Assembly (NCBI GenBank): GCA_027340875.1
Contig: DAIENX010000007.1
Coordinates: forward strand, 129,871-193,870
DNA from: Elusimicrobiota bacterium
GTDB taxonomy: Bacteria; Elusimicrobiota; Elusimicrobia; Elusimicrobiales; UBA9959
DNA: 64,000 nt
Reading direction: 5' to 3'
Below the pieces are notes generated by a model. The model saw only the letters and a list, made by a program, of their open reading frames with translations, ran no database searches and was not told where the DNA came from. The translations under genes and the position numbers were made by a program. This document shows, piece by piece, positions 1 through 64,000 of this stretch (the stretch's first letter is position 1; the number at the start of each line of letters is the position of its first letter).

Positions 1-377
1 GTGTTCATGCTCAGAATGCGCTGCGCCACCCTCAGACGCACCCTCAGCAGGTCCTTATCGGGCGGCTTCTGCATGTAATCGTCGGCGCCGGCGTCCATCG
101 CCTCCATGAAATTTATGTTCCCGAGCTTGCTGCCGGTAAGGATTATGAAGTACACGTATTGCCTGGCAGCGTCGGCACGCACCTTCCTTATCAGCTCCAG
201 CCCTGAAAGCCCCGGCATTATCCAGTCGCAGACGGCCACCAGTATCTCCCTGTCGGAAAGCGCCACCAGAGCCTCCGTGCCGTTGGAAGCGTAGACCGGC
301 TTATGCCCGCACAGCTCCACTATCCGTCCCGCCACCATCCTGCTGGCGCTATCGTCATCAGCTATGAGTATCTTCAT
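1..377 (-). CDS. Response regulator receiver-domain protein (3' part runs off window)
   Basis: Manual translation from ATG at 377: MKILIADDDSASRMVAG...VAVCDWIMPGLSGLELIRKVR...FIILTG...GADDYMQKP, a canonical REC motif set; not in the ORF track. Confidence 0.9.
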   Translation of the reverse strand, partial: MKILIADDDSASRMVAGRIVELCGHKPVYASNGTEALVALSDREILVAVCDWIMPGLSGLELIRKVRADAARQYVYFIILTGSKLGNINFMEAMDAGADDYMQKPPDKDLLRVRLRVAQRILSMN

Positions 378-478
378 TAGATATCCCCCTGGAGGCCTAT
401 AATAGCATAATGGGCTTCCGCCTTGGACCGGTCCCGAGGACTCGCGCGGGGGCAAACCCGTCTTTCGCGGCGGCCCTA

Positions 479-506
479 TGAAACTTTTTCGCCTTCCCCG
501 CATCTC
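479..506 (+). promoter_or_regulatory. Possible ECF-sigma-type promoter (TGAAAC-N16-CATCT) upstream of tolC
   Basis: TGAAAC at 479-484, exactly 16 nt, then CATCTC; resembles SigW/ECF consensus TGAAAC-N16-CGT(A/C). Confidence 0.35.
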
Positions 507-530
507 ATTGGTGCAGGAAAGGAGAAAAGC

Positions 531-1883
531 ATGGACCTGAAGAAGCTTCCGCTGGCTACAATACTGATACTCCCCCTCGCCGCCTACGCCAGGGCGGGCC
601 TGACGCTGGAGCAGGCCGTGGACCGCGGGTTAAAAGTCGACAATGTGATAAGAACGGAGGCCGCCAGGGTGAGCGGGGCCAAGGCCGGTCTTAAGCAGGC
701 CAGGATGAGCCGCTTCGGCGGGCTGAAGCTCAAGGGCATGTATACCGACGGGAACGACCCGGTCTACGCTTTCGCCACGGCGATGAAGCAGGGCACTTTC
801 GGCATGGCCTCCCTGGCCACGATAAACGACCCGGACCCGGCGCGCAACTACATGGCAGGCGTGGAGGCCGGGGTCCCGCTGTTCACCGGCTTCGCCATTT
901 CCAACGCGGAAAAGATGGGAAAGCTCGGCGTAGAGGCGGCCGAGGCCGGCTACGCCCGCGCCAACTCGGGCATAACCTTCAAGATAGCCTACCAGTGGAT
1001 GATGGTCCTGCTGCGCGCCCGGCTGGCCGGCCTGGCCGCCGACAGCGTCGCGGCGGCGGAAACCGAGCTCAAGACCGCCCAGATGCTCAAGGACAAGGGC
1101 ATGGTGCTGGGCTCGGACTATTACGGCGCCGAGGCCATACTTTCCACGCTGCGCGGCTACAAACTGGAGTGGGACAAGGCGCTGGAGCTGGAGAAGGAGA
1201 AGCTGGGTATAGCGGTAGGCCTGCCCGGCGGGGCCGAGGTTTCCGGCGAGCTGCGCGACCCGGGCTACCCCGCCCTCGACCGGGGCCGGCTCGAGGACGG
1301 AGCCGCCGGCCGCAAGGACGTGCTGGCCCTGCGCAAGATGGCGCAGATCTCCAGGACGGCCGAGAAGATGCAGGAGAACTCCGTGCTGCCGGTAGTGGAG
1401 GCGTTCGGCTCCTGGGAGACCAATTCGGAGAGCCTTTCCGATTTCAAGGGCAACCGCATGCTCGGCCTGCGCCTGACCATGCCCATAGGCGACCCCGCCT
1501 GGTTCGCCAGGCGCGACGGCGCCAGGGCCGAGGCCTCCATGGCCTCCAGCCGCGCCGACGAAGCCGATAAGCAGGCCGCCGTAGAGCTGTCGGAAGCCCT
1601 CAACAATTACAGCTCCGCGCTCGAGACCCTGCCGGTCACGAAGGAGACCGTGGAGAAGGCCAAGCAGTCCCTGGAGCTGTTCCGCCCGCTGTACCGCCAG
1701 GGCCGCCAGAGCGTTCTGGAGGTGCTGCGCGCGCAGGCCAGCGTGCTGCAGGCCGAGGCCGCCTACTACCAGGACCTTTTCAAGCTGAACCTCTACCATG
1801 CGCAGGCCCTGCTGGCCTCGGAGACGCTGGACGCCGCCGCGGTCAAGGACATCTCCGGCAGGCTGTCCGCAGGGAACTATTAG
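531..1883 (+). CDS. TolC-family outer membrane efflux protein
   Basis: SD GGAG before ATG 531; signal peptide, LTLEQAV start, two helical repeats, YRQGRQSVLEVLRAQ motif. Confidence 0.85.
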   Translation: MDLKKLPLATILILPLAAYARAGLTLEQAVDRGLKVDNVIRTEAARVSGAKAGLKQARMSRFGGLKLKGMYTDGNDPVYAFATAMKQGTFGMASLATINDPDPARNYMAGVEAGVPLFTGFAISNAEKMGKLGVEAAEAGYARANSGITFKIAYQWMMVLLRARLAGLAADSVAAAETELKTAQMLKDKGMVLGSDYYGAEAILSTLRGYKLEWDKALELEKEKLGIAVGLPGGAEVSGELRDPGYPALDRGRLEDGAAGRKDVLALRKMAQISRTAEKMQENSVLPVVEAFGSWETNSESLSDFKGNRMLGLRLTMPIGDPAWFARRDGARAEASMASSRADEADKQAAVELSEALNNYSSALETLPVTKETVEKAKQSLELFRPLYRQGRQSVLEVLRAQASVLQAEAAYYQDLFKLNLYHAQALLASETLDAAAVKDISGRLSAGNY

Positions 1884-1916
1884 CCGCAAAGCCCCGCTTG
1901 AACCGCAGGGACGGAC

Positions 1917-2081
1917 GGGCGTTCTTCCACGAACCCGTTGCGGAAGGGGGGGCCCCGTACTTTAAGACAAAGCGGGGATCGAGGAGAGGAGACCGGAAAT
2001 TTCAGGCCCGCGGCGGGACCAAAGTACGGGGGGAAACCGACGCAAGGGTTTCCATCTTCCAGGGTTCGCGGAAGAACGCCC
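1917..2081. other. Structured intergenic element (long inverted repeat with nested stems); ncRNA or MITE-like
   Basis: 1917-1936 pairs 19/20 with 2062-2081; 1953-1963 pairs 11/11 with 2021-2031; hairpin 2032-2038/2047-2053. Confidence 0.6.
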
Positions 2082-2156
2082 GGACAGCCAGACGGAACAA
2101 AAATACGCGTCGGACGACAGGACCCCGACGGAAACCTTAGAACATCGGAGCGACAA

Positions 2157-5100
2157 ATGCAGAACCCAGAACACAAGTACGGCATGGCCGGGCGCATAGC
2201 GGAGAGCTTCATAGGCTCCCGCCTCACCCCCATCCTGATAATAACCTTCATCCTGCTCGGCGTCTTCTCGACGTTCAAGCTGCCGCGCGAGGAGGAACCG
2301 CAGATCAACGTGCCCATGTTCGACATCATGGTGCCGTTCTACGGCGCGGCGCCCAAGGAGATAGAGAAGCACCTCGTCGAAGTGGGCGAGCGCAAGCTCT
2401 GGGAGATACCCGGCGTAGAGTACATCTACTCGATGGCCCAGCCCAACTTCGCGATGTTCACCGTGCGCTTCAAGGTGGGCACTTCCCCCGAGACCGCGGC
2501 CAACCTGATCTACACCAAGACGCTCGACAACAAGGACATCTTCCCGCGCGGCACCGGAGAGCCGCTGATCAAGTTCCGCGCTATCGACGACGTGCCCGTG
2601 CTGGCGCTGACGCTCTGGGGCAGGGACAAGAGCGGCTACGACCTGCGCCGCGTAGCGGCCAGGATACAGACCGAGATCAACTCCGTCCAGAACGTCTCCG
2701 AGACGCGCATCATCGGCGGCCACAAGCGGCAGTTCATAGTGCATTTCGACCCGGTCTCCATCGCGCGCCACCGCCTGACCCCGCCGATGCTGGCCGGCAT
2801 CATCAAGATGTCCAACGCCAACCTGCCCGCCGGGCACTACAACAAGGGCGATACCGTCCTGCTGGCCCAGACCGACGCCTTCGTCCGCAGCGCCGAGGAC
2901 CTCCGCAACATCGTGGTCGGCGTCTACGACGGCAAGCCGGTGCGCCTCTCCGAGGTCGCCGACATCGCCGACGGCCCCGACGAGGAGGAGCGCTCCGTCA
3001 CGATGCTGCAGGGCCCCGCCTCCAGCTCCAAGGCCGGTCCGTCCGACGCGGTAACCCTCTCCGTGGCCAAGCGCCGCGGCGCCAACGCCACCGAGGTGGC
3101 CCGCGAGATACTCTCCCGCGTAGAGGCCATGAAAGGAAAGGAGATACCCGACGGCGTCAGCCTGACCGTCACGCGCAACTACGGCGAGACCGCCAAGGCC
3201 AAGTCCGACGAGCTGATCTACCACATGCTGCTGGCCACGCTGTCGGTCACCGTGCTGATAGCCCTTACGCTGGGCCTGCGCGAGGCCGCCGTAGTGCTGG
3301 TGGCCATCCCGGTCACGCTGGCGCTGACGATGCTGGTCTACTTCCTGTACGGCTACACGCTGAACCGCATCACGCTGTTCGCGCTGATCTTCTCCATCGG
3401 CATCCTGGTCGACGACGCGATAGTCGTGGTGGAGAACATCAACCGCCACTGCATGCTCCACAGGAAGAACTCGCTGTTCCGGAACATCCTGAACGCGGTG
3501 GACGAGGTGGGCAATCCCACGATACTCGCGACCTGGACCGTGATAGCCTCGATACTCCCGATGGCCTTCGTGCGCGGCCTGATGGGCCCCTACATGCGTC
3601 CGATACCGATAGGCGCCTCCGTCGCGATGCTGTTCTCGCTCGGCGTGGCCTTCGCCTTCACGCCGTGGCTGTACGCCAAGGTGGTGGAGAAATGGCCGCT
3701 GAAGCACCACGGCCACGGCAGGGAGGGCGCGCTGGACCGCTGGTACCGCGGCCTGATGAAGAAGCTGATCTATAAGCCGGCCGCGGGCAGGCAGTTCCTG
3801 CTCTTCACCGCGCTGCTGCTGGCCGGGGCGCTGGCGATGGTCGCCTTCAGGCTGGTCATCTTCAAGACGCTGCCGTTCGACAACAAGAACGAGTTCCAGG
3901 TCATCATCAACATGCCGGAAAGCTCGTCGCTGGCGCGCACCGAGAAGGCCGCGAAGGAGATGGCGGCCTACCTCTCCACCGTGCCGGAGGTCCGCGACCT
4001 GCAGGTCTACGCCGGCACCTCCGCGCCGTACAACTTCAACGGCCTGGTGCGCCACTACTTCCTGCGGCGCGAGCCCTACCAGGCCGACATACAGGTCAAT
4101 CTCTCCGACAAGCACGAGCGCAGGCGCCAGAGCCACGACATCGCGCTGGCGGCCAGGCCGAAGCTCAAGGAGATAGCGGACTCCTACGGCGCCCGCGTGC
4201 AGGTGGCCGAGGTGCCGCCCGGCCCGCCGGTGCTGGCCACGATGCTGGTGGAGGTCTACGACCCCAACCCCAAGAACCAGCGCGCGCTGGCCGAGGAGAT
4301 AAAGAACCTGCTCCGGAAGTCCGACGGCATAGTGGACGTGGATTCCTACATACCCGACGACCAGCCGATAACCCGCCTGGAGGTGGACCGCCAGAAGGCC
4401 ACGCTCAACGGCATAGCGGCGGCGGACATAGTGCAGACCGCGGCCATGTCCCTCTCCGGCGCGGACATAGACTCGGCGCACGTGGAGGACGAGAACGAGG
4501 CGGTCGACATCAGGCTGCGCCTCTCGCCGGAGAAGCGCCGCGAGCTGTCCACGCTCAAGGAGATAAAGTTCTTCTCCCCCAACGGCACCGCGATACCGAT
4601 GGCCAGTTTCGTCAAGGCCGAGAACGGGCTCGAGAACCAGCCCATCTACCGCAAGAACCTGCAGCGCGTGGCGTACGTCACGGCCGACATAGCCGGCGGC
4701 ACCGAAAGCCCGGTCTACGCCGTGCTCGACCTCAAGAAGAAGATAGACGAGCTCTCCCGGGCGCGCGGCGCGGAGATAAAGCAGTACTTCACGCGCCAGC
4801 CCGACAGCGCCTCCGAGACCGCGATCAAGTGGGACGGCGAGTGGCAGATAACCTACGAGGTGTTCAGGGACCTCGGCCTCGCGTTCGCGATGGTGCTGGT
4901 GCTCATCTACATCCTCGTCGTGGCCTGGTTCGAGGATTTCCTGACGCCGTTCATCATCATGGCCGCGATACCTATGGCGCTGATAGGCATCATACCGGCG
5001 CACTGGGCGATGCGCGCCTTCTTCACGGCCACGTCGATGATAGGCTTTATCGCGTCGGCGGGCATCGTCGTGCGCAACTCCATCATCCTGGTGGACTTCA

Positions 5101-5408
5101 TCAATCTGAAGGTGAGAGAGGGTATGGAACTGAGGGAGGCCGTGATAGAGGCCGGCGTGGTCAGGTTCAGGCCTATGCTGCTGACCGCGCTGGCCGTCAT
5201 AGTCGGCGCCGGCGTCATACTCTTCGACCCTATCTTCCAGGGCCTGGCCATCTCGCTGATAGCCGGGCAGATAGCGGCCACGCTGCTTTCGCGCGTCGCC
5301 GTGCCGGTGCTGTACTACCTGGCCTTCGCGGGCCGGGAGCACCGTCTGAAGCCCGCAGCCGCCGAGCCCGAGGTCCGCGAGGAACTGCTCGGCGCGACCG
5401 GGGAATAA
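2157..5408 (+). CDS. RND efflux transporter permease (AcrB/AcrD/AcrF family)
   Basis: PREEEPQI motif, TM4 GILVDDAIVVVEN, GIVVRNSIILVDF, RFRPMLLT; likely start ATG 2157 after GGAG. Confidence 0.95.
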   Translation: MQNPEHKYGMAGRIAESFIGSRLTPILIITFILLGVFSTFKLPREEEPQINVPMFDIMVPFYGAAPKEIEKHLVEVGERKLWEIPGVEYIYSMAQPNFAMFTVRFKVGTSPETAANLIYTKTLDNKDIFPRGTGEPLIKFRAIDDVPVLALTLWGRDKSGYDLRRVAARIQTEINSVQNVSETRIIGGHKRQFIVHFDPVSIARHRLTPPMLAGIIKMSNANLPAGHYNKGDTVLLAQTDAFVRSAEDLRNIVVGVYDGKPVRLSEVADIADGPDEEERSVTMLQGPASSSKAGPSDAVTLSVAKRRGANATEVAREILSRVEAMKGKEIPDGVSLTVTRNYGETAKAKSDELIYHMLLATLSVTVLIALTLGLREAAVVLVAIPVTLALTMLVYFLYGYTLNRITLFALIFSIGILVDDAIVVVENINRHCMLHRKNSLFRNILNAVDEVGNPTILATWTVIASILPMAFVRGLMGPYMRPIPIGASVAMLFSLGVAFAFTPWLYAKVVEKWPLKHHGHGREGALDRWYRGLMKKLIYKPAAGRQFLLFTALLLAGALAMVAFRLVIFKTLPFDNKNEFQVIINMPESSSLARTEKAAKEMAAYLSTVPEVRDLQVYAGTSAPYNFNGLVRHYFLRREPYQADIQVNLSDKHERRRQSHDIALAARPKLKEIADSYGARVQVAEVPPGPPVLATMLVEVYDPNPKNQRALAEEIKNLLRKSDGIVDVDSYIPDDQPITRLEVDRQKATLNGIAAADIVQTAAMSLSGADIDSAHVEDENEAVDIRLRLSPEKRRELSTLKEIKFFSPNGTAIPMASFVKAENGLENQPIYRKNLQRVAYVTADIAGGTESPVYAVLDLKKKIDELSRARGAEIKQYFTRQPDSASETAIKWDGEWQITYEVFRDLGLAFAMVLVLIYILVVAWFEDFLTPFIIMAAIPMALIGIIPAHWAMRAFFTATSMIGFIASAGIVVRNSIILVDFINLKVREGMELREAVIEAGVVRFRPMLLTALAVIVGAGVILFDPIFQGLAISLIAGQIAATLLSRVAVPVLYYLAFAGREHRLKPAAAEPEVREELLGATGE

Positions 5409-5422
5409 TCGAGGAGAATAAA

Positions 5423-5614
5423 ATGAAACTCAATGACGCGTTAAGGCTGCTGGCCGGGTTCATGGTGCTGCTGAGCGCGGCGCTCACGGTCTACGTGAAC
5501 GGCAGCTTCATCTGGCTGACGGTGTTCGTGGGGGCCAACCTGCTGCAGTCGGCCTTCACCAAGTGGTGCCCGGCGATCTGGTTCTTCCGGAAGCTGGGTC
5601 TGAAGGAATGCTGA
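5423..5614 (+). CDS. DUF2892 (YgaP-like) small membrane protein
   Basis: SD GAGGAG; two TM helices and FVGANLLQSAFTKWCP signature. Confidence 0.85.
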   Translation: MKLNDALRLLAGFMVLLSAALTVYVNGSFIWLTVFVGANLLQSAFTKWCPAIWFFRKLGLKEC

Positions 5615-5626
5615 GGAAACGCAAAC

Positions 5627-5791
5627 ATGATGAAAGAGGAAAAGAAGAAAGAACCCGCGACAGGGAAATACGTATACGACAGGAATACGGGAAAAGTCGT
5701 GAAGGTGTCGGACCGGGCGAGCGCGACGAAGAAAGATGCGGCGCCCTCCTTTCCGTCCTGCGGGACTGGCGGCTGCTGCTGCGGAAACTGA
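5627..5791 (+). CDS. 54-aa small protein with Cys-rich C-terminus
   Basis: Manual translation MMKEEKKKEPATGKYVYDRNTGKVVKVSDRASATKKDAAPSFPSCGTGGCCCGN; GAGGA SD upstream; below ORF-track cutoff. Confidence 0.6.
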   Translation: MMKEEKKKEPATGKYVYDRNTGKVVKVSDRASATKKDAAPSFPSCGTGGCCCGN

Positions 5792-5808
5792 GCTAGGCCC
5801 GCGGGGCC

Positions 5809-6465
5809 TCAGCGCAGCAGCTCGGCCGCGAAAGCCTTGGCTTCCTCTATGAAGCCCGGCCACTCGCCGGGCGATAGCAGGCCGCGCTGTTTTATCAGCA
5901 GCAGGAACCCCGGCGCTCCCTGCACCATCAGCCCGAGGTTCTGCTCGAACCAGGCTGCGCGGCGGGAGCCGAAGAAGGCGCGCACGCGCTCCTCGTCGGG
6001 GCCGGTCAGCCTGTACTTGTCCGAGAAGAGCGGGAACTCGGGCAGGTCTATGTCCTTGAAGCCTATCATCTCCCCGAGCTTATACATCAGCGTCTCCGGC
6101 TTCAGGTCGAAGCGCGGGATGTCGCCGCCGCAGGCCATCAGGGCCACGGTGTGCCTGCGGACGCTCCGGCTTTTCCCGGAGCCGATGGTGTAGCTGTAGT
6201 CGAACAACTTGACGGCGCCGTGCTGCGACTGGACCTCCACCATATTGAACGCGCGCCTGGAACGGCCCAGCGAAAAAAGCTCCAGGCCGGCCGCCGCCAG
6301 CGCGGCGGGGTCCGGGCCTTCCTGCGCAAAGATCAGCCCCATCGACGCCGCCATGGCCTCGATGTCCTTACGGCGCTTCCACACAAGGTACAGGGATCCG
6401 CCTCCGAAAACCGCCGCTATCACGAGGAATATAACGACCGGATGCGTTCCGAGCAGATCTTGCAT
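5809..6465 (-). CDS. Hypothetical protein with N-terminal membrane anchor
   Basis: N-terminal TM followed by KRRK; GFKDIDLPEFPLFSDKYRLTG motif; coupled to upstream gene. Confidence 0.75.
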   Translation of the reverse strand: MQDLLGTHPVVIFLVIAAVFGGGSLYLVWKRRKDIEAMAASMGLIFAQEGPDPAALAAAGLELFSLGRSRRAFNMVEVQSQHGAVKLFDYSYTIGSGKSRSVRRHTVALMACGGDIPRFDLKPETLMYKLGEMIGFKDIDLPEFPLFSDKYRLTGPDEERVRAFFGSRRAAWFEQNLGLMVQGAPGFLLLIKQRGLLSPGEWPGFIEEAKAFAAELLR

Positions 6466-6737
6466 CAGTTCCCCCCCGTCTTGTTGAGGTCCAGGCTGTC
6501 CAGGTTGGTCTTTTCCGTCTTCTCGTAGAGCTCTTTGGCGGCCTTGGCCTTGGAGATCTGGTCCACCTGGCCGCGCAGATAATTACCCGCGGCCGTAGCC
6601 GGCGGCTTCTCGGCCGGAGCGGCCGCCTGCGCCGGCTCGGCCTTCGGCTGCGGCACCTGCTCAGGCTGCTTCTTCTTGCAGGCCGCGGCTAAGAGCAGCG
6701 CCGGCACCAGCCACGCCATAAGCGATCTGTTCGTCAT
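6465..6737 (-). CDS. Small lipoprotein
   Basis: Lipobox LLLAAA-C, Pro/Ala linker; SD GGGGGA. Confidence 0.7.
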   Translation of the reverse strand: MTNRSLMAWLVPALLLAAACKKKQPEQVPQPKAEPAQAAAPAEKPPATAAGNYLRGQVDQISKAKAAKELYEKTEKTNLDSLDLNKTGGN

Positions 6738-6746
6738 GTCCCCCCC

Positions 6747-7772
6747 TTAAAGGTCTATGAGATGTTCAGCTATCTGCACCGAATTAAGGGCAGCGCCCTT
6801 GTAAAGGTTGTCGGATACCACCCAGAGCTGGAACTCGCGCGGCGAGGTCTTGGAGCGGCGCAGGCGGCCGGAGTAGACTATGTCGGTCCTGTGGCCGTTC
6901 TCCAGCGGCGTCGGGTAGTTCTCTGGTTCGGGCAGGAACTTCAGCCCCGGGGTCCTGGCGAACTCCCGCCTGATATCGGCGAGGCCGCAGGGCCTTGAAG
7001 TGGTGAACCAGAGCGCCAGGGAATGCCCGCGCAGCACCGGCACGCGCACCGAGGTCACGCTGATGCGCAGGCGCGGAGCGCCCAGTATCTTTTTCAGCTC
7101 CGCCTCCACCTTGTTCTCCTCGCCGGTATTCCCTTCCGCGTCGAAGCCGCCAACCTGCGGGAAAAGATTGAAGGCTATCGGCCGGGGAAAGCCCTTTCCC
7201 TTGAGGCGCGGCACGGAACCTTTCCGGAGATAACCGCGCAGCTCCTCTTCCAGCTCAGTCATCGCGGCCTTTCCGGCCCCGGAGACTGCCTGATAGGTGG
7301 CCATGCGCAGCTCGGAGAGGCCGTAGCGCCTGTGCACCCCCGCCAGCGCCACCGCGGCGCCGGTCAGCGTGCAGTTGGGACCGGCGATAAGGCGCCTCGA
7401 AGACTTCAGCTCGCCGCCGTTCACCTCCGGGATCACCAGCGGCACTTTCGGGGAGAGCCGGAACTGCGAGGAATCGTCTACGCACCAGACCCCCTCGGCC
7501 GCCAGCCGCGGGGCGAACTTCTCCGAGACTTCCTCGTTAGAGACGAAAAAAACGATATCGGCCCGCTTCAGGGCCCCGAAGGACGGGGCCGAGCAGGCGT
7601 AGCGCCTGCCGCGGAACCTTACGTATGCGGCCCTGCGGCCGGAGTTGAAGGCGTACAGCTCGGCGACCGGGAAGCGCCGGCTCTCCAGCAGGCCCAGCAG
7701 CTCCCCCCCCACCATGCCAGAGGCCCCCACCACCGCCACGTCGAACTTTCCGGATCCCTTCTTTCCGTTCAT
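6747..7772 (-). CDS. asd: Aspartate-semialdehyde dehydrogenase
   Basis: VVGASGMVG, DDSSQFR, PNC catalytic Cys, YQAVSGAG, RVPVLRGHS, DNLYKGAALN. Confidence 0.95.
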   Translation of the reverse strand: MNGKKGSGKFDVAVVGASGMVGGELLGLLESRRFPVAELYAFNSGRRAAYVRFRGRRYACSAPSFGALKRADIVFFVSNEEVSEKFAPRLAAEGVWCVDDSSQFRLSPKVPLVIPEVNGGELKSSRRLIAGPNCTLTGAAVALAGVHRRYGLSELRMATYQAVSGAGKAAMTELEEELRGYLRKGSVPRLKGKGFPRPIAFNLFPQVGGFDAEGNTGEENKVEAELKKILGAPRLRISVTSVRVPVLRGHSLALWFTTSRPCGLADIRREFARTPGLKFLPEPENYPTPLENGHRTDIVYSGRLRRSKTSPREFQLWVVSDNLYKGAALNSVQIAEHLIDL

Positions 7773-8827
7773 TCCGATGCGTCCCCTTCGCCGGCGGGCT
7801 GTTCCGGAGCAGGCTGCTCCGGCGCCGCCTGCTTCATGGGCGGGATGGTTATCTCCTTGGAATAGCCCACGTTCTCCAGGCTGTCAACGGCGGCCGCCCT
7901 CAGGTAGAACATATCCGCGGATATCCCGTCCCGGGCGAAGGTCCAGAAATACGGGGCCCTGAAGAAATATCTGGTCACCCGCTGCCAGTCGAACTTGTCG
8001 TAGGAGACCTCCAGCCAGGCCGCGCGCACGTCCTCGCCTATGGCCGAGAAGGAGACGTTTATCTCCGTGGAGGTGAGCTCGGCGGCGAAGCCCTTGATGA
8101 AGACGCGGTACTCGTTGAACGGCACGAGCTTCACGGCCATAGCCGGCTTTATGCCGGAGATCGGGGTCTCCAGCACGCCGTCGCCCGAAGGCGCGTTGCC
8201 CCTGATGGAGCGGTTGACCCAGACGTTCTCCTCGCCGCCGCCGCTCATCGCGGCCGCTATTATCGGGGAGCTGGACGCCGAGACGAAGTAGCGGGAAGAG
8301 GACCAGAGCGCGAGATAGTTGTCCTTGTCCCCGGAGACGCGGGACAGCGGGACCTCGGCCCAGACCCACCGGGAGGAGTCCACACCGTCGAGGGAATCGT
8401 TCGGCAGCGGCTCCCGCGGCAGGTCGGCCGCCTCGGCCAGGAAATAGGTGTGGTCCGAGCTGAACGTCGGGGCCTGGTTCACCGCCATGTAGATCTTGCC
8501 GGGTATCGGCTCGGGGTCCCAGGAATAGGGCCACGACATGATCTTCGCGCGGCCGAGCTTGGCCCCGACGTACGCCTTCGCGTAGCCGGCGGTGGGTATC
8601 GGCGGCAGCTTGACGATCCAGCAGTTGTTGTAGCCGACGTACCAGTCCGCGTGGAAGCCGCCGTCGGCGTAGAGATAGTAGCGCCCGAGGTTGCGCTCCG
8701 GGGCGAAGTACGCGGGCACGAAGGCCTTCGGGCCCGCGGAGAATACCGGCCCGCCCTCGGCGGCCGCCGGCGCGGCGGGCGCGGCGAGCAGCGCGGCGAG
8801 CAGCAGAGTCTTAGCCAGGCGTGCCAT
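7769..8827 (-). CDS. Hypothetical secreted beta-rich protein
   Basis: Signal peptide; aromatic beta-strand-rich; C-terminal YLRAAAVDSLEN Ig-like strand; abuts parB and overlaps asd. Confidence 0.75.
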   Translation of the reverse strand: MARLAKTLLLAALLAAPAAPAAAEGGPVFSAGPKAFVPAYFAPERNLGRYYLYADGGFHADWYVGYNNCWIVKLPPIPTAGYAKAYVGAKLGRAKIMSWPYSWDPEPIPGKIYMAVNQAPTFSSDHTYFLAEAADLPREPLPNDSLDGVDSSRWVWAEVPLSRVSGDKDNYLALWSSSRYFVSASSSPIIAAAMSGGGEENVWVNRSIRGNAPSGDGVLETPISGIKPAMAVKLVPFNEYRVFIKGFAAELTSTEINVSFSAIGEDVRAAWLEVSYDKFDWQRVTRYFFRAPYFWTFARDGISADMFYLRAAAVDSLENVGYSKEITIPPMKQAAPEQPAPEQPAGEGDASE

Positions 8828-8830
8828 GTG

Positions 8831-9703
8831 TTACTTTTTTATTATTCGTGTTACCCTGTCGAGATCGTCGAAGGAGAAGTAATGCACGACGATCCGGCCG
8901 TTCTGCGGGCCGGGGCCGGGGCAGACCTCGACCTTCGTGCCGAGCGTCTTCTCCAGCTCCGATTCCAGGGCCAGCACCTCGGGGGTGCGCCTGGAGCCGC
9001 CCCGCGGGGCCTTCGCGGCGCGCGGCCTGTCCTTGTGGAAGCCCTGCGCGAAGCCCTCCACGTCCCTGACGGTCAGCTTCTCGCTGATGATCCGCTGGTA
9101 GAATTCCCTTCTCTTGGAAGAATCGGGGATGGAGATGAGCGCCCGCGCATGCCCCTCCGTGATGGCGCCGGACTGTATGCCCTGGCGGATATCGGCGTCC
9201 AGCTCGAGCAGGCGCAGCGTGTTGGAGACGGCCGCGCGGGATTTCCCCACCCGGGCCGCGATGTCGGCCTGGGAAACGCTGAAACTGTCCATCAGCTGGC
9301 GGTAGGCCATGGCGGTGTCCACCGCATTGAGGTCCTCCCGCTGTATGTTCTCTATCAGGGAAAGCCCCAGCTTCTGCTCGTCGCTCAGGTCCTTCCTTAT
9401 TATAGCGTCTATCTCAGCCAGGCCGGCCAGTTTGCAGGCCCGGAGCCGGCGCTCGCCGGCCAGCACGGTGTACTGCCCGTCGCCGTTATTCCTCCAGACG
9501 GTAATAGGCTGCAGCAGCCCGCCGGACTTTATGGACTCGGCAAGCTCGGCCAGCTTCTCCTCGTCGAAGATCCTGCGGGGCTGATAAGGGTTCGGAATGA
9601 TGGCGCCCACCGGGATCTTCTGCACCATGTCCCCGGAAATATCGTTGTCCCGCACTTTCGTTATAAGCGAATCTATGCCCCTGCCTAATGCCTTCCTGCT
9701 CAT
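8831..9703 (-). CDS. parB: Chromosome partitioning protein ParB
   Basis: KALGRG N-terminus, PNPYQPRR, LAGERRLRA, ENIQREDL, HTH GKSRAAVSNTLRLL. Confidence 0.97.
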   Translation of the reverse strand: MSRKALGRGIDSLITKVRDNDISGDMVQKIPVGAIIPNPYQPRRIFDEEKLAELAESIKSGGLLQPITVWRNNGDGQYTVLAGERRLRACKLAGLAEIDAIIRKDLSDEQKLGLSLIENIQREDLNAVDTAMAYRQLMDSFSVSQADIAARVGKSRAAVSNTLRLLELDADIRQGIQSGAITEGHARALISIPDSSKRREFYQRIISEKLTVRDVEGFAQGFHKDRPRAAKAPRGGSRRTPEVLALESELEKTLGTKVEVCPGPGPQNGRIVVHYFSFDDLDRVTRIIKK

Positions 9704-9740
9704 TGAATATTCTCCTTAAAATACAAAGCTTTTTTCTATA

Positions 9741-10580
9741 CTAGCCGCCCAGGTCATACTCCATCTCCGCTTCCTCGTTGACATAGAGGTCGGAGTTCTT
9801 GTAGCGGGAGATATCCACGCCGCGGCGGGCCAGGAATTCCAGCGCCAGCTCCTTGTACGCCAGGGCGCCGCGGGAGCTGGGGTCATAGACGAAGATAGGC
9901 TGGCCGTAGCTCGGGGCCTCGGCCAGGCGGACGTTCCTGGGGATAACGGTCTTGTACAGTTTCTCCCCGTAGTATCTGGCTATCTCCTCTTTCACCTGGT
10001 TGGCGAGGTTTATCCTCGAATCGAACATGGTTATGACGCCGCCGTCTATCTTCAGGCCGGGATTAAGGGCCACTTTTATTTTTTCGACGGTGTTCATGAA
10101 GTAGGCCAGGCCCTCCATGGCGTAATATTCGCACTGCACGGGCGTGATCACGGAATCGGAGGCATTGAGCGCATTAACGGTCAGCAGCCCGAGCGACGGA
10201 GGGCAGTCTATAACGATGAACTTGTACATCCCCCTCACCTTATCCAGGGCTCTCTTCAGGACGGCCTCCCGGGAAAGCACCCCGACCAGCTCTATCTCGG
10301 CGCCGGCGAGGTTGTGGCTGGTGGGAACGATGTCCAGCCACTCCACGGAGGTCTGGTGTATAGCCGCCTCCACCGGGGCCCTCCCGCTCAGCACGTCGTA
10401 GATATTCTTGTTGTTCTTGGTGATGTCCACGCCCAGGCCCGACGTGGAATTACTCTGCGGGTCGAAGTCTATCAGCAGCGTTTCATAGTCGAAAGCGGCC
10501 AGGGCCACCGCCAGGTTGATTGCCGTGGTGGTCTTCCCTACGCCGCCCTTCTGGTTGGCTACTGCCACTATTTCTGACAT
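9741..10580 (-). CDS. parA: Chromosome partitioning ATPase ParA/Soj
   Basis: NQKGGVGKTTT, DCPPSLGLLT, PVQCEYYAMEG, RNVRLAEAPSYG; start ATG 10580 after GGAG. Confidence 0.97.
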   Translation of the reverse strand: MSEIVAVANQKGGVGKTTTAINLAVALAAFDYETLLIDFDPQSNSTSGLGVDITKNNKNIYDVLSGRAPVEAAIHQTSVEWLDIVPTSHNLAGAEIELVGVLSREAVLKRALDKVRGMYKFIVIDCPPSLGLLTVNALNASDSVITPVQCEYYAMEGLAYFMNTVEKIKVALNPGLKIDGGVITMFDSRINLANQVKEEIARYYGEKLYKTVIPRNVRLAEAPSYGQPIFVYDPSSRGALAYKELALEFLARRGVDISRYKNSDLYVNEEAEMEYDLGG

Positions 10581-10607
10581 ATCAGCTCCGTTCCTTCCGC
10601 GCGCCCT

Positions 10608-10767
10608 GTTTTCACGTGAAACGTTCCTGCGCCGCGGTATCCACAATTCTATAGATTTGGGCCATCCGTGTCAACTGTACGCCGGTTTGGCCGCTGTTTT
10701 CACGTGAAACACCCCCTCCCGCCCGCTTCATGGTATTTTGGGCGGGGGTCTGTTTTCACGTGAAAAC
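10608..10767. promoter_or_regulatory. Cluster of three parS sites
   Basis: GTTTTCACGTGAAACG (10608-10623), GTTTTCACGTGAAACA (10696-10711), GTTTTCACGTGAAAAC (10752-10767) versus consensus TGTTTCACGTGAAACA. Confidence 0.9.
10646..10674 (-). promoter_or_regulatory. Sigma70-type promoter for parAB
   Basis: TTGACA (10674-10669), 17 nt, TAGAAT (10651-10646). Confidence 0.7.
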
Positions 10768-10772
10768 CGCCC

Positions 10773-11069
10773 CTACCCCATTCTCTTGGCCGCTTCCGCG
10801 GCATCGATATCCCCGCGCTCCAGATCTTCCAATATCTTTGAAAGTTTTTCGCGCCTGTGCCGCCCCTGGGAGAACTTGTGCCCCCACCACTGCCGCCCGA
10901 AAAGAGCGTCCCATATAGACATAAGACCGACGGCCACTATTATGACGGGCCAGTCGCGCCCAAAATGGAACGACAGGCTGATATACCCCAGGTTGTGCGC
11001 CCATATCAGGGCGCCGGCGCCGGCGATAATAATTCCCCAGAAGAACTTCCTCATGCTGAATGCGAGCAT
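10773..11069 (-). CDS. Small membrane protein (LiaF/DUF5668-like TM region plus short helical tail)
   Basis: FWGIIIAGAG...WPVIIVAVG two-TM motif; tail ILEDLERGDIDAAEAAK. Confidence 0.7.
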   Translation of the reverse strand: MLAFSMRKFFWGIIIAGAGALIWAHNLGYISLSFHFGRDWPVIIVAVGLMSIWDALFGRQWWGHKFSQGRHRREKLSKILEDLERGDIDAAEAAKRMG

Positions 11070-11080
11070 TGTCTCCCCCT

Positions 11081-11446
11081 TTATTCTATGAATATCTCCA
11101 CTTTGTCCCCGCCATCCTGAACATCCACTATCTTCATGGGCGTCTGCTGCTCTATAGCCTCCTGTATGCGCCCCAGGTCGACGTTGTAGCCCTTCCCCTC
11201 CAGCTTGGACCTTATCTTCCCCTCTATGAAAGGAAGCATGAACTTCGCCCAGCCCAGCGGCACGTTCACGTTCACTTTGGGCTCCGACGTCCCCCCCTCG
11301 TACACGCGTATCCGGAGCGCCCGCCCCTTACCGGCCTCCGGCGCCGGCGACGAAGCCTCCAGCGCCTCCAGCAGCGACATGGCTTCCGCGGTGCCGATCT
11401 TCTTCTCCTCCAGCAGCTTCAATATGCGCATCTTCTCTTCGTTCAT
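11081..11446 (-). CDS. SHOCT-like/YvlB-type N-terminal domain protein
   Basis: MNEEKMRILKLLEEKKIGTAEAMSLLEAL; LRIRV..KVNVNVPL..KVEIFIE, typical DUF2089 neighbour. Confidence 0.8.
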   Translation of the reverse strand: MNEEKMRILKLLEEKKIGTAEAMSLLEALEASSPAPEAGKGRALRIRVYEGGTSEPKVNVNVPLGWAKFMLPFIEGKIRSKLEGKGYNVDLGRIQEAIEQQTPMKIVDVQDGGDKVEIFIE

Positions 11447-11455
11447 AACCCCTCC

Positions 11456-11824
11456 TTATGACTCAAGACCCTTCAACAGCCCGACGGCTTCCTGCGCGGA
11501 GATCTCCCCCCGCTCAAGCCTTGAAACTATCTCCAGCCTGCGCTTCTTGGCCTCGGCCCGCAGGCTTCCCAGTCCGAGCCGGTTCAGCAGGGCATCCAGC
11601 CTTCCCTTGACCGTAGGATAGGAGATATTAAGCTGCCTCTCCACCTCCTTGATATTTCCCCGGGCGGACAAAAAGACCCGCAGGAAATTTTCATCCTCTT
11701 TGGAAAGCAGGGCAAAAACCGGCAGCTCGAAGTTGCCCTTGATGGTGGTATGGCAGTCACCGCAACCAAGCTCAGTTACGACCACCTTTCCGCCGCAAGA
11801 AGGACATTTATTAGGAATATTCAT
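11456..11824 (-). CDS. DUF2089 family protein (Zn ribbon, HTH, short helical tail)
   Basis: CPSCGG...CGDC, GNIKEVERQLNISYPTVKGRLD, LERGEISAQEAV. Confidence 0.9.
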   Translation of the reverse strand: MNIPNKCPSCGGKVVVTELGCGDCHTTIKGNFELPVFALLSKEDENFLRVFLSARGNIKEVERQLNISYPTVKGRLDALLNRLGLGSLRAEAKKRRLEIVSRLERGEISAQEAVGLLKGLES

Positions 11825-11873
11825 ATATTCAATTTACACATTAATATTTTCAATATTTTATTTCACTATTCAA

Positions 11874-11902
11874 ATTATAACAGAACATATTTAAAATGTC
11901 AA
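11874..11902 (-). promoter_or_regulatory. Perfect-consensus sigma70 promoter of DUF2089 operon
   Basis: TTGACA (11902-11897), 17 nt, TATAAT (11879-11874), with extended -10 TG. Confidence 0.85.
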
Positions 11903-11911
11903 GGCCAAAAT

Positions 11912-11950
11912 AAAAAACCGCCCTCCTTATATTAAACATAAGGAAGGCGG
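11912..11950 (-). terminator. Intrinsic terminator
   Basis: Near-perfect 13-bp stem CCGCCCTCCTTAT/ATAAGGAAGGCGG followed by a T6 run on the minus strand. Confidence 0.8.
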
Positions 11951-11965
11951 CAGAAAACCAGGTCT

Positions 11966-13081
11966 TTAGCCTACTTTCGAAGCCAGCAACGACACCTGCT
12001 CAAGAATTTTTTTCACATCCTCCGTTCTCACGCACCCTTCCCGGGTGAAAGAGAACTTGAACTCTCCGCCCTCCAGGGACATCCCGGTAAAACCGGCGGC
12101 ATCGGAAAAGATTCCCGGCTCGCGCCTGGCGGGGGGGAGGATGCGCATGGCCTCGCCGGGCCTGTCGCAGCGCACGTCGTAAAAATCCCAGTGCGGCACG
12201 TCGGGAACGCGGGGGAGAGAGCCGAACGAGACCCCCAGCGCGTTCTCGGGCTTCACCGAGAGCCTGAGGCCCGACGAATTCGGACAGCGGCAGAGCACCT
12301 GCAGCATGAAGCTGGGCGGCGCGCCCCTGCTCGAGGCGCGCTGGTCCACGTCGAAGAACACCTCCAGGCCGTTCATGAAGCCCTTGGAATCATAGATCCC
12401 GTCGCCGGAGCCGGCGTCGACGAAGCCGAGCTTGGCGCCGATAGCGCGCCCCTCGCCGCTGCGCTGGCGCGACATGCCGAAATACGCCCCGGCCATCCCG
12501 ACGATCAGCCCCAGGAGCCCCAAAACGCCGTAAGGACGGCTATTCTCCGGCGAGAAAGCCCCTGCCGCAATGAACACGCCCAGGAATATGCCGCCGATCA
12601 CCAGAAGAAAGGAGAACAGCGCCAGAGCCCCGTAAAGGACGTTGGAACGGACCGCGGGAGTGCCGTACAGCAGTTTGCCGCCTATAACGACGAGCACGCC
12701 CAGCGGGATAAGGGAAAAGGTCGATACGGAATAGGTGTTCACGCCGTTGGGCCCCGCGAAGAAGGCCGCGGCTCCGCCCAGGACCATCAGCGCGCCCGTC
12801 AGGTACACCCAGGAAGGCGCCTCGGCGGGCACTTCGACGCCCATCAGCTCGGGAAGGAGGGTCTCGTCCTCCCCGGAGGGAGGGGGCGGCGGCGCGCCCG
12901 ACGGAAGAGACCGCTCCTCATCCCGGCCGATGAAGGGGGAAACCACGAACAGCACCCCTCCGAGGACCATCAGGGCGAAGGACAGGTAGAACAAAGAGTT
13001 CCCGGGGTAATAACGCTCAAGCCTGAAGCCTATCACGGAGGCCACGAGGAGGGGAAAACCGGCCTTACGAAGCACCTTCAT
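11966..13081 (-). CDS. Hypothetical multi-pass membrane protein with soluble C-terminal domain
   Basis: About six hydrophobic segments, Pro-rich linker; flanked by a promoter and a terminator. Confidence 0.7.
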   Translation of the reverse strand: MKVLRKAGFPLLVASVIGFRLERYYPGNSLFYLSFALMVLGGVLFVVSPFIGRDEERSLPSGAPPPPPSGEDETLLPELMGVEVPAEAPSWVYLTGALMVLGGAAAFFAGPNGVNTYSVSTFSLIPLGVLVVIGGKLLYGTPAVRSNVLYGALALFSFLLVIGGIFLGVFIAAGAFSPENSRPYGVLGLLGLIVGMAGAYFGMSRQRSGEGRAIGAKLGFVDAGSGDGIYDSKGFMNGLEVFFDVDQRASSRGAPPSFMLQVLCRCPNSSGLRLSVKPENALGVSFGSLPRVPDVPHWDFYDVRCDRPGEAMRILPPARREPGIFSDAAGFTGMSLEGGEFKFSFTREGCVRTEDVKKILEQVSLLASKVG

Positions 13082-13106
13082 GAGCAGATTATATCAGCCG
13101 GCGGGG

Positions 13107-13136
13107 AAAAAAGAAAGGCCCGGTCTCCCGGGCCTT
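13107..13136 (-). terminator. Intrinsic terminator
   Basis: AAGGCCCGG-TCTC-CCGGGCCTT stem, T-rich tail on minus strand. Confidence 0.75.
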
Positions 13137-13156
13137 GGCGCCAAGCGCGCGCGGGC

Positions 13157-13423
13157 TTAGAACCCGCCGGAGCCGCCGGAACCGTCCGGATCGGAGCCGC
13201 CGCCGGAATCGTCGCTCCCGCCGCCGCAGCCGCCGTCGTCGGTGGAGTCGTCCGGCCCGCCGTTCCCTCCGTCATCATCGTAGCCGTCGGGATCCCCGGA
13301 GCCGGTGCCGTCGGGCGTGGAGCCGGCCGCGAAAGCCGCCGGGCAGAGCGGGCCCGTCAGGACAGCGAAGCCGCCCAGAACGACCGCCAGAGTCATCAGA
13401 ACCGCCGCAAAAAGTTTCCTCAT
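13157..13423 (-). CDS. Small secreted Gly/Asp/Ser-rich protein
   Basis: SD GGAGGG, signal peptide ending AFA, mature part nearly all G/D/S/P; own terminator. Confidence 0.65.
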   Translation of the reverse strand: MRKLFAAVLMTLAVVLGGFAVLTGPLCPAAFAAGSTPDGTGSGDPDGYDDDGGNGGPDDSTDDGGCGGGSDDSGGGSDPDGSGGSGGF

Positions 13424-13529
13424 ATACCCTCCAGTCAGGAAATGTTAGCAAACCGCCGGCCCGCGCCGCATTGACCTAGGACAGGTCTCAGCGGGCCCTG
13501 TCAATGGAGACACGCTCCGGAAACGGCCG

Positions 13530-13799
13530 CTAATCCCAGCCCATGGAATCCATCTCTTTGTCCGACGTAAAAGCGGCCTGGGAGGCCTCTGGTTCTGTTT
13601 TTCCCGGCGCGGAGGGGGGGAGCGGCCCGGGCGCGGAGGCGGCGGACGCCGTCCCCGCCAGCGCGGAGGCCGGCACCGCCCAGTTCCTCCCTACGCGTAT
13701 GGCCGGCATGCTGCCCGCCTTGACGCGCTTAAAAACGGCGATGCGGCTGACGCCCAGCAAAGCGGCAGCCTCGGGAATAGAGTAGTACTCCCTTGCCAT
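13530..13799 (-). CDS. Excisionase-like (HTH_17) DNA-binding protein
   Basis: YYSIPEAAALLGVSRIAVFKRVKAGSMPAIRVGRNWAVP. Confidence 0.85.
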   Translation of the reverse strand: MAREYYSIPEAAALLGVSRIAVFKRVKAGSMPAIRVGRNWAVPASALAGTASAASAPGPLPPSAPGKTEPEASQAAFTSDKEMDSMGWD

Positions 13800-13808
13800 C
13801 CTTCAGAT

Positions 13809-13887
13809 ATTAACTTATGTTAACCTTAATTTCAATAAAAAAAATCAACATCAACCCTTGCCAGCAATCTAGTTAACTTTAGTTAAC
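13809..13887. promoter_or_regulatory. Two palindromic operator-like sites RTTAAC-N4-GTTAAC
   Basis: ATTAACTTATGTTAAC (13809-13824) and GTTAACTTTAGTTAAC (13872-13887) in an AT-rich divergent intergenic region. Confidence 0.55.
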
Positions 13888-13976
13888 CAGAAAATAAGGG
13901 CCCGCCATACCGTCACCAGCCCGCACCGCGCGCAGGAGAAAATGCCCCAGGCCGAAAAATTTATATACTATGAGCG

Positions 13977-14969
13977 ATGCGTATCCTTATATTAGGAGGC
14001 ACCCGCTTCTTCGGAAGGGAAACGGCGATACGCCTGCAGAAAGCCGGCCACGAGGTAACGGTGTTCTCCCGCCGCGTCCCGGTGGACGGCCTGCCGCTGG
14101 ACATACGCCAGGCCAGGGGGGACCGCGCGGTGGAGATAGACCTCAACCGCATGGCCGTGGAGCCCTGGGACGCCATAATAGACAACATCTGCTACAGCGG
14201 CGAGGACGCGCAAAAGGCCGTAAAGGTATTCAGCGGGAGGACCGGCATATACCTGTTCACCTCCTCAGCCTCGGTATACCCGATCTTCGAGGGAGCGGTT
14301 TCGCCGTACCGCGAGAACCTGACGGACCTGCTGCGCCTGAAGGAACCGCTCAAGGAGAAATACGCCTACGGCCTCGGCAAGCTCGCCGCCGAAAGGGAGT
14401 TCCTGAAGGCTTTCGCCGAGAAGAAGTTCCCGGCCGTCGTGGTCCGGCCGCCAATAGTCATCGGCCCGGGAGACCCGACGCTCCGGGCCTATTCCTACTG
14501 GCTGCGGCTGGCCGACGGCGGGCCGCTGCTGCTGCCCGGCTCCTATTTCCGCAGCCGCTACGTGTTCTCCCGGGACCTGGCCGGGGCCATAGAGACGCTG
14601 ATCGGTTCCGCCGGGCATTGCGGCAGGGTCTTCAACATCGCCGGAGCGGAACAGCTGACGCTGGAGGATTTCGCCAGGATCTCCGCCCGGATAATGCATA
14701 AGGACGCGGAGCTGCTCTGCCCGGACCACGCCTGGCTGAAGGAGCGGGGCTTCGACTTCTCGGCCTCGCCGTTCTCTTCGGGCGGGGACTTCGTGCAGGA
14801 CATCTCGCTGGCCGAAAAGGAGCTGGGCTGGAGCCCGACTCCGGCGGCGGAGTGGATAGAGGAAACGATACACTGGCAGCTGTTCAGCTACACCGGCCCG
14901 GCGCCGAAGAACTACGCCGGCCGCAAGCGGGAGCTGGAACTGGCCGCTGAATGGAAGGCAAGGACATGA
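13977..14969 (+). CDS. NAD-dependent epimerase/dehydratase (extended SDR)
   Basis: ILILGGTRFFG, TSSASVY, YGLGK (YxxxK). Confidence 0.9.
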   Translation: MRILILGGTRFFGRETAIRLQKAGHEVTVFSRRVPVDGLPLDIRQARGDRAVEIDLNRMAVEPWDAIIDNICYSGEDAQKAVKVFSGRTGIYLFTSSASVYPIFEGAVSPYRENLTDLLRLKEPLKEKYAYGLGKLAAEREFLKAFAEKKFPAVVVRPPIVIGPGDPTLRAYSYWLRLADGGPLLLPGSYFRSRYVFSRDLAGAIETLIGSAGHCGRVFNIAGAEQLTLEDFARISARIMHKDAELLCPDHAWLKERGFDFSASPFSSGGDFVQDISLAEKELGWSPTPAAEWIEETIHWQLFSYTGPAPKNYAGRKRELELAAEWKART

Positions 14970-15565
14970 CCACCACCGAAAGAGCGGGAAAGATAAAGAT
15001 ATTCCTGATGGACGTGGACGGGGTGCTGACGGACGGGAAGATGTACTACGTCCCCGGCCCGCGGGGGATGATAGAGTTCAAGGGTTTCCACTCGCTGGAC
15101 GGCATAGGACTGCGCCTGCTGAACCAGTTCGGGGTGCTGACCGGCGTGATCACCGGACGCGAGTCGCCCTCCACCGAGGAGCGCGCGGCGGGCCTCGGCA
15201 TGTCCTACGCCTACCAGGGCTTCCTGTCCAAGGTGGAGCCGCTGCGGAAAATACTCGAGGATACCGGCCTCAAGCCCGAGAACGTGGCCTACATGGGGGA
15301 CGATCTCACAGACCTGCCGGTGCTGCGGCTGGCGGGGCTGCCCTGCGCGCCCGCGAACGCGATACAGGAGGTGAAGAGGGCCTCCCGCCTCGTCACGAAG
15401 CGCGAAGGCGGAGCCGGCGCCGTGCGCGAAGTCTGCGATCTCATACTCAGGAGCCAGGGGCGCTGGGCGGAGGTGATGCGCTGCGTGGAGACGGCCCACT
15501 GGCCGCCGGTTCGCGGCGCCGGCCTGAAGATAGTGCGCCAGTCCGGGAAAAGGGGGAAGAAATGA
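14966..15565 (+). CDS. kdsC: KDO-8-phosphate phosphatase (HAD family)
   Basis: [38 protein letters not shown]. Confidence 0.85.
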
Positions 15566-16017
15566 AGCTGCTCTGCGGCGCCGCGCTGGCGCTGGCACTG
15601 GCCGGGCCGGCCGCTGCCTCGTTCGACGAATGGGAACCCGAGGCCTCCCAGCAGGCCGACGAGGCCCAGGCCGGGGAGGAGGACGGCGCCCAGCCGCTTC
15701 TCCAGGAGAGCGGAGAGGACCTGGCTGATTTCGTCACCGACTACATACGCAAGGACATACAGCTCAAAGGGGCCTTCTTCATCGAGGACAAGGCCGCGAA
15801 GAAGGTCCTGAAGCTTTCGCTGCTGGCCGTAGGAACGGAGACCTCCGACGGAGAGAACGGCTCCAGGGCCGTTACCGCGCGCTTCAAGGACGCCGGCGGC
15901 GCGGAGTTCTCGGTGCTGTTCTGGCTGCGGGACGCGCCGTGGGGCGGCCTGGACATCTTCAGGCTCGAGCTTAAAGCCTCCAAGCCGGCGCCCGCCGCCG
16001 GGAAGGGGAAAAGATGA
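15562..16017 (+). CDS. Hypothetical secreted protein
   Basis: Signal peptide, acidic linker; ATGA-coupled to both neighbours. Confidence 0.7.
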   Translation: MKLLCGAALALALAGPAAASFDEWEPEASQQADEAQAGEEDGAQPLLQESGEDLADFVTDYIRKDIQLKGAFFIEDKAAKKVLKLSLLAVGTETSDGENGSRAVTARFKDAGGAEFSVLFWLRDAPWGGLDIFRLELKASKPAPAAGKGKR

Positions 16018-16700
16018 AGGGGCAGTTCCTGACGGCTTTCGGGGCCGGGCTGGCCTCCTTCTTCTCCCCGTGCATACTGCCGCTGCTGCCGGCCTACCTC
16101 TCGATGCTCTCGGGCTTCTCCGCCGGCGAGATAACGCGCGGCGACGCGAAGGTGTCCGTGAAGAAAGTAATGGGCAACGCCGCGCTCTTCGTGACCGGCT
16201 TCACGCTGGCCTTCGCCGGCCTGGGCGCGGCGGCCTCGGGCATAGGCGCGCTGCTGTACGACTACAAGTACGTCCTGATGAAGGTCTTCGGCGTGGTCAT
16301 GGTGCTGCTCGGCGCGCACATGACCGGCCTGCTGAACCTGAACTTCCTCAACTATGAGAAGCGCCTTTCCACCCGGGGACTGGCGCAGGGCCCCGTGGGC
16401 TCCTTCCTGGCCGGCTTCGCCTTCGCGCTGGGCTGGTCGCCGTGCATAGGGCCCATGCTCGCCTTCATCCTCGGCATGGCCGCTGCCTCCGGCACCGCCG
16501 CCAAGGGAGTGGCGCTGCTGCTGGTCTATTCCGCCGGCCTGGCCGTCCCGCTGCTGGCGGCGGCGGCCCTGACCGCCGAGTTCTTCTCCTTCATAGCGCG
16601 CTGGCGCGGGGCGATGCGCTGGGTGGAAGTGGGCGCGGGGGTGGTGCTCGCCGCTGCCGGCGTGCTGCTGTTCCTGGACAAGCTGATGGTTATGGGTTAA
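16014..16700 (+). CDS. ccdA: Cytochrome c biogenesis/thiol-disulfide transporter CcdA
   Basis: SFFSPCILPLLPAY and GWSPCIGP motifs, six TMs. Confidence 0.92.
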   Translation: MKGQFLTAFGAGLASFFSPCILPLLPAYLSMLSGFSAGEITRGDAKVSVKKVMGNAALFVTGFTLAFAGLGAAASGIGALLYDYKYVLMKVFGVVMVLLGAHMTGLLNLNFLNYEKRLSTRGLAQGPVGSFLAGFAFALGWSPCIGPMLAFILGMAAASGTAAKGVALLLVYSAGLAVPLLAAAALTAEFFSFIARWRGAMRWVEVGAGVVLAAAGVLLFLDKLMVMG

Positions 16701-16716
16701 GTTCCGCGGCGGACCT

Positions 16717-17292
16717 TCAGGAGAATTTCCTGGAGCCGGGTTTCACCACCGGGGTTCCGGAAGCGCAGAGCGGGCATTTGTCAGGCTGATAGGCAGTCAG
16801 GCCCAGCCTTAGCAGGCTCAGCGCCGGGAACGGCAAAGTCCTTTCGCCCATCCGGTTTATCACCGACATGGCTCCGATAGTTTCGGCGCCGGCGGCGGCG
16901 GCGACCGCGGCCGTCTCCAGCGTGGACTTCCCGGTGGTGAAGACGTCCTCCACGATGACGATCCGCGCGCCCTTCTTCAGCGAGAACCCGCGGCGCAGCG
17001 TCATCAGGTTGTTCTCCCTCTCCGTGAAGATGAAATCCACGCCGAACGCGCGGGCCACCTCGTGCCCGATGATCAGGCCGCCCATAGCCGGGGAAAGGAC
17101 CAGGTCCGGCCTGGCCCCGCTCCAGCCTGCTGCCAGCGCGGCCCCCATGCGCCCGGCCCAGGCCGGGTTCTTGAGCGCCAACGCGCACTGGACGTAATTG
17201 GGGCTGTGCAGCCCGGAGGAGAGCAGGAAGTGCCCCTCGAGGAAGGCGCCCGAAGAGGCCAGATAGCTCCTGAGTTCTTCCTCGTCTATCAT
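16717..17292 (-). CDS. pyrE: Orotate phosphoribosyltransferase
   Basis: GHFLLSSGLHS, VIVEDVFTTGKS PRPP motif. Confidence 0.95.
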   Translation of the reverse strand: MIDEEELRSYLASSGAFLEGHFLLSSGLHSPNYVQCALALKNPAWAGRMGAALAAGWSGARPDLVLSPAMGGLIIGHEVARAFGVDFIFTERENNLMTLRRGFSLKKGARIVIVEDVFTTGKSTLETAAVAAAAGAETIGAMSVINRMGERTLPFPALSLLRLGLTAYQPDKCPLCASGTPVVKPGSRKFS

Positions 17293-17966
17293 TTCAGGTC
17301 CTCCAGTATGCCCGCCGCGGCCGCGGCCGGATCCCCGGCCGCTATTATCGGGCGCCCCACTACTATGAAATCCGAGCCGGCCTCCCTGGCCGCCGCCGGC
17401 GTGACCGCGCGCTTCTGGTCGTCGCCCAGCGCGGCGGGCCTGATGCCGGGGGTGATCAGCTTGATGCCCGCCCCGTGGAGCTTCCTGAGCTGGCCGGCCT
17501 CCAGCGGCGAGCAGACAACGCCGTCGGCGCCGCTATCCAGGCCGAGGGCCGCCAGGTTCCTGACGGTCTTGGCTATGCCGCAGCGGTAGCCGGCGCGGAA
17601 CAGGCCGTACTCGTCGAAGCTGGTCAGCACCGTGATGCCCCAGAGCTTCGGGCGCTTCTCGAGCTCCGCGCAGGCCTTCACCATCTCCGCGCCGCCGGAA
17701 AGATGCAGCGAGACGGAGTAGACGCCCATCGCGGCGGCGTTGCGCACGGCGCCTTTTACGGTGTTGGGGATGTCGTGGAACTTGAGGTCCAGGAAGACGC
17801 GCCCGCCGTGCTTGTGGACGAGGTCCACCGCCGCGGGCCCCTCCGCGGTGAACAGCACCGAACCTATCTTGAAGAACTTCACGCGCCCCTCGAGCTTCCG
17901 CAGAAGCGTCTCGGCGGACTTCAGCGTGTCCGTGTCCAGCGCGGCTATCAGTTCGGTCTTGTGCAT
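17289..17966 (-). CDS. pyrF: Orotidine-5'-phosphate decarboxylase
   Basis: DLKFHDIPNTV, TPGIRP, DQKR, VVGRPI. Confidence 0.97.
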   Translation of the reverse strand: MHKTELIAALDTDTLKSAETLLRKLEGRVKFFKIGSVLFTAEGPAAVDLVHKHGGRVFLDLKFHDIPNTVKGAVRNAAAMGVYSVSLHLSGGAEMVKACAELEKRPKLWGITVLTSFDEYGLFRAGYRCGIAKTVRNLAALGLDSGADGVVCSPLEAGQLRKLHGAGIKLITPGIRPAALGDDQKRAVTPAAAREAGSDFIVVGRPIIAAGDPAAAAAGILEDLK

Positions 17967-18011
17967 AGGGGGAGCGGATTAATTATATAAAATCGCCCGC
18001 CTCCCCGCCGG

Positions 18012-19058
18012 CTAATCCCGGGAACCGGGGCGCCAGCCGCTGCGGCGGAGATGGTCGAGTATCTCCTTGACTATGAACGGCCCCTCGTAGACGAGGCCGG
18101 AGTAGACCTGCACCAGGTCCGCGCCCAGGCGCAGCTTCTCCCTAGCGCTCGGGCCGTCGAAAATGCCGCCGGATCCTATGATGGGGACGCGGCCCTTCAC
18201 CAGCGCGGCGGTCTTGGCCAGCACCGCGCTGGAAAGCTCCCTGAGGGGGCGGCCGCTGAGGCCTCCCTCGTACGCCTTCCAGCGCTGCGGCACGGCCGCC
18301 CGGTCCACCGTGGTGTTGGTGGCTATCAGCCCGAACCCTTTCTCCACGGCCAGCGCCGCGGCGCCCTCGAGATCGGCGTCCTCCAGGTCGGGGGCTATCT
18401 TGACGAAGAAAGGCTTGGTCTTTTTGCAGCCGGCCGCGAAGTCGAGCATCGGCTCCACGAGCCGGCGCAGCTTCTCCCCGCGGTGCAGCGAACGCAGCTG
18501 CAGCGTGTTGGGCGAGCTGATGTTGACGGCGAAATAGTCGCCGAACTCGTACATCACCTTCAGCGTCTCCAGGTAGTTCCTGGGGGCGTCCTCGAGGGAG
18601 CAGTCGGCGTTCTTGCCCACGCTGATGCCCACCGGCACAGGAAGCGGCAGCAGCTTCTCCAGCGACTTGGCCGCGGCCCAGGCGCCGGAGTTATTGAAGC
18701 CCATGCGGTTGATTATGGCCCCGTCGTCGCGCAGCCTGAACAGGCGCGGCTTGGGATTGCCGGGCTGCGGCCGCAGCGTGACCGTGCCGAGCTCGAGGAA
18801 ACCGAAACCGAGGCCGGCGAGGAAGCGGGCGGCCTCGCAGTTCTTGTCGAAGCCGGCCGCCAGGCCCACCGGGTTGCGGAACTTCAGCCCGGCCGCGCGC
18901 ACCGGCATGTCGGCCGAGCGCGTCAGGAAGCGGAGCACGGAGTTGAACAGCTCGACGTGCTGCGTCGAGCGCGCGGTCCTGATAAGCGAGTCGTGGACCA
19001 GCTCCGGGTTGAGAGCGAAGAGTATGCGCCTTACAAGCTTCCGGTAGAGGAATCCCAT
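18012..19058 (-). CDS. pyrD: Dihydroorotate dehydrogenase (quinone, class 2)
   Basis: GLAAGFDKN, PQPGNPKPRLFRL, NRMGFNN, NISSPNT, GGLSG. Confidence 0.95.
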   Translation of the reverse strand: MGFLYRKLVRRILFALNPELVHDSLIRTARSTQHVELFNSVLRFLTRSADMPVRAAGLKFRNPVGLAAGFDKNCEAARFLAGLGFGFLELGTVTLRPQPGNPKPRLFRLRDDGAIINRMGFNNSGAWAAAKSLEKLLPLPVPVGISVGKNADCSLEDAPRNYLETLKVMYEFGDYFAVNISSPNTLQLRSLHRGEKLRRLVEPMLDFAAGCKKTKPFFVKIAPDLEDADLEGAAALAVEKGFGLIATNTTVDRAAVPQRWKAYEGGLSGRPLRELSSAVLAKTAALVKGRVPIIGSGGIFDGPSAREKLRLGADLVQVYSGLVYEGPFIVKEILDHLRRSGWRPGSRD

Positions 19059-19094
19059 AGCAGTCCTACAATTCTAGCAAATGACGGGAACCGT

Positions 19095-20366
19095 TCAGCG
19101 GGAAGAGAAGACGACATTCCCGGCGAGGACGGTCAGCGCCGGCCAGCCGCTCAGCCGCCGGCCCACGTAGGGGGAATTGGACGAGCGCGAGACGAACGAG
19201 GAAGGCACGCGCCTGACGGAGGAAGGGTCCAGCACCGTCACGTCCGCGTCGAAGCCGGCGGCCAGCCTGCCCTTGCGCGCGAGACCGAGCAGCCCGGCCG
19301 GGTTGAGCGACGTGAGCGCGGCCAGGCGCTTCTTCGGCAGCCCGTTGGCCCGCACGAGGACGGTCACGCACAGGGGCGCCAGCGTCTCGAGGCCGATTAT
19401 GCCGAACGGCGCGCGGGCGAGCCCGCGGGCCTTCAGCGCGGCCTCGTGCGGGGCGTGGTCGGTGGCGATAACGTCAATGGTGCCGTCGAGAACGGCGCCC
19501 AGCACCGCGTCCCTGTCGGCGGGGGAGCGCAGCGGCGGCTTCATCTTGAAGGAGGCGTCGTCCTTCCTTATGTCCGAGTCGCTCAGCGTGAAATAATGAG
19601 GGCAGGTCTCGCCGGTCACCTTCCAGCCGCAGGCTTTGGCCGCCCGCAGCGCGGCAACGGAGGAGGCCAGGCTCAGGTGCTGCAGGTGTATGGGCCCTGC
19701 GGCGGAAGCGGCGAGGAGGTCGGCCAGCACCGCGTTCAGCTCGGCCGCCGGCGGTATGCCGGGCACGCCGAGCCGCCGCGAGGCGGGCCCCTCGTTTATC
19801 GCTCCGGCGCCGGTCCTGGAAAAGTCCTCCGAGTGGTTCAGCAGCGGCGTCCCGAGCGCGGCGGCGGAACGTATGAGCCCCGGCAGCAGCCGCGGCGGTA
19901 TGGCGGAGCCGTCGTCGGTGAACGCCGCGGCGCCGGCCTTCTTCAGCGCCGCCAGGCGCGAAGGCGAACGCCCGGCACGGCCCGAGGTGGCCGCGGCGGA
20001 AAAATAGAGGTTGGCCGGCAGGCCGGCGGCCCTGGCCCTGTACCTGCGCAGCAGAGCCGGCGAGTCCATCGGCGGTGAGGTGTTAGGCATCAGCAAAGCC
20101 GAAGTAACGCCGCCGGCCGCTGCGGCCGCCGCGGCGCTGGCCAGCGTCTCGGCTGCCTCGGCCCCGGGCTCCCTGGCATGCACGTGCAGGTCCACGAAGC
20201 CCGGGAAGACCCAGAGGCCGGACGCGTCGAACTCCCGGCAGCCGGCGGGGGGGCGTATCCTGCCGCCGGCGCGGACTATGCCGGATCCGGAAAGCAGCAG
20301 GTCGCCCCGCCTCTCTCCGGAGACCGGGTCCACCAGCAGGCCGTTCTTTATCAGGAGACCGCTCAT
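19095..20366 (-). CDS. pyrC: Dihydroorotase (type I, long form)
   Basis: PGFVDLHVHAREPG, MPNT, ETCPHY, ATDHAPH. Confidence 0.93.
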   Translation of the reverse strand: MSGLLIKNGLLVDPVSGERRGDLLLSGSGIVRAGGRIRPPAGCREFDASGLWVFPGFVDLHVHAREPGAEAAETLASAAAAAAAGGVTSALLMPNTSPPMDSPALLRRYRARAAGLPANLYFSAAATSGRAGRSPSRLAALKKAGAAAFTDDGSAIPPRLLPGLIRSAAALGTPLLNHSEDFSRTGAGAINEGPASRRLGVPGIPPAAELNAVLADLLAASAAGPIHLQHLSLASSVAALRAAKACGWKVTGETCPHYFTLSDSDIRKDDASFKMKPPLRSPADRDAVLGAVLDGTIDVIATDHAPHEAALKARGLARAPFGIIGLETLAPLCVTVLVRANGLPKKRLAALTSLNPAGLLGLARKGRLAAGFDADVTVLDPSSVRRVPSSFVSRSSNSPYVGRRLSGWPALTVLAGNVVFSSR

Positions 20367-21022
20367 TTAACCGGGCTGGTCCGGGCGGGCAGGCCCGCGG
20401 CCGGAGAGCTCTCTATGGTGACCTGCCGGGGGCCGAAAGAGCTGTCGCTCTCCCGGTACGCGACCAGTTGCAGCCCCGCCAGCAGCAGCAGCGTAGCCCA
20501 GACGACGTGCAGCGCCCGCTTAGGGCTGAAGCCGTGGGCGGTCTTGGCCAGCACCGCCAGCAGCAGCGCTCCGCCGATGGCCGAATGCCTCGCCAGCACC
20601 TCGCGCCAGGCGGCCTCGTTCACGCGGCTGGCCATCATGAAGTACAGGCACGCGGCGAAAGCCAGCAGGCCGAGGAAGGTCGTCTGCCAGCCGCCGCCCT
20701 CACGGCCGACGGCCACCCTTGTCAGCAGGCTCAAGCCCGCGCCGGTGAAGAGGCAGGCGAAAGCGATGAACAGATAGAAGCCGCGCCGCAGGTTCAGCGC
20801 GGCGGAAAGCTGCTCCAGGCTGCCGCCGCCCGGGTAGGCCACCATCACGGCCAGCATGGCCACCCCGGATATGGCCAGCGCGAAGCCGGCGGCCAGCGCG
20901 GCCCCGCGGCCCTTGTTGTCCAGGGCGTAGGCCTCGGCGGCGCCGAGCAGTATCAGGGCCGCGCCCTGCAGCGAGTGTATCAGGTTGGAAGCGCGGGTGA
21001 AATCAGCGTAATCTATGGTCAT
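20363..21022 (-). CDS. Hypothetical integral membrane protein (about 6 TM)
   Basis: Hydrophobic segments with intramembrane His residues; coupled to pyrC. Confidence 0.7.
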   Translation of the reverse strand: MTIDYADFTRASNLIHSLQGAALILLGAAEAYALDNKGRGAALAAGFALAISGVAMLAVMVAYPGGGSLEQLSAALNLRRGFYLFIAFACLFTGAGLSLLTRVAVGREGGGWQTTFLGLLAFAACLYFMMASRVNEAAWREVLARHSAIGGALLLAVLAKTAHGFSPKRALHVVWATLLLLAGLQLVAYRESDSSFGPRQVTIESSPAAGLPARTSPVK

Positions 21023-21405
21023 TTCTTCTTGCCACGCCGGGTCGGCCCGGAAAGATAGAAATACAGACCGGAGACGCCGGTGCCGATGAACAGCAGCCAG
21101 AGCGGGCTGGAAAGGCCCGGCGCTCCGGAGACCGGAACCTCGGGAGCTGGGGCTGAAGCCGGCTCAGGAGCGGGTGTCTTCGCGGCCTCTTTCTCCGGCT
21201 TGGGCTCCGCCTGCCTCATGGCCGCGCGCGTTTTGCCGGCCGCGGACGTCGCTGGAGGCAATGGCTCCCGCAGCGAGGCGGCGACGAACGGGGAGGTCCG
21301 CTTGGAGCCCGCGGAACAGGCGTCGGCGCTCTTCGCGCAGCCGGGATCCGCGGCGCGCAGCGCGGGAGCGGCCAGCAGCAGGGCGAGGATAAGCGTAGTT
21401 TTCAT
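21019..21405 (-). CDS. Hypothetical exported protein with C-terminal TM anchor and basic tail
   Basis: Signal peptide, CAKSADAC, Pro/Ala linker, PLWLLFIGTGVSGLYFYL, RRGKKK. Confidence 0.7.
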   Translation of the reverse strand: MKTTLILALLLAAPALRAADPGCAKSADACSAGSKRTSPFVAASLREPLPPATSAAGKTRAAMRQAEPKPEKEAAKTPAPEPASAPAPEVPVSGAPGLSSPLWLLFIGTGVSGLYFYLSGPTRRGKKK

Positions 21406-21956
21406 GGCTTGTTGTAGGAGGAGAACTGGTCTTTGGTCTTGCGCGGACGCGGGGCGGGGTTTTCGGCCGGGTAGCCTACCGAGATGAGCACCTGTATGCG
21501 GCGCCCGGGACCTACGCCCAGGGCTTTGCCGGCCGCCTTAGCGTTGAACCAGCCCAGCCAGCAGGTCCCCAGCCCCTGCTCCGCGGCGGCCAGCACGAAA
21601 TGCTCGGCGGAGATTCCGACGTCTACCAGACGGAAATTGGTGTCCTGCACCTGGTTGCCGAGCCAGGCTGTCAGCTTCCCGGTGTCCGAGACCACGGCGA
21701 CCATTACGGGCGCCTTGGCGGCGAACTTGCAGGCGGCGTAGACCCCGCTGAAAGCGGCCGCGCAGAACTTCTCCTTCAGGACGGGCTCGTCTATCACGAC
21801 GAAGCGGCAGGGCTGGGCGTTGCAGGCCGACGGGGCCAGCCTGGCGGCCTCCAGGCAGATGTCCAGCTTCGCCCTCTCCACGGGGGCGGGACTATAGCTG
21901 CGGATGCTGCGGCGCGCGGCCGCGAGCGCCAGGAAGGGGGAACGCTGCATTCCCAT
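21402..21956 (-). CDS. Nitroreductase family protein (start may be ATG 21950)
   Basis: RRSIRSY, ARLAPSACNAQP, GLGTCWLG. Confidence 0.92.
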   Translation of the reverse strand: MGMQRSPFLALAAARRSIRSYSPAPVERAKLDICLEAARLAPSACNAQPCRFVVIDEPVLKEKFCAAAFSGVYAACKFAAKAPVMVAVVSDTGKLTAWLGNQVQDTNFRLVDVGISAEHFVLAAAEQGLGTCWLGWFNAKAAGKALGVGPGRRIQVLISVGYPAENPAPRPRKTKDQFSSYNKP

Positions 21957-22000
21957 ATTTTATAATATAGCGTGGCCTTATTGGCCGGGAGGCTAGCGCT

Positions 22001-22339
22001 ATGAACGACTGGAAGGACAACGTGGATTTCGCGATGACCGTGTGCGACGCCGAGGGGAAGATAACGCTGATGAACGCCAAGGCCGCCGCCACCTTCGCCA
22101 AGAGCGGCGGCGCGGAGCTGGTGGGCAAAAGCCTGCTCGACTGCCACCCGGAACCTTCGAAGACGAAGCTTAAAGACCTGCTCTCCTCTCCGCGGCTCAA
22201 CGCCTACACGATAGAGAAGAACGGCGTGAAGAAGCTTATCTACCAGGCGCCGGTGATGGAGGGAGGAAAGCTCGCCGGCATAGTGGAACTCTCGCTGCCG
22301 CTGCCCGCCGAAATGCCGCACTTCGTCCGAAAACCCTGA
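22001..22339 (+). CDS. Stand-alone PAS-domain protein
   Basis: MTVCDAEGKITLMN...LVGKSLLDCHPEP...GIVELS; SD GGAGG. Confidence 0.85.
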   Translation: MNDWKDNVDFAMTVCDAEGKITLMNAKAAATFAKSGGAELVGKSLLDCHPEPSKTKLKDLLSSPRLNAYTIEKNGVKKLIYQAPVMEGGKLAGIVELSLPLPAEMPHFVRKP

Positions 22340-22372
22340 TGCCGGCAACGCCGACCGGCGCAGTTTCCAGGA

Positions 22373-24148
22373 TCAGAGCGCGCCGGAGCGCTGGAAGCGG
22401 CGGGCCAGGTCGGCGCCGGAGAGGAAGAACAGCGTAGGGCGCCCGTGCGGGCAGTGGAAACTGTCTTTCGTCCCGCGCAGGTCCTCCATCAGGCGCAGCG
22501 CCTCCTGCGGCTTCACGAAGTCGTGCGCCTTTATCGACTTCTTGCAGGCCATCGTGGCTATGATGTTTCGCTTCATGTCCTCGGCGGCCTTCTCGGGCTC
22601 GCCCAGCACCTCGGACAGGTAGCCCAAAAACTCCGCGAAGGCGGGCTGCGTGAAATAGAACAGCGCAGGGGCCGCGCGCAGCAGCGCCACCGCCGGGCCG
22701 CGCTGCTCCACCTCGAAGCCGGCACTCTTCAGCCAGTCCTTCCACTTGAGCACCGTCTCCATCTGGGAGCGGGAAAGCTCGGTCTCCAGCGGCACCAGCA
22801 GCGGCTGCACCTTGACCGAGCCCTTGTCGAACTCCCCCAGGTACTTCTCGAACAGCACGCGCTCCTGCGCGGCGTGCTGGTCCACCACCAGCAGGCCGGC
22901 GTCGGTCTCGAAGAGCAGGTAGCTCTTGGCCAGCTGGCCCAGGTAGGAGAGGTCGTGGGCGCGCCAGTCTGCCGCTGCGGGAGCGGCACCCGCCGCGGGT
23001 CCCGCGGGAACGGAAGAGGCCGCGTCGAACAGACCGCCGGTCTCCGCGGCCGCGGACGGGGCGGCGCCGGCCTCGCGGTAGGCCGGCACGTCGGGAGCGG
23101 AAAAAGGTTTCGCGCCGGCTTCGGGGGCCAGGGCCACGGCGGCGGTCTGCTTCGAAAGGAGCTCCTCGTAGACGCAGCCGGAGACGGTCTTGAAGATCTC
23201 GTTCTCCGACGAGAACTTCACGTCCCGCTTCTGCGGGTGGATGTTGGCGTCGAAAGCGCCCGGGTCCAGCTCCACGAACAGCGCGCAGGCTGGATGGCGG
23301 CCGGTCAGCATGTGGCCGTAGCCGCGGTAGAGGGCCTGCCGCAGCAGCGCCGAGGAGACGGGGCGGCGGTTGACGAAAAAGTGCTGGTTGACGCGCGTGG
23401 AGGCCAGCGCGTCCGGCCTGGACACCAGGCCGTAGACGGCCATGCCCGGGGTCTTGCTCTCCACGCGGGCCAGGCCGCCGTAGACGCCTTTGCCGAAGAT
23501 GACCGCCGCGCGGTTCTTGAGGTTCTCCCACATGCCCCCGGGCAGGGAAGGCAGATCGAGGATCCCGGCGCCGTCTATAACCAGGCGGAAAGAGACGCCG
23601 GGGCTGGCCAGCGCGGCCTCTTCCACCGCGCGTATCAGGTGCGAGCGCTCCGCCGCGTCGCTCTTCATGAACTTGGCCCGGGCCGGCGTGTTGAAGAACA
23701 GGTCCGCGGCCTCTATCGTGGTGCCTTTCACCGGGGGGGCCGGCAGCTCGGCGATCACCTTCCCTCCCTCGCCCTCTATCGAATAGCCGGAATCCGCGCC
23801 GGCCTTGAAGGAGGTCAGCTTCAGCCTGGACACCGCGAAGACGGAATAAAGGGCCTCGCCGCGGAAGCCGAAAGTGGCCAGCGAGTAGAGGTCGTCGAAG
23901 GCGCCGAGCTTGCTGGTGGCGTGACGGCCCAGCGCCAGCCGCAGGTCCTCGCGGTCCATGCCGCGCCCGTCGTCGTGCACGCGGATCAGGCCGCGGCCGG
24001 CCTTTTTTATCTCGATATCCACGCGCGAGGCGCCTGCGTCCAGGGAGTTCTCTATCAGCTCCTTGAGCACCGAGGCGGGACGCTCGATGACCTCGCCGGC
24101 GGCGATCTTGGACACCACATCTTCGGGCAGCACTTTTATCTCTGGCAT
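22373..24148 (-). CDS. mutL: DNA mismatch repair protein MutL (endonuclease-motif type)
   Basis: IAAGEVIERPASV, GFRGEAL, DQHAAQERVLFE, CPHGRP. Confidence 0.97.
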   Translation of the reverse strand: MPEIKVLPEDVVSKIAAGEVIERPASVLKELIENSLDAGASRVDIEIKKAGRGLIRVHDDGRGMDREDLRLALGRHATSKLGAFDDLYSLATFGFRGEALYSVFAVSRLKLTSFKAGADSGYSIEGEGGKVIAELPAPPVKGTTIEAADLFFNTPARAKFMKSDAAERSHLIRAVEEAALASPGVSFRLVIDGAGILDLPSLPGGMWENLKNRAAVIFGKGVYGGLARVESKTPGMAVYGLVSRPDALASTRVNQHFFVNRRPVSSALLRQALYRGYGHMLTGRHPACALFVELDPGAFDANIHPQKRDVKFSSENEIFKTVSGCVYEELLSKQTAAVALAPEAGAKPFSAPDVPAYREAGAAPSAAAETGGLFDAASSVPAGPAAGAAPAAADWRAHDLSYLGQLAKSYLLFETDAGLLVVDQHAAQERVLFEKYLGEFDKGSVKVQPLLVPLETELSRSQMETVLKWKDWLKSAGFEVEQRGPAVALLRAAPALFYFTQPAFAEFLGYLSEVLGEPEKAAEDMKRNIIATMACKKSIKAHDFVKPQEALRLMEDLRGTKDSFHCPHGRPTLFFLSGADLARRFQRSGAL

Positions 24149-24171
24149 AGGAAGATTTTATCAATTCCGGC

Positions 24172-24912
24172 TCAGCCCAGCATCCGGTTGCCCATCATCA
24201 CCAGGTTCACCATGGCGTGCATCATCACGTTGACCGGCAGCCGCCGCTCCTTCTCGTAGACCCAGCAGAAATACAGGCCTACCGGCAGCATCAGCGGGGC
24301 GGCCGCGCCGTGGAAGAGCGCGAAAAAGGCCGCCGAGCAGCCGGCGCTGTACCAGAAGCCGCGGGAGGCGCGCAGCGAGGCGAAGAGGACGCGCCTGAAG
24401 AAGAGCTCCTCGGCCAGCGGGCCGAGCGCGCAGGCCGTCAGCAGCGACGGCAGCAGCCGCCACGGCGAGACCGCCGCCACCTTGCGCAGGATCACGCCCT
24501 CGCGCGCGGCCGGCGCGGAGACAGGCTGCAGCAGCGTTTTCATGCCGTGATCGCCCAGCAGCAGCCAGAGGCCGGACAGGACCACGGCGATGGCGGCGGC
24601 GAGCAGCACGTAGCCGCCGAAATATTTCAGGGCCTTGAGCAGGTCGTCCGGGAATTTCCGCTTCCAGTCCGCCAGCGCCGTCCGCCAGTCGGCGCCGAGG
24701 CGCGCCAGCAGCGCGGCGGAGGCGGCGGCGGTGCCCAGCATCGCCGGGGCTATGGACTCCAGGGGGGTGAAGCGCAGGCGCAGCAGCTCCTCCGCCAGGG
24801 CGGGCAGGGCGGAGAGCACGGCGTGCAGGAAGACTATGAAGGCGGAGAATGCCAGCAGGCGCACGCCGTCGCGGCACGTGGCCGCGCCGCCGAAAGGGTC
24901 GTTAGCCTCCAT
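24172..24912 (-). CDS. CPBP/Abi (CAAX protease-like) intramembrane metalloprotease
   Basis: EELFFR, FALFH, MMHAMVN motifs. Confidence 0.9.
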   Translation of the reverse strand: MEANDPFGGAATCRDGVRLLAFSAFIVFLHAVLSALPALAEELLRLRFTPLESIAPAMLGTAAASAALLARLGADWRTALADWKRKFPDDLLKALKYFGGYVLLAAAIAVVLSGLWLLLGDHGMKTLLQPVSAPAAREGVILRKVAAVSPWRLLPSLLTACALGPLAEELFFRRVLFASLRASRGFWYSAGCSAAFFALFHGAAAPLMLPVGLYFCWVYEKERRLPVNVMMHAMVNLVMMGNRMLG

Positions 24913-24928
24913 GCCCGGGGGTCCCGGC

Positions 24929-26092
24929 TCAGGGCCGCGGGGCGGGGGCCTGGCCGGCCTTGGCTATGTAATCCAGCGCGTAGGTATAGCCGCCGAGCTC
25001 GCCGGTGACGGCTGAGCCGACCACCGGCAGGCCGGCCGCCTCGAAGGCCGCGGCCTTGTCCTGCATGGCTTTCCTGGCGTCCTTGTCAAAGGTGAAGGTC
25101 TCCTGGGCCTGGTAGGTCTCCACGGCGGCGGACTGCACCACCCCGGAGTGCTGGTAGAAGTTCTGCACCAGGAAATCCACGCCGTAGGAATAATCGCCGC
25201 CGACCGGCCTGGACACGGAGGAGAGCGGCGGCACGCCGGCTTTCCGGAACAGCGGCTCGGCGGCCTTGCCGGCGGCCAGCGCGTTCTTCTCGAACGGGAA
25301 GGTCTCCCTGGCGTCGTAGCGGAGCACGGAGTACTGCGGCCTGGGGGCGGCTTTGCCGGTCTTGACCGCGTATTCCACCTGCACGGCATAATCCCCGTCG
25401 GGGCGGCTCACGGCCTTGCCGCGTATCGCGGGCACGCCGGCCTGCCTGAAAAGGGACAGGTAGTAGGCGATGTTCTTCTTGGCCTCGCTCTCGAAGGTGA
25501 ACTTGCCGCCGGTGTACTCCCTGAACTTGACGTCGTATTCCGGAGCCCGCTGCAGCACGTCGGTCACCAGGTAGTCCACGGCGAAGGCGCCGTCGCCGCC
25601 GGAATCGTAGGTATAGGAGCCGACCACGGACAGCCTGGCCGCGCGGAAGGCGGCGGCGCAGTCGTTCATCGCGGCCGCGGCGCTCTGCGAGGGCCAGTAT
25701 GAGGAACCGTTATCGTAGGTCGCCACCAGCACGGCCGGCGGCAGCGCGGCCCCGGCCTTGACCGTCGGGATGTAATCTATCGCGAAGCTGTAATCGCTGC
25801 CGGCGGGAACGACCCGGCCGCCCAGGGTGGCGATGCCGGCGGCGTTGAGGTCCCGTATGCGGGCTTCCATCGCGGGTTTCGCCTGGCTCTCGAAACTGAA
25901 GGTCTCGTCGGTAGTATAGGCCGCTATCTGGACGCCGGGAGGGATCACCGGCGGCTGGCCGTGCGGAACCGGCACCGCCGGCTGGGCGCCGTGCACGCTG
26001 CCGGCGGTATATGAGTTCAGGACGAAATCCTGCGAGAAGGACGGCGTCGCCAGGACAAAAAAGGATATTGCGGCGGCTACTGTGTTCAGCAT
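24929..26092 (-). CDS. Secreted protein built from five ~60-aa internal repeats
   Basis: Start ATG 26092 after GGAGG; signal peptide; repeats such as ETFSFESQAK..AAG..DYSFAIDY. Confidence 0.8.
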   Translation of the reverse strand: MLNTVAAAISFFVLATPSFSQDFVLNSYTAGSVHGAQPAVPVPHGQPPVIPPGVQIAAYTTDETFSFESQAKPAMEARIRDLNAAGIATLGGRVVPAGSDYSFAIDYIPTVKAGAALPPAVLVATYDNGSSYWPSQSAAAAMNDCAAAFRAARLSVVGSYTYDSGGDGAFAVDYLVTDVLQRAPEYDVKFREYTGGKFTFESEAKKNIAYYLSLFRQAGVPAIRGKAVSRPDGDYAVQVEYAVKTGKAAPRPQYSVLRYDARETFPFEKNALAAGKAAEPLFRKAGVPPLSSVSRPVGGDYSYGVDFLVQNFYQHSGVVQSAAVETYQAQETFTFDKDARKAMQDKAAAFEAAGLPVVGSAVTGELGGYTYALDYIAKAGQAPAPRP

Positions 26093-26173
26093 TGTGCCTC
26101 CCTGTACCCTTAAATTATAATAATTACGCGCCGGCAGGTCATGGGCCAATAGGCCATGCCGCCGGTAGGCCGT

Positions 26174-26584
26174 ATGGACAAGAACAGGAACTGGCTCGAT
26201 TACTTCTACTACGCGGCGCCAGCCTGGTTGCTGCTGGAGACCTTTTTCTGGCCCAACTTCAGGGCCGGCGCCGTGACCGGCGGCTCCTTCTGGGGGAACC
26301 TGGCCTTCTACTCGGCCGAGGGCGGGCTGGGGGCCGCGCTCTATTTCCACCTGCCCTACGCCAGGCCGGCCGCGCTCCTGGAGAACGCGGCGCTGGTAGT
26401 GGTCTATATGAAGTTCATCCTGTTCGCGCCGTGGGACATAGCGGCGAACATCGCCGACCCGGGAGCGGGAGAGGCCGCCTCGGCCTACGCCGCCGCGCTG
26501 CCCGGCGCGCTGTACTCCTGCTGCCACGTGATGCTACGGCTGCGCTCGGAACTGGACCGCCGCGGCGGAAAGTTCAATCCTTGA
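26174..26584 (+). CDS. Hypothetical membrane protein
   Basis: About four hydrophobic segments; codon style matches neighbours; alternative start 26156. Confidence 0.65.
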   Translation: MDKNRNWLDYFYYAAPAWLLLETFFWPNFRAGAVTGGSFWGNLAFYSAEGGLGAALYFHLPYARPAALLENAALVVVYMKFILFAPWDIAANIADPGAGEAASAYAAALPGALYSCCHVMLRLRSELDRRGGKFNP

Positions 26585-29150
26585 GCCGCTTCTTCCAGTC
26601 GCTTATCACGGAGAGAGCCTGCAGCGGCGTCATGTTGTCGGCGTCGCACATCTTCAGCTCGTCGAGCACCGGATGGCCGGAGAAGATTGGCAGCAGCGGC
26701 GTCTGGTTCTCGTCCCTGGACTCCACCTGGATGTTCCCCTTCGTCTCCAGCGCGCGCAGGATCTCCCTGGCGCGCGCTATCGCGCTCTCCGGCAGGCCGG
26801 CCAGCTGGGCCACGTGGATGCCGTAGGACTTGTCGGCGGGTCCGTTCGAGATCTTATGCAGGAAGACGACCTCGGTCTTGCCGAGGGCGTTGGTCCATTC
26901 CTTCACGGCGATGTTGCAGTTCTTGATGCCGGCGAACTTCTCGGCCAGCTCGGTCAGCTCGAAATAATGGGTGGCGAACAGCACCTTGGGGCCGCCCTCC
27001 GGCTTGTAGAGGTGCTCCACCACCGCCCAGGCTATCGAGATGCCGTCGAACGTGGAGGTGCCGCGGCCGACCTCGTCGAGAAGTATCAGGCTCTTCGGGG
27101 TGGCCAGGCGCATGATGGCCGAGGTCTCGCGCATCTCCACCATGAACGTGGATTCGCCGCGCGCCATGCGGTCCTGCGCGCCTATCCGGGTCATGATGCG
27201 GTCCACCACGCCTATCTCGGCGGCGCGGGCCGGCACGAAAGAGCCGATCTGCGCCATGATCACCGCCACGGCGGCCTGGCGCAGGTAGACGCTCTTGCCG
27301 CTCATGTTGGGCCCGGTCAGTATGATCACGCGGGCGTCGGAATTCCCTATCTCCAGGTCGTTCGGGACGAAGGTCCCCGCGGGCAGGAAGCGCTCTACCG
27401 CCGGGTGGCGCCCCTCCTCTATCCTGAGGACGTCGCCGGAATTCACCCTGGGGCGGGAGAACTCGTAGCGCACCGCGCTCTCGGCCAGCGCGTAGAAGAC
27501 GTCCAGCTCTGCCGCGCCGTTGGCGAAGGTCTTCAGCTCGCCGAGAGAGGCCTTCACCTTTTCCCGCAGGGCGCAGAAGAGATGCGTCTCCAGCTTGGAC
27601 ATCTTCTCCTCGGCGCCGAGGATCTTGTTCTCGAGGGTCTTCAGGTCCTCGGTTATGTAGCGCTCGGCGTTGACCAGCGTCTGCTTGCGCACGAAATAAT
27701 GGGGTACCTTCTGCGACTGCGCCTTGGAGACCTCGATGTAGTAGCCGAAGACGCTGTTGTAGCCCACTTTCAGGGTGGGGATGCCTGTCTTCTCCTTCTC
27801 CCTCAGCTCGATGTCGGTCAGCAGTTTCTGGCTGTCGCGGCGGACCAGGCGCAGCTCGTCGAGATCGTCGCTGTAGGCCTCGCGTATGACTCCGCCGTCG
27901 GACAGCCGCGCGGGCGGGTTCTCCGCCAGCGCGCGCTCGAGCTCCGCCCGCAGGCCGTTAAGCGCGTGAGAGGCGGCGTCCAGGCGCGCGGCCAGTTCCG
28001 GAGCGCGCTCGAAGAAGCCGGCGGAGCTGAGCAGCAGCTTCAGGCGCGGCAGCTGCGTAAGGGCCTTGCGCACGGCGCCGAGGTCGCGCGGGGAGGCGGA
28101 AAGGTTTATCACCCGGCCAAGCAGGCGCTCGACGTCGGGCACCTGGGAGAGGATGTCGCCCAGCTGCTCGCGCGCCTCGCGGTTCTCGGCCAGGAAGGCG
28201 GTGAAGTCCTGGCGGGAATGTATCTCGCGCAGGTCCGTCAGCGGCTCCAGCAGCCAGCGGCGCAGCATCCGCGAGCCCATCGAAGTGCGGCACAGGTCCA
28301 GCACGCCCCAGAGCGTCTTGGAGTCGTCGCCGTCGGGAGAGGAGACAAGCTCCAGCGTCTTGATCGCGGACTCGTCGAGCTGCAGGCGGTTGGACGGCTC
28401 GTGGTAGGAAGGCGCGAACACCTCCTTCAGGCCCGGCTGGGTCTGGCGCACGTAGGAGACGGCCCGCAGGGCGGTCTGCATGGCCAGCTTGTGGTTCTGC
28501 CACACCGGCTGCGAGGCCCAGTCAGGAGTATGGGCGTCCTCGCCGTGGTACTCGGTCAGCGGCACGGAACCGAAGTCCAGCCCCCGCCTCCTTATCTCCT
28601 TGATAGTCTTCGGGCCGGCTATTATCTCGGCCGGAGCTGTCTTGGAGACGTACGAGAGCAGCTGGTACAGGTCCGGGTCGTTGAGGTTCTGCGTGGCCAG
28701 GAAATCCCCGGTGGAGGCGTCGAAGGACGCGAGGCCCCAGCCGACGATGTCCAGCTCCAGCGCCACCAGGTAGCGGCTGGTCCTCGGCTGCAGCAATTCG
28801 TCCTCCACCACGGTCCCCGGGGTTATCAGGCGCACGACCTCGCGCTTGAACAGCTTGGTCTTCTTCGCGTCGCCGGAGGGGGCGACCTGCTCGCAGATGG
28901 CCACCTTGTGGCCGGCCGCCAGCAGGCGGGCGATATAGTTGGTGGCCGAATGGTGCGGCACGCCGCACATCGGCACGCTCTGCCGGGCGGTGAGCGTCAG
29001 GCCCAGCTCGGAGCTGGCGGCCTTGGCATCGTCGAAGAAGAGCTCGTAGAAATCTCCCAGCCTGAAGAACAGCAGCGCGTGGGGATAGGACTTCTTCAGC
29101 GCCTGGTACTGCTGCATCAGCGGGGTTTCGGGTGTTTCAACCTGTGTCAT
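26574..29150 (-). CDS. mutS: DNA mismatch repair protein MutS
   Basis: TPLMQQY, GDFYELF, TGPNMSGKS, STFMVEM, DEVGRGTST, SYGIHVA. Confidence 0.98.
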   Translation of the reverse strand: MTQVETPETPLMQQYQALKKSYPHALLFFRLGDFYELFFDDAKAASSELGLTLTARQSVPMCGVPHHSATNYIARLLAAGHKVAICEQVAPSGDAKKTKLFKREVVRLITPGTVVEDELLQPRTSRYLVALELDIVGWGLASFDASTGDFLATQNLNDPDLYQLLSYVSKTAPAEIIAGPKTIKEIRRRGLDFGSVPLTEYHGEDAHTPDWASQPVWQNHKLAMQTALRAVSYVRQTQPGLKEVFAPSYHEPSNRLQLDESAIKTLELVSSPDGDDSKTLWGVLDLCRTSMGSRMLRRWLLEPLTDLREIHSRQDFTAFLAENREAREQLGDILSQVPDVERLLGRVINLSASPRDLGAVRKALTQLPRLKLLLSSAGFFERAPELAARLDAASHALNGLRAELERALAENPPARLSDGGVIREAYSDDLDELRLVRRDSQKLLTDIELREKEKTGIPTLKVGYNSVFGYYIEVSKAQSQKVPHYFVRKQTLVNAERYITEDLKTLENKILGAEEKMSKLETHLFCALREKVKASLGELKTFANGAAELDVFYALAESAVRYEFSRPRVNSGDVLRIEEGRHPAVERFLPAGTFVPNDLEIGNSDARVIILTGPNMSGKSVYLRQAAVAVIMAQIGSFVPARAAEIGVVDRIMTRIGAQDRMARGESTFMVEMRETSAIMRLATPKSLILLDEVGRGTSTFDGISIAWAVVEHLYKPEGGPKVLFATHYFELTELAEKFAGIKNCNIAVKEWTNALGKTEVVFLHKISNGPADKSYGIHVAQLAGLPESAIARAREILRALETKGNIQVESRDENQTPLLPIFSGHPVLDELKMCDADNMTPLQALSVISDWKKRLKD

Positions 29151-29214
29151 ATGGTCAGATAAGGAGGCCCGGCCGCCGCGCGGCCGCCTGAAGATAAGCG
29201 CCGGGAACGGCGCG

Positions 29215-30192
29215 CTACTGCCGGGTATATTGTATCAAAAGCTCTTCGGCTTCTTTAAGTGTTTTGAGCTTCATGAACGCGCCGCGGGCGCCGGCGGCGC
29301 CGGGCAGTCCCTTGAGCCAGTAGCCGACCAGTTTGCGGGCGCGCGCCAGGCCGTGTTCCTCGCCGTAGATGCCGGCGTTCAGCTCCAGGAAGCGCAGGAA
29401 GAGCTTGATGCGGTCGGCGTCCGACGGCGGAGGGGCGTCCCTGCCGGAAAGTCCGGCCGCTATCTCGGCGAAGACGGCGGGGTTGAAGACCGCGGCCCGG
29501 CCCACCGCCACTCCGGCGCAGCCGGCCTCGAGCATCGCGCGGGCCTGCGCGGCCCCCTCCACGCCGCCGTTGCCGAAAACAGGGACCTTCACCGCGGCCG
29601 CGGTAGCGGCCATGTGATCCAGATTGACCGGACCCGAGTGGAACTGCGAGGCCGGCCGGCCGTGCAGCGTTATCGCCGAGGCCCCGGCCTCCTCGCAGGC
29701 GCGGGCGAGCAGCGGCCCCAGGTTGGCGCCTTCCTCCAGTCCGGTCCTGAACTTCACCGTGACCGGCACCTTCACGCTTTTCACCATGCGCGAGACGATG
29801 TCCGCCAACAGCATGGGCGCGCGCATCAGCTCGGCCCCCGCGCCGGAGCGGCGCACCTTCTTGACCGGGCAGCCGGCGTTCACGTCCACCATGTCGGCCC
29901 CGGCGCGTTCGGCGGCCTGGGCGGCCAGCGCCATCGAGGCCGGGTCGGCCCCGAAGATCTGTATCGCGGCAGGATGCTCCCCGGGGAGCAGCTCCAGCAT
30001 TTTGAACGACTTCTTGTTGCCGTACTTGAGGCTTTCGGCCGAGACCATCTCGGTCACGACCAGGCCGGCCCCGCCGCCGGCGGCGAGGATGCGGAAGGCC
30101 GCGTTGGTTATGCCGGCCATAGGGGCCAGCGCCAGATTGTTGGATAATCGGACCGCGCCTATGCGCAGCGGACGCAGGAGTCGCTCTGTCAC
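29215..30192 (-). CDS. dusB: tRNA-dihydrouridine synthase (DusB type)
   Basis: LAPMAGIT, TEMVS, NAGCP, LHGR, GNGG. Confidence 0.9.
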   Translation of the reverse strand: MTERLLRPLRIGAVRLSNNLALAPMAGITNAAFRILAAGGGAGLVVTEMVSAESLKYGNKKSFKMLELLPGEHPAAIQIFGADPASMALAAQAAERAGADMVDVNAGCPVKKVRRSGAGAELMRAPMLLADIVSRMVKSVKVPVTVKFRTGLEEGANLGPLLARACEEAGASAITLHGRPASQFHSGPVNLDHMAATAAAVKVPVFGNGGVEGAAQARAMLEAGCAGVAVGRAAVFNPAVFAEIAAGLSGRDAPPPSDADRIKLFLRFLELNAGIYGEEHGLARARKLVGYWLKGLPGAAGARGAFMKLKTLKEAEELLIQYTRQ

Positions 30193-30974
30193 GGGTTTAC
30201 GGAATAACTGCCGTCATGGGCCAGGAAAAAATCCCTCGGGGCGCGGCGGAAGACCGGGTCGGTCTCGCTGCGCGGGGCGCCGGCCTTCCTCAGTACGTCG
30301 AGCTGGAACGAGAAGGCCTTGTCCTCCACGGCCAGCACGGAGTCCAGTGCCTTGTAGTCGAACACCATCGGATTGGCCTCCACCTGCAGGTCGCTCTTCT
30401 GGCCCGGCGGCGGCACCTTGCCGCCCGTCTTCCTCCGGCGGCTCATCGCATAGGCGGCGTGCCAGGCCTGGTGGGCTATGATGCCCGCGCACCAGGTGAC
30501 CGACCTGTAGGCCTGCGCGTCCGACATGGCCGCCACCGGCACGCCGTTCTCCATGTAGAAGCCGGTCTTGTTCTCGCTGCGGATCACGTAGAGGTTCCGC
30601 CTGATGAAAAGGAAGGTGTCGCGGTCCGAGCTCCAGATGAGCTTCAGGGCGTTGGTGACCTGGCGCTTGAACTCCGCGGAGCCCTGTATGTCCAGTCCCG
30701 CGCGGGGGTCATAGGCGTCCGGTATGCGCGCGGCGGCCACGCCCTCCCCTTCAGCCTCCGCAGGGGCCGGGGAGGCCGGCGCCTCCGGGGTCGCGCCGGC
30801 GGCGGACGGAGCAGCCTGGCCGAAGATCTTGGCGCCGGCCGGCACCGACGCCGCCTCCTGGGCGGGCCGGCGCACCTGCACGAAATACCAGACCGCCCCG
30901 CCCAGCAGCAGCAACGGCAGCAGGGCCAGCACCTTGCGCGTCAGGAATAAGCTTTTGTGTTCGCCGTCGCTCAT
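30189..30974 (-). CDS. Membrane-anchored hypothetical protein with degenerate zincin motif HQAWH
   Basis: N-terminal TM, Pro/Ala linker, WCAGIIAHQAWHA helix. Confidence 0.7.
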   Translation of the reverse strand: MSDGEHKSLFLTRKVLALLPLLLLGGAVWYFVQVRRPAQEAASVPAGAKIFGQAAPSAAGATPEAPASPAPAEAEGEGVAAARIPDAYDPRAGLDIQGSAEFKRQVTNALKLIWSSDRDTFLFIRRNLYVIRSENKTGFYMENGVPVAAMSDAQAYRSVTWCAGIIAHQAWHAAYAMSRRRKTGGKVPPPGQKSDLQVEANPMVFDYKALDSVLAVEDKAFSFQLDVLRKAGAPRSETDPVFRRAPRDFFLAHDGSYSVNP

Positions 30975-31044
30975 ACCGTGGCACCTAAAAGCGAGAAGCG
31001 AAAAGAGGCAGGCCCCTTTCCGCCCCGCGATCCGTCCGCAGCGC

Positions 31045-31446
31045 CTACTTCAGCGCTTTCAGATAGGATTTGTAGAAGGCCTGCAGTTCGCTGTCCGGGT
31101 CCTGGAACTCCAGGATGTGCTTCCTGCAGCCGCGGCGGGAGCAGATCTGCACCTGACCGCCGGCCTTCAGATCGAAGGCGACCATCTGGGAACCGCACGC
31201 GTCGCATTTGCGGGTGCTCTTCAGGTCGGCATCGCAGTGGGGGCAGCGGAAGCCGGCCACCTTGCCGACCGGCATGTTAAGGGAGGTCTCGACCTGGTAG
31301 CTGCCATAGAGGGAGCTGAGGTAGAGGGGGGCATGCTTGCCGGCATAGGTAAGATTGACCTCGATGGCCTTGGCGTCGTCCAGCTTCTTGGACGCGCTCA
31401 TGAGGGATTTGCCGCAATGCGGGCACTTTACGGATACGCTCAACAT
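31045..31446 (-). CDS. Cys-rich multi-zinc-ribbon hypothetical protein
   Basis: CPHC x2, CDAC, CSRRGCRKH; SD GGAGGT. Confidence 0.8.
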   Translation of the reverse strand: MLSVSVKCPHCGKSLMSASKKLDDAKAIEVNLTYAGKHAPLYLSSLYGSYQVETSLNMPVGKVAGFRCPHCDADLKSTRKCDACGSQMVAFDLKAGGQVQICSRRGCRKHILEFQDPDSELQAFYKSYLKALK

Positions 31447-31512
31447 AGGGACCTCCGGTACGGACCGTTCTTACGGTCCTTTGACAGCCTCCTATGATAT
31501 CAAATTCGCCGA

Positions 31513-33465
31513 TTATTCGTAACGGAGGGCTTCGATGGGCGAAAGCTCGGAGGCCTTCCTGGCCGGCCAGAAGCCGAAGACCACGCCCACCCCGGCCGAG
31601 AAGCCGAAAGCGAGCCCGACGGAGGCGGGGGAGATGTAGATGGCCCAGCCGGCCAGCTTGGAAAGTATCACGGACGCGCCGGCGCCCAACAGTATGCCTA
31701 TGATGCCGCCGGTCACCGAGACTATGATGGCCTCTATCAGGAACTGCAGCAGGATTGCCTTTTTCGTCGCACCGATGGCCTTGCGCAGGCCGATCTCGCG
31801 GGTGCGTTCGCTGACGCTGACCAGCATGATGTTCATGATGCCGATGCCGCCGACCACGAGCGAGATGCCGGCGATGAACCCGAGCAGCAGGCTGAAGGTC
31901 TTGACGGTGCCGCTGAGCATGGACTGCAGGTCGGCCATGTTCATGACCGAGACCGGGTCCTCCTTCCAGGCGGGGGTCCCCGTGCGCTTGCGCATCAGCT
32001 TCATGATGGCGTCCTGCACCTGCGGCATCAGTTTGTAGTCGGTTACCTCCACCCAGATGTTGTCCACGTACTGCTTGCCCAGCAGGATGCTCATCGCCGT
32101 GTTAAGCGGCACGAGGATAACGTCGTCCTGGTCGCGAAAACCGCCGGCGCCCTTCATCGGCAGCACGCCTATCACGCTGAAGTTCTTGCGGTTGATCTTG
32201 ATGGTCTTGCCCACCGGGTCCTCTGTCCCGAACAGGGTATTGGCCACCGTCTGGCCCACCAGGCAGACCCGCTTCAGCTCCCTATTCTCCTGCTCGGTGA
32301 AGAAACGTCCGTAATAGGCCTGCGAATTGCGCATCGAGGCGTAGATCGGCAGCGCGCCGGTGACCGTGGTCCTGGTATTCACCGCGTTGTAGACGGCCTG
32401 CACGCTGCCCTGCACGTTGCCGTCCACCTTGGTGACGTCCGGGACCTCTCGCTTTATGGCCTCGGCGTCGGCCATCGTCAGGCGGCTGACGGCTCCCCGG
32501 CCGAAAGAGGCCCCGCCGTGCTGCAGATTGCCGGGCATGATGCCCAGCAGGTTCGTGCCCAGCGAGGACATGCGCTCCTGGATGGACTTCTGCGCGCCGT
32601 ACCCCACCGCGAGCATGGTTATCAGGGCCGAGACGCCGATGATGATGCCCAGCATCGTCAGCAAAGAGCGGGTCTTGTTGGTGATGATGGAACTGAGGGC
32701 CGACTTCAGGTTCTCCCTCGCCTCGCGCCAGCTGAAGAAGAACGAGGAAGAGGCCCGCAGGCGGCTCTGCTCGGCGCTCCTGACCGCCTGGGACCGCTTC
32801 TTGACGCGGTCCTCCACTACGAGCCCGTCCCTGATCTTTATGATCCGGTCGGCCCATTCCGCGATGTCTGGCTCGTGAGTGACCAGTATTACGGTGATGC
32901 CCTGCCCGTTGAGCTTGCGGAAGATTCCCATGATCTCTTCGGCCTGCGCGCTGGCGAGGTTGCCGGTGGGCTCGTCGGCGAAGATGATCTTGGGGTCGTT
33001 GACCATGGAGCGGGCTATGGCCACGCGCTGCTGCTGGCCGCCGGACAGCTCGTTGGGGCGGTGCATCATGCGGTCGGAAAGCCCCACGCCGGCAAGGTGC
33101 TTAGGGGCGTTGGAGAGGTCGGGGTCGATCCCCAGGTAGATCTGCGGCAGGGCCACGTTCTCCAACGCGGTTATGCGCGACAGCAGATTGAACTGCTGGA
33201 AGACGAAGCCTATGATCCGGGCCCGCAGGTACGAGGTCTCGGCGTCGTCGAGCTCGGAGACCTCGCGGCCGAAGAGCCTGTAGGAGCCGGAGGCGGGCTT
33301 ATCCAGCAGACCGAGGATGTGCATCAGCGTCGACTTGCCGGAGCCCGACGGTCCCATGATGGCGACGAATTCGCCTTCCTTTATGGACAGGTCCACGCCG
33401 CGCAGCACCTCCAGCGGCTCGCCGCCCATCTCGTAGACCTTTCTAATGCCCTTCAACTCGATCAT
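31513..33465 (-). CDS. macB: MacB-type ABC transporter (fused ATPase-permease)
   Basis: [46 protein letters not shown]. Confidence 0.95.
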
Positions 33466-33484
33466 AATGTCGGCCCGCGGGCTA

Positions 33485-34480
33485 TCAATGTCCGCGCACG
33501 GCCTGCCGCTGCTGGCGTGTCATATTGGGCCGGCCAGGCATCAGCGGGTTCCCGCCCTCGGCCTGCTGCGGCTTGTAGCCCCGCTGCTGGAAATAGACCT
33601 CGTCGCCGGCCTCCAGGCCGGAGGCGATCTCTATGCGGCCGCCGGACTCGGTGCCGGTCTCGACCCGCTGGTAGACCGGCTTGCCGTCCTTCAGAGCGGT
33701 GATGACCGCGGTGTTGCCGGAGGGGTCCACGGTAAGCGCCCGGGAGGGGATCATCACGGCGTGCTCGCGGCGCGAGACGACGATGCCTATGTTGGCCGTC
33801 ATCTGCGACTTGAAGAAGGCCGGCACGCTGTCCGGGCGTATCTTCACGCCGTAGGTGATAACGTTGGAAACGTTCTTTCCCTCGTCCAGGATCTGGAAGA
33901 CGCGGCCCGTGACGGGCCTGTCTGGGTAGGCGTCCAGGGTTATATTTGCGCGCTGCCCGACCTTCACCTTGCCGATGTCGGACTCGTCCACGCTGGCGGT
34001 GACTATCAGCTGGTCGGACATCGCGTAGAGCACCGTGGACGCGCCCACGGTCTGGCCCTCCACGACGTTCTTCAGGATTATGTTGCCTGCCAGCGGCGAC
34101 ATCACCTTTATCGGCTTGTAGGAATCCTGCCAATACCTGTACTGCTGGTCGCCCATCGAGCGGGCCGCGTCCAGGATGGCCACCCTGTCGGTGGAGCTCA
34201 TCAGCGCCAGCACGTCGCCGGCTTTGACCGGATCCCCTTCGTCAACCAGCAGCTTCTCTATGCGGCCGGAGGAGGGGGGAGTTATCTCCACCCTGTTGAG
34301 CGGCTCGACCTGGCCGGTGGTCTCCACGGTCTCGCGGAGGGCCTGCTCGCTGGCCTGCATCGAGACGTACTTCACCTCGCCGGCGGACTTGCCGCGGGCA
34401 AATAACCACCAGCCCGCCGCGCCCGCCAGAGCCACGGCGATGGCGGCGTATATCTTAGCGTAGGATCTCTTTGCGGTCAT
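33485..34480 (-). CDS. Periplasmic adaptor/membrane fusion protein (MacA-like, short hairpin)
   Basis: N-terminal TM, lipoyl-like halves GRIEKLLVDEGD, VDESDIGKVKVGQ. Confidence 0.9.
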   Translation of the reverse strand: MTAKRSYAKIYAAIAVALAGAAGWWLFARGKSAGEVKYVSMQASEQALRETVETTGQVEPLNRVEITPPSSGRIEKLLVDEGDPVKAGDVLALMSSTDRVAILDAARSMGDQQYRYWQDSYKPIKVMSPLAGNIILKNVVEGQTVGASTVLYAMSDQLIVTASVDESDIGKVKVGQRANITLDAYPDRPVTGRVFQILDEGKNVSNVITYGVKIRPDSVPAFFKSQMTANIGIVVSRREHAVMIPSRALTVDPSGNTAVITALKDGKPVYQRVETGTESGGRIEIASGLEAGDEVYFQQRGYKPQQAEGGNPLMPGRPNMTRQQRQAVRGH

Positions 34481-34502
34481 TTTCTTTCTCCGTTAAGCGG
34501 CG

Positions 34503-35759
34503 TCACTCTCCCAGCCCTACCCCGAGCAGGTTCTCCACCCCTATCCAGGCGACGTTGGCGTTCTTCAGGTAATTAAGCCGGTTGAGCTGCGAGTCCACCA
34601 GGCTCTGCTCTATGTTCTCCAGGTCTATGAAGCTGATCTGGCCGGCCTGGTAGTGTATCCTGGACTCTTCGTAGCGCTCATCGTTGGCCTTCAGCACGGC
34701 GTCTATGCTGCGGGCGCTGTCCGCGGCGTTCTGGTAGGAGTAATAGGAGCTGACTATGCTGTTCTCCAGGCGCTGCCTGGTGCTTCGCAGCGAATCCTCG
34801 CCGCTCTTCAGGGCCGACCTGGCCGCCTTGTTGTTGTCGGCGTAGTAGGTGGGCCCGTTCGAGAACAGCGGCAGGCTCAGGCTGAAGCCGAACGACCAGG
34901 AGCGGGTGCCGGGAAACTCCGAGTCGCCGGACCAGCTCACTCCCTGGCTGGCGCTCAGAGTGGGGAGAGCGTCGAACTTCGCGGAAAGGGAGCGCTCCTT
35001 AAGTATCTCGAGGCTCTTCTTCTGCGACGCTATCTGCGGTATCTGCTCTATCCTGGCCCTGATGCCGGACAGCTCCAGCTTCTCGTCCGGCAGCGCCAGG
35101 TCGTCCTTGGCCGTCAGCGGCACGTAGTCGGCGCTGCCCATGGCGTTGAGCAGGTCGCGGCGGGCGGAGTCCACCGAGCGCTCCGCCCTGGCTATGTCGG
35201 ATTTGGCCTGGGCGGCCAGCGCCGCGGAGTACAGCATGTTTCCGCGCGACTCCATGCCGCTGGCGTACTTCAGGCTTATCAGGCCGGCGTTCTGCTCGCG
35301 TATCTCCTGTATGCGCCTCTGGGCCTTCAGATTGGCCTGGGCGTATATCAGGTTGAGGAAGGCCGTGGAAAGCGACTGCCTGATAGAGGCGGACCTGTCG
35401 CGATAGTCCTCCTCGGCCTTCTCGAAGCTGAGGCGGGAGGAGCGGATGGAGGAGTAGGACCTGAGGTCGAAGAGCTTCTCGCTGGCCGAGATGCCCGCCC
35501 CCCAGCGGCTGGAAGGGGAGGCGGCCTGGCCGCCGCTGCGACTGAACGAATGGGACAGGCCTATCTGGGGATATAAGGAATTGAGGCCGGCCATGTACGA
35601 GTACTTGGCCTGCTCCACGGAATTCCTTTGGGCGGAAAGGTCCGGGTTGTTCTTCAGCGCTATCTCTACGCATTCCCGCCAGGTTATCCCGGTCTGGATC
35701 TCGGCCGCGAAGGCGGCCGGCGGCAGGGCCGCCAGGAACAGTATAAGCAGTTGCCTCAT
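34503..35759 (-). CDS. TolC-family outer membrane protein
   Basis: Signal peptide, ALKNNPDL, YQAGQISFIDL; operon with adaptor and MacB. Confidence 0.88.
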   Translation of the reverse strand: MRQLLILFLAALPPAAFAAEIQTGITWRECVEIALKNNPDLSAQRNSVEQAKYSYMAGLNSLYPQIGLSHSFSRSGGQAASPSSRWGAGISASEKLFDLRSYSSIRSSRLSFEKAEEDYRDRSASIRQSLSTAFLNLIYAQANLKAQRRIQEIREQNAGLISLKYASGMESRGNMLYSAALAAQAKSDIARAERSVDSARRDLLNAMGSADYVPLTAKDDLALPDEKLELSGIRARIEQIPQIASQKKSLEILKERSLSAKFDALPTLSASQGVSWSGDSEFPGTRSWSFGFSLSLPLFSNGPTYYADNNKAARSALKSGEDSLRSTRQRLENSIVSSYYSYQNAADSARSIDAVLKANDERYEESRIHYQAGQISFIDLENIEQSLVDSQLNRLNYLKNANVAWIGVENLLGVGLGE

Positions 35760-35919
35760 ATACGCTTAACGCGGCGGGCCTTCTTTTTATTGCTCCCGCC
35801 TCCTCCGTTTTTATACCTGGCGGCAAGGCTTCGCACCGGAATCAACTCCGACGGACGGTCATATTGTTCCGTTGCGAGGCCCAAGTATACAGGATGCTGA
35901 CCACGCGGTCGACATGAGG

Positions 35920-37077
35920 CTATTTCAGCTTTTCCTGCCCGGAGAAGCTGCGGCCGAGGCCGAAGCCGGCCAGGATGGCCTTGTCGTCCTCTCCGGCGGC
36001 GCCGGCCATATGCGCGGCCAGCGCCTCGCCCAGGCCGGGCCCCAGCATGAAGCCCTGGCCGCACATGCCCACGGCCAGCACGTATCCCTTGAGCGTCTCC
36101 GGGAAGTCCACGACAGGGAAGCCGTCGGGGGTCATCGGGTAGAGGCCGCGCCAGGTGCGCCGCACCTTCAGGTTGGCCAGGGCGGGGAAGAGTGATACCA
36201 TACGGCGGGAGACCTCCGGCAGGAAGTCGGAGGTGGAGCGCCGGTCGTGCCCCCAGACCGGCGGCTGCGGGGTCAGGCAGAAGATCACCGGCCCCTCGTG
36301 GTTCTGATAGAAATAGTAATTCTTCGACTTCTCTCCGGGGCGGATGTCCACCACCATCGGATCGAAGAAGCGCTCCGCCGGCTCCGTGACCCCGGCTTCG
36401 TGGCAGTCCGGGTTCACCGGCACTTCCACCCCGGCCAGGCTGGAGACCGCGGCAGCGTCCGCTCCCGCCGCGTTGACCACGAACCTGGCCCAGTATTCTC
36501 CGCCGGTGGTCCTGACTCCGGCCGCGGCGCCGCCCTGGACTATTATGCCCGTAACGGTCTCGCGGAAGCGGAATTCCGCCCCGAGCTTTACGGCCCGCCG
36601 GTAGAAGGCGTTCACGGACAGCAGCGGCGAGGCGGAACCGTCTCCGGGGGAATACGTGCCGCCGCGCAGGTCCTTTTCCGCTATGCCGGGCACCAGCTCC
36701 TTCACGCGTTCCGGGGATATCCAGTCTATGTCCAGGCCGAAGCCTTTCTGGACCCTCAGCAGCTCCTTCAGCACGCGCTCGTCGTTCTCGGTATATACGG
36801 GGAACAGGTAGCCGCCCCGTATCCAGCCTATGTCGTCGCCGTGTTTCCTCTTCCAGGTGGAGAAGATCTCTATGCTGCGCAGGCCCGCCTTTATCTTGGA
36901 GCCGTCGGAGTGGGTGGCCCTGATGCCGCCGATAGCGCACTTGTTCTGCCCCTGCCCGGGAGAGGCCTCCTTGTCCAGCACCAGCGCCTTCAGGCCGCGC
37001 TCGGCCAATGACATGGCCAGCGGCACGCCCACGCTGCCGGCCCCGATGATGATAGCGTCGTATTTCGTCTTTGACAT
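35920..37077 (-). CDS. FAD-dependent oxidoreductase (sarcosine oxidase beta / dye-linked proline dehydrogenase beta-like)
   Basis: IIIGAGSVG, VVNAAG, WRGLYPMTPDG, GQGFMLGPG. Confidence 0.88.
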   Translation of the reverse strand: MSKTKYDAIIIGAGSVGVPLAMSLAERGLKALVLDKEASPGQGQNKCAIGGIRATHSDGSKIKAGLRSIEIFSTWKRKHGDDIGWIRGGYLFPVYTENDERVLKELLRVQKGFGLDIDWISPERVKELVPGIAEKDLRGGTYSPGDGSASPLLSVNAFYRRAVKLGAEFRFRETVTGIIVQGGAAAGVRTTGGEYWARFVVNAAGADAAAVSSLAGVEVPVNPDCHEAGVTEPAERFFDPMVVDIRPGEKSKNYYFYQNHEGPVIFCLTPQPPVWGHDRRSTSDFLPEVSRRMVSLFPALANLKVRRTWRGLYPMTPDGFPVVDFPETLKGYVLAVGMCGQGFMLGPGLGEALAAHMAGAAGEDDKAILAGFGLGRSFSGQEKLK

Positions 37078-37086
37078 ACGCGACCC

Positions 37087-39183
37087 CTAAAAACCGCTCC
37101 AGCGGACTTCCTCTTCCTTCTCCCCGGCGCCCCTGGCCCCGGAGAAGACCCCCAGCGGGGCTTCCACGAAGAGCGGGCGCCGCGTCAGCTCCGTTACCTC
37201 GGCGGGGTCTATCCCCTCGCTGCGGAAGACGCCGAGCAGCAGGGCCGAGCAGGTCTTGGAGCCGCAGGCGCCCATGCCGGCGCGCGTCACGGCCTTCAGC
37301 TGATTGAGGTCCCTGACCCCGGCGCGGATCTGGCGCCGTATCTCGCCCAGGGAGACTCTCTCGCAGCGGCAGATGATGGTTTCATCGTCGGCCTTCGCCA
37401 GGTCGGCCGCGGCTTTTTTGCCGGCCTCCTCCTCGTAGAGGCGGATGGAGACGGCCTTGTCGGCTACGGCCGGGGCGGCCTTCACCACGACTATCATCGT
37501 GTTCTCGGCCTTGAAATCCTTTACGTCCAGCACCTCGGCCTCCCCGAGGTCCGCGCCCTCGCGCCCGGCGAGACGCACGCGGTCGCCCTTCTTCACCAGG
37601 CCGCGGCCTATCTCGAAAGGCAGCGCCACAGTAGGATTGGCGGGGTCCTTCCGGTAGTCGACTATCGTGACGGCCAGACCGGGGCAGACGATCAGGCACT
37701 TGTAGCAGCCTATGCAGTCCCCGGAGAAGCGCGGCGTGGTCATGATGCTGTCGCCGGAAAGTTTTATGGACTTCTTCGGGCAGACCGTGACGCAGGGGTT
37801 ACACGGGATCTCCTGCCGGCAGTGCAGCACCGGATAGACCTTGTTCGGGAGCTCCAGCTCCGGCTCGGGCTCGGTGGCGCCGGGCCTGGACTTCAGCACC
37901 TCCAGCCTGTCGAACCAGAACTGCGGCACGGGAGCGGCCATCACTCCGAGCGCCTTCAGGACCTTGTGCGCCGTTATCTTGCCGCTGAACATCGCGGCCG
38001 AGGCCTCGGCTATCTCCTCCGCGTCGCCGCAGATAAAGGCCTCGAGGCCGGCTTCCAGCGCCTGCGCGTGGAACTCGTTGACCGGGTTCAAGCCCACGGC
38101 GACCAGCAGGGTGTCGGCCTTGAAAGTCTTCTCGGTGCCGGGCTGAACGCGGAAGCGCTCGTCGACGCCGGCTATGGTCACCGACTCCACCCCTTCCCGG
38201 CCGTCGGCGCGCACTATCGTGTGGCGGGTGTAGATAGGCACTCCAAGCCGGCGTATCTTGTCCTTATGCACCTTGTAGCCGCCGCATTCGGCCTGCGCCT
38301 CTATCAGCCCGGCCACCTGTATCCCGGCCTGCAGGGCGTGATAGGCCGCTATCAGGCCCACGTTGCCGCCGCCTACGATGAAAAGTTTTTTGGCCGGCCT
38401 GACCATGTCCCTGTTCACGAGGGTCTGGAAGGCGCCGGCGCCGTAGACGCCCGGCAGGGTATTGCCCGGGAACGAGAGGCTCTTCTCGCGGGCGCCCGTG
38501 GCGCTGATGAAGGCCTTGGGGCGCACCAGCACGTACCTGGAACCGCGCAGCACTCCGACCTTCCTGTCGGAGAAGACGGCCAGGCAGGTGGCGCCGGTCC
38601 AGACCTCCACCGACGGATATTCCTTGAGCTGTTCCTCGAGCTTCGCGGCTATGTCGATGCCGCGGGTGCCGGCGTAGCAGTCCTCCACCGAGCCGAAGAA
38701 CTTGTGCGTCTGCAGCAGCAGCTTGCCGCCCAGCGCGTGCTTGTCGTCGATGACGAGGGTCTTCACGTTGAGCTTGCCCAGCTCGGCGGCCGCGGCCAGA
38801 CCGGACGGGCCGCCGCCCACCACCAGCGCGTCCACCTCAAGTTCCTCCGCGCCGCCGAAGCCGCGCACCGGGGCGGCCGAAGGCAGGCGGGGGGCGCCGC
38901 TCATGGTCTCGACCCGCATCCCGCCGCGCACCGGCGTCACGCAGGACTTGACCGGCAGCCCGTCGGCTATGACCGAGCACTGCGCGCACTGGCCGTTCGC
39001 GCAGAAGACGCCCTGCGGGGCGCCGTCCTTCTTGTGGCGGCTGAAGACCTTGATGCCGTTGGCGTAAAGCGCGCTGGAGATCATCTCTCCCTCGAACGCT
39101 TCGCAGGAACGGCCGTCGAAAGTGAAATTTACCGTCCGCCTCTCTTCCGGCTGGAGAACGGGGTGCTCGGTGATCCTGTCCAT
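37087..39183 (-). CDS. Multidomain FAD/NAD oxidoreductase: 2Fe-2S + pyridine nucleotide oxidoreductase + 4Fe-4S dicluster + BFD-like
   Basis: FCANGQCAQC, GGGPSG, GGGNVG, CNPCVTVCP / CIGCYKCLIVCP, ICRCERV..GACGSKTC. Confidence 0.9.
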   Translation of the reverse strand: MDRITEHPVLQPEERRTVNFTFDGRSCEAFEGEMISSALYANGIKVFSRHKKDGAPQGVFCANGQCAQCSVIADGLPVKSCVTPVRGGMRVETMSGAPRLPSAAPVRGFGGAEELEVDALVVGGGPSGLAAAAELGKLNVKTLVIDDKHALGGKLLLQTHKFFGSVEDCYAGTRGIDIAAKLEEQLKEYPSVEVWTGATCLAVFSDRKVGVLRGSRYVLVRPKAFISATGAREKSLSFPGNTLPGVYGAGAFQTLVNRDMVRPAKKLFIVGGGNVGLIAAYHALQAGIQVAGLIEAQAECGGYKVHKDKIRRLGVPIYTRHTIVRADGREGVESVTIAGVDERFRVQPGTEKTFKADTLLVAVGLNPVNEFHAQALEAGLEAFICGDAEEIAEASAAMFSGKITAHKVLKALGVMAAPVPQFWFDRLEVLKSRPGATEPEPELELPNKVYPVLHCRQEIPCNPCVTVCPKKSIKLSGDSIMTTPRFSGDCIGCYKCLIVCPGLAVTIVDYRKDPANPTVALPFEIGRGLVKKGDRVRLAGREGADLGEAEVLDVKDFKAENTMIVVVKAAPAVADKAVSIRLYEEEAGKKAAADLAKADDETIICRCERVSLGEIRRQIRAGVRDLNQLKAVTRAGMGACGSKTCSALLLGVFRSEGIDPAEVTELTRRPLFVEAPLGVFSGARGAGEKEEEVRWSGF

Positions 39184-39301
39184 CGCTGTCCTCTCCTGGG
39201 CGGGCGCGGCGGCCCGGCAGTTCCATTATAATAAATAACCCCGGGGGCGGACCGCCGGACTCCGGCGTTTTGGTATAATAGACCTGACAATGGAGGGTAA
39301 A

Positions 39302-39829
39302 ATGAAAAAGATATTTTTAGCGGCCGCGTTCTGCCTCGCGGCGGGCGGCCTGCGCGCCGCCGACTTCACGCTGGACTCGGCGAAGCTCGCCGACATCCCC
39401 GCCGTCTCCGCCCCGGAGTCGGCCCCGCGGCTCCCCGCGCCCAAGCCGGTCCGGAACGGGCATTACGTGCAGGTCTCCGGCTACGTGAACCTCAACGGCA
39501 ACGGCTGGATGCCGGCCGGCGACAACGGCGGTTTCACTTCCGTCACGCTGAACGGCTGGGCGACCTTCCGCGACTCCGCCGGCAAGGTGACCAGCAACAA
39601 CACCTATATCAGCACCCCGGTCTCGCTCTGGGTGAGGCCGAACCAGTACGTCTTCCAGACCGTCTGGCCCAGCGTCTACGCCACGTTCTACCGCGACGGC
39701 AAGATAGTAGGCTCGGCGAACATGACCGGCAGCGTCTCCGTGAACGGCTGGCCCAGCTCCAGCTTCTTCAGCCTCAGCGGCTCGGGCTATCTCAACGGCT
39801 CCGTGTACGTAGAGGACGAGCGGAAATAG
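39302..39829 (+). CDS. Hypothetical secreted all-beta protein
   Basis: SD GGAGGG, signal peptide MKKIFL..LRA, Asn/Ser/Gly/aromatic strands; TGGTATAAT promoter box upstream and terminator downstream. Confidence 0.8.
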   Translation: MKKIFLAAAFCLAAGGLRAADFTLDSAKLADIPAVSAPESAPRLPAPKPVRNGHYVQVSGYVNLNGNGWMPAGDNGGFTSVTLNGWATFRDSAGKVTSNNTYISTPVSLWVRPNQYVFQTVWPSVYATFYRDGKIVGSANMTGSVSVNGWPSSSFFSLSGSGYLNGSVYVEDERK

Positions 39830-39849
39830 CGCCGCTGCCTGGAAGCGGG

Positions 39850-39880
39850 AAAGGGCGGCTTTAACCGGCCGCCCTTTTTT
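39850..39880 (+). terminator. Intrinsic terminator
   Basis: GGGCGGC/GCCGCCC stem plus T6. Confidence 0.8.
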
Positions 39881-39894
39881 ATTATCATCTCCCT

Positions 39895-40794
39895 ATGAGG
39901 ATACTAGAAGGCAAGACCCTTTCAACTGAGATCCTGGGCGCCCTTCCCGCCAGAATAGAGGGCGTCCGCGCCAGGCTGGGCAGGCCCCCGTCGCTGGCCA
40001 TCATCAACTATTTCGCGGACTCGCCCTCGGCGGTCTACGTCAAGCGCAAGATCGCCGCCTGCGAGAAGCTCGGCATAGCGGTCAAGCTCTTCTCCCCGAA
40101 GGCCGAGGAAGGGTACCCCGCTTTCAAGGCCCTGCTGGCCAGGCTGGGCGCGGACCCTGCATACGACGCCATCATGATAGAGCGCCCGCTGCCCGACGGC
40201 TTCGAGACGCTGGAGACCTGGGACGCCGTGCCGGCCGCCAAGGACGTGGACGGCCTCTCCACGATGAACATGGGGCGCCTGTTCATCTCCAAGAAATTCT
40301 CGGAGATAGAGACCGGCGGCTACTTCGTGCCCTGCACGGCGCTCGCCGTGGTGAGGCTGATGCGTTTCCACGGCATAGACCCGGCCGGCATGAACATAGC
40401 CGTGGCCGGCCGCTCCGCGGTGGTGGGCAGGCCGCTGGCGCAGATGCTCACCGCGCTGAACGCCACCGTAACGGTCTGCCACACGCGCACCAAGGACATC
40501 GCCTCGGTATTCAGGGCCGCCGACCTGGTCATCACCGCCGCCGGCAAGGCTAAATGGCTCAAGAAGGAGCTGCTGCCGCCGGGCGCGATGATCATAGACG
40601 TCGGAACGAACTTCGACGAGAACGGCAGGATGTGCGGCGACGCGGACCTCGAGGACATCAAGGGCTCCGCGGAGGCGGCTTCGCCGGTGCCCGGCGGGGT
40701 GGGTCCGGTCACGCTGGCCTGCCTGATCGAAGCCTCGGTGCGGGCCGCCGAGCTGGCGCCCAGGACCGAGAAAGGCGGGATAATCCTGACATGA
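39895..40794 (+). CDS. folD: Methylenetetrahydrofolate dehydrogenase/cyclohydrolase
   Basis: YVKRK, KDVDG, PCT, GRSAVVGRP, IDVG, PVPGGVGPVT. Confidence 0.95.
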   Translation: MRILEGKTLSTEILGALPARIEGVRARLGRPPSLAIINYFADSPSAVYVKRKIAACEKLGIAVKLFSPKAEEGYPAFKALLARLGADPAYDAIMIERPLPDGFETLETWDAVPAAKDVDGLSTMNMGRLFISKKFSEIETGGYFVPCTALAVVRLMRFHGIDPAGMNIAVAGRSAVVGRPLAQMLTALNATVTVCHTRTKDIASVFRAADLVITAAGKAKWLKKELLPPGAMIIDVGTNFDENGRMCGDADLEDIKGSAEAASPVPGGVGPVTLACLIEASVRAAELAPRTEKGGIILT

Positions 40795-41459
40795 GAACGA
40801 TACTGAAACTGGCCCTGGCGCTGCTGCTGCCGGCCGCCCTGGCGCTGCCTGGAGCGGCGCAGGACGAGGACGCGGGAGACGCGCCCGCGGAACAGGCCGC
40901 CGCTGCGGGCGGCGATGCCGCCCAGAAGCCGGAGGCCCCGAAAAAAGCCGAGGCCCCGAAAGAACCGGCAGCTAAAAAAACCGCGGTTAAAAAGAAGTCC
41001 TCTAAAAAGAAGAAGGCCAAGAAGAAGGAAGAGCCTGTATCGGAGTACAAGTTCTCCTCCGGGGAAGAGCAGGGCACCTACAAGCTGGACAAGGACGCGA
41101 ACCCGATCCGGGAGGAAAGCGCCGCCAAGAAGAAAGCGGCGGCGAAGAAAAAATCCTCCAAGAAAAAATCCAAAAAGAAGGCCGCCAAGCCGGAGGACGC
41201 CAGTTCCGACTACAAGTTCTCCTCGGAAGAGAGCGGGTCGACCTACAAGCTGGACAGGAAGGCCAACCCGATAGTCGACAAGTCGAAGAAAAAGAAGAGC
41301 TCCGGAAAAAGCGCCGGGAAAGGCGCACAGACCCCGATACCCAAGCTTCAGCCGGCCAAGTCAATCGGCGAAGAGGACAAGCCGGAGGGCGGCATGCCCG
41401 GGGGACTGCCTCCGGGCCTTCAGGGCTTGATGGGCGGCGGCGGGGGAGGCGGAAAATAA
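40791..41459 (+). CDS. Secreted Lys-rich protein with duplicated YKFSS..TYKLD..ANPI motif
   Basis: Signal peptide; ATGA overlap with folD; two 23-aa repeats separated by poly-Lys tracts. Confidence 0.75.
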   Translation: MRTILKLALALLLPAALALPGAAQDEDAGDAPAEQAAAAGGDAAQKPEAPKKAEAPKEPAAKKTAVKKKSSKKKKAKKKEEPVSEYKFSSGEEQGTYKLDKDANPIREESAAKKKAAAKKKSSKKKSKKKAAKPEDASSDYKFSSEESGSTYKLDRKANPIVDKSKKKKSSGKSAGKGAQTPIPKLQPAKSIGEEDKPEGGMPGGLPPGLQGLMGGGGGGGK

Positions 41460-41947
41460 TGTCAGACCTTCTGGTAAAGCTTTACGAACTGCCGTCATCG
41501 AGAGACGTCCTTGAGCGGCTGGGAAAGGACGGCATAACGGTGCGCCGCGCTATAGGACCGGAAAAACACGCTGTGGTCGAGTGGGTAGAGAAGGAATTCT
41601 CACGCGCCTGGGCCTCCGAGTGCGACGTAGCGATGTCCTCCCACCCGGTCTCCTGCTTCATCGCCGAAAAGGACGGGAAGATCCTGGGCTTCGCCTGCTA
41701 CGACGCCACCCTGAAGGGCTTCTTCGGCCCGATAGGAGTGGACCGCTCGCTGAAGATAAAAGGGCTGGGCTCGGCCCTGCTGCTGCGCGCGCTGGAAGCC
41801 ATGCGCGACGCAGGCTACGGCTACGCCGCCGTAGGCTGGGCTGGACCGGTGGACTTCTTCAGGAAGACCGTAGGCGCCATCGTCATAGAGGGCTCGGAGC
41901 CAGGAGTCTACAAGGGGCTGGTGAAAGCCGCCCCACGCAAAGAATGA
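41459..41947 (+). CDS. GNAT family N-acetyltransferase
   Basis: DLLVKLY, GFACYD, FFGPIGV...GLGSALL. Confidence 0.9.
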   Translation: MSDLLVKLYELPSSRDVLERLGKDGITVRRAIGPEKHAVVEWVEKEFSRAWASECDVAMSSHPVSCFIAEKDGKILGFACYDATLKGFFGPIGVDRSLKIKGLGSALLLRALEAMRDAGYGYAAVGWAGPVDFFRKTVGAIVIEGSEPGVYKGLVKAAPRKE

Positions 41948-42690
41948 AAGCCGGCCGCGACTGGCACAGGGGTTTCTTCAGGAACTCCTTCTACAATCCC
42001 GCCTCGGAAGCGGCCGTCGAGAAAGCCCCGGCGGAAGCCGCTTTCGTCCTTAGAAAGCTCGGGCTAAAAAAAGGGTCCGCCCTGCTGGACCTCTGCTGCG
42101 GTCCCGGCCGGCACGCCGTGGAATTCGCGAAGAAGGGCCTGGCCGTCACGGGCTACGACTATTCCGCCGAGTACCTGAAAGAGGCCGGGGAGCGCGCGGC
42201 GCGGAAAAAGGTAAGGCTGCGCCTGGTCCGCGGCGACATGCGGGACCTGAAGTTCCTCTCCGAGTTCGACGCGGCCGTTAACCTGTTCACCAGCTTCGGT
42301 TATTTCCTTAAATTCTCCGACGACATCAGGACGCTGAAAGGCGTGGCCCGCGCCCTCAGGCCGGGCGGCCTGTTCCTGATAGACATCGTCAACGGGGCCT
42401 TCGTCCGGAAGCATTTCCGGCCCGAGAGCTGGTGCGATATGGGAAGCTATTACCACCTGGAACGGACCGAGCTCACCGCAGACGGGACGCACAATACCTG
42501 GACCCGCGTCCCCAAGCGCGGCGGCAAAGCGGGAAGCAGGACCTTCTTCACCAGGATGTACGATAAAAAACGCCTGAGCGCCGCGCTGCGCCGGACGGGC
42601 CTGAAGCCTCTCTCCTTCTGGGGGAATTTCCGCGGCGCGCCGCTTTCCGACGACCGCAACCGCCTGATCTGTCTCGCTAAAAAGTCCTGA
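41944..42690 (+). CDS. Class I SAM-dependent methyltransferase
   Basis: LDLCCGPGRH, GDMRDL, NLFTSFGY, LRPGG; start ATG 41944. Confidence 0.92.
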   Translation: MKAGRDWHRGFFRNSFYNPASEAAVEKAPAEAAFVLRKLGLKKGSALLDLCCGPGRHAVEFAKKGLAVTGYDYSAEYLKEAGERAARKKVRLRLVRGDMRDLKFLSEFDAAVNLFTSFGYFLKFSDDIRTLKGVARALRPGGLFLIDIVNGAFVRKHFRPESWCDMGSYYHLERTELTADGTHNTWTRVPKRGGKAGSRTFFTRMYDKKRLSAALRRTGLKPLSFWGNFRGAPLSDDRNRLICLAKKS

Positions 42691-42699
42691 ACACTGCCG

Positions 42700-43716
42700 C
42701 TAGCCCTGTCCCGCGGCCAGCTGGCCGCAGGCGGCGGCTATATCCCCGCCCTTCTCCGGCCTAAGATAAGTGCGCAGGCCAGCCGCTATCAGCTCCCGCT
42801 GGAAGGCCTTAACGCGCGGCGTTTCGCCGCCGGGCGAGCCGGGGGGATTGTACGGTATCAGGTTGACGCGGCACGGGATGCCGCCGATGAGCCCGGCCAG
42901 CAGCGCGGAATCGGAAGGCCGGTCGTTCAGGCCCGGGAAAAGGATATACTCGAACATCACGTGCGCGTCGCGGGCCGCGCAGTAATTCCTCACGGCGTCG
43001 ATCACCTTCCGCAGCGGATATGTTCTCTCCATCGGGACCAGCCGCGCGCGCTGCTCCTCTTCGGCCGCCACTACGGAAACCGCCAGCCGCACCTTCAGGT
43101 CCGAGGCGGCCAGCTTCTCTATGACGGGGATCACCCCGACGGTGGAGAGCGTCATCTTGGCCTGCGGGAAATGACGGCCGCGGCTGTCGGACAGTATGCG
43201 TATGGCCCTCTCTACGTTCTCCCAGTTAAGGAAAGGCTCCCCCATGCCCATGAAGACCAGGCTGCTGAGCCCGCCGTCGGCCTCCTTCAGGCAGGCCTCG
43301 AACTGGGCTATTATCTCCGGCGCCGTAAGGGAGCGCTTGAGCCCGAGCGCGCCCGTGGCGCAGAACGTGCAGCCGCAGGCGCAGCCGGACTGGGAGGAGA
43401 GGCAGGCCACCAGCCTGTCCTTGGCCGGCAGCACCACGCATTCTGCCGGGGCGCCTTCGGAGAAGCGAAGCAGCATCTTCCGCGTTCCGTCGCGCGACAC
43501 CTGCAGCTTCTCCGGGGAAGGCACCGCGGAGAGGGAGAATGCCGGCGAAAGGGCGGCGCAGACCCGGGCGGGCACTCCGGGCAGGGAGGACAGGTCCCCG
43601 TCGCGGCGGCGGTGGACGGCCAGATAGACGGCGGCGGCGTGGGACGGCTTCTCGCCCAGCCGCGCCAGCTCGCTCTCCAGCTCCGGCCGGGTCAGGCTCC
43701 TAAGATCGGACTTCAT
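42700..43716 (-). CDS. rlmN: Radical SAM RNA methyltransferase RlmN
   Basis: DGTRK, CLSSQSGCACGCTFC, MGMGEP, VNLIPYN, DIAAACGQL. Confidence 0.9.
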   Translation of the reverse strand: MKSDLRSLTRPELESELARLGEKPSHAAAVYLAVHRRRDGDLSSLPGVPARVCAALSPAFSLSAVPSPEKLQVSRDGTRKMLLRFSEGAPAECVVLPAKDRLVACLSSQSGCACGCTFCATGALGLKRSLTAPEIIAQFEACLKEADGGLSSLVFMGMGEPFLNWENVERAIRILSDSRGRHFPQAKMTLSTVGVIPVIEKLAASDLKVRLAVSVVAAEEEQRARLVPMERTYPLRKVIDAVRNYCAARDAHVMFEYILFPGLNDRPSDSALLAGLIGGIPCRVNLIPYNPPGSPGGETPRVKAFQRELIAAGLRTYLRPEKGGDIAAACGQLAAGQG

Positions 43717-43759
43717 CAAATTCAAGTTTCTATTCAAAATTCCCTACAGGAGGGTGAGT

Positions 43760-43989
43760 CAAGTACATGGGCCCGTCGGGAACGCTATCGGCCACTGACC
43801 AATGGTCGTGCCGCATCAGGAGCTATGCTCTTCAAGCGGCCACCGTGGCCGCGCTCCCGCACTGCGGTGTCGCTTCGCTCCACCCGGCCTCGGCGCTGGC
43901 CTATGGCCGTGCCGTATCAGGCGCTATGCGCATCAGACGGCCTGCGCAAGCCTCGCCCTGCGCGAGGGCCCGCCGAACCCATGTCCTTG
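43760..43989 (-). other. Structured element with terminal inverted repeat and two tandem covarying modules (candidate cis-regulatory RNA or MITE)
   Basis: 43760-43780 pairs 17/21 with 43969-43989 (two mismatches are G-U on minus strand); modules 43791-43841 and 43893-43942 differ by compensatory changes. Confidence 0.65.
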
Positions 43990-44003
43990 CCCCGCCCACA
44001 GAA

Positions 44004-45011
44004 CTAGCCCGCGAGTTCGAACATCCTGTCTATGGCCACCTTGGCCTTGGCGGCTATGTCCGCCGGCACGGTCACCTCGGGATAGGCGGGGTCGCGCAAC
44101 GCGGCGAGCACGCTCTCGAGCGTTATGGACTTCATGTACGGGCAGAGCCGGCACATCGCTATGAAATTCTTTTGCGGGAAGCGGAGCTTCGCCAGCTCGC
44201 CGAAGCCGCACTCGGTCACCAGCAGGTAGCCGGAGGCGTTCGTGCTCTCGACGTAGCGCATCATGTCCCCGGTGCCGCCCATGAAGTCCACGGCCGCGAT
44301 CAGGTCGGAGGGGCACTCGGCGTGGGCCAGCACGGCCAGGCCGGGGTGGTTCTTCCTGTAGACCTTGATCAGCTCCGGGTTGAACTGCTCGTGCACGATG
44401 CAGGTGCCCTTCCAGAGTATGATGTCCCTGCCCGGGGTCTTGCCGAGGGCCTTGGCCAGGTTGGCCCCCATAAAACGGTCGGGGACGAAGATGACCTTGT
44501 CGTGCTTCTCGTAGACCCGGCGCAGTATCTTCTCGGCGTTCGCGCTGGTGACGATGCAGTCGGACTCGGCCTTCACCTCGGCGGAGGTGTTGATGTACGT
44601 GACCACCGGGGCGCCGGGGTGCTCGGCCTTGAGCTTCCGGACGTCCGCGCCGGTTATGGACTCGGAAAGAGAGCAGCCGGCGTTGGAGGAGGGGACCAGG
44701 ACCTTCTTGCCGGGGTTCAGTATCTTGGCGGTCTCGGCCATGAAGTGGACGCCGCAGAAAACGATGACGTCGGCGTCCGTCCTGCGGCAGTCGTCGGCCA
44801 GCTTGTAGGAGTCTCCGACCAGATCGCCTATGCCGAGGATGATGTCCGGGGTCTGGTAGACGTGGGCGCAGACCACAGCGTTCCTCTCTTTCTTAAGCCG
44901 GTTTATCTCCTGCGTCAGGGCCGCGACCTTCTCGAGCCCGCCCTCGACGCAGCGCTGGTGCAGGCCCAGCGCGGTCAGCCGCTTCACCTCTTCCTTCAGT
45001 TCCTGGTCCAT
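44004..45011 (-). CDS. nadA: Quinolinate synthase
   Basis: AHVYQ, GDSYKL, FCGVHFMAETAKIL, GCSL, YINTSAEVKA, CIVH, CPYMK. Confidence 0.95.
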   Translation of the reverse strand: MDQELKEEVKRLTALGLHQRCVEGGLEKVAALTQEINRLKKERNAVVCAHVYQTPDIILGIGDLVGDSYKLADDCRRTDADVIVFCGVHFMAETAKILNPGKKVLVPSSNAGCSLSESITGADVRKLKAEHPGAPVVTYINTSAEVKAESDCIVTSANAEKILRRVYEKHDKVIFVPDRFMGANLAKALGKTPGRDIILWKGTCIVHEQFNPELIKVYRKNHPGLAVLAHAECPSDLIAAVDFMGGTGDMMRYVESTNASGYLLVTECGFGELAKLRFPQKNFIAMCRLCPYMKSITLESVLAALRDPAYPEVTVPADIAAKAKVAIDRMFELAG

Positions 45012-45012
45012 G

Positions 45013-45735
45013 TTATTTATCCAGTATGTCCGGGTAGTTGCTGAAGATGCAGTCCACCCCGATCGCGCGCAGACGGATGGCGTCCTTCTTCTCGTTGACG
45101 GTGTAGATGCAGACCTCGAATCCGGCCTTCTTTATCAGGCCCACGTTGGCCTTGAAGGCCAGCCTCAGCGCCATGTGGAAATTCACCGCCCCGACGGCCC
45201 TGGCCTTCCTGATGGCCGGGGCCAGCAGCACCGTGCTGAGCCCGTGCCCAAGGTAGGCCAGCCGGATTTCGGACGAAAGGGCGCGGAAGCGCTTAAGCGT
45301 GCCGTGGTCGAAGCTCGACACCAGGGAGCGCTCGAGCATCCCGGGCCGGCCGGCGATAGCGGCCAGCACCTGCTCCTCTATGCCGGGGTAGACGTTGTCG
45401 TCGTTCTTCACCTCGAAGTTGAGCAAGCGCGCACCGGGTCCTATCACGTCCAGGACCTCTTCCAGGCGCGGCACCGGCTGGAAGGCCGGGTCGGCCGCGA
45501 AGTGCGCGGCCGCGTTGAGCTTCACGAGCTCGGGGTAGTCCAGCTCCGCTATCCTGGCCGGGGAACCGGCAGTGCGCTTCAGGTCGAAATCGTGGTGCAC
45601 CACCAGCACGCCGTCGCGTGTCCGGTGCACGTCGAACTCGTGGTCGACGGCGCCCATCTCCACCGCCAGGCGGAAGGACTTGAGCGTGTTCTCCGGGGCG
45701 TAGCCGGAGGCCCCTCGGTGGGCTATGACCCTCAT
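45013..45735 (-). CDS. Glycerophosphodiester phosphodiesterase
   Basis: IAHRGASGYAPENT, EFDVH, YTVN, IFSNYP; start ATG 45735. Confidence 0.92.
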   Translation of the reverse strand: MRVIAHRGASGYAPENTLKSFRLAVEMGAVDHEFDVHRTRDGVLVVHHDFDLKRTAGSPARIAELDYPELVKLNAAAHFAADPAFQPVPRLEEVLDVIGPGARLLNFEVKNDDNVYPGIEEQVLAAIAGRPGMLERSLVSSFDHGTLKRFRALSSEIRLAYLGHGLSTVLLAPAIRKARAVGAVNFHMALRLAFKANVGLIKKAGFEVCIYTVNEKKDAIRLRAIGVDCIFSNYPDILDK

Positions 45736-46541
45736 GCGAAGTACCTCCGTACGCCGGAGAAAAGCTCTTCGGAATATTCGAATCCGGCCATCTTGTCGCG
45801 CTCGGTGCCGGGCCCGTGGTAGTCGGTGCCCGCGGTGACGAAGAGGCCGTAACGCGCCGCCAGGGCGGTGAATTCCCTGATGGCCGAGGCGCTGTGGGCC
45901 GGATAGAAAGCCTCTATACCGGCGAGGCCGGCGTCCTTCCACGCCCCGAGGTCGAGTATCTTGGCCACGACCCCCGGATGGGCCAGCACGGCCGCGCCGC
46001 CGGCGTCACGGACAGCCTTTATCGCCTCCTGCACCGTGGGGCCGTTGGGGCTCACATAGGCGGAAGCGCCGGGAGCAAGGTAGCGCTTGAAAGCCTGGCT
46101 GCGCGTAGGGACGAGCTTCCGCCTGATCATCGCGTCGGCTATATGCGGCCGGCCGACCGTGCCGGAGCCGCTCTCGCGCAGCTCCTCGAAAGGGATATCT
46201 ATGCCGAGCCCGGAGAGCAGCCCCAGGATCTTCTTTATCCTGACCAGGCGGCGCCCGCGGAATTCCTCCAGCCTGGCGGCCAGCGCCGCGTCGACGGGGT
46301 CAATGCCGTAGCCGAGTATGTGCAGGTTCTCGTTCAGGCAGGTGCTGATCTCCACGCCGTAGCAGTAGGCTATGCCGGCGGCCTTGAGGGCGGGCTCCAT
46401 CTCCGCCCAGCCGCCGGTCATGTCGTGGTCGGTCAGCGAGAAGTATTTGACGCCGGCCCTGGCGGCCTCGGCGGCCAGCCTCCCCGGCGGCAGCGTGCCG
46501 TCGGACCAGGTGGAATGGGAGTGAAGGTTGATAAGGTCCAT
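45732..46541 (-). CDS. PHP-domain phosphoesterase (TrpH/RNase AM-like)
   Basis: LHSHSTWSDG, LTDHD, GVEIS, GRPHIA, LAHP, GTDYHG. Confidence 0.92.
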   Translation of the reverse strand: MDLINLHSHSTWSDGTLPPGRLAAEAARAGVKYFSLTDHDMTGGWAEMEPALKAAGIAYCYGVEISTCLNENLHILGYGIDPVDAALAARLEEFRGRRLVRIKKILGLLSGLGIDIPFEELRESGSGTVGRPHIADAMIRRKLVPTRSQAFKRYLAPGASAYVSPNGPTVQEAIKAVRDAGGAAVLAHPGVVAKILDLGAWKDAGLAGIEAFYPAHSASAIREFTALAARYGLFVTAGTDYHGPGTERDKMAGFEYSEELFSGVRRYFA

Positions 46542-46607
46542 AAAAGAGCGCACAGGCCTGGAGTTCCCCCGAAAGGGCGCCCGGCCTGTGCGATCGGAGC
46601 GGACGGC

Positions 46608-46832
46608 TCAGCCGACGGTTATCTCTTTTACCCCGGGGACTTCTTCCTTTATCAGGCGCTCCACTACGTTCTTGAGCGTCATCGTGGAGTGGGGGCAGCA
46701 GCCGCAGGCGCCGGTCAGGCGCACGGTCACTACGCCTTTCTTCTCGTCCACGCCCACGAGCTCCACGGACCCGCCGTCGGCGGCGAGCATGGGCTTTATC
46801 TTCTCTATAACTTTTTGCACTTGTTCTTTCAT
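46608..46832 (-). CDS. NifU/NfuA-type Fe-S scaffold domain protein
   Basis: [15 protein letters not shown]...GACGCCPHS. Confidence 0.92.
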
Positions 46833-46919
46833 GGCGGTGTACCTCGTACCATAAATTATACCATTGGGGAGCGGCGGGGAGGAAACGCCGGCGGGCGCCC
46901 ATTAATATATAATTAGACT

Positions 46920-47285
46920 ATGTTGAAAGAGATCCGCAACGTGATGCAGGTGAAGGGCGAGCCGCGCAGGCGCTGGTTCGACGACGACTATTTCGACCTG
47001 ATAGTCTGGTTCGAGCCGGACGGCTCTTTCTTCGGTTTCCAGCTCTGTTACGACAGGGAGCGCAAGCCCCGCGCACTCACCTGGACGAAAAAGTACGGCT
47101 ATAAACATACCGGCATAGATACCGGAGAGCATGTCTGGGGCACGTCCAAAGAGGCCCCGGTGCTGGTGGCCGACGGCCTGTTCGACGCCCCGTCCATCGG
47201 CAGGCGCTTTTCCGAGGCCGCCGCCGATATCCCTGCCGACATCTCCTCCTTCATCTCGGCCAAACTCAAGGAGTTCAAGCTCTGA
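46920..47285 (+). CDS. Conserved-looking hypothetical protein
   Basis: RRWFDDDYFDLIVW..GFQLCYD; TATAAT 6 nt before ATG. Confidence 0.75.
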   Translation: MLKEIRNVMQVKGEPRRRWFDDDYFDLIVWFEPDGSFFGFQLCYDRERKPRALTWTKKYGYKHTGIDTGEHVWGTSKEAPVLVADGLFDAPSIGRRFSEAAADIPADISSFISAKLKEFKL

Positions 47286-47767
47286 TGCCGAGATATTTCA
47301 AACCCTCCGGAGGTTCCGGGGACAAAGGCTTCACCGACCTGCTCGGCGGCCGGCGCGTGCCGAAGACGGACCGCCGTATAAAACTGAACGCGCTGCTGGA
47401 CGAGCTTTCAGCCATGATAGGGATGCTGAAGGTCTCACTGCGGGACAGGGCGCTGAAGAAGGAGCTGACCTCCGCGCAGGCCGGGCTGGTACGAACATCC
47501 GCCGTCATAGCCGGCATGAAGGCCGACCTGAGCGGCGAGATCTCCGCGCTGGAGGCCCTTATAGAAGCCCGCTCCGAAAGGACCCGGCCGCCGAAGGAAT
47601 TCGTGATGCCCGGGGCCAACGAGGCCGAAGCGCTCGCGCATCTGGCCAGGACCAGGGCCCGATGCTGCGAGATCCTGGCCTGGGAACTGAAAGCCAAGGA
47701 CCCGGCCGTATACCTTAACCGCCTCTCCGACTACCTCTTCCTCGCCGCCCTCTCCGCGGGCAGGTAA
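47285..47767 (+). CDS. PduO-type cob(I)alamin adenosyltransferase (divergent)
   Basis: GDKGFT..GGRRVPK, DELSAMIG, FVMPG, YLNRLSDYLF. Confidence 0.8.
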   Translation: MPRYFKPSGGSGDKGFTDLLGGRRVPKTDRRIKLNALLDELSAMIGMLKVSLRDRALKKELTSAQAGLVRTSAVIAGMKADLSGEISALEALIEARSERTRPPKEFVMPGANEAEALAHLARTRARCCEILAWELKAKDPAVYLNRLSDYLFLAALSAGR

Positions 47768-47775
47768 TAGGACAT

Positions 47776-47807
47776 AAAAAAACCGCCCCGAAAGGCGGTT
47801 TTTCTTT
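47776..47807. terminator. Bidirectional intrinsic terminator
   Basis: A7-CCGCC-loop-GGCGG-T5 between convergent genes. Confidence 0.85.
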
Positions 47808-47826
47808 GCCACGCGCCTGGCTTTCC

Positions 47827-49434
47827 CTACATCCGCTCCGGCGCGGAGACGCCCAGCATGCCGAGGCCGCGGGCTATCACGCCTTTCACGGCCTTCAGCA
47901 GGAACAGCCTGTAGGCGGTAACTTCCTTGTTCTCCGGGTCAAGCACCTTGTGCTGGTCGTAGAAGGAGTGGAACAACGCGGCGAGTTCCATCAGGTAGGT
48001 GGTCAGGTGGTGGGGGGAATTGTCGCGGGCGCAGTCGGCGAGGGTCTTCTCCAGCCACAAGAGCTTCAACATCAGCGCCCGCTCCTCGGGATTGATGGCG
48101 GCCTTAGCCTCGTCGAAGGAGGCGGCCGCGTCCACGCCCTTGGCAGGCGCGTTGTCGAAGATGGAAGCTATGCGCGCGTGCACGTACTGCACGTAGTACA
48201 CCGGGTTCTCGTTGGAGCGCTTCTTCGCCAGCTCCACGTCGAAGTTCAGGTGCGTGTTCGGGCCGCGCGAGGCGAAGAAGAAGCGGCACGCGTCGGTGCC
48301 GACGTCGTCCATCAGTTCCTTCAGCGAGATGAAGTCGCCGGCGCGCTTGGACATCTTCACCACTTCCTTGCCGCGCAAGAGCGACACCTGCTGGTGGATG
48401 ATGACCTTGAACGTGCCCTTATCGTAGCCGAGCGCCTTTACGGCGGCCTCCATGCGCGGCACGTAGCCGTGATGGTCGGCTCCCAGGATGTCTATCAGGC
48501 GCCTGAAGCCGCGCGAGAACTTGTTGAGGTGGTAGGCGATGTCGTTCAAGAAATAGGTGTTGCGGCCGTCGGCCTTCACCAGCACACGGTCCTTGTCGTC
48601 GCTCTCCATCTCCGAGGCGGCGCCGAACCAGACGGCGCTCTCCTTCTCATAGGTCATGCCGCGGGTCTTCAGCGTCTCCAGCGCGGCCTTCGGCGCGCCG
48701 GCGGCGTGCAGCTCGCTCTCCAGGAACCAGCGGTCGAAATGCACGCCGAAGGCCTGCATATCCGTCTTATGCAGCTTGAGCATCTCCGCGACGGCGTACT
48801 CGGAGAACTGCGCGGCGGTCCAGCCGGCGGCTTCTTTAGGCAGCGCGGCGGCCATGTCCCTTAGGTAGTCGCCGTAGTAGCCGTCCTCCGGGGGCTCTTT
48901 GCCCTCGAAGCGGGCCTTGAGGGACAGCCCCAGTTTCTCCACCTGGCGCCCCACGTTGTTGACGTAGAACTCGGTGCAGACCGAGGCACCGAGCTCTTTC
49001 CAGATGCGCGCCAGGCTGTCACCCAGCGTGGCGCCGCGGCCGCTGGCCAGGTGCATGGGTCCGGTCGGGTTGGCGGAGACGAACTCTAGATTGATCTCCT
49101 CTCCGGCGAACTCGGGCCGGTGGAAGGCGTCCGGCCGCTCCAGGTCCTTCAGCGCGGCGAATAGGAAAGCTGGGGCGAACTTCACGTTCACGAAGCCCGG
49201 GGGGACAACTTCGGCGTCGGCCGCCACCGCAATGGCAGCCTTCAGCTCTTCCGCTATCTTCAACGGGGTTTTTTTCAGCAGCTTGGCCGCCGAAATGGGC
49301 CAGGCTATAGAGGCGTCGGCCTTGATATGCGGCGGCGGCGCGGCCAGGGAAAAAGCGGCCAGCGCGGAGTCGTCCAGGGAAAAGGCCGCCTTAGCGCGGC
49401 TTTTGAGGTCGGCTTCCAGGGCGGAGATCTTCAT
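47827..49434 (-). CDS. argS: Arginine--tRNA ligase
   Basis: EFVSANPTGPMH, GADHHGY, KMSKRAG, NPVYYVQYVHARI, SAPERM. Confidence 0.97.
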   Translation of the reverse strand: MKISALEADLKSRAKAAFSLDDSALAAFSLAAPPPHIKADASIAWPISAAKLLKKTPLKIAEELKAAIAVAADAEVVPPGFVNVKFAPAFLFAALKDLERPDAFHRPEFAGEEINLEFVSANPTGPMHLASGRGATLGDSLARIWKELGASVCTEFYVNNVGRQVEKLGLSLKARFEGKEPPEDGYYGDYLRDMAAALPKEAAGWTAAQFSEYAVAEMLKLHKTDMQAFGVHFDRWFLESELHAAGAPKAALETLKTRGMTYEKESAVWFGAASEMESDDKDRVLVKADGRNTYFLNDIAYHLNKFSRGFRRLIDILGADHHGYVPRMEAAVKALGYDKGTFKVIIHQQVSLLRGKEVVKMSKRAGDFISLKELMDDVGTDACRFFFASRGPNTHLNFDVELAKKRSNENPVYYVQYVHARIASIFDNAPAKGVDAAASFDEAKAAINPEERALMLKLLWLEKTLADCARDNSPHHLTTYLMELAALFHSFYDQHKVLDPENKEVTAYRLFLLKAVKGVIARGLGMLGVSAPERM

Positions 49435-49925
49435 TATTTCTTCTTGGAGGTCTTCTTGGCCGCCGTTTTTTTAGCGACGGGTTTCTTCGCCGCGGTCTTT
49501 TTGGCGGAGGCCTTCTTCGCGGCCGGCTTCCTGGCCGCTGGCTTCTTCACCGGAGCAGCGACCGGCTTCTCCTCCCACGGCACCTGCCGGCAGCCGGAGT
49601 AGATCCTGTCTATCGCGTAGAACTCCGAGGCCTTCCGGTCGTAGATATGGACGAGCGTGCCGCCGTAGTCCAGCACCTTCCAGTTGCGCGAGCGCATCCC
49701 GTCCCTGTGCAGGCAAAAGACTCCCTCTCCCTTGAGCTTGTGCTGGATCTCCTCCTCCACCGCGTCCAGCTGCGGGGAGGATTCCACCACGATCAGGACG
49801 GCATAGTCGGCCAGCGGCGAGGTCCCGGCCAGGTCATAGACCGTGACCGGGCTGGCCTTCTTGGCGTCGCCAACGCGGGCGGCGGCCACGGCTATATTCC
49901 TGAAACCATTCTTGGGGTTCGTCAT
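49434..49925 (-). CDS. rsfS: Ribosome silencing factor RsfS with Lys/Ala-rich tail
   Basis: WKVLDYGGTLVHIY..FYAIDRIY; tail of AAKK repeats. Confidence 0.85.
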   Translation of the reverse strand: MTNPKNGFRNIAVAAARVGDAKKASPVTVYDLAGTSPLADYAVLIVVESSPQLDAVEEEIQHKLKGEGVFCLHRDGMRSRNWKVLDYGGTLVHIYDRKASEFYAIDRIYSGCRQVPWEEKPVAAPVKKPAARKPAAKKASAKKTAAKKPVAKKTAAKKTSKKK

Positions 49926-50809
49926 ATCGTGTTCTTGCTCTTCCTCAGCTTCTCGAGCATCGCCGCTTCGGCCTGGTGCTCGATGTTTATCATCGCCGAG
50001 CCGGCGATGGAGGATATTGTATTAAATATGGTGGCGAGGTTGTTCTTCTCCACCGGCGAGACCTTGTCGGAGTGCTCGAACACCGCGCAGGCGAGGCGCC
50101 GGCCCTCGGCCGAGCAGAGCATCACGTAGGAGTTCTCGTCGCGCCAGCCGCCCTCCGGGTGCGCCGGCAGCGGCGCCGGCTCTCCCTGCCTGGGGAAAGC
50201 GTCGCGGGAATAGACCCGCTCGTACTCGTCATTGAAGACATTGAAGACGTACGCCGTCACGTTCCAGGAGCCCTCGAGGTAGATGCGGGCCTCGTCGATC
50301 ACCCTGGCGAAGAACTCGCCGGGGGACTTGTGCTGCTGGGTCAGCAGCCGGCTGAGGTCGAAGAGCATCGTAAGCTCGCTGGAGGTGTGCTGCAGGCGGC
50401 GCATCACCGTGCGCATGATGCCGCTGAAGATGCTGATCCCGGTCTCCGGATGTTCCTTGATGAAAGAGAAGAACTGCTGGCGGCCGACCTCGTAGAGCGA
50501 GGTGTCCGCCGAGGCCCTGGCCTGCGCGAAGCGGGGCTGGCCCTCTATGACCGCCATCTCCCCGAAGAAATCCCCGCCGGAAAGTATGGCAAGCGTCTTG
50601 AAGCTGGAACCCTCGGCGTCCATGGCCTTCTCTATCACCACCTCCCCGGTCACGATGATATAGAGCGAGTCCCCGGTGGTCTTCTCCTTGAAGATCACGT
50701 CGCCGCCGGAATAGGCGGTCTGCTTGAAATACCCGGAGAACTCCCCTAGCATGTCGTCGGAGAGGCCGCGGAACAGCGGAATGGCCTTGAGTTTTTCTAT
50801 ATCGGACAT
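49922..50809 (-). CDS. Cyclic nucleotide-binding domain protein with uncharacterised C-terminal domain
   Basis: LKAIPLFRGL, IFKE..GDSLYII, FFGEMAVIEGQPRFA. Confidence 0.88.
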   Translation of the reverse strand: MSDIEKLKAIPLFRGLSDDMLGEFSGYFKQTAYSGGDVIFKEKTTGDSLYIIVTGEVVIEKAMDAEGSSFKTLAILSGGDFFGEMAVIEGQPRFAQARASADTSLYEVGRQQFFSFIKEHPETGISIFSGIMRTVMRRLQHTSSELTMLFDLSRLLTQQHKSPGEFFARVIDEARIYLEGSWNVTAYVFNVFNDEYERVYSRDAFPRQGEPAPLPAHPEGGWRDENSYVMLCSAEGRRLACAVFEHSDKVSPVEKNNLATIFNTISSIAGSAMINIEHQAEAAMLEKLRKSKNTI

Positions 50810-50825
50810 GTCTCCCCCTTCTGCG

Positions 50826-51896
50826 TCAGACCCCGGACGGGCTGCAGAGCTTCTTGAAGCCCTCCAGGTCGTGCGCCTTGGCGGCGGCCGTCTCGAAGGC
50901 CACCAGGTTCTGCTTGACCAGCATGGCCATGGCCCGGTCCATCGGGATCATCCCGAACTTGGCTCCGGTCTCTATCGCGCTGTAGATCATGTGCGTCTTG
51001 CCCTCGCGTATCAGGTTCTGGATGGCGGGCGTCATCACCATGACCTCGCGCGCGGCCACGCGGCCCTTGCCGTCCTTGCGCGGCAGCAGGATCTGCGAGA
51101 CCACGCCCTGCAGCGAAGCGGCCAGCTGCACGCGCACCTGCGTCTGCTGATGCGGCGGGAACACGTCGATGATGCGGTCGACCGTTGAGGCCGCGTCCTG
51201 CGTGTGCAGCGTGGCGAACGTGAGGTGGCCGGTCTCGGCCGCGGTGATCGTCAACTGTATGGTCTCCAGGTCGCGCATCTCGCCCACGAGGATCACGTTG
51301 GGGTCCTCGCGCAGCGCGCCGCGCAGCGCGTTGTTGAAGCTGCGCGTGTGCTGGCCCACCTCGCGCTGCCTGACCACGCAGGCCTGGGCCTCGTACGTGA
51401 ACTCTATCGGGTCCTCCACGGTCAGGATGTGCTTCTTCTTGCTGGTGTTGATCTTGTTGATCAGCGCGGCGAGCGTGGTGGACTTGCCGGAACCGGTCGG
51501 GCCGGTCACCAGCACCATGCCCTTGGGCAGATCGGCGAACTGCACGATGGCCGGCTGCAGGCTGAGCTGTTCCGGCGTGGGAATGATGGACGGGATCACG
51601 CGCATGACGGCCTCTACGCCGTTGCGGGCGGCCAGCACGTTCAGGCGGAAGCGGGAAACCCCGGTCACGGCGAACGAGCAGTCCAGCTCCCAGTCCTTCT
51701 CGAACTTGGCGCGCTGCTCGTCGTACAGCGCCGAGTAGATGATCGTCTTGGTCTGCTCGGCGGTCAGCGGCGGCATGTTGTCGGCCACCGGCACGACCGC
51801 TCCGCTGCGGCGCATCAGCGGCGGCTTGCCCACGCTGATGTGTATGTCGCTGGCCCCCTGCTGGACGGCCGTCTTAAGGATGGTCACCATGTCCAT
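50826..51896 (-). CDS. pilT: Type IV pilus retraction ATPase PilT
   Basis: ASDIH, TGPTGSGKSTT, EDPIE, GEMRD, TGHL..TLH, AIQNLIRE. Confidence 0.93.
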   Translation of the reverse strand: MDMVTILKTAVQQGASDIHISVGKPPLMRRSGAVVPVADNMPPLTAEQTKTIIYSALYDEQRAKFEKDWELDCSFAVTGVSRFRLNVLAARNGVEAVMRVIPSIIPTPEQLSLQPAIVQFADLPKGMVLVTGPTGSGKSTTLAALINKINTSKKKHILTVEDPIEFTYEAQACVVRQREVGQHTRSFNNALRGALREDPNVILVGEMRDLETIQLTITAAETGHLTFATLHTQDAASTVDRIIDVFPPHQQTQVRVQLAASLQGVVSQILLPRKDGKGRVAAREVMVMTPAIQNLIREGKTHMIYSAIETGAKFGMIPMDRAMAMLVKQNLVAFETAAAKAHDLEGFKKLCSPSGV

Positions 51897-51897
51897 A

Positions 51898-52740
51898 TCA
51901 TTTCCCCTTATCTTCCGGTTTTTCCCCTTCGAAATCCTCTCCCAGCACCACCGCCGCGTCCGACACGCTCCGGCGCGTGGGTTTGACGCGGACCTCCAGT
52001 TCCCCGAGGTTAAGCGCCTCGCGCAGCGCGAGCGCGGACCCGGCGTCGCGCGAATAGCTGAGGATCCTCGTCTCCTTTTCCGCCGCCCTGTTGCCGACCG
52101 TTATCACGTCGAAGCCCGCGGCCCTGAGGCGCTTGGCCGTGGCGTCGGCGAGGCCGTTGCGCCCGGAGGCGTTGAACACCTCCACCAGCGGGGTCCTGCG
52201 GGCGGCCCTGTCCTCCTGGGCCGCGGGACCGCGCGGCACGTCGCTGAGGATGAAATCCGAGGCGGTCAGGCCTGAAAAGTCGGAGAACAGGCGGAACGCG
52301 TCGAACCACGAAAGGTCCGTCTCCCCGGCCGAGATGCGGCGGCAGAGCCAGACGGCGGCGGAGGCCAGCAGGCGCGGATCGGCCCGCCAGCCGTTGAGCG
52401 GCTCCCAGAGGGCCTCCAGCGACGGGGAAGTGGAAACGGTTATATAGAACGCCGCAGCGCCTTCGCCGGCGACGGCCGCCGCCAGGTCCGCGGCCCGCTT
52501 CTCCGGCGAGGCGCCGCGCTCGGGCCTGCGCTGGGAAGTGAAGGCGCCGACGGTGCCGGAGAACGGGTGGTAGACGAGCAGGGCCGAGGACGCGTCCCCC
52601 AGCAGGGCGATCCGGACGTCGCGTCCCTCCATGATGCAGCGGGAAGCCGGGGACAGGTACTGCCAGGCGGCCGCGGCCAGCGCCAGCAGCACCCCGGCGG
52701 CCAGCATCAGCCGCTCTTTTTTTCCTGAAGACTGTTCCAT
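51898..52740 (-). CDS. LytR C-terminal domain protein (degenerate LCP-like N-terminus)
   Basis: N-terminal TM; VEVFNASGRNGLA..LRAAGFDV..VVLGEDF. Confidence 0.85.
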   Translation of the reverse strand: MEQSSGKKERLMLAAGVLLALAAAAWQYLSPASRCIMEGRDVRIALLGDASSALLVYHPFSGTVGAFTSQRRPERGASPEKRAADLAAAVAGEGAAAFYITVSTSPSLEALWEPLNGWRADPRLLASAAVWLCRRISAGETDLSWFDAFRLFSDFSGLTASDFILSDVPRGPAAQEDRAARRTPLVEVFNASGRNGLADATAKRLRAAGFDVITVGNRAAEKETRILSYSRDAGSALALREALNLGELEVRVKPTRRSVSDAAVVLGEDFEGEKPEDKGK

Positions 52741-53849
52741 AAGCCCACGCTCAGGGGATGCACCCAGCCGCCCCCGGAGAACGTATAGACAAGTTTAACA
52801 TAATTGGCCGACCGGAAAGCCTCGTCCAGGTCAATGAAAGCCAGCCGGCGCACGAGGCGCGCCTCCCTGAAATCGCGGCCGCGGTTGGCGAAATCGCTCA
52901 CGTACAGCAGCCTGGCCAGCGGCCCCATGCCGGGCGCGCCGGTGGCATGGACGCGGATGGCGTCCAGCACCTCCGGGTCCTCGATCCCGAACTTTCTCCT
53001 GGCCAGCTCGGCTCCGGCCCAGGCATGGGCCAGGACCGGAGCCTCCCGCAGCATCTCCGCGCGCAGCGGCGTGTCAGCCGGACAGAGAGCGGCCCGTTTC
53101 CCGGCCGGCAGGTCGCGGGCGCAGTCGTGAAGCAGCGCGGCGAGCGCCGCCTTCTGCTGCGGCACTCCGGCGAGCGGCGCCAACTCGAGCGCGAGCTCCG
53201 CGGACAGGATCGTGTGCTCGTAGCGGCGCGAGGTCAGCAGCCGCCGCAGCATGGAGCGCTCCCGGAACAGGTACAGGGCCCTCTTCTCGGCCAGCTCCGT
53301 CACCCCGCGGCTGAGCTGCCGGTGTCCCCTGCCGAGGAAGAGGCTGTTCCTGATGGCGGTGGAATCGGCCTCCGGGAACCGTCCGGAAAGCAGTTTGTGC
53401 GGCGGGGCCCCGCGGGGTATCGGAGAACCCGGGCGGCGACCCACCAGCAGGACGGCGTCGCGAAGTATCTCCTTCCCTCGGCGCCAGCCGCCGAAGCCGG
53501 CCAGGCAGTCGGACCCCATCAGAAAATAGACGCGTACCCCTGGGTGCAGCTTGCGGAAATGGGAGACGGTCTCGAAAGAGTAGACCACCCTGCGCTGCCG
53601 GGCCTCGAAGGGACTTATCCTGACGGCGCCGGCCATGCCGCTGTCCATCACGGCGGCCGCCAGCATCGCGGCCCGTGCTGAGTACGGCACAGGCCTGAAA
53701 TCCTTGAACGGGGTGCGGAAACCCGGGACGAAATAGAACGCGGACGGACGCAGCTGGCGCAGCGCGGCCGCGGCCAGGGCCATGTGCCCGCGATGGGGGG
53801 GATCGAAGCTCCCGCCGTAGATTATTACCGGTCCTTTGGCTCCAGGCAT
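52707..53849 (-). CDS. nadD: NadD-YqeK fusion (NaMN adenylyltransferase plus HD-domain Ap4A hydrolase-like)
   Basis: YGGSFDPPHRGH, LMGSD, STAIR; then RYEH, LLHDCAR, HAWAGA, HATG, YVSD. Confidence 0.88.
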   Translation of the reverse strand: MPGAKGPVIIYGGSFDPPHRGHMALAAAALRQLRPSAFYFVPGFRTPFKDFRPVPYSARAAMLAAAVMDSGMAGAVRISPFEARQRRVVYSFETVSHFRKLHPGVRVYFLMGSDCLAGFGGWRRGKEILRDAVLLVGRRPGSPIPRGAPPHKLLSGRFPEADSTAIRNSLFLGRGHRQLSRGVTELAEKRALYLFRERSMLRRLLTSRRYEHTILSAELALELAPLAGVPQQKAALAALLHDCARDLPAGKRAALCPADTPLRAEMLREAPVLAHAWAGAELARRKFGIEDPEVLDAIRVHATGAPGMGPLARLLYVSDFANRGRDFREARLVRRLAFIDLDEAFRSANYVKLVYTFSGGGWVHPLSVGLWNSLQEKKSG

Positions 53850-53935
53850 CGTTTCGGCCGCGCGCCGGCGGACTACGGCCGGGGCACATTTAGTATAATA
53901 TACTTCTATCTCTTAACTCAAAAAGCACGGCAACC

Positions 53936-54670
53936 ATGGCAAAGAACCGCGACAACAGCATTATCCTTCTCGTAGACCCGCCGGAGGCGGACAAGGTGAT
54001 ACCCGAGCTGAAGACCGCCTTCGGCCCCGAGCGCGCCGTGCACGTTAACAGCGACCTCCTTACCTCGGTCTACAAGCTGGCCAAGAACTTCAACGACGCT
54101 ATTCTGATCCTCTCCTACGCCAAGTCCGCCCGCCACCCCGACCTGACCTGGCTGGACCCGGAGGACCCGGGCTTCCTGGAGGTCAAGCACACGGATTTCG
54201 AGGAACGCCTGCAGGAAGCCGTGAGGCTGGCCTTCTTCACCGGCGCCAAGAAAGCGGTGCTGATAAGCCACCTCTCCCCGGAGCTGAAGTCCGACTGGAT
54301 CCAGGAGGCCATTAACGCCGTGAACGACAGGACCGTGGCGATAGGGGCCAACACCGACGGCACCTATTACCTCGTAGGCCTGACGCAGCCCAACCTGAAG
54401 ATCTTCGAGCCCACCGGCTTCTCCAGGGGCAAGAGCGGCGAGACGCTCGCCGAGCGGGCGCGCCGGAACAAACTGGCCGTCTTCAGCACGCCGGAAACGT
54501 ATACTGTGACCGGCGAGGAGACGCTGCTGCGCTGGATGGAGAACAAAGAAACCCTGCCGCCAATTTTCACGGCCCAGCACGCCGGCCCGCCCGCCGCGGA
54601 GCCGAAGAAACACCACCGGCGCCCGAAACACGAAAGCCAGGAGCCCCCGGCGGAGAAACCGCAGATCTAG
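53936..54670 (+). CDS. DUF2064/TIGR04282-like glycosyltransferase-fold protein (divergent)
   Basis: VAIGANTDGTYYLVGL resembles the family motif VLGPxxDGGYYLIG. Confidence 0.65.
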   Translation: MAKNRDNSIILLVDPPEADKVIPELKTAFGPERAVHVNSDLLTSVYKLAKNFNDAILILSYAKSARHPDLTWLDPEDPGFLEVKHTDFEERLQEAVRLAFFTGAKKAVLISHLSPELKSDWIQEAINAVNDRTVAIGANTDGTYYLVGLTQPNLKIFEPTGFSRGKSGETLAERARRNKLAVFSTPETYTVTGEETLLRWMENKETLPPIFTAQHAGPPAAEPKKHHRRPKHESQEPPAEKPQI

Positions 54671-54724
54671 CGGCGGTCGATCCATCCTACGCTCAGGCCG
54701 CCGCGCGAGCGGCCGCTCCTATTT

Positions 54725-56050
54725 ATGAAGAACATAGAAACCACGCTGAAAAAGATATTCAAGCTGGCGAAAGGGGTGCAGTGCGAGGTGCTGGCGGAGA
54801 GGCGCGACAGCGCGCTGACCCGCTTCGCCGACAACGTCATCTCGCAGAACGTCGCCTCCTCTTCGCTCTCCTTCTCGGTGCGCCTGCAGGACGGCGGCCG
54901 CTCCGCGAAGCTCAGCCTCAACCAGGCCGACGACGGATCCCTTAAGCGCGCCGTCGCTTCCGGCCTGGAGATACTCAAAAAGCAGAAGAAGGACCCGGAC
55001 CTGCTGCCGCTGGCCGGGCCGAAGCCCCTGCCTGCCGGCAGGGACCTCTACGACCGCGGGACGGCGGAGCTTTCGCCCGTCTTCCGCGCCGAGAGGGCCG
55101 CCGAACTGGCCCGCGCGTGCAGGAAGGCGGGCCAGGTGGCCTGCGGCACGGTGGACAACGGGACCAGCGAGCTCGTCATAGCCAACAACCTGGGCCTCTT
55201 CGCCCGCTGGCGCGACAGCTTCATAACCCACAGCGTGACGGTCACCGACCGCGACGGCTCCGGCTGGGCCGAGCAGCCCTCCCACTCGGTCAGCAACATC
55301 GACTTCAAGCGCCTAAACGAGACGGCGCGCGCGAAAGCCGCCGCGAGCCGCAGGCCGCGCGACCCGAAACCGGGTCGCTACACCGTGGTGCTGGAGCCGC
55401 AGGCCGCGGCCGATCTCATCACATATATGAGCGCCTACAGCTTCGGCGGCCAGTTCTACAACGAGGGCCGCTCTTTCGTCTGCGGCAAGCTCGGCAAGCG
55501 CGTGCTCAGCCCGCTGCTGACGATCGAGGACGACTTCCTGGGTGCGGCCCCGGGCCTGCCCTTCGACTTCGAAGGCCAGCCGCGTTCGCGGCTCACGCTG
55601 GTAGAGAACGGCGTGCTCAAGACCATCGTGCACGACCGCAAGACCGCGAAGAAGGCCAAGGCCGCCCCTACCGGCCACGCCCTGCCGCAGCCCAGCTACT
55701 TCGGCCCGCTGGCCATAAACCTGTCGGTAAAGCCCGGCAGCGACAGCCTGAGCGACCTTATAAAAGGCACCGAGCGCGGCATCCTCGTGACGCAGTTCCA
55801 CTACACCAACATGCTCAAGGCCCAGACCGTGGAGATGACGGGCATGACCCGCAACGGCACGTTCATGATAGAGAACGGCAAGGTGGCCTACCCGATAAAG
55901 AACATGCGCTTCACGCAGAGCATGGTGGAGGCCTTCGCCAACATAGAAGCCGTCGGCGACCGCGCCGAGATGGTGGCCGGCTGGGGGGGCATCGCCTGCC
56001 CGGCGATGCGGCTGTCCGGCTTCAACTTCTCTTCGGCCACGAAATTCTGA
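54725..56050 (+). CDS. TldE/PmbA family protein
   Basis: TRFADNVISQN, PGRYTVVLEPQA, FDFEG, TGMTRNGTF, NMRF. Confidence 0.9.
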   Translation: MKNIETTLKKIFKLAKGVQCEVLAERRDSALTRFADNVISQNVASSSLSFSVRLQDGGRSAKLSLNQADDGSLKRAVASGLEILKKQKKDPDLLPLAGPKPLPAGRDLYDRGTAELSPVFRAERAAELARACRKAGQVACGTVDNGTSELVIANNLGLFARWRDSFITHSVTVTDRDGSGWAEQPSHSVSNIDFKRLNETARAKAAASRRPRDPKPGRYTVVLEPQAAADLITYMSAYSFGGQFYNEGRSFVCGKLGKRVLSPLLTIEDDFLGAAPGLPFDFEGQPRSRLTLVENGVLKTIVHDRKTAKKAKAAPTGHALPQPSYFGPLAINLSVKPGSDSLSDLIKGTERGILVTQFHYTNMLKAQTVEMTGMTRNGTFMIENGKVAYPIKNMRFTQSMVEAFANIEAVGDRAEMVAGWGGIACPAMRLSGFNFSSATKF

Positions 56051-56061
56051 GAGGATATATC

Positions 56062-57507
56062 ATGTTCAAGCTAGCCGCCAAAGCCATAGAAGTAGCGAAC
56101 AAGCACAAAGTTGATTTCGGGGACATCCGCGTCGTAGAGGAGCGCAACCAGGTCCTCGCCGTCAAGAACGGGGAGATCGGGGCCCTGACGGACGAGACGA
56201 CGCTGGGCTACGGCATCAGGGTGCTCTACAAGGGCGCCTGGGGCTTCGCCTCCGGCCGCGAGATGACGGAGCGCGCCGTCGCGGATACCGCCCTGAAGGC
56301 CATAGCCATAGCCAAAGCCAGTCGCCTGCTGATGAGCGGCAGGGTGCGTCTGGCGCACGAACCGGCCTACCATGATTTCTGGCAGACGCCGTTCCTGAAA
56401 GACCCGTTCGCGGTCCCGGTGCAGGCCAAGCTGGACATCCTGTTCTCCCTCGACAAGACCCTCCGGGGGAACAGGAAAATTAAGGTCGCCGAGGCCGAGA
56501 TGACCTTCATGCGCGAGCACCAGTGGCACATGACCACCGAGGGCTCACGCATAGAACAGGTGCTGCTCAACTCCGGCGCCGCGATAACCGCCACCGCCGT
56601 GGAGAACGGCGACTCCCAGCTGCGCGGCTACCCGTGCTCTCACGGCGGCCAGACGCTAGGCGGCGGCTGGGAGATAATAGAGTCGATGGACCTCGCCGCC
56701 CACGCCGAAAGGGTGCGCGACGAGGCCGTAGCGCTGCTGAAGGCCCCGGTCTGTCCCGCCGGGGTGAAGGACCTCATCATCTCGGGCAACCAGATGGCCC
56801 TGCAGATACACGAATCAGTAGGACACGCCAGCGAGCTGGACCGCGTGCTGGGCTACGAGGAATCCTACGCCGGCTCCAGCTTCGCCACCACAGAGAAGCT
56901 CGGGCATTTCCGCTACGGATCGCCGATAGTGAACCTCGTAGCCGACGCCACGCTGCCGGGCGGCCTCGCCACGGCTGGTTACGACGACGACGGCGTGAAG
57001 GCCCAGCGCTGGCACATCGTCAAGGGCGGCATCCTGTCCGGCTACATGACCAACCGCGAGTTCTGCGGCCGCATCGGCAGGGACCGTTCCTGGGGCTGCT
57101 GCCGCGCCGACGGCTACTCGAACATACCGATAACCCGCATCTGCAACCTGAGCCTGATGCCTGGCAATTCCTCGACCGAGGAACTGATAGCCGGCATCAA
57201 GGACGGCGTGATGATGGAGAACAACGTCTCCTGGAGCATAGACCAGAAGCGCCTGAACTTCCAATTCGGCTGCGAGGCCGGCTGGGAGATAAAGAACGGC
57301 AGGAAAGGCCGCCTGCTCAAGAACCCCAGGTACCAGGGCATCACCCCGGAGTTCTGGGGCTCCTGTGACGGCATCGCAGGGCCCCAGGAATGGCGCCTGT
57401 GGGGCGTTGCCAACTGTGGCAAGGGGCAGCCAGGCCAGCGGGCAATGATGTGCCATGGCTCAAGCCCGGCCCGTTTCCGGGGGGTAAAGGTGGGAATGCA
57501 CGGTTAA
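56062..57507 (+). CDS. tldD: TldD family metalloprotease
   Basis: GIRVL..WGFA, HESVGHASELDR (HExxxH), CGKGQP; start ATG 56062. Confidence 0.9.
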   Translation: MFKLAAKAIEVANKHKVDFGDIRVVEERNQVLAVKNGEIGALTDETTLGYGIRVLYKGAWGFASGREMTERAVADTALKAIAIAKASRLLMSGRVRLAHEPAYHDFWQTPFLKDPFAVPVQAKLDILFSLDKTLRGNRKIKVAEAEMTFMREHQWHMTTEGSRIEQVLLNSGAAITATAVENGDSQLRGYPCSHGGQTLGGGWEIIESMDLAAHAERVRDEAVALLKAPVCPAGVKDLIISGNQMALQIHESVGHASELDRVLGYEESYAGSSFATTEKLGHFRYGSPIVNLVADATLPGGLATAGYDDDGVKAQRWHIVKGGILSGYMTNREFCGRIGRDRSWGCCRADGYSNIPITRICNLSLMPGNSSTEELIAGIKDGVMMENNVSWSIDQKRLNFQFGCEAGWEIKNGRKGRLLKNPRYQGITPEFWGSCDGIAGPQEWRLWGVANCGKGQPGQRAMMCHGSSPARFRGVKVGMHG

Positions 57508-57525
57508 GCCGCTGACTGCCGCGAT

Positions 57526-57551
57526 AAAAAGGCGCCGAAAGGCGCTTTTTT
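57526..57551 (+). terminator. Intrinsic terminator
   Basis: GCGCC-GAAA-GGCGC flanked by A5 and T6. Confidence 0.85.
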
Positions 57552-57780
57552 ATTATATCAGGCAGATTGACTTATGACGTCAAAATATATAATATTATAA
57601 ATACCCCTAAAAAAGCGCTTTTTAGGACCTTTCTTGTTCACTATTTTGCAACACTTTTTAGTGCATAAAGAGCTGTTCGCGGGCCGGATATAAAAGTTAT
57701 CAACATAAAAAGTGTTTAGAAAACAAAGCGTTTTTTAGTTTTAAAAAAACTATCAACAGTTGTGGATAACTTGTGGATAA
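57552..57780. other. oriC: Probable replication origin / dnaA regulatory region
   Basis: AT-rich; DnaA boxes TTATCAACA (57697-57705), CTATCAACA (57750-57758), TGTGGATAA (57761-57769 and 57772-57780); gene strand bias switches near here; TTGACT-N17-TAATAT promoter 57567-57595. Confidence 0.75.
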
Positions 57781-59122
57781 CTTAACCGATATCAAGGACT
57801 ACTGGCAGGAAGTCCTGAAAAAACTGGGGGAAGAGATAGGCACCGAGGCCGTGGAGCTCTGGGTACGTCCGATAAAACCGCTTTTCATCGAAGGCGACAC
57901 GCTGAAACTGGAAGTCCCGGACCAGATCATATACAACACGGTCAAGCAGCGCTATGAGGAGAAGATAACCTCCCTCCTGACCTCCATAACCGGCCGAGCC
58001 CTGAGCATAAACTACTCCATGTCCATAGCGCCGGCCGAGCCTCCTCCTCCGCCGAAGCCGCAGACGGCGCAGCAGCTGCCGCCCAGCTACTACTCCTTCA
58101 ACCCCAACTACACTTTCGAGTCCTTCATCATGGGCACGTCGAACCGCTTCGCCTTCGCTTCCGCTGAAAGCGTATCCAAGGCGCCCGGGCACGCCAACCC
58201 CTTCTTCATCTACAGCCCGCCCGGACTGGGCAAGACGCACCTGCTGCACGCCATAGCGCACAGCATCCTGAAGCAGAACCACTCGGCGCGCATCCTTTAC
58301 ACCGCCAGCGAGAATTTCGTCAACGAGTACATCGACGCCGTGCGCGGCGGGGCCACCGAGCAGTTCCGCAGCAAATACAGGAAACTCGACTGTCTGCTGC
58401 TGGACGACATCCAGTTCCTCGTGGACAAGGAACGCAGCGAAGAGGAGTTCTTCTACACCTTCAACTCCCTGTTCGAGTCCAAGAAGCAGATAGTGGTGAC
58501 CTCGGACAGGCCGCCGCGGGAGCTGGCGCTCGGCCAGCGCCTTATCTCCCGCTTCCTGTCCGGCGTCGTCGCCGATATTAAGATACCGGATTTCGAGACG
58601 CGCGTGGCGATACTGCGTCAGAAGCGCGACCAGCACAAGTACGATATTCCCGACGACGTCATCACCTATATAGCCGAGAACGTAAAAAAGAACATCAGGG
58701 AGCTGGAAGGCTGCCTGATAACGGTGGGAAACTATTGCTCCAGCATGAGCATCCAGCCCTCCATAGACTCCCTGAAAGAGATAATCAAGGAACACAGCGG
58801 CGACCACGACCTCGAGGAGAAGAAGATCTCCATAGAGACCATCAAGCGGGTAGTGGCGGAAAAATATAATGTCGAGCTGAAAGACTTCAGCTCCAAGAAA
58901 CGCAATGAGAACATCGCGTTTCCCCGCCAGGTCGCCATGTACCTGGCCTGCGAGATGACGGATATGGTCCTGAAGGACATCGGCGAAGCCTTCGCCAGGG
59001 AGCACGCAACCGTACTGCACGCCAAGGGAAAGATAAGTCACATGGTGCAGACGGACCCGTACTTCAACGAGGCCCTGAACCAGATCATCACCAAGATAAA
59101 GTCTGTTAATAACCCCGGTTGA
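57773..59122 (+). CDS. dnaA: Chromosomal replication initiator DnaA
   Basis: NPNYTFESF, GLGKTHLL, LLDDIQF, NIRELEG, RQVAMYL. Confidence 0.97.
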   Translation: MDNLTDIKDYWQEVLKKLGEEIGTEAVELWVRPIKPLFIEGDTLKLEVPDQIIYNTVKQRYEEKITSLLTSITGRALSINYSMSIAPAEPPPPPKPQTAQQLPPSYYSFNPNYTFESFIMGTSNRFAFASAESVSKAPGHANPFFIYSPPGLGKTHLLHAIAHSILKQNHSARILYTASENFVNEYIDAVRGGATEQFRSKYRKLDCLLLDDIQFLVDKERSEEEFFYTFNSLFESKKQIVVTSDRPPRELALGQRLISRFLSGVVADIKIPDFETRVAILRQKRDQHKYDIPDDVITYIAENVKKNIRELEGCLITVGNYCSSMSIQPSIDSLKEIIKEHSGDHDLEEKKISIETIKRVVAEKYNVELKDFSSKKRNENIAFPRQVAMYLACEMTDMVLKDIGEAFAREHATVLHAKGKISHMVQTDPYFNEALNQIITKIKSVNNPG

Positions 59123-59258
59123 TAGGCCGGAGGGCTGTAAAAAGCGCTGTTCTTTGTAGGGAATGTCGGTAAAATCGGACAGGCTGTCAATAAACTTCCC
59201 CAATGCTGTTAACACTTTAGACAATATAGACAGCCTATCTTAATAGAGGACGAATAAG

Positions 59259-60373
59259 ATGAAAATAAACAGTAACAGGGACACGTTAATAAAGGGGATA
59301 CAGACCATACAGGCCGGCGTTTCCTCCAAGACCGGGACCATCCCGATACTCCAGAACTTCCTTATGGAAACGGAGGACAAGGGCGTCAAGGTAGTCTTCA
59401 CCGACCTGGAAATGGCCATAAAACACCATATCCCCGTAGAGATCAAAGGGGAAGGCAGCATAACCGTACCTATAAAGAAGTTCATGGAGATAGTGCAGAA
59501 CCTGGGAGAGGATTCCGCGGTCAACATAGCCGTGGACGAGAACAACAGGATCTCCATACTCAGCGGCAAGTCCCGCTTCAAGCTGGGAGGCGCGCCCAAG
59601 AACGATTATCCGGTCATACCGGACCTGGACGAGAGCAATTCCTTCAAGGTGCCGGCCAAGCTGCTGGCCGACATGATCAACAGCACCATCTTCTCCGCTT
59701 CCACGGAGGACGACAGGCACTTCCTGAACGGACTGCTGTGGAAGTACGAGAAGGACACTTTCTTCCTGGTCGCAACTGACGGCCGCAGGCTGGCCGTCGC
59801 GTCCAGCAAGAAGGTGAAGGCCAAGAAGGAATTTAAAATAATAGTCCCTTCCAAGATACTCGGCGAGCTGGCCCGCTTCATCAAGGGCGCGGGAGTGAAG
59901 GACGCGGACGAGGTCACGGTGGGGCTGTCGTCCAACCAGATCGGGTTCAGGATAGGGAAGACGGTCTTCATCTCCAGGCTGGTGGAGGGGAACTTCCCCG
60001 CTTACGAGCAGATCATCCCCAAGAGCCACGAGATGGAGGTGGTAGTGAACGCGGAGAGGCTGATGGCCGTCACCAAGCGCGCCGCCATCTGCTCCAACGA
60101 GCGCTCCGGGGCCGTGAAGTACACCTTCAAGCCGGGCGCGCTGGTGGTCACCTCCGCCTCGCAGAGCATGGATTTCGAGGACGAGATAGAAGTGGCCTAC
60201 AAGGGCAAGGAATTCCAGATCAGCTTCAACCCGAAGTTCGTGATGGACATCCTGAAGGCCGCTGGGGAAGGCGAGATAACAGCGGAGTTCACTTCGCCCT
60301 CCACTCCCGCCCTGCTGCGGCTAGGCGACCGCGAGGGACTGCTTTACATAGTGATGCCGCTCCGGACCCAGTG

Positions 60374-60374
<1 letters not shown>
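59259..60374 (+). CDS. dnaN: DNA polymerase III beta clamp
   Basis: PILQN, TDLE, VATDGRRLA, EGNFPAY, IVMPLR. Confidence 0.97.
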
Positions 60375-63179
<2,805 letters not shown>

Positions 63180-63228
63180 GCAGCGCCGTTCCGGCGGAAG
63201 CAGGGATCCATTTTAAGGAGCGATCTCA

Positions 63229-64000
<772 letters not shown>

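Follow-up and report, generated by a model that had tools for sequence, protein, structure and literature searches.

A dispersed 46-nt repeat with exact ends, probably moved as folded single-stranded DNA, forms the structured modules between nadA and rlmN in an Elusimicrobiota genome

We analysed a window of 64,000 nt from contig DAIENX010000007.1 of an Elusimicrobiota bacterium (assembly GCA_027340875.1). A structured element lies between nadA and an rlmN-like gene, as the preliminary description of this DNA had stated, with both flanking genes on the minus strand and the rlmN-like gene scoring just under its curated cut-off. The features are as follows, in window coordinates; an arrow marks a junction between two bases, and C↓W stands for C↓T or C↓A.

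42700–43716, minus strand: rlmN-like radical SAM RNA methyltransferase gene, downstream neighbour, outside the element (269.9 bits against a cut-off of 290)
43760–43780, no strand assigned: left arm of the closing stem, extendable to ~43752
43781–43968, minus strand: core of the carrier repeat, conserved and here split by three inserts (~83 genomic copies)
43796–43841, plus strand: copy 1 of the 46-nt mobile unit, inserted at C↓A in the carrier (empty form found 26–30 times in the sequences searched)
43861–43883, plus strand: optional 23-nt sub-module with the GCGAAGC mini-hairpin, starting after C↓A, its presence varying among carriers
43897–43942, plus strand: copy 2 of the 46-nt mobile unit, inserted at C↓T in the carrier (empty form found 4 times)
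43969–43989, no strand assigned: right arm of the closing stem, extendable to ~43997
44004–45011, minus strand: nadA, quinolinate synthase gene, upstream neighbour, outside the element (above the NCBIfam cut-off)

The preliminary description reported two modules of about 50 nt, 101 nt apart; the spacing is correct, but the true unit is 46 nt long. Copy 1 consists of a T, a 4-bp hairpin with a 3-nt loop, GT, a long hairpin with a symmetric 5 × 5 internal loop and a TAT tip, and a final C. The two copies differ at nine of 46 positions, and six of these nine make up the three compensatory pairs that had been described; the left strand of the internal loop, ATCAG, is identical in both, also as described. 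The 21-nt terminal stem pairs 43760–43780 with 43969–43989 and has four mismatches, two of them C·A on the plus strand (G·U on the minus strand), and the GCGAAGC mini-hairpin noted on the minus strand of the spacer is located at 43872–43878 (GCTTCGC on the plus strand). The region 43750–44000 folds better than shuffled sequences (RNA z −4.6 for the minus and −2.4 for the plus strand; DNA z −3.0 and −2.0). When metagenome contigs were aligned to the window, loose contig ends accumulated at 43896 and 43942, and the summed depth across the modules was ~30 times that of the flank.

Such an arrangement could be a tandem-aptamer leader controlling rlmN or nadA, as had been proposed: two structured modules lie upstream of rlmN, and the outer stem folds best on the mRNA strand. 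However, the module is confined to the source genome among 30 nadA loci compared. It is absent from all 29 others, including five of the six at which rlmN follows nadA. At G065 the nadA–rlmN gap is ~12 nt; in G023 and G031 it contains a related carrier that lacks the module and is closed by another stem, and in G025 and G018 another repeat. At least two further unrelated long-stem repeat families occur after nadA at other loci (L064, L066, L068, L070, L072 and L087). No family of neighbouring genes recurs beside the module, it has no steady sense position before one gene class at orthologous loci, and the strand of the module that tolerates wobbles is antisense to nadA–rlmN here. No promoter or terminator consensus was found at the element. 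No curated RNA family matched it, the best Rfam score within it being 16.6 bits (E 0.73), and nothing across 40000–48000 exceeded a gathering score. (A bidirectional terminator-like hairpin at 47774–47812 explains weak Rfam matches there to sraL, STnc370 and RNAI.) A hammerhead-like CUGAUGA on the minus strand was also dropped, since the stem is not followed by GAAA and the A is not constant. We regard the riboswitch reading as largely refuted and scarcely credible, and consider it highly probable that we are dealing with a mobile element instead.

The search for dispersed copies gave a very different picture. A sequence profile seeded with the two modules settled at 65 matches in the genome (2.8 Mb), against none when the genome was reversed. 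Full-length matches number 46, and four groups of identical copies occur among them. By our own gene caller, 53 matches are intergenic, 11 lie at gene ends and one lies inside a called gene. Orientation to transcription is unbiased: 17 units are sense and 20 antisense, 11 lie between convergent and nine between divergent genes, and seven are at contig ends. Most surviving copies lie in intergenic DNA, or at places where the opening bases of the unit (TAG or TAA) stand in for a stop codon. Apart from common domains and orthologous sites that several genomes share, clustering of the genes next to the units showed no enrichment of any family, mobile families included; the open reading frames between paired units were all ordinary.

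Beyond the source genome, a covariance model matched 70 of 80 genomes of one Elusimicrobiales family, among them all 42 other genomes of the same genus, with from one to at least 69 matches each. The high-copy genomes include G000, G006, G036, G004, G217, G128, G215, G203, G205 and G169; G105, G196, G197, G160, G193 and G194 are free of copies. Units persist across ten genera and widely different genomic GC. In a sample of the phylum outside the family, two of 141 genomes matched, once each, and named records with the unit are nearly all Elusimicrobia MAGs. A single good unit lies on a contig labelled Woesearchaeota (L142:2500; record label only), and another in an AT-rich Elusimicrobiota genome of a different family (L448:1500-1560). 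The viral contigs searched gave no match and the plasmids searched only chance-level matches.

On the plus strand, the unit reads T, a 4-bp hairpin with a mostly TAT loop, GT, a 5-bp stem, the symmetric 5 × 5 internal loop (A·G, T-A, C·C, A-T, G·A), a 4-bp stem with a TAT loop, and C. The earlier claim that the structure is under selection is supported: among 30 aligned copies, 98% of cells pair, eight of 15 pairs vary on both sides, and none of 500 shuffles reached the score, a control that is inflated by sequence kinship, although slid partners pair in only 27–43% of cells. The C·C mismatch in the stem is conserved at 165 of 173 sites. Across 210 distinct cores, G·T wobbles outnumber A·C by 57 to 12, and the excess has the same sign in sense and antisense units (6:1 and 3:0, small numbers); since G·T predominates on the plus strand, we infer that this strand, antisense to the nadA–rlmN mRNA here, is the one that folds. 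Closing the unit on itself is predicted to give a dumbbell whose two tips are alike, and this predicted circle is less stable than the unjoined unit (−6.7 and −8.8 compared with −10.2 and −12.3 kcal/mol). Profiles of flanks and linkers show CT or CA before hairpin 1 and YGTG before hairpin 2, with positions further out variable.

The ends of the unit are exact. From 420 matches we retained 264 unique full-length sites, excluding partial, gapped and edge matches. The left junction is C↓T at 202 sites and C↓A at 38 (240/264), and the right junction is C↓A at 132 and C↓T at 100 (232/264); at many sites a left CT pairs with a right CA, and no target consensus extends beyond C↓W. When exactly 46 nt were removed, 31 of the 181 non-tandem flank pairs joined into a 16-mer also present at another place in the DNA searched, compared with at most six of 181 for eight other removal offsets and at most four of 181 for models with a target duplication. 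The preliminary description had offered a single-stranded-DNA or MITE-type element as another possibility. The dozens of dispersed copies support that alternative, but the unit is not a classical MITE: the unit ends are not complementary, and the terminal inverted repeats and target-site duplication of DDE-type MITEs are absent.

A conserved gene, which we take to encode ATP synthase subunit a, ends in C↓TGA, and the unit sits at this junction in the source genome. In the closest relative, G023 (97% protein identity), the gene end is C↓TGA exactly without the 46 nt, whereas the more distant G010 (81%) carries a unit at the same place; the other 27 of 30 loci compared lack it. Among units that open with a stop codon, a stop follows in 20 of 58, compared with three of 123 otherwise (Fisher p 8e-9, with one partial repeat among the 20; related sites make the p-values overstated). 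From these counts, we read insertion into a stop codon as surviving only if the unit supplies a new stop.

Turnover is rapid. Over 270 kb of G023 (88% identity), one of ten mappable sites is shared unchanged with the source genome, and at one further site the unit is at a different position of the same repeat. Tandem arrays with a 46–47-nt period comprise 11 doubles and six triples, some arrays end in partial copies, and nested copies occur in which units are inserted at their own internal C↓A sites. Targets show a modest preference for folded DNA, 87 of 150 folding at −4 kcal/mol or better compared with 154–169 of 400 controls. A lagging-strand test by GC skew gave a correlation of 0.02, the skew signal being uninformative, and among contigs from four DNA runs of one study, which drop rare variants, no joint skipped exactly 46 nt at the loci covered.

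Without its units, the nadA–rlmN element is a member of a second family with ~83 copies in the genome, each consisting of a conserved core of ~100–120 nt, the optional 23-nt sub-module and a closing stem. It is this carrier that provides the closing stem around both window units. The stem is locus-specific, with 58 distinct arms in 59 stems and a median of 19 bp. Carriers fold better on the strand opposite to the unit in 67 of 70 copies, regardless of gene orientation, and their stem wobbles favour that same strand by 47 to 15, which accounts for the minus-strand G·U pairs noted earlier. The 23-nt GCGAAGC sub-module at 43861–43883 has 26 motif matches in several contexts and host repeats.

The unit might instead be mainly a protein-binding or mRNA-stabilising hairpin selected by the host, shuffled between repeats by gene conversion and not by transposition of its own. 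Carrier cores do appear to have been swapped inside resident stems: G000 C71:63260-63470 and its closest relative, L530, keep the same outer locus-specific stem around different cores. Moreover, all 14 units borne by carriers share one orientation and reuse two sites. However, 51 of the 65 genome matches lie outside this carrier family, many in unique DNA; stop-codon insertions have exact empty orthologues; and copy number ranges from 1 to >60 within one genus. We consider shuffling by gene conversion improbable. At carrier site 1, 91 copies are empty and 12 filled. The window modules, described as tandem, are better explained as independent insertions of a gene-less 46-nt repeat into a larger palindromic repeat than as a local duplication.

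We favour, at somewhat better than even likelihood, HUH single-strand cut and paste as the means of insertion, since the junctions, the lack of target duplication, the tandem arrays, the self-insertion and the strand asymmetry all fit. The unit would move as folded single-stranded DNA, the plus strand as written. A RAYT-type HUH nuclease acting in trans would cut this strand 3′ of C at C↓T or C↓A and presumably stay joined to the 5′ end after cleavage; the unit would then close into the predicted dumbbell circle, with C-TAT-G tips at both ends, and reinsert at any exposed C↓W. In two studies, TnpA-REP (RAYT) cuts single-stranded REP at C↓T, Marinomonas TnpA-Mb cuts also at CA, and the route proposed for TnpA-REP is excision of a single-stranded circle followed by reinsertion (PMC3333891, PMC8266576). 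RAYT nucleases cut at C↓T and C↓A, so the most probable route is excision of the unit as a single-stranded circle of dumbbell shape, the fit of the unit's junctions to this specificity being read from sequence alone.

Among the matches listed for the genome, genus and family we found no cognate Y1 or RAYT gene. None of 110 Y1 loci in the genus, all in incomplete MAGs, was flanked by the unit, and up to 260 unit-bearing loci examined held no Y1 gene. A further 120 Y1 windows, many overlapping, yielded one gene with an adjacent unit, a RAYT with its own GTAG repeats; a search with this RAYT found none of its type in 43 genomes of the genus. At that locus, in another genus (L504:690-850), a GTAG double-foot REP immediately precedes the RAYT gene, which is of subclass-2.4 type, and nested 46-nt units are inserted at C↓A where this REP ends; the RAYT reading frame itself also contains a REP. 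The only Y1 gene of the source genome has subclass-2.1-type motifs and flanks unlike the unit (subclass scheme of PMC6006769). Three IS200-like genes seen in the genus have ends that differ from the unit, and a scan of the source genome's reading frames for HUH motifs gave no new candidate. Copy number does not follow Y1 content among these genomes, all incomplete MAGs: G217 has 62 copies and no NF047646 match among those listed, G032 has 31 copies and only an HUH-dead Y1 gene, and G012 has one copy and four Y1 genes. The folded strand lacks a GT[AG]G (or CGTC) foot.

Two observations concern the Y1 genes themselves. A RAYT-like Y1 gene beside ileS (L031; G000 C111:16320-16958) is kept across the genus (orthologues L541, L543-L545, L590-L599, L614-L617 and L619). 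In several genomes it lacks the HUH histidines and, where examined, flanking palindromes, while the frame and a C-terminal motif are retained, suggesting a domesticated, non-catalytic protein. Separately, most Y1 genes in L035-L060 and L200-L261 are preceded by a −10-like box that has a CGACA-N(6-7)-TGTCG palindrome, a candidate repressor operator, directly ahead of it; this palindrome occurs also elsewhere, and some 46-nt units are inserted into it.

The wide search that produced no Y1 link bears on whether another enzyme moves the unit. Such an enzyme, unrecognised or with a housekeeping function, could for example be a tyrosine recombinase that recognises folded single strands, as in integron integrases and XerCD-hijacking elements, and has a single C as its core. 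The persistence of units in ten genera of very different genomic GC, copy-rich genomes in which no intact Y1 gene was found and the conserved stem mismatches, above all C·C, agree with it, and by sequence alone the shared C is indistinguishable from a 1-bp core. However, the source genome has just two tyrosine recombinase matches, of XerC/D size (and inferred to be XerC/D), neither with a unit nearby; the GTT core of attC sites has no counterpart in the unit; and the pair C↓T and C↓A matches RAYT chemistry exactly. We therefore rate this recombinase as rather unlikely. Other candidate enzymes fared no better. The source genome held no IS91-type Y2 gene, and GxxExxY was found in none of five genomes. 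One GIY-YIG gene has a unit ~70 nt downstream, but such genes occur in high- and low-copy genomes alike and so do not discriminate. IS110-dependent movement was assessed by a duplicated 2-bp core, a long specific target and a DEDD recombinase in the genome, and was rejected: the source genome gave no PF02371 match, no consensus extends past C↓W, and a left CT often accompanies a right CA.

A further possibility is an RNA route, in which the transcribed dumbbell is reverse-transcribed or reverse-spliced into DNA; RNA-mediated spread was reportedly suggested for the cyanobacterial small dispersed repeats. The absence of target duplication, the G·U-compatible variation and the tandem arrays that end in partial copies would suit such a route. 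Against this, no reverse transcriptase was matched in the source genome or in three of five other copy-bearing genomes, the units have no orientation bias relative to transcription, and no Rfam ribozyme matched. We consider this route, too, to be improbable.

We also entertain, tentatively and as clearly the less likely reading compared with RAYT-type cut and paste, that the 46-nt dumbbell is the substrate of an unrecognised, non-RAYT single-strand cut-and-paste enzyme that would be core to this Elusimicrobiales family, C↓W-only and scarless, and would also assemble other C↓W-bounded micro-modules into mosaics.

Among described systems, the unit works most like REP/BIME and REPIN elements. The REPs and BIMEs that go with TnpA-REP in E. 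coli, Stenotrophomonas and Marinomonas (PMC3333891, PMC8266576, PMC6006769) are likewise short, intergenic, GC-rich imperfect palindromes in many copies, with tandem and mosaic clusters, a conserved stem mismatch, C↓T and C↓A ends and strand asymmetry. However, the unit fails the guide tetranucleotide and the linked RAYT: it has no GT[AG]G foot, and no REPtron was found. It also has two hairpins per 46 nt with fixed ends one base from each hairpin, and its arrays run directly head to tail, whereas REPs form inverted pairs. REPINs (PMC3116915) are non-autonomous, vertically kept and variable in copy number, and precise excision through a single-stranded intermediate has been proposed for them as it is for the unit; yet a REPIN combines two REPs in inverted orientation and has a linked RAYT, and the unit is an asymmetric two-hairpin monomer with no linked RAYT found. 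Nesting inside larger palindromes is described for REPs as well (PMC3733652); in the present family, empty carriers are common (91 empty, 12 filled at site 1) and the majority of units are outside the carrier.

Hairpins at each end and the lack of target duplication are shared with IS200/IS605 ends and their non-autonomous derivatives, of which IS608 has an established circular single-stranded intermediate; the target of the unit is a dinucleotide, however, and that of IS200/IS605 a tetranucleotide. The small dispersed repeats (SDR) of Nostocaceae, reportedly described by Elhai et al. in 2008, are about half the length of the unit, and we know of no enzyme shown to mobilise them. They too are very small gene-less repeats at short defined sites, such as SDR5 in HIP1 (PMC5861425). 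Compared by description only, they differ from the unit in phylum and sequence, and the unit has the C↓W rule and a covarying dumbbell. A literature search on Elusimicrobia palindromic repeats, covering titles and the starts of abstracts, returned none on the 46-nt repeat, and the family tables of PMC3733652 could hold a related one. We conclude that the 46-nt repeat is a REP/SDR-like micro-repeat distinct from those described in the literature searched.

One consequence is that a spurious riboswitch candidate drops out: covarying copies of a mobile repeat look like a structured regulatory RNA. The spread of very small palindromic repeats such as REPs and SDRs is still largely inferred, and this family gives unusually sharp evidence for it, in a fixed 46-nt length, exact C↓W ends, empty sites, an orthologous filled and empty pair and a strand-specific fold. 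The unit thereby offers a defined oligonucleotide on which excision from a single strand and closure into a circle can be assayed. Profiling should be able to trace the missing enzyme, since copy numbers across the 80 related genomes span 1 to >60. Were that enzyme of a non-RAYT kind, these Elusimicrobiales would harbour a new class of minimal mobile DNA together with a compact, scarless integration system.
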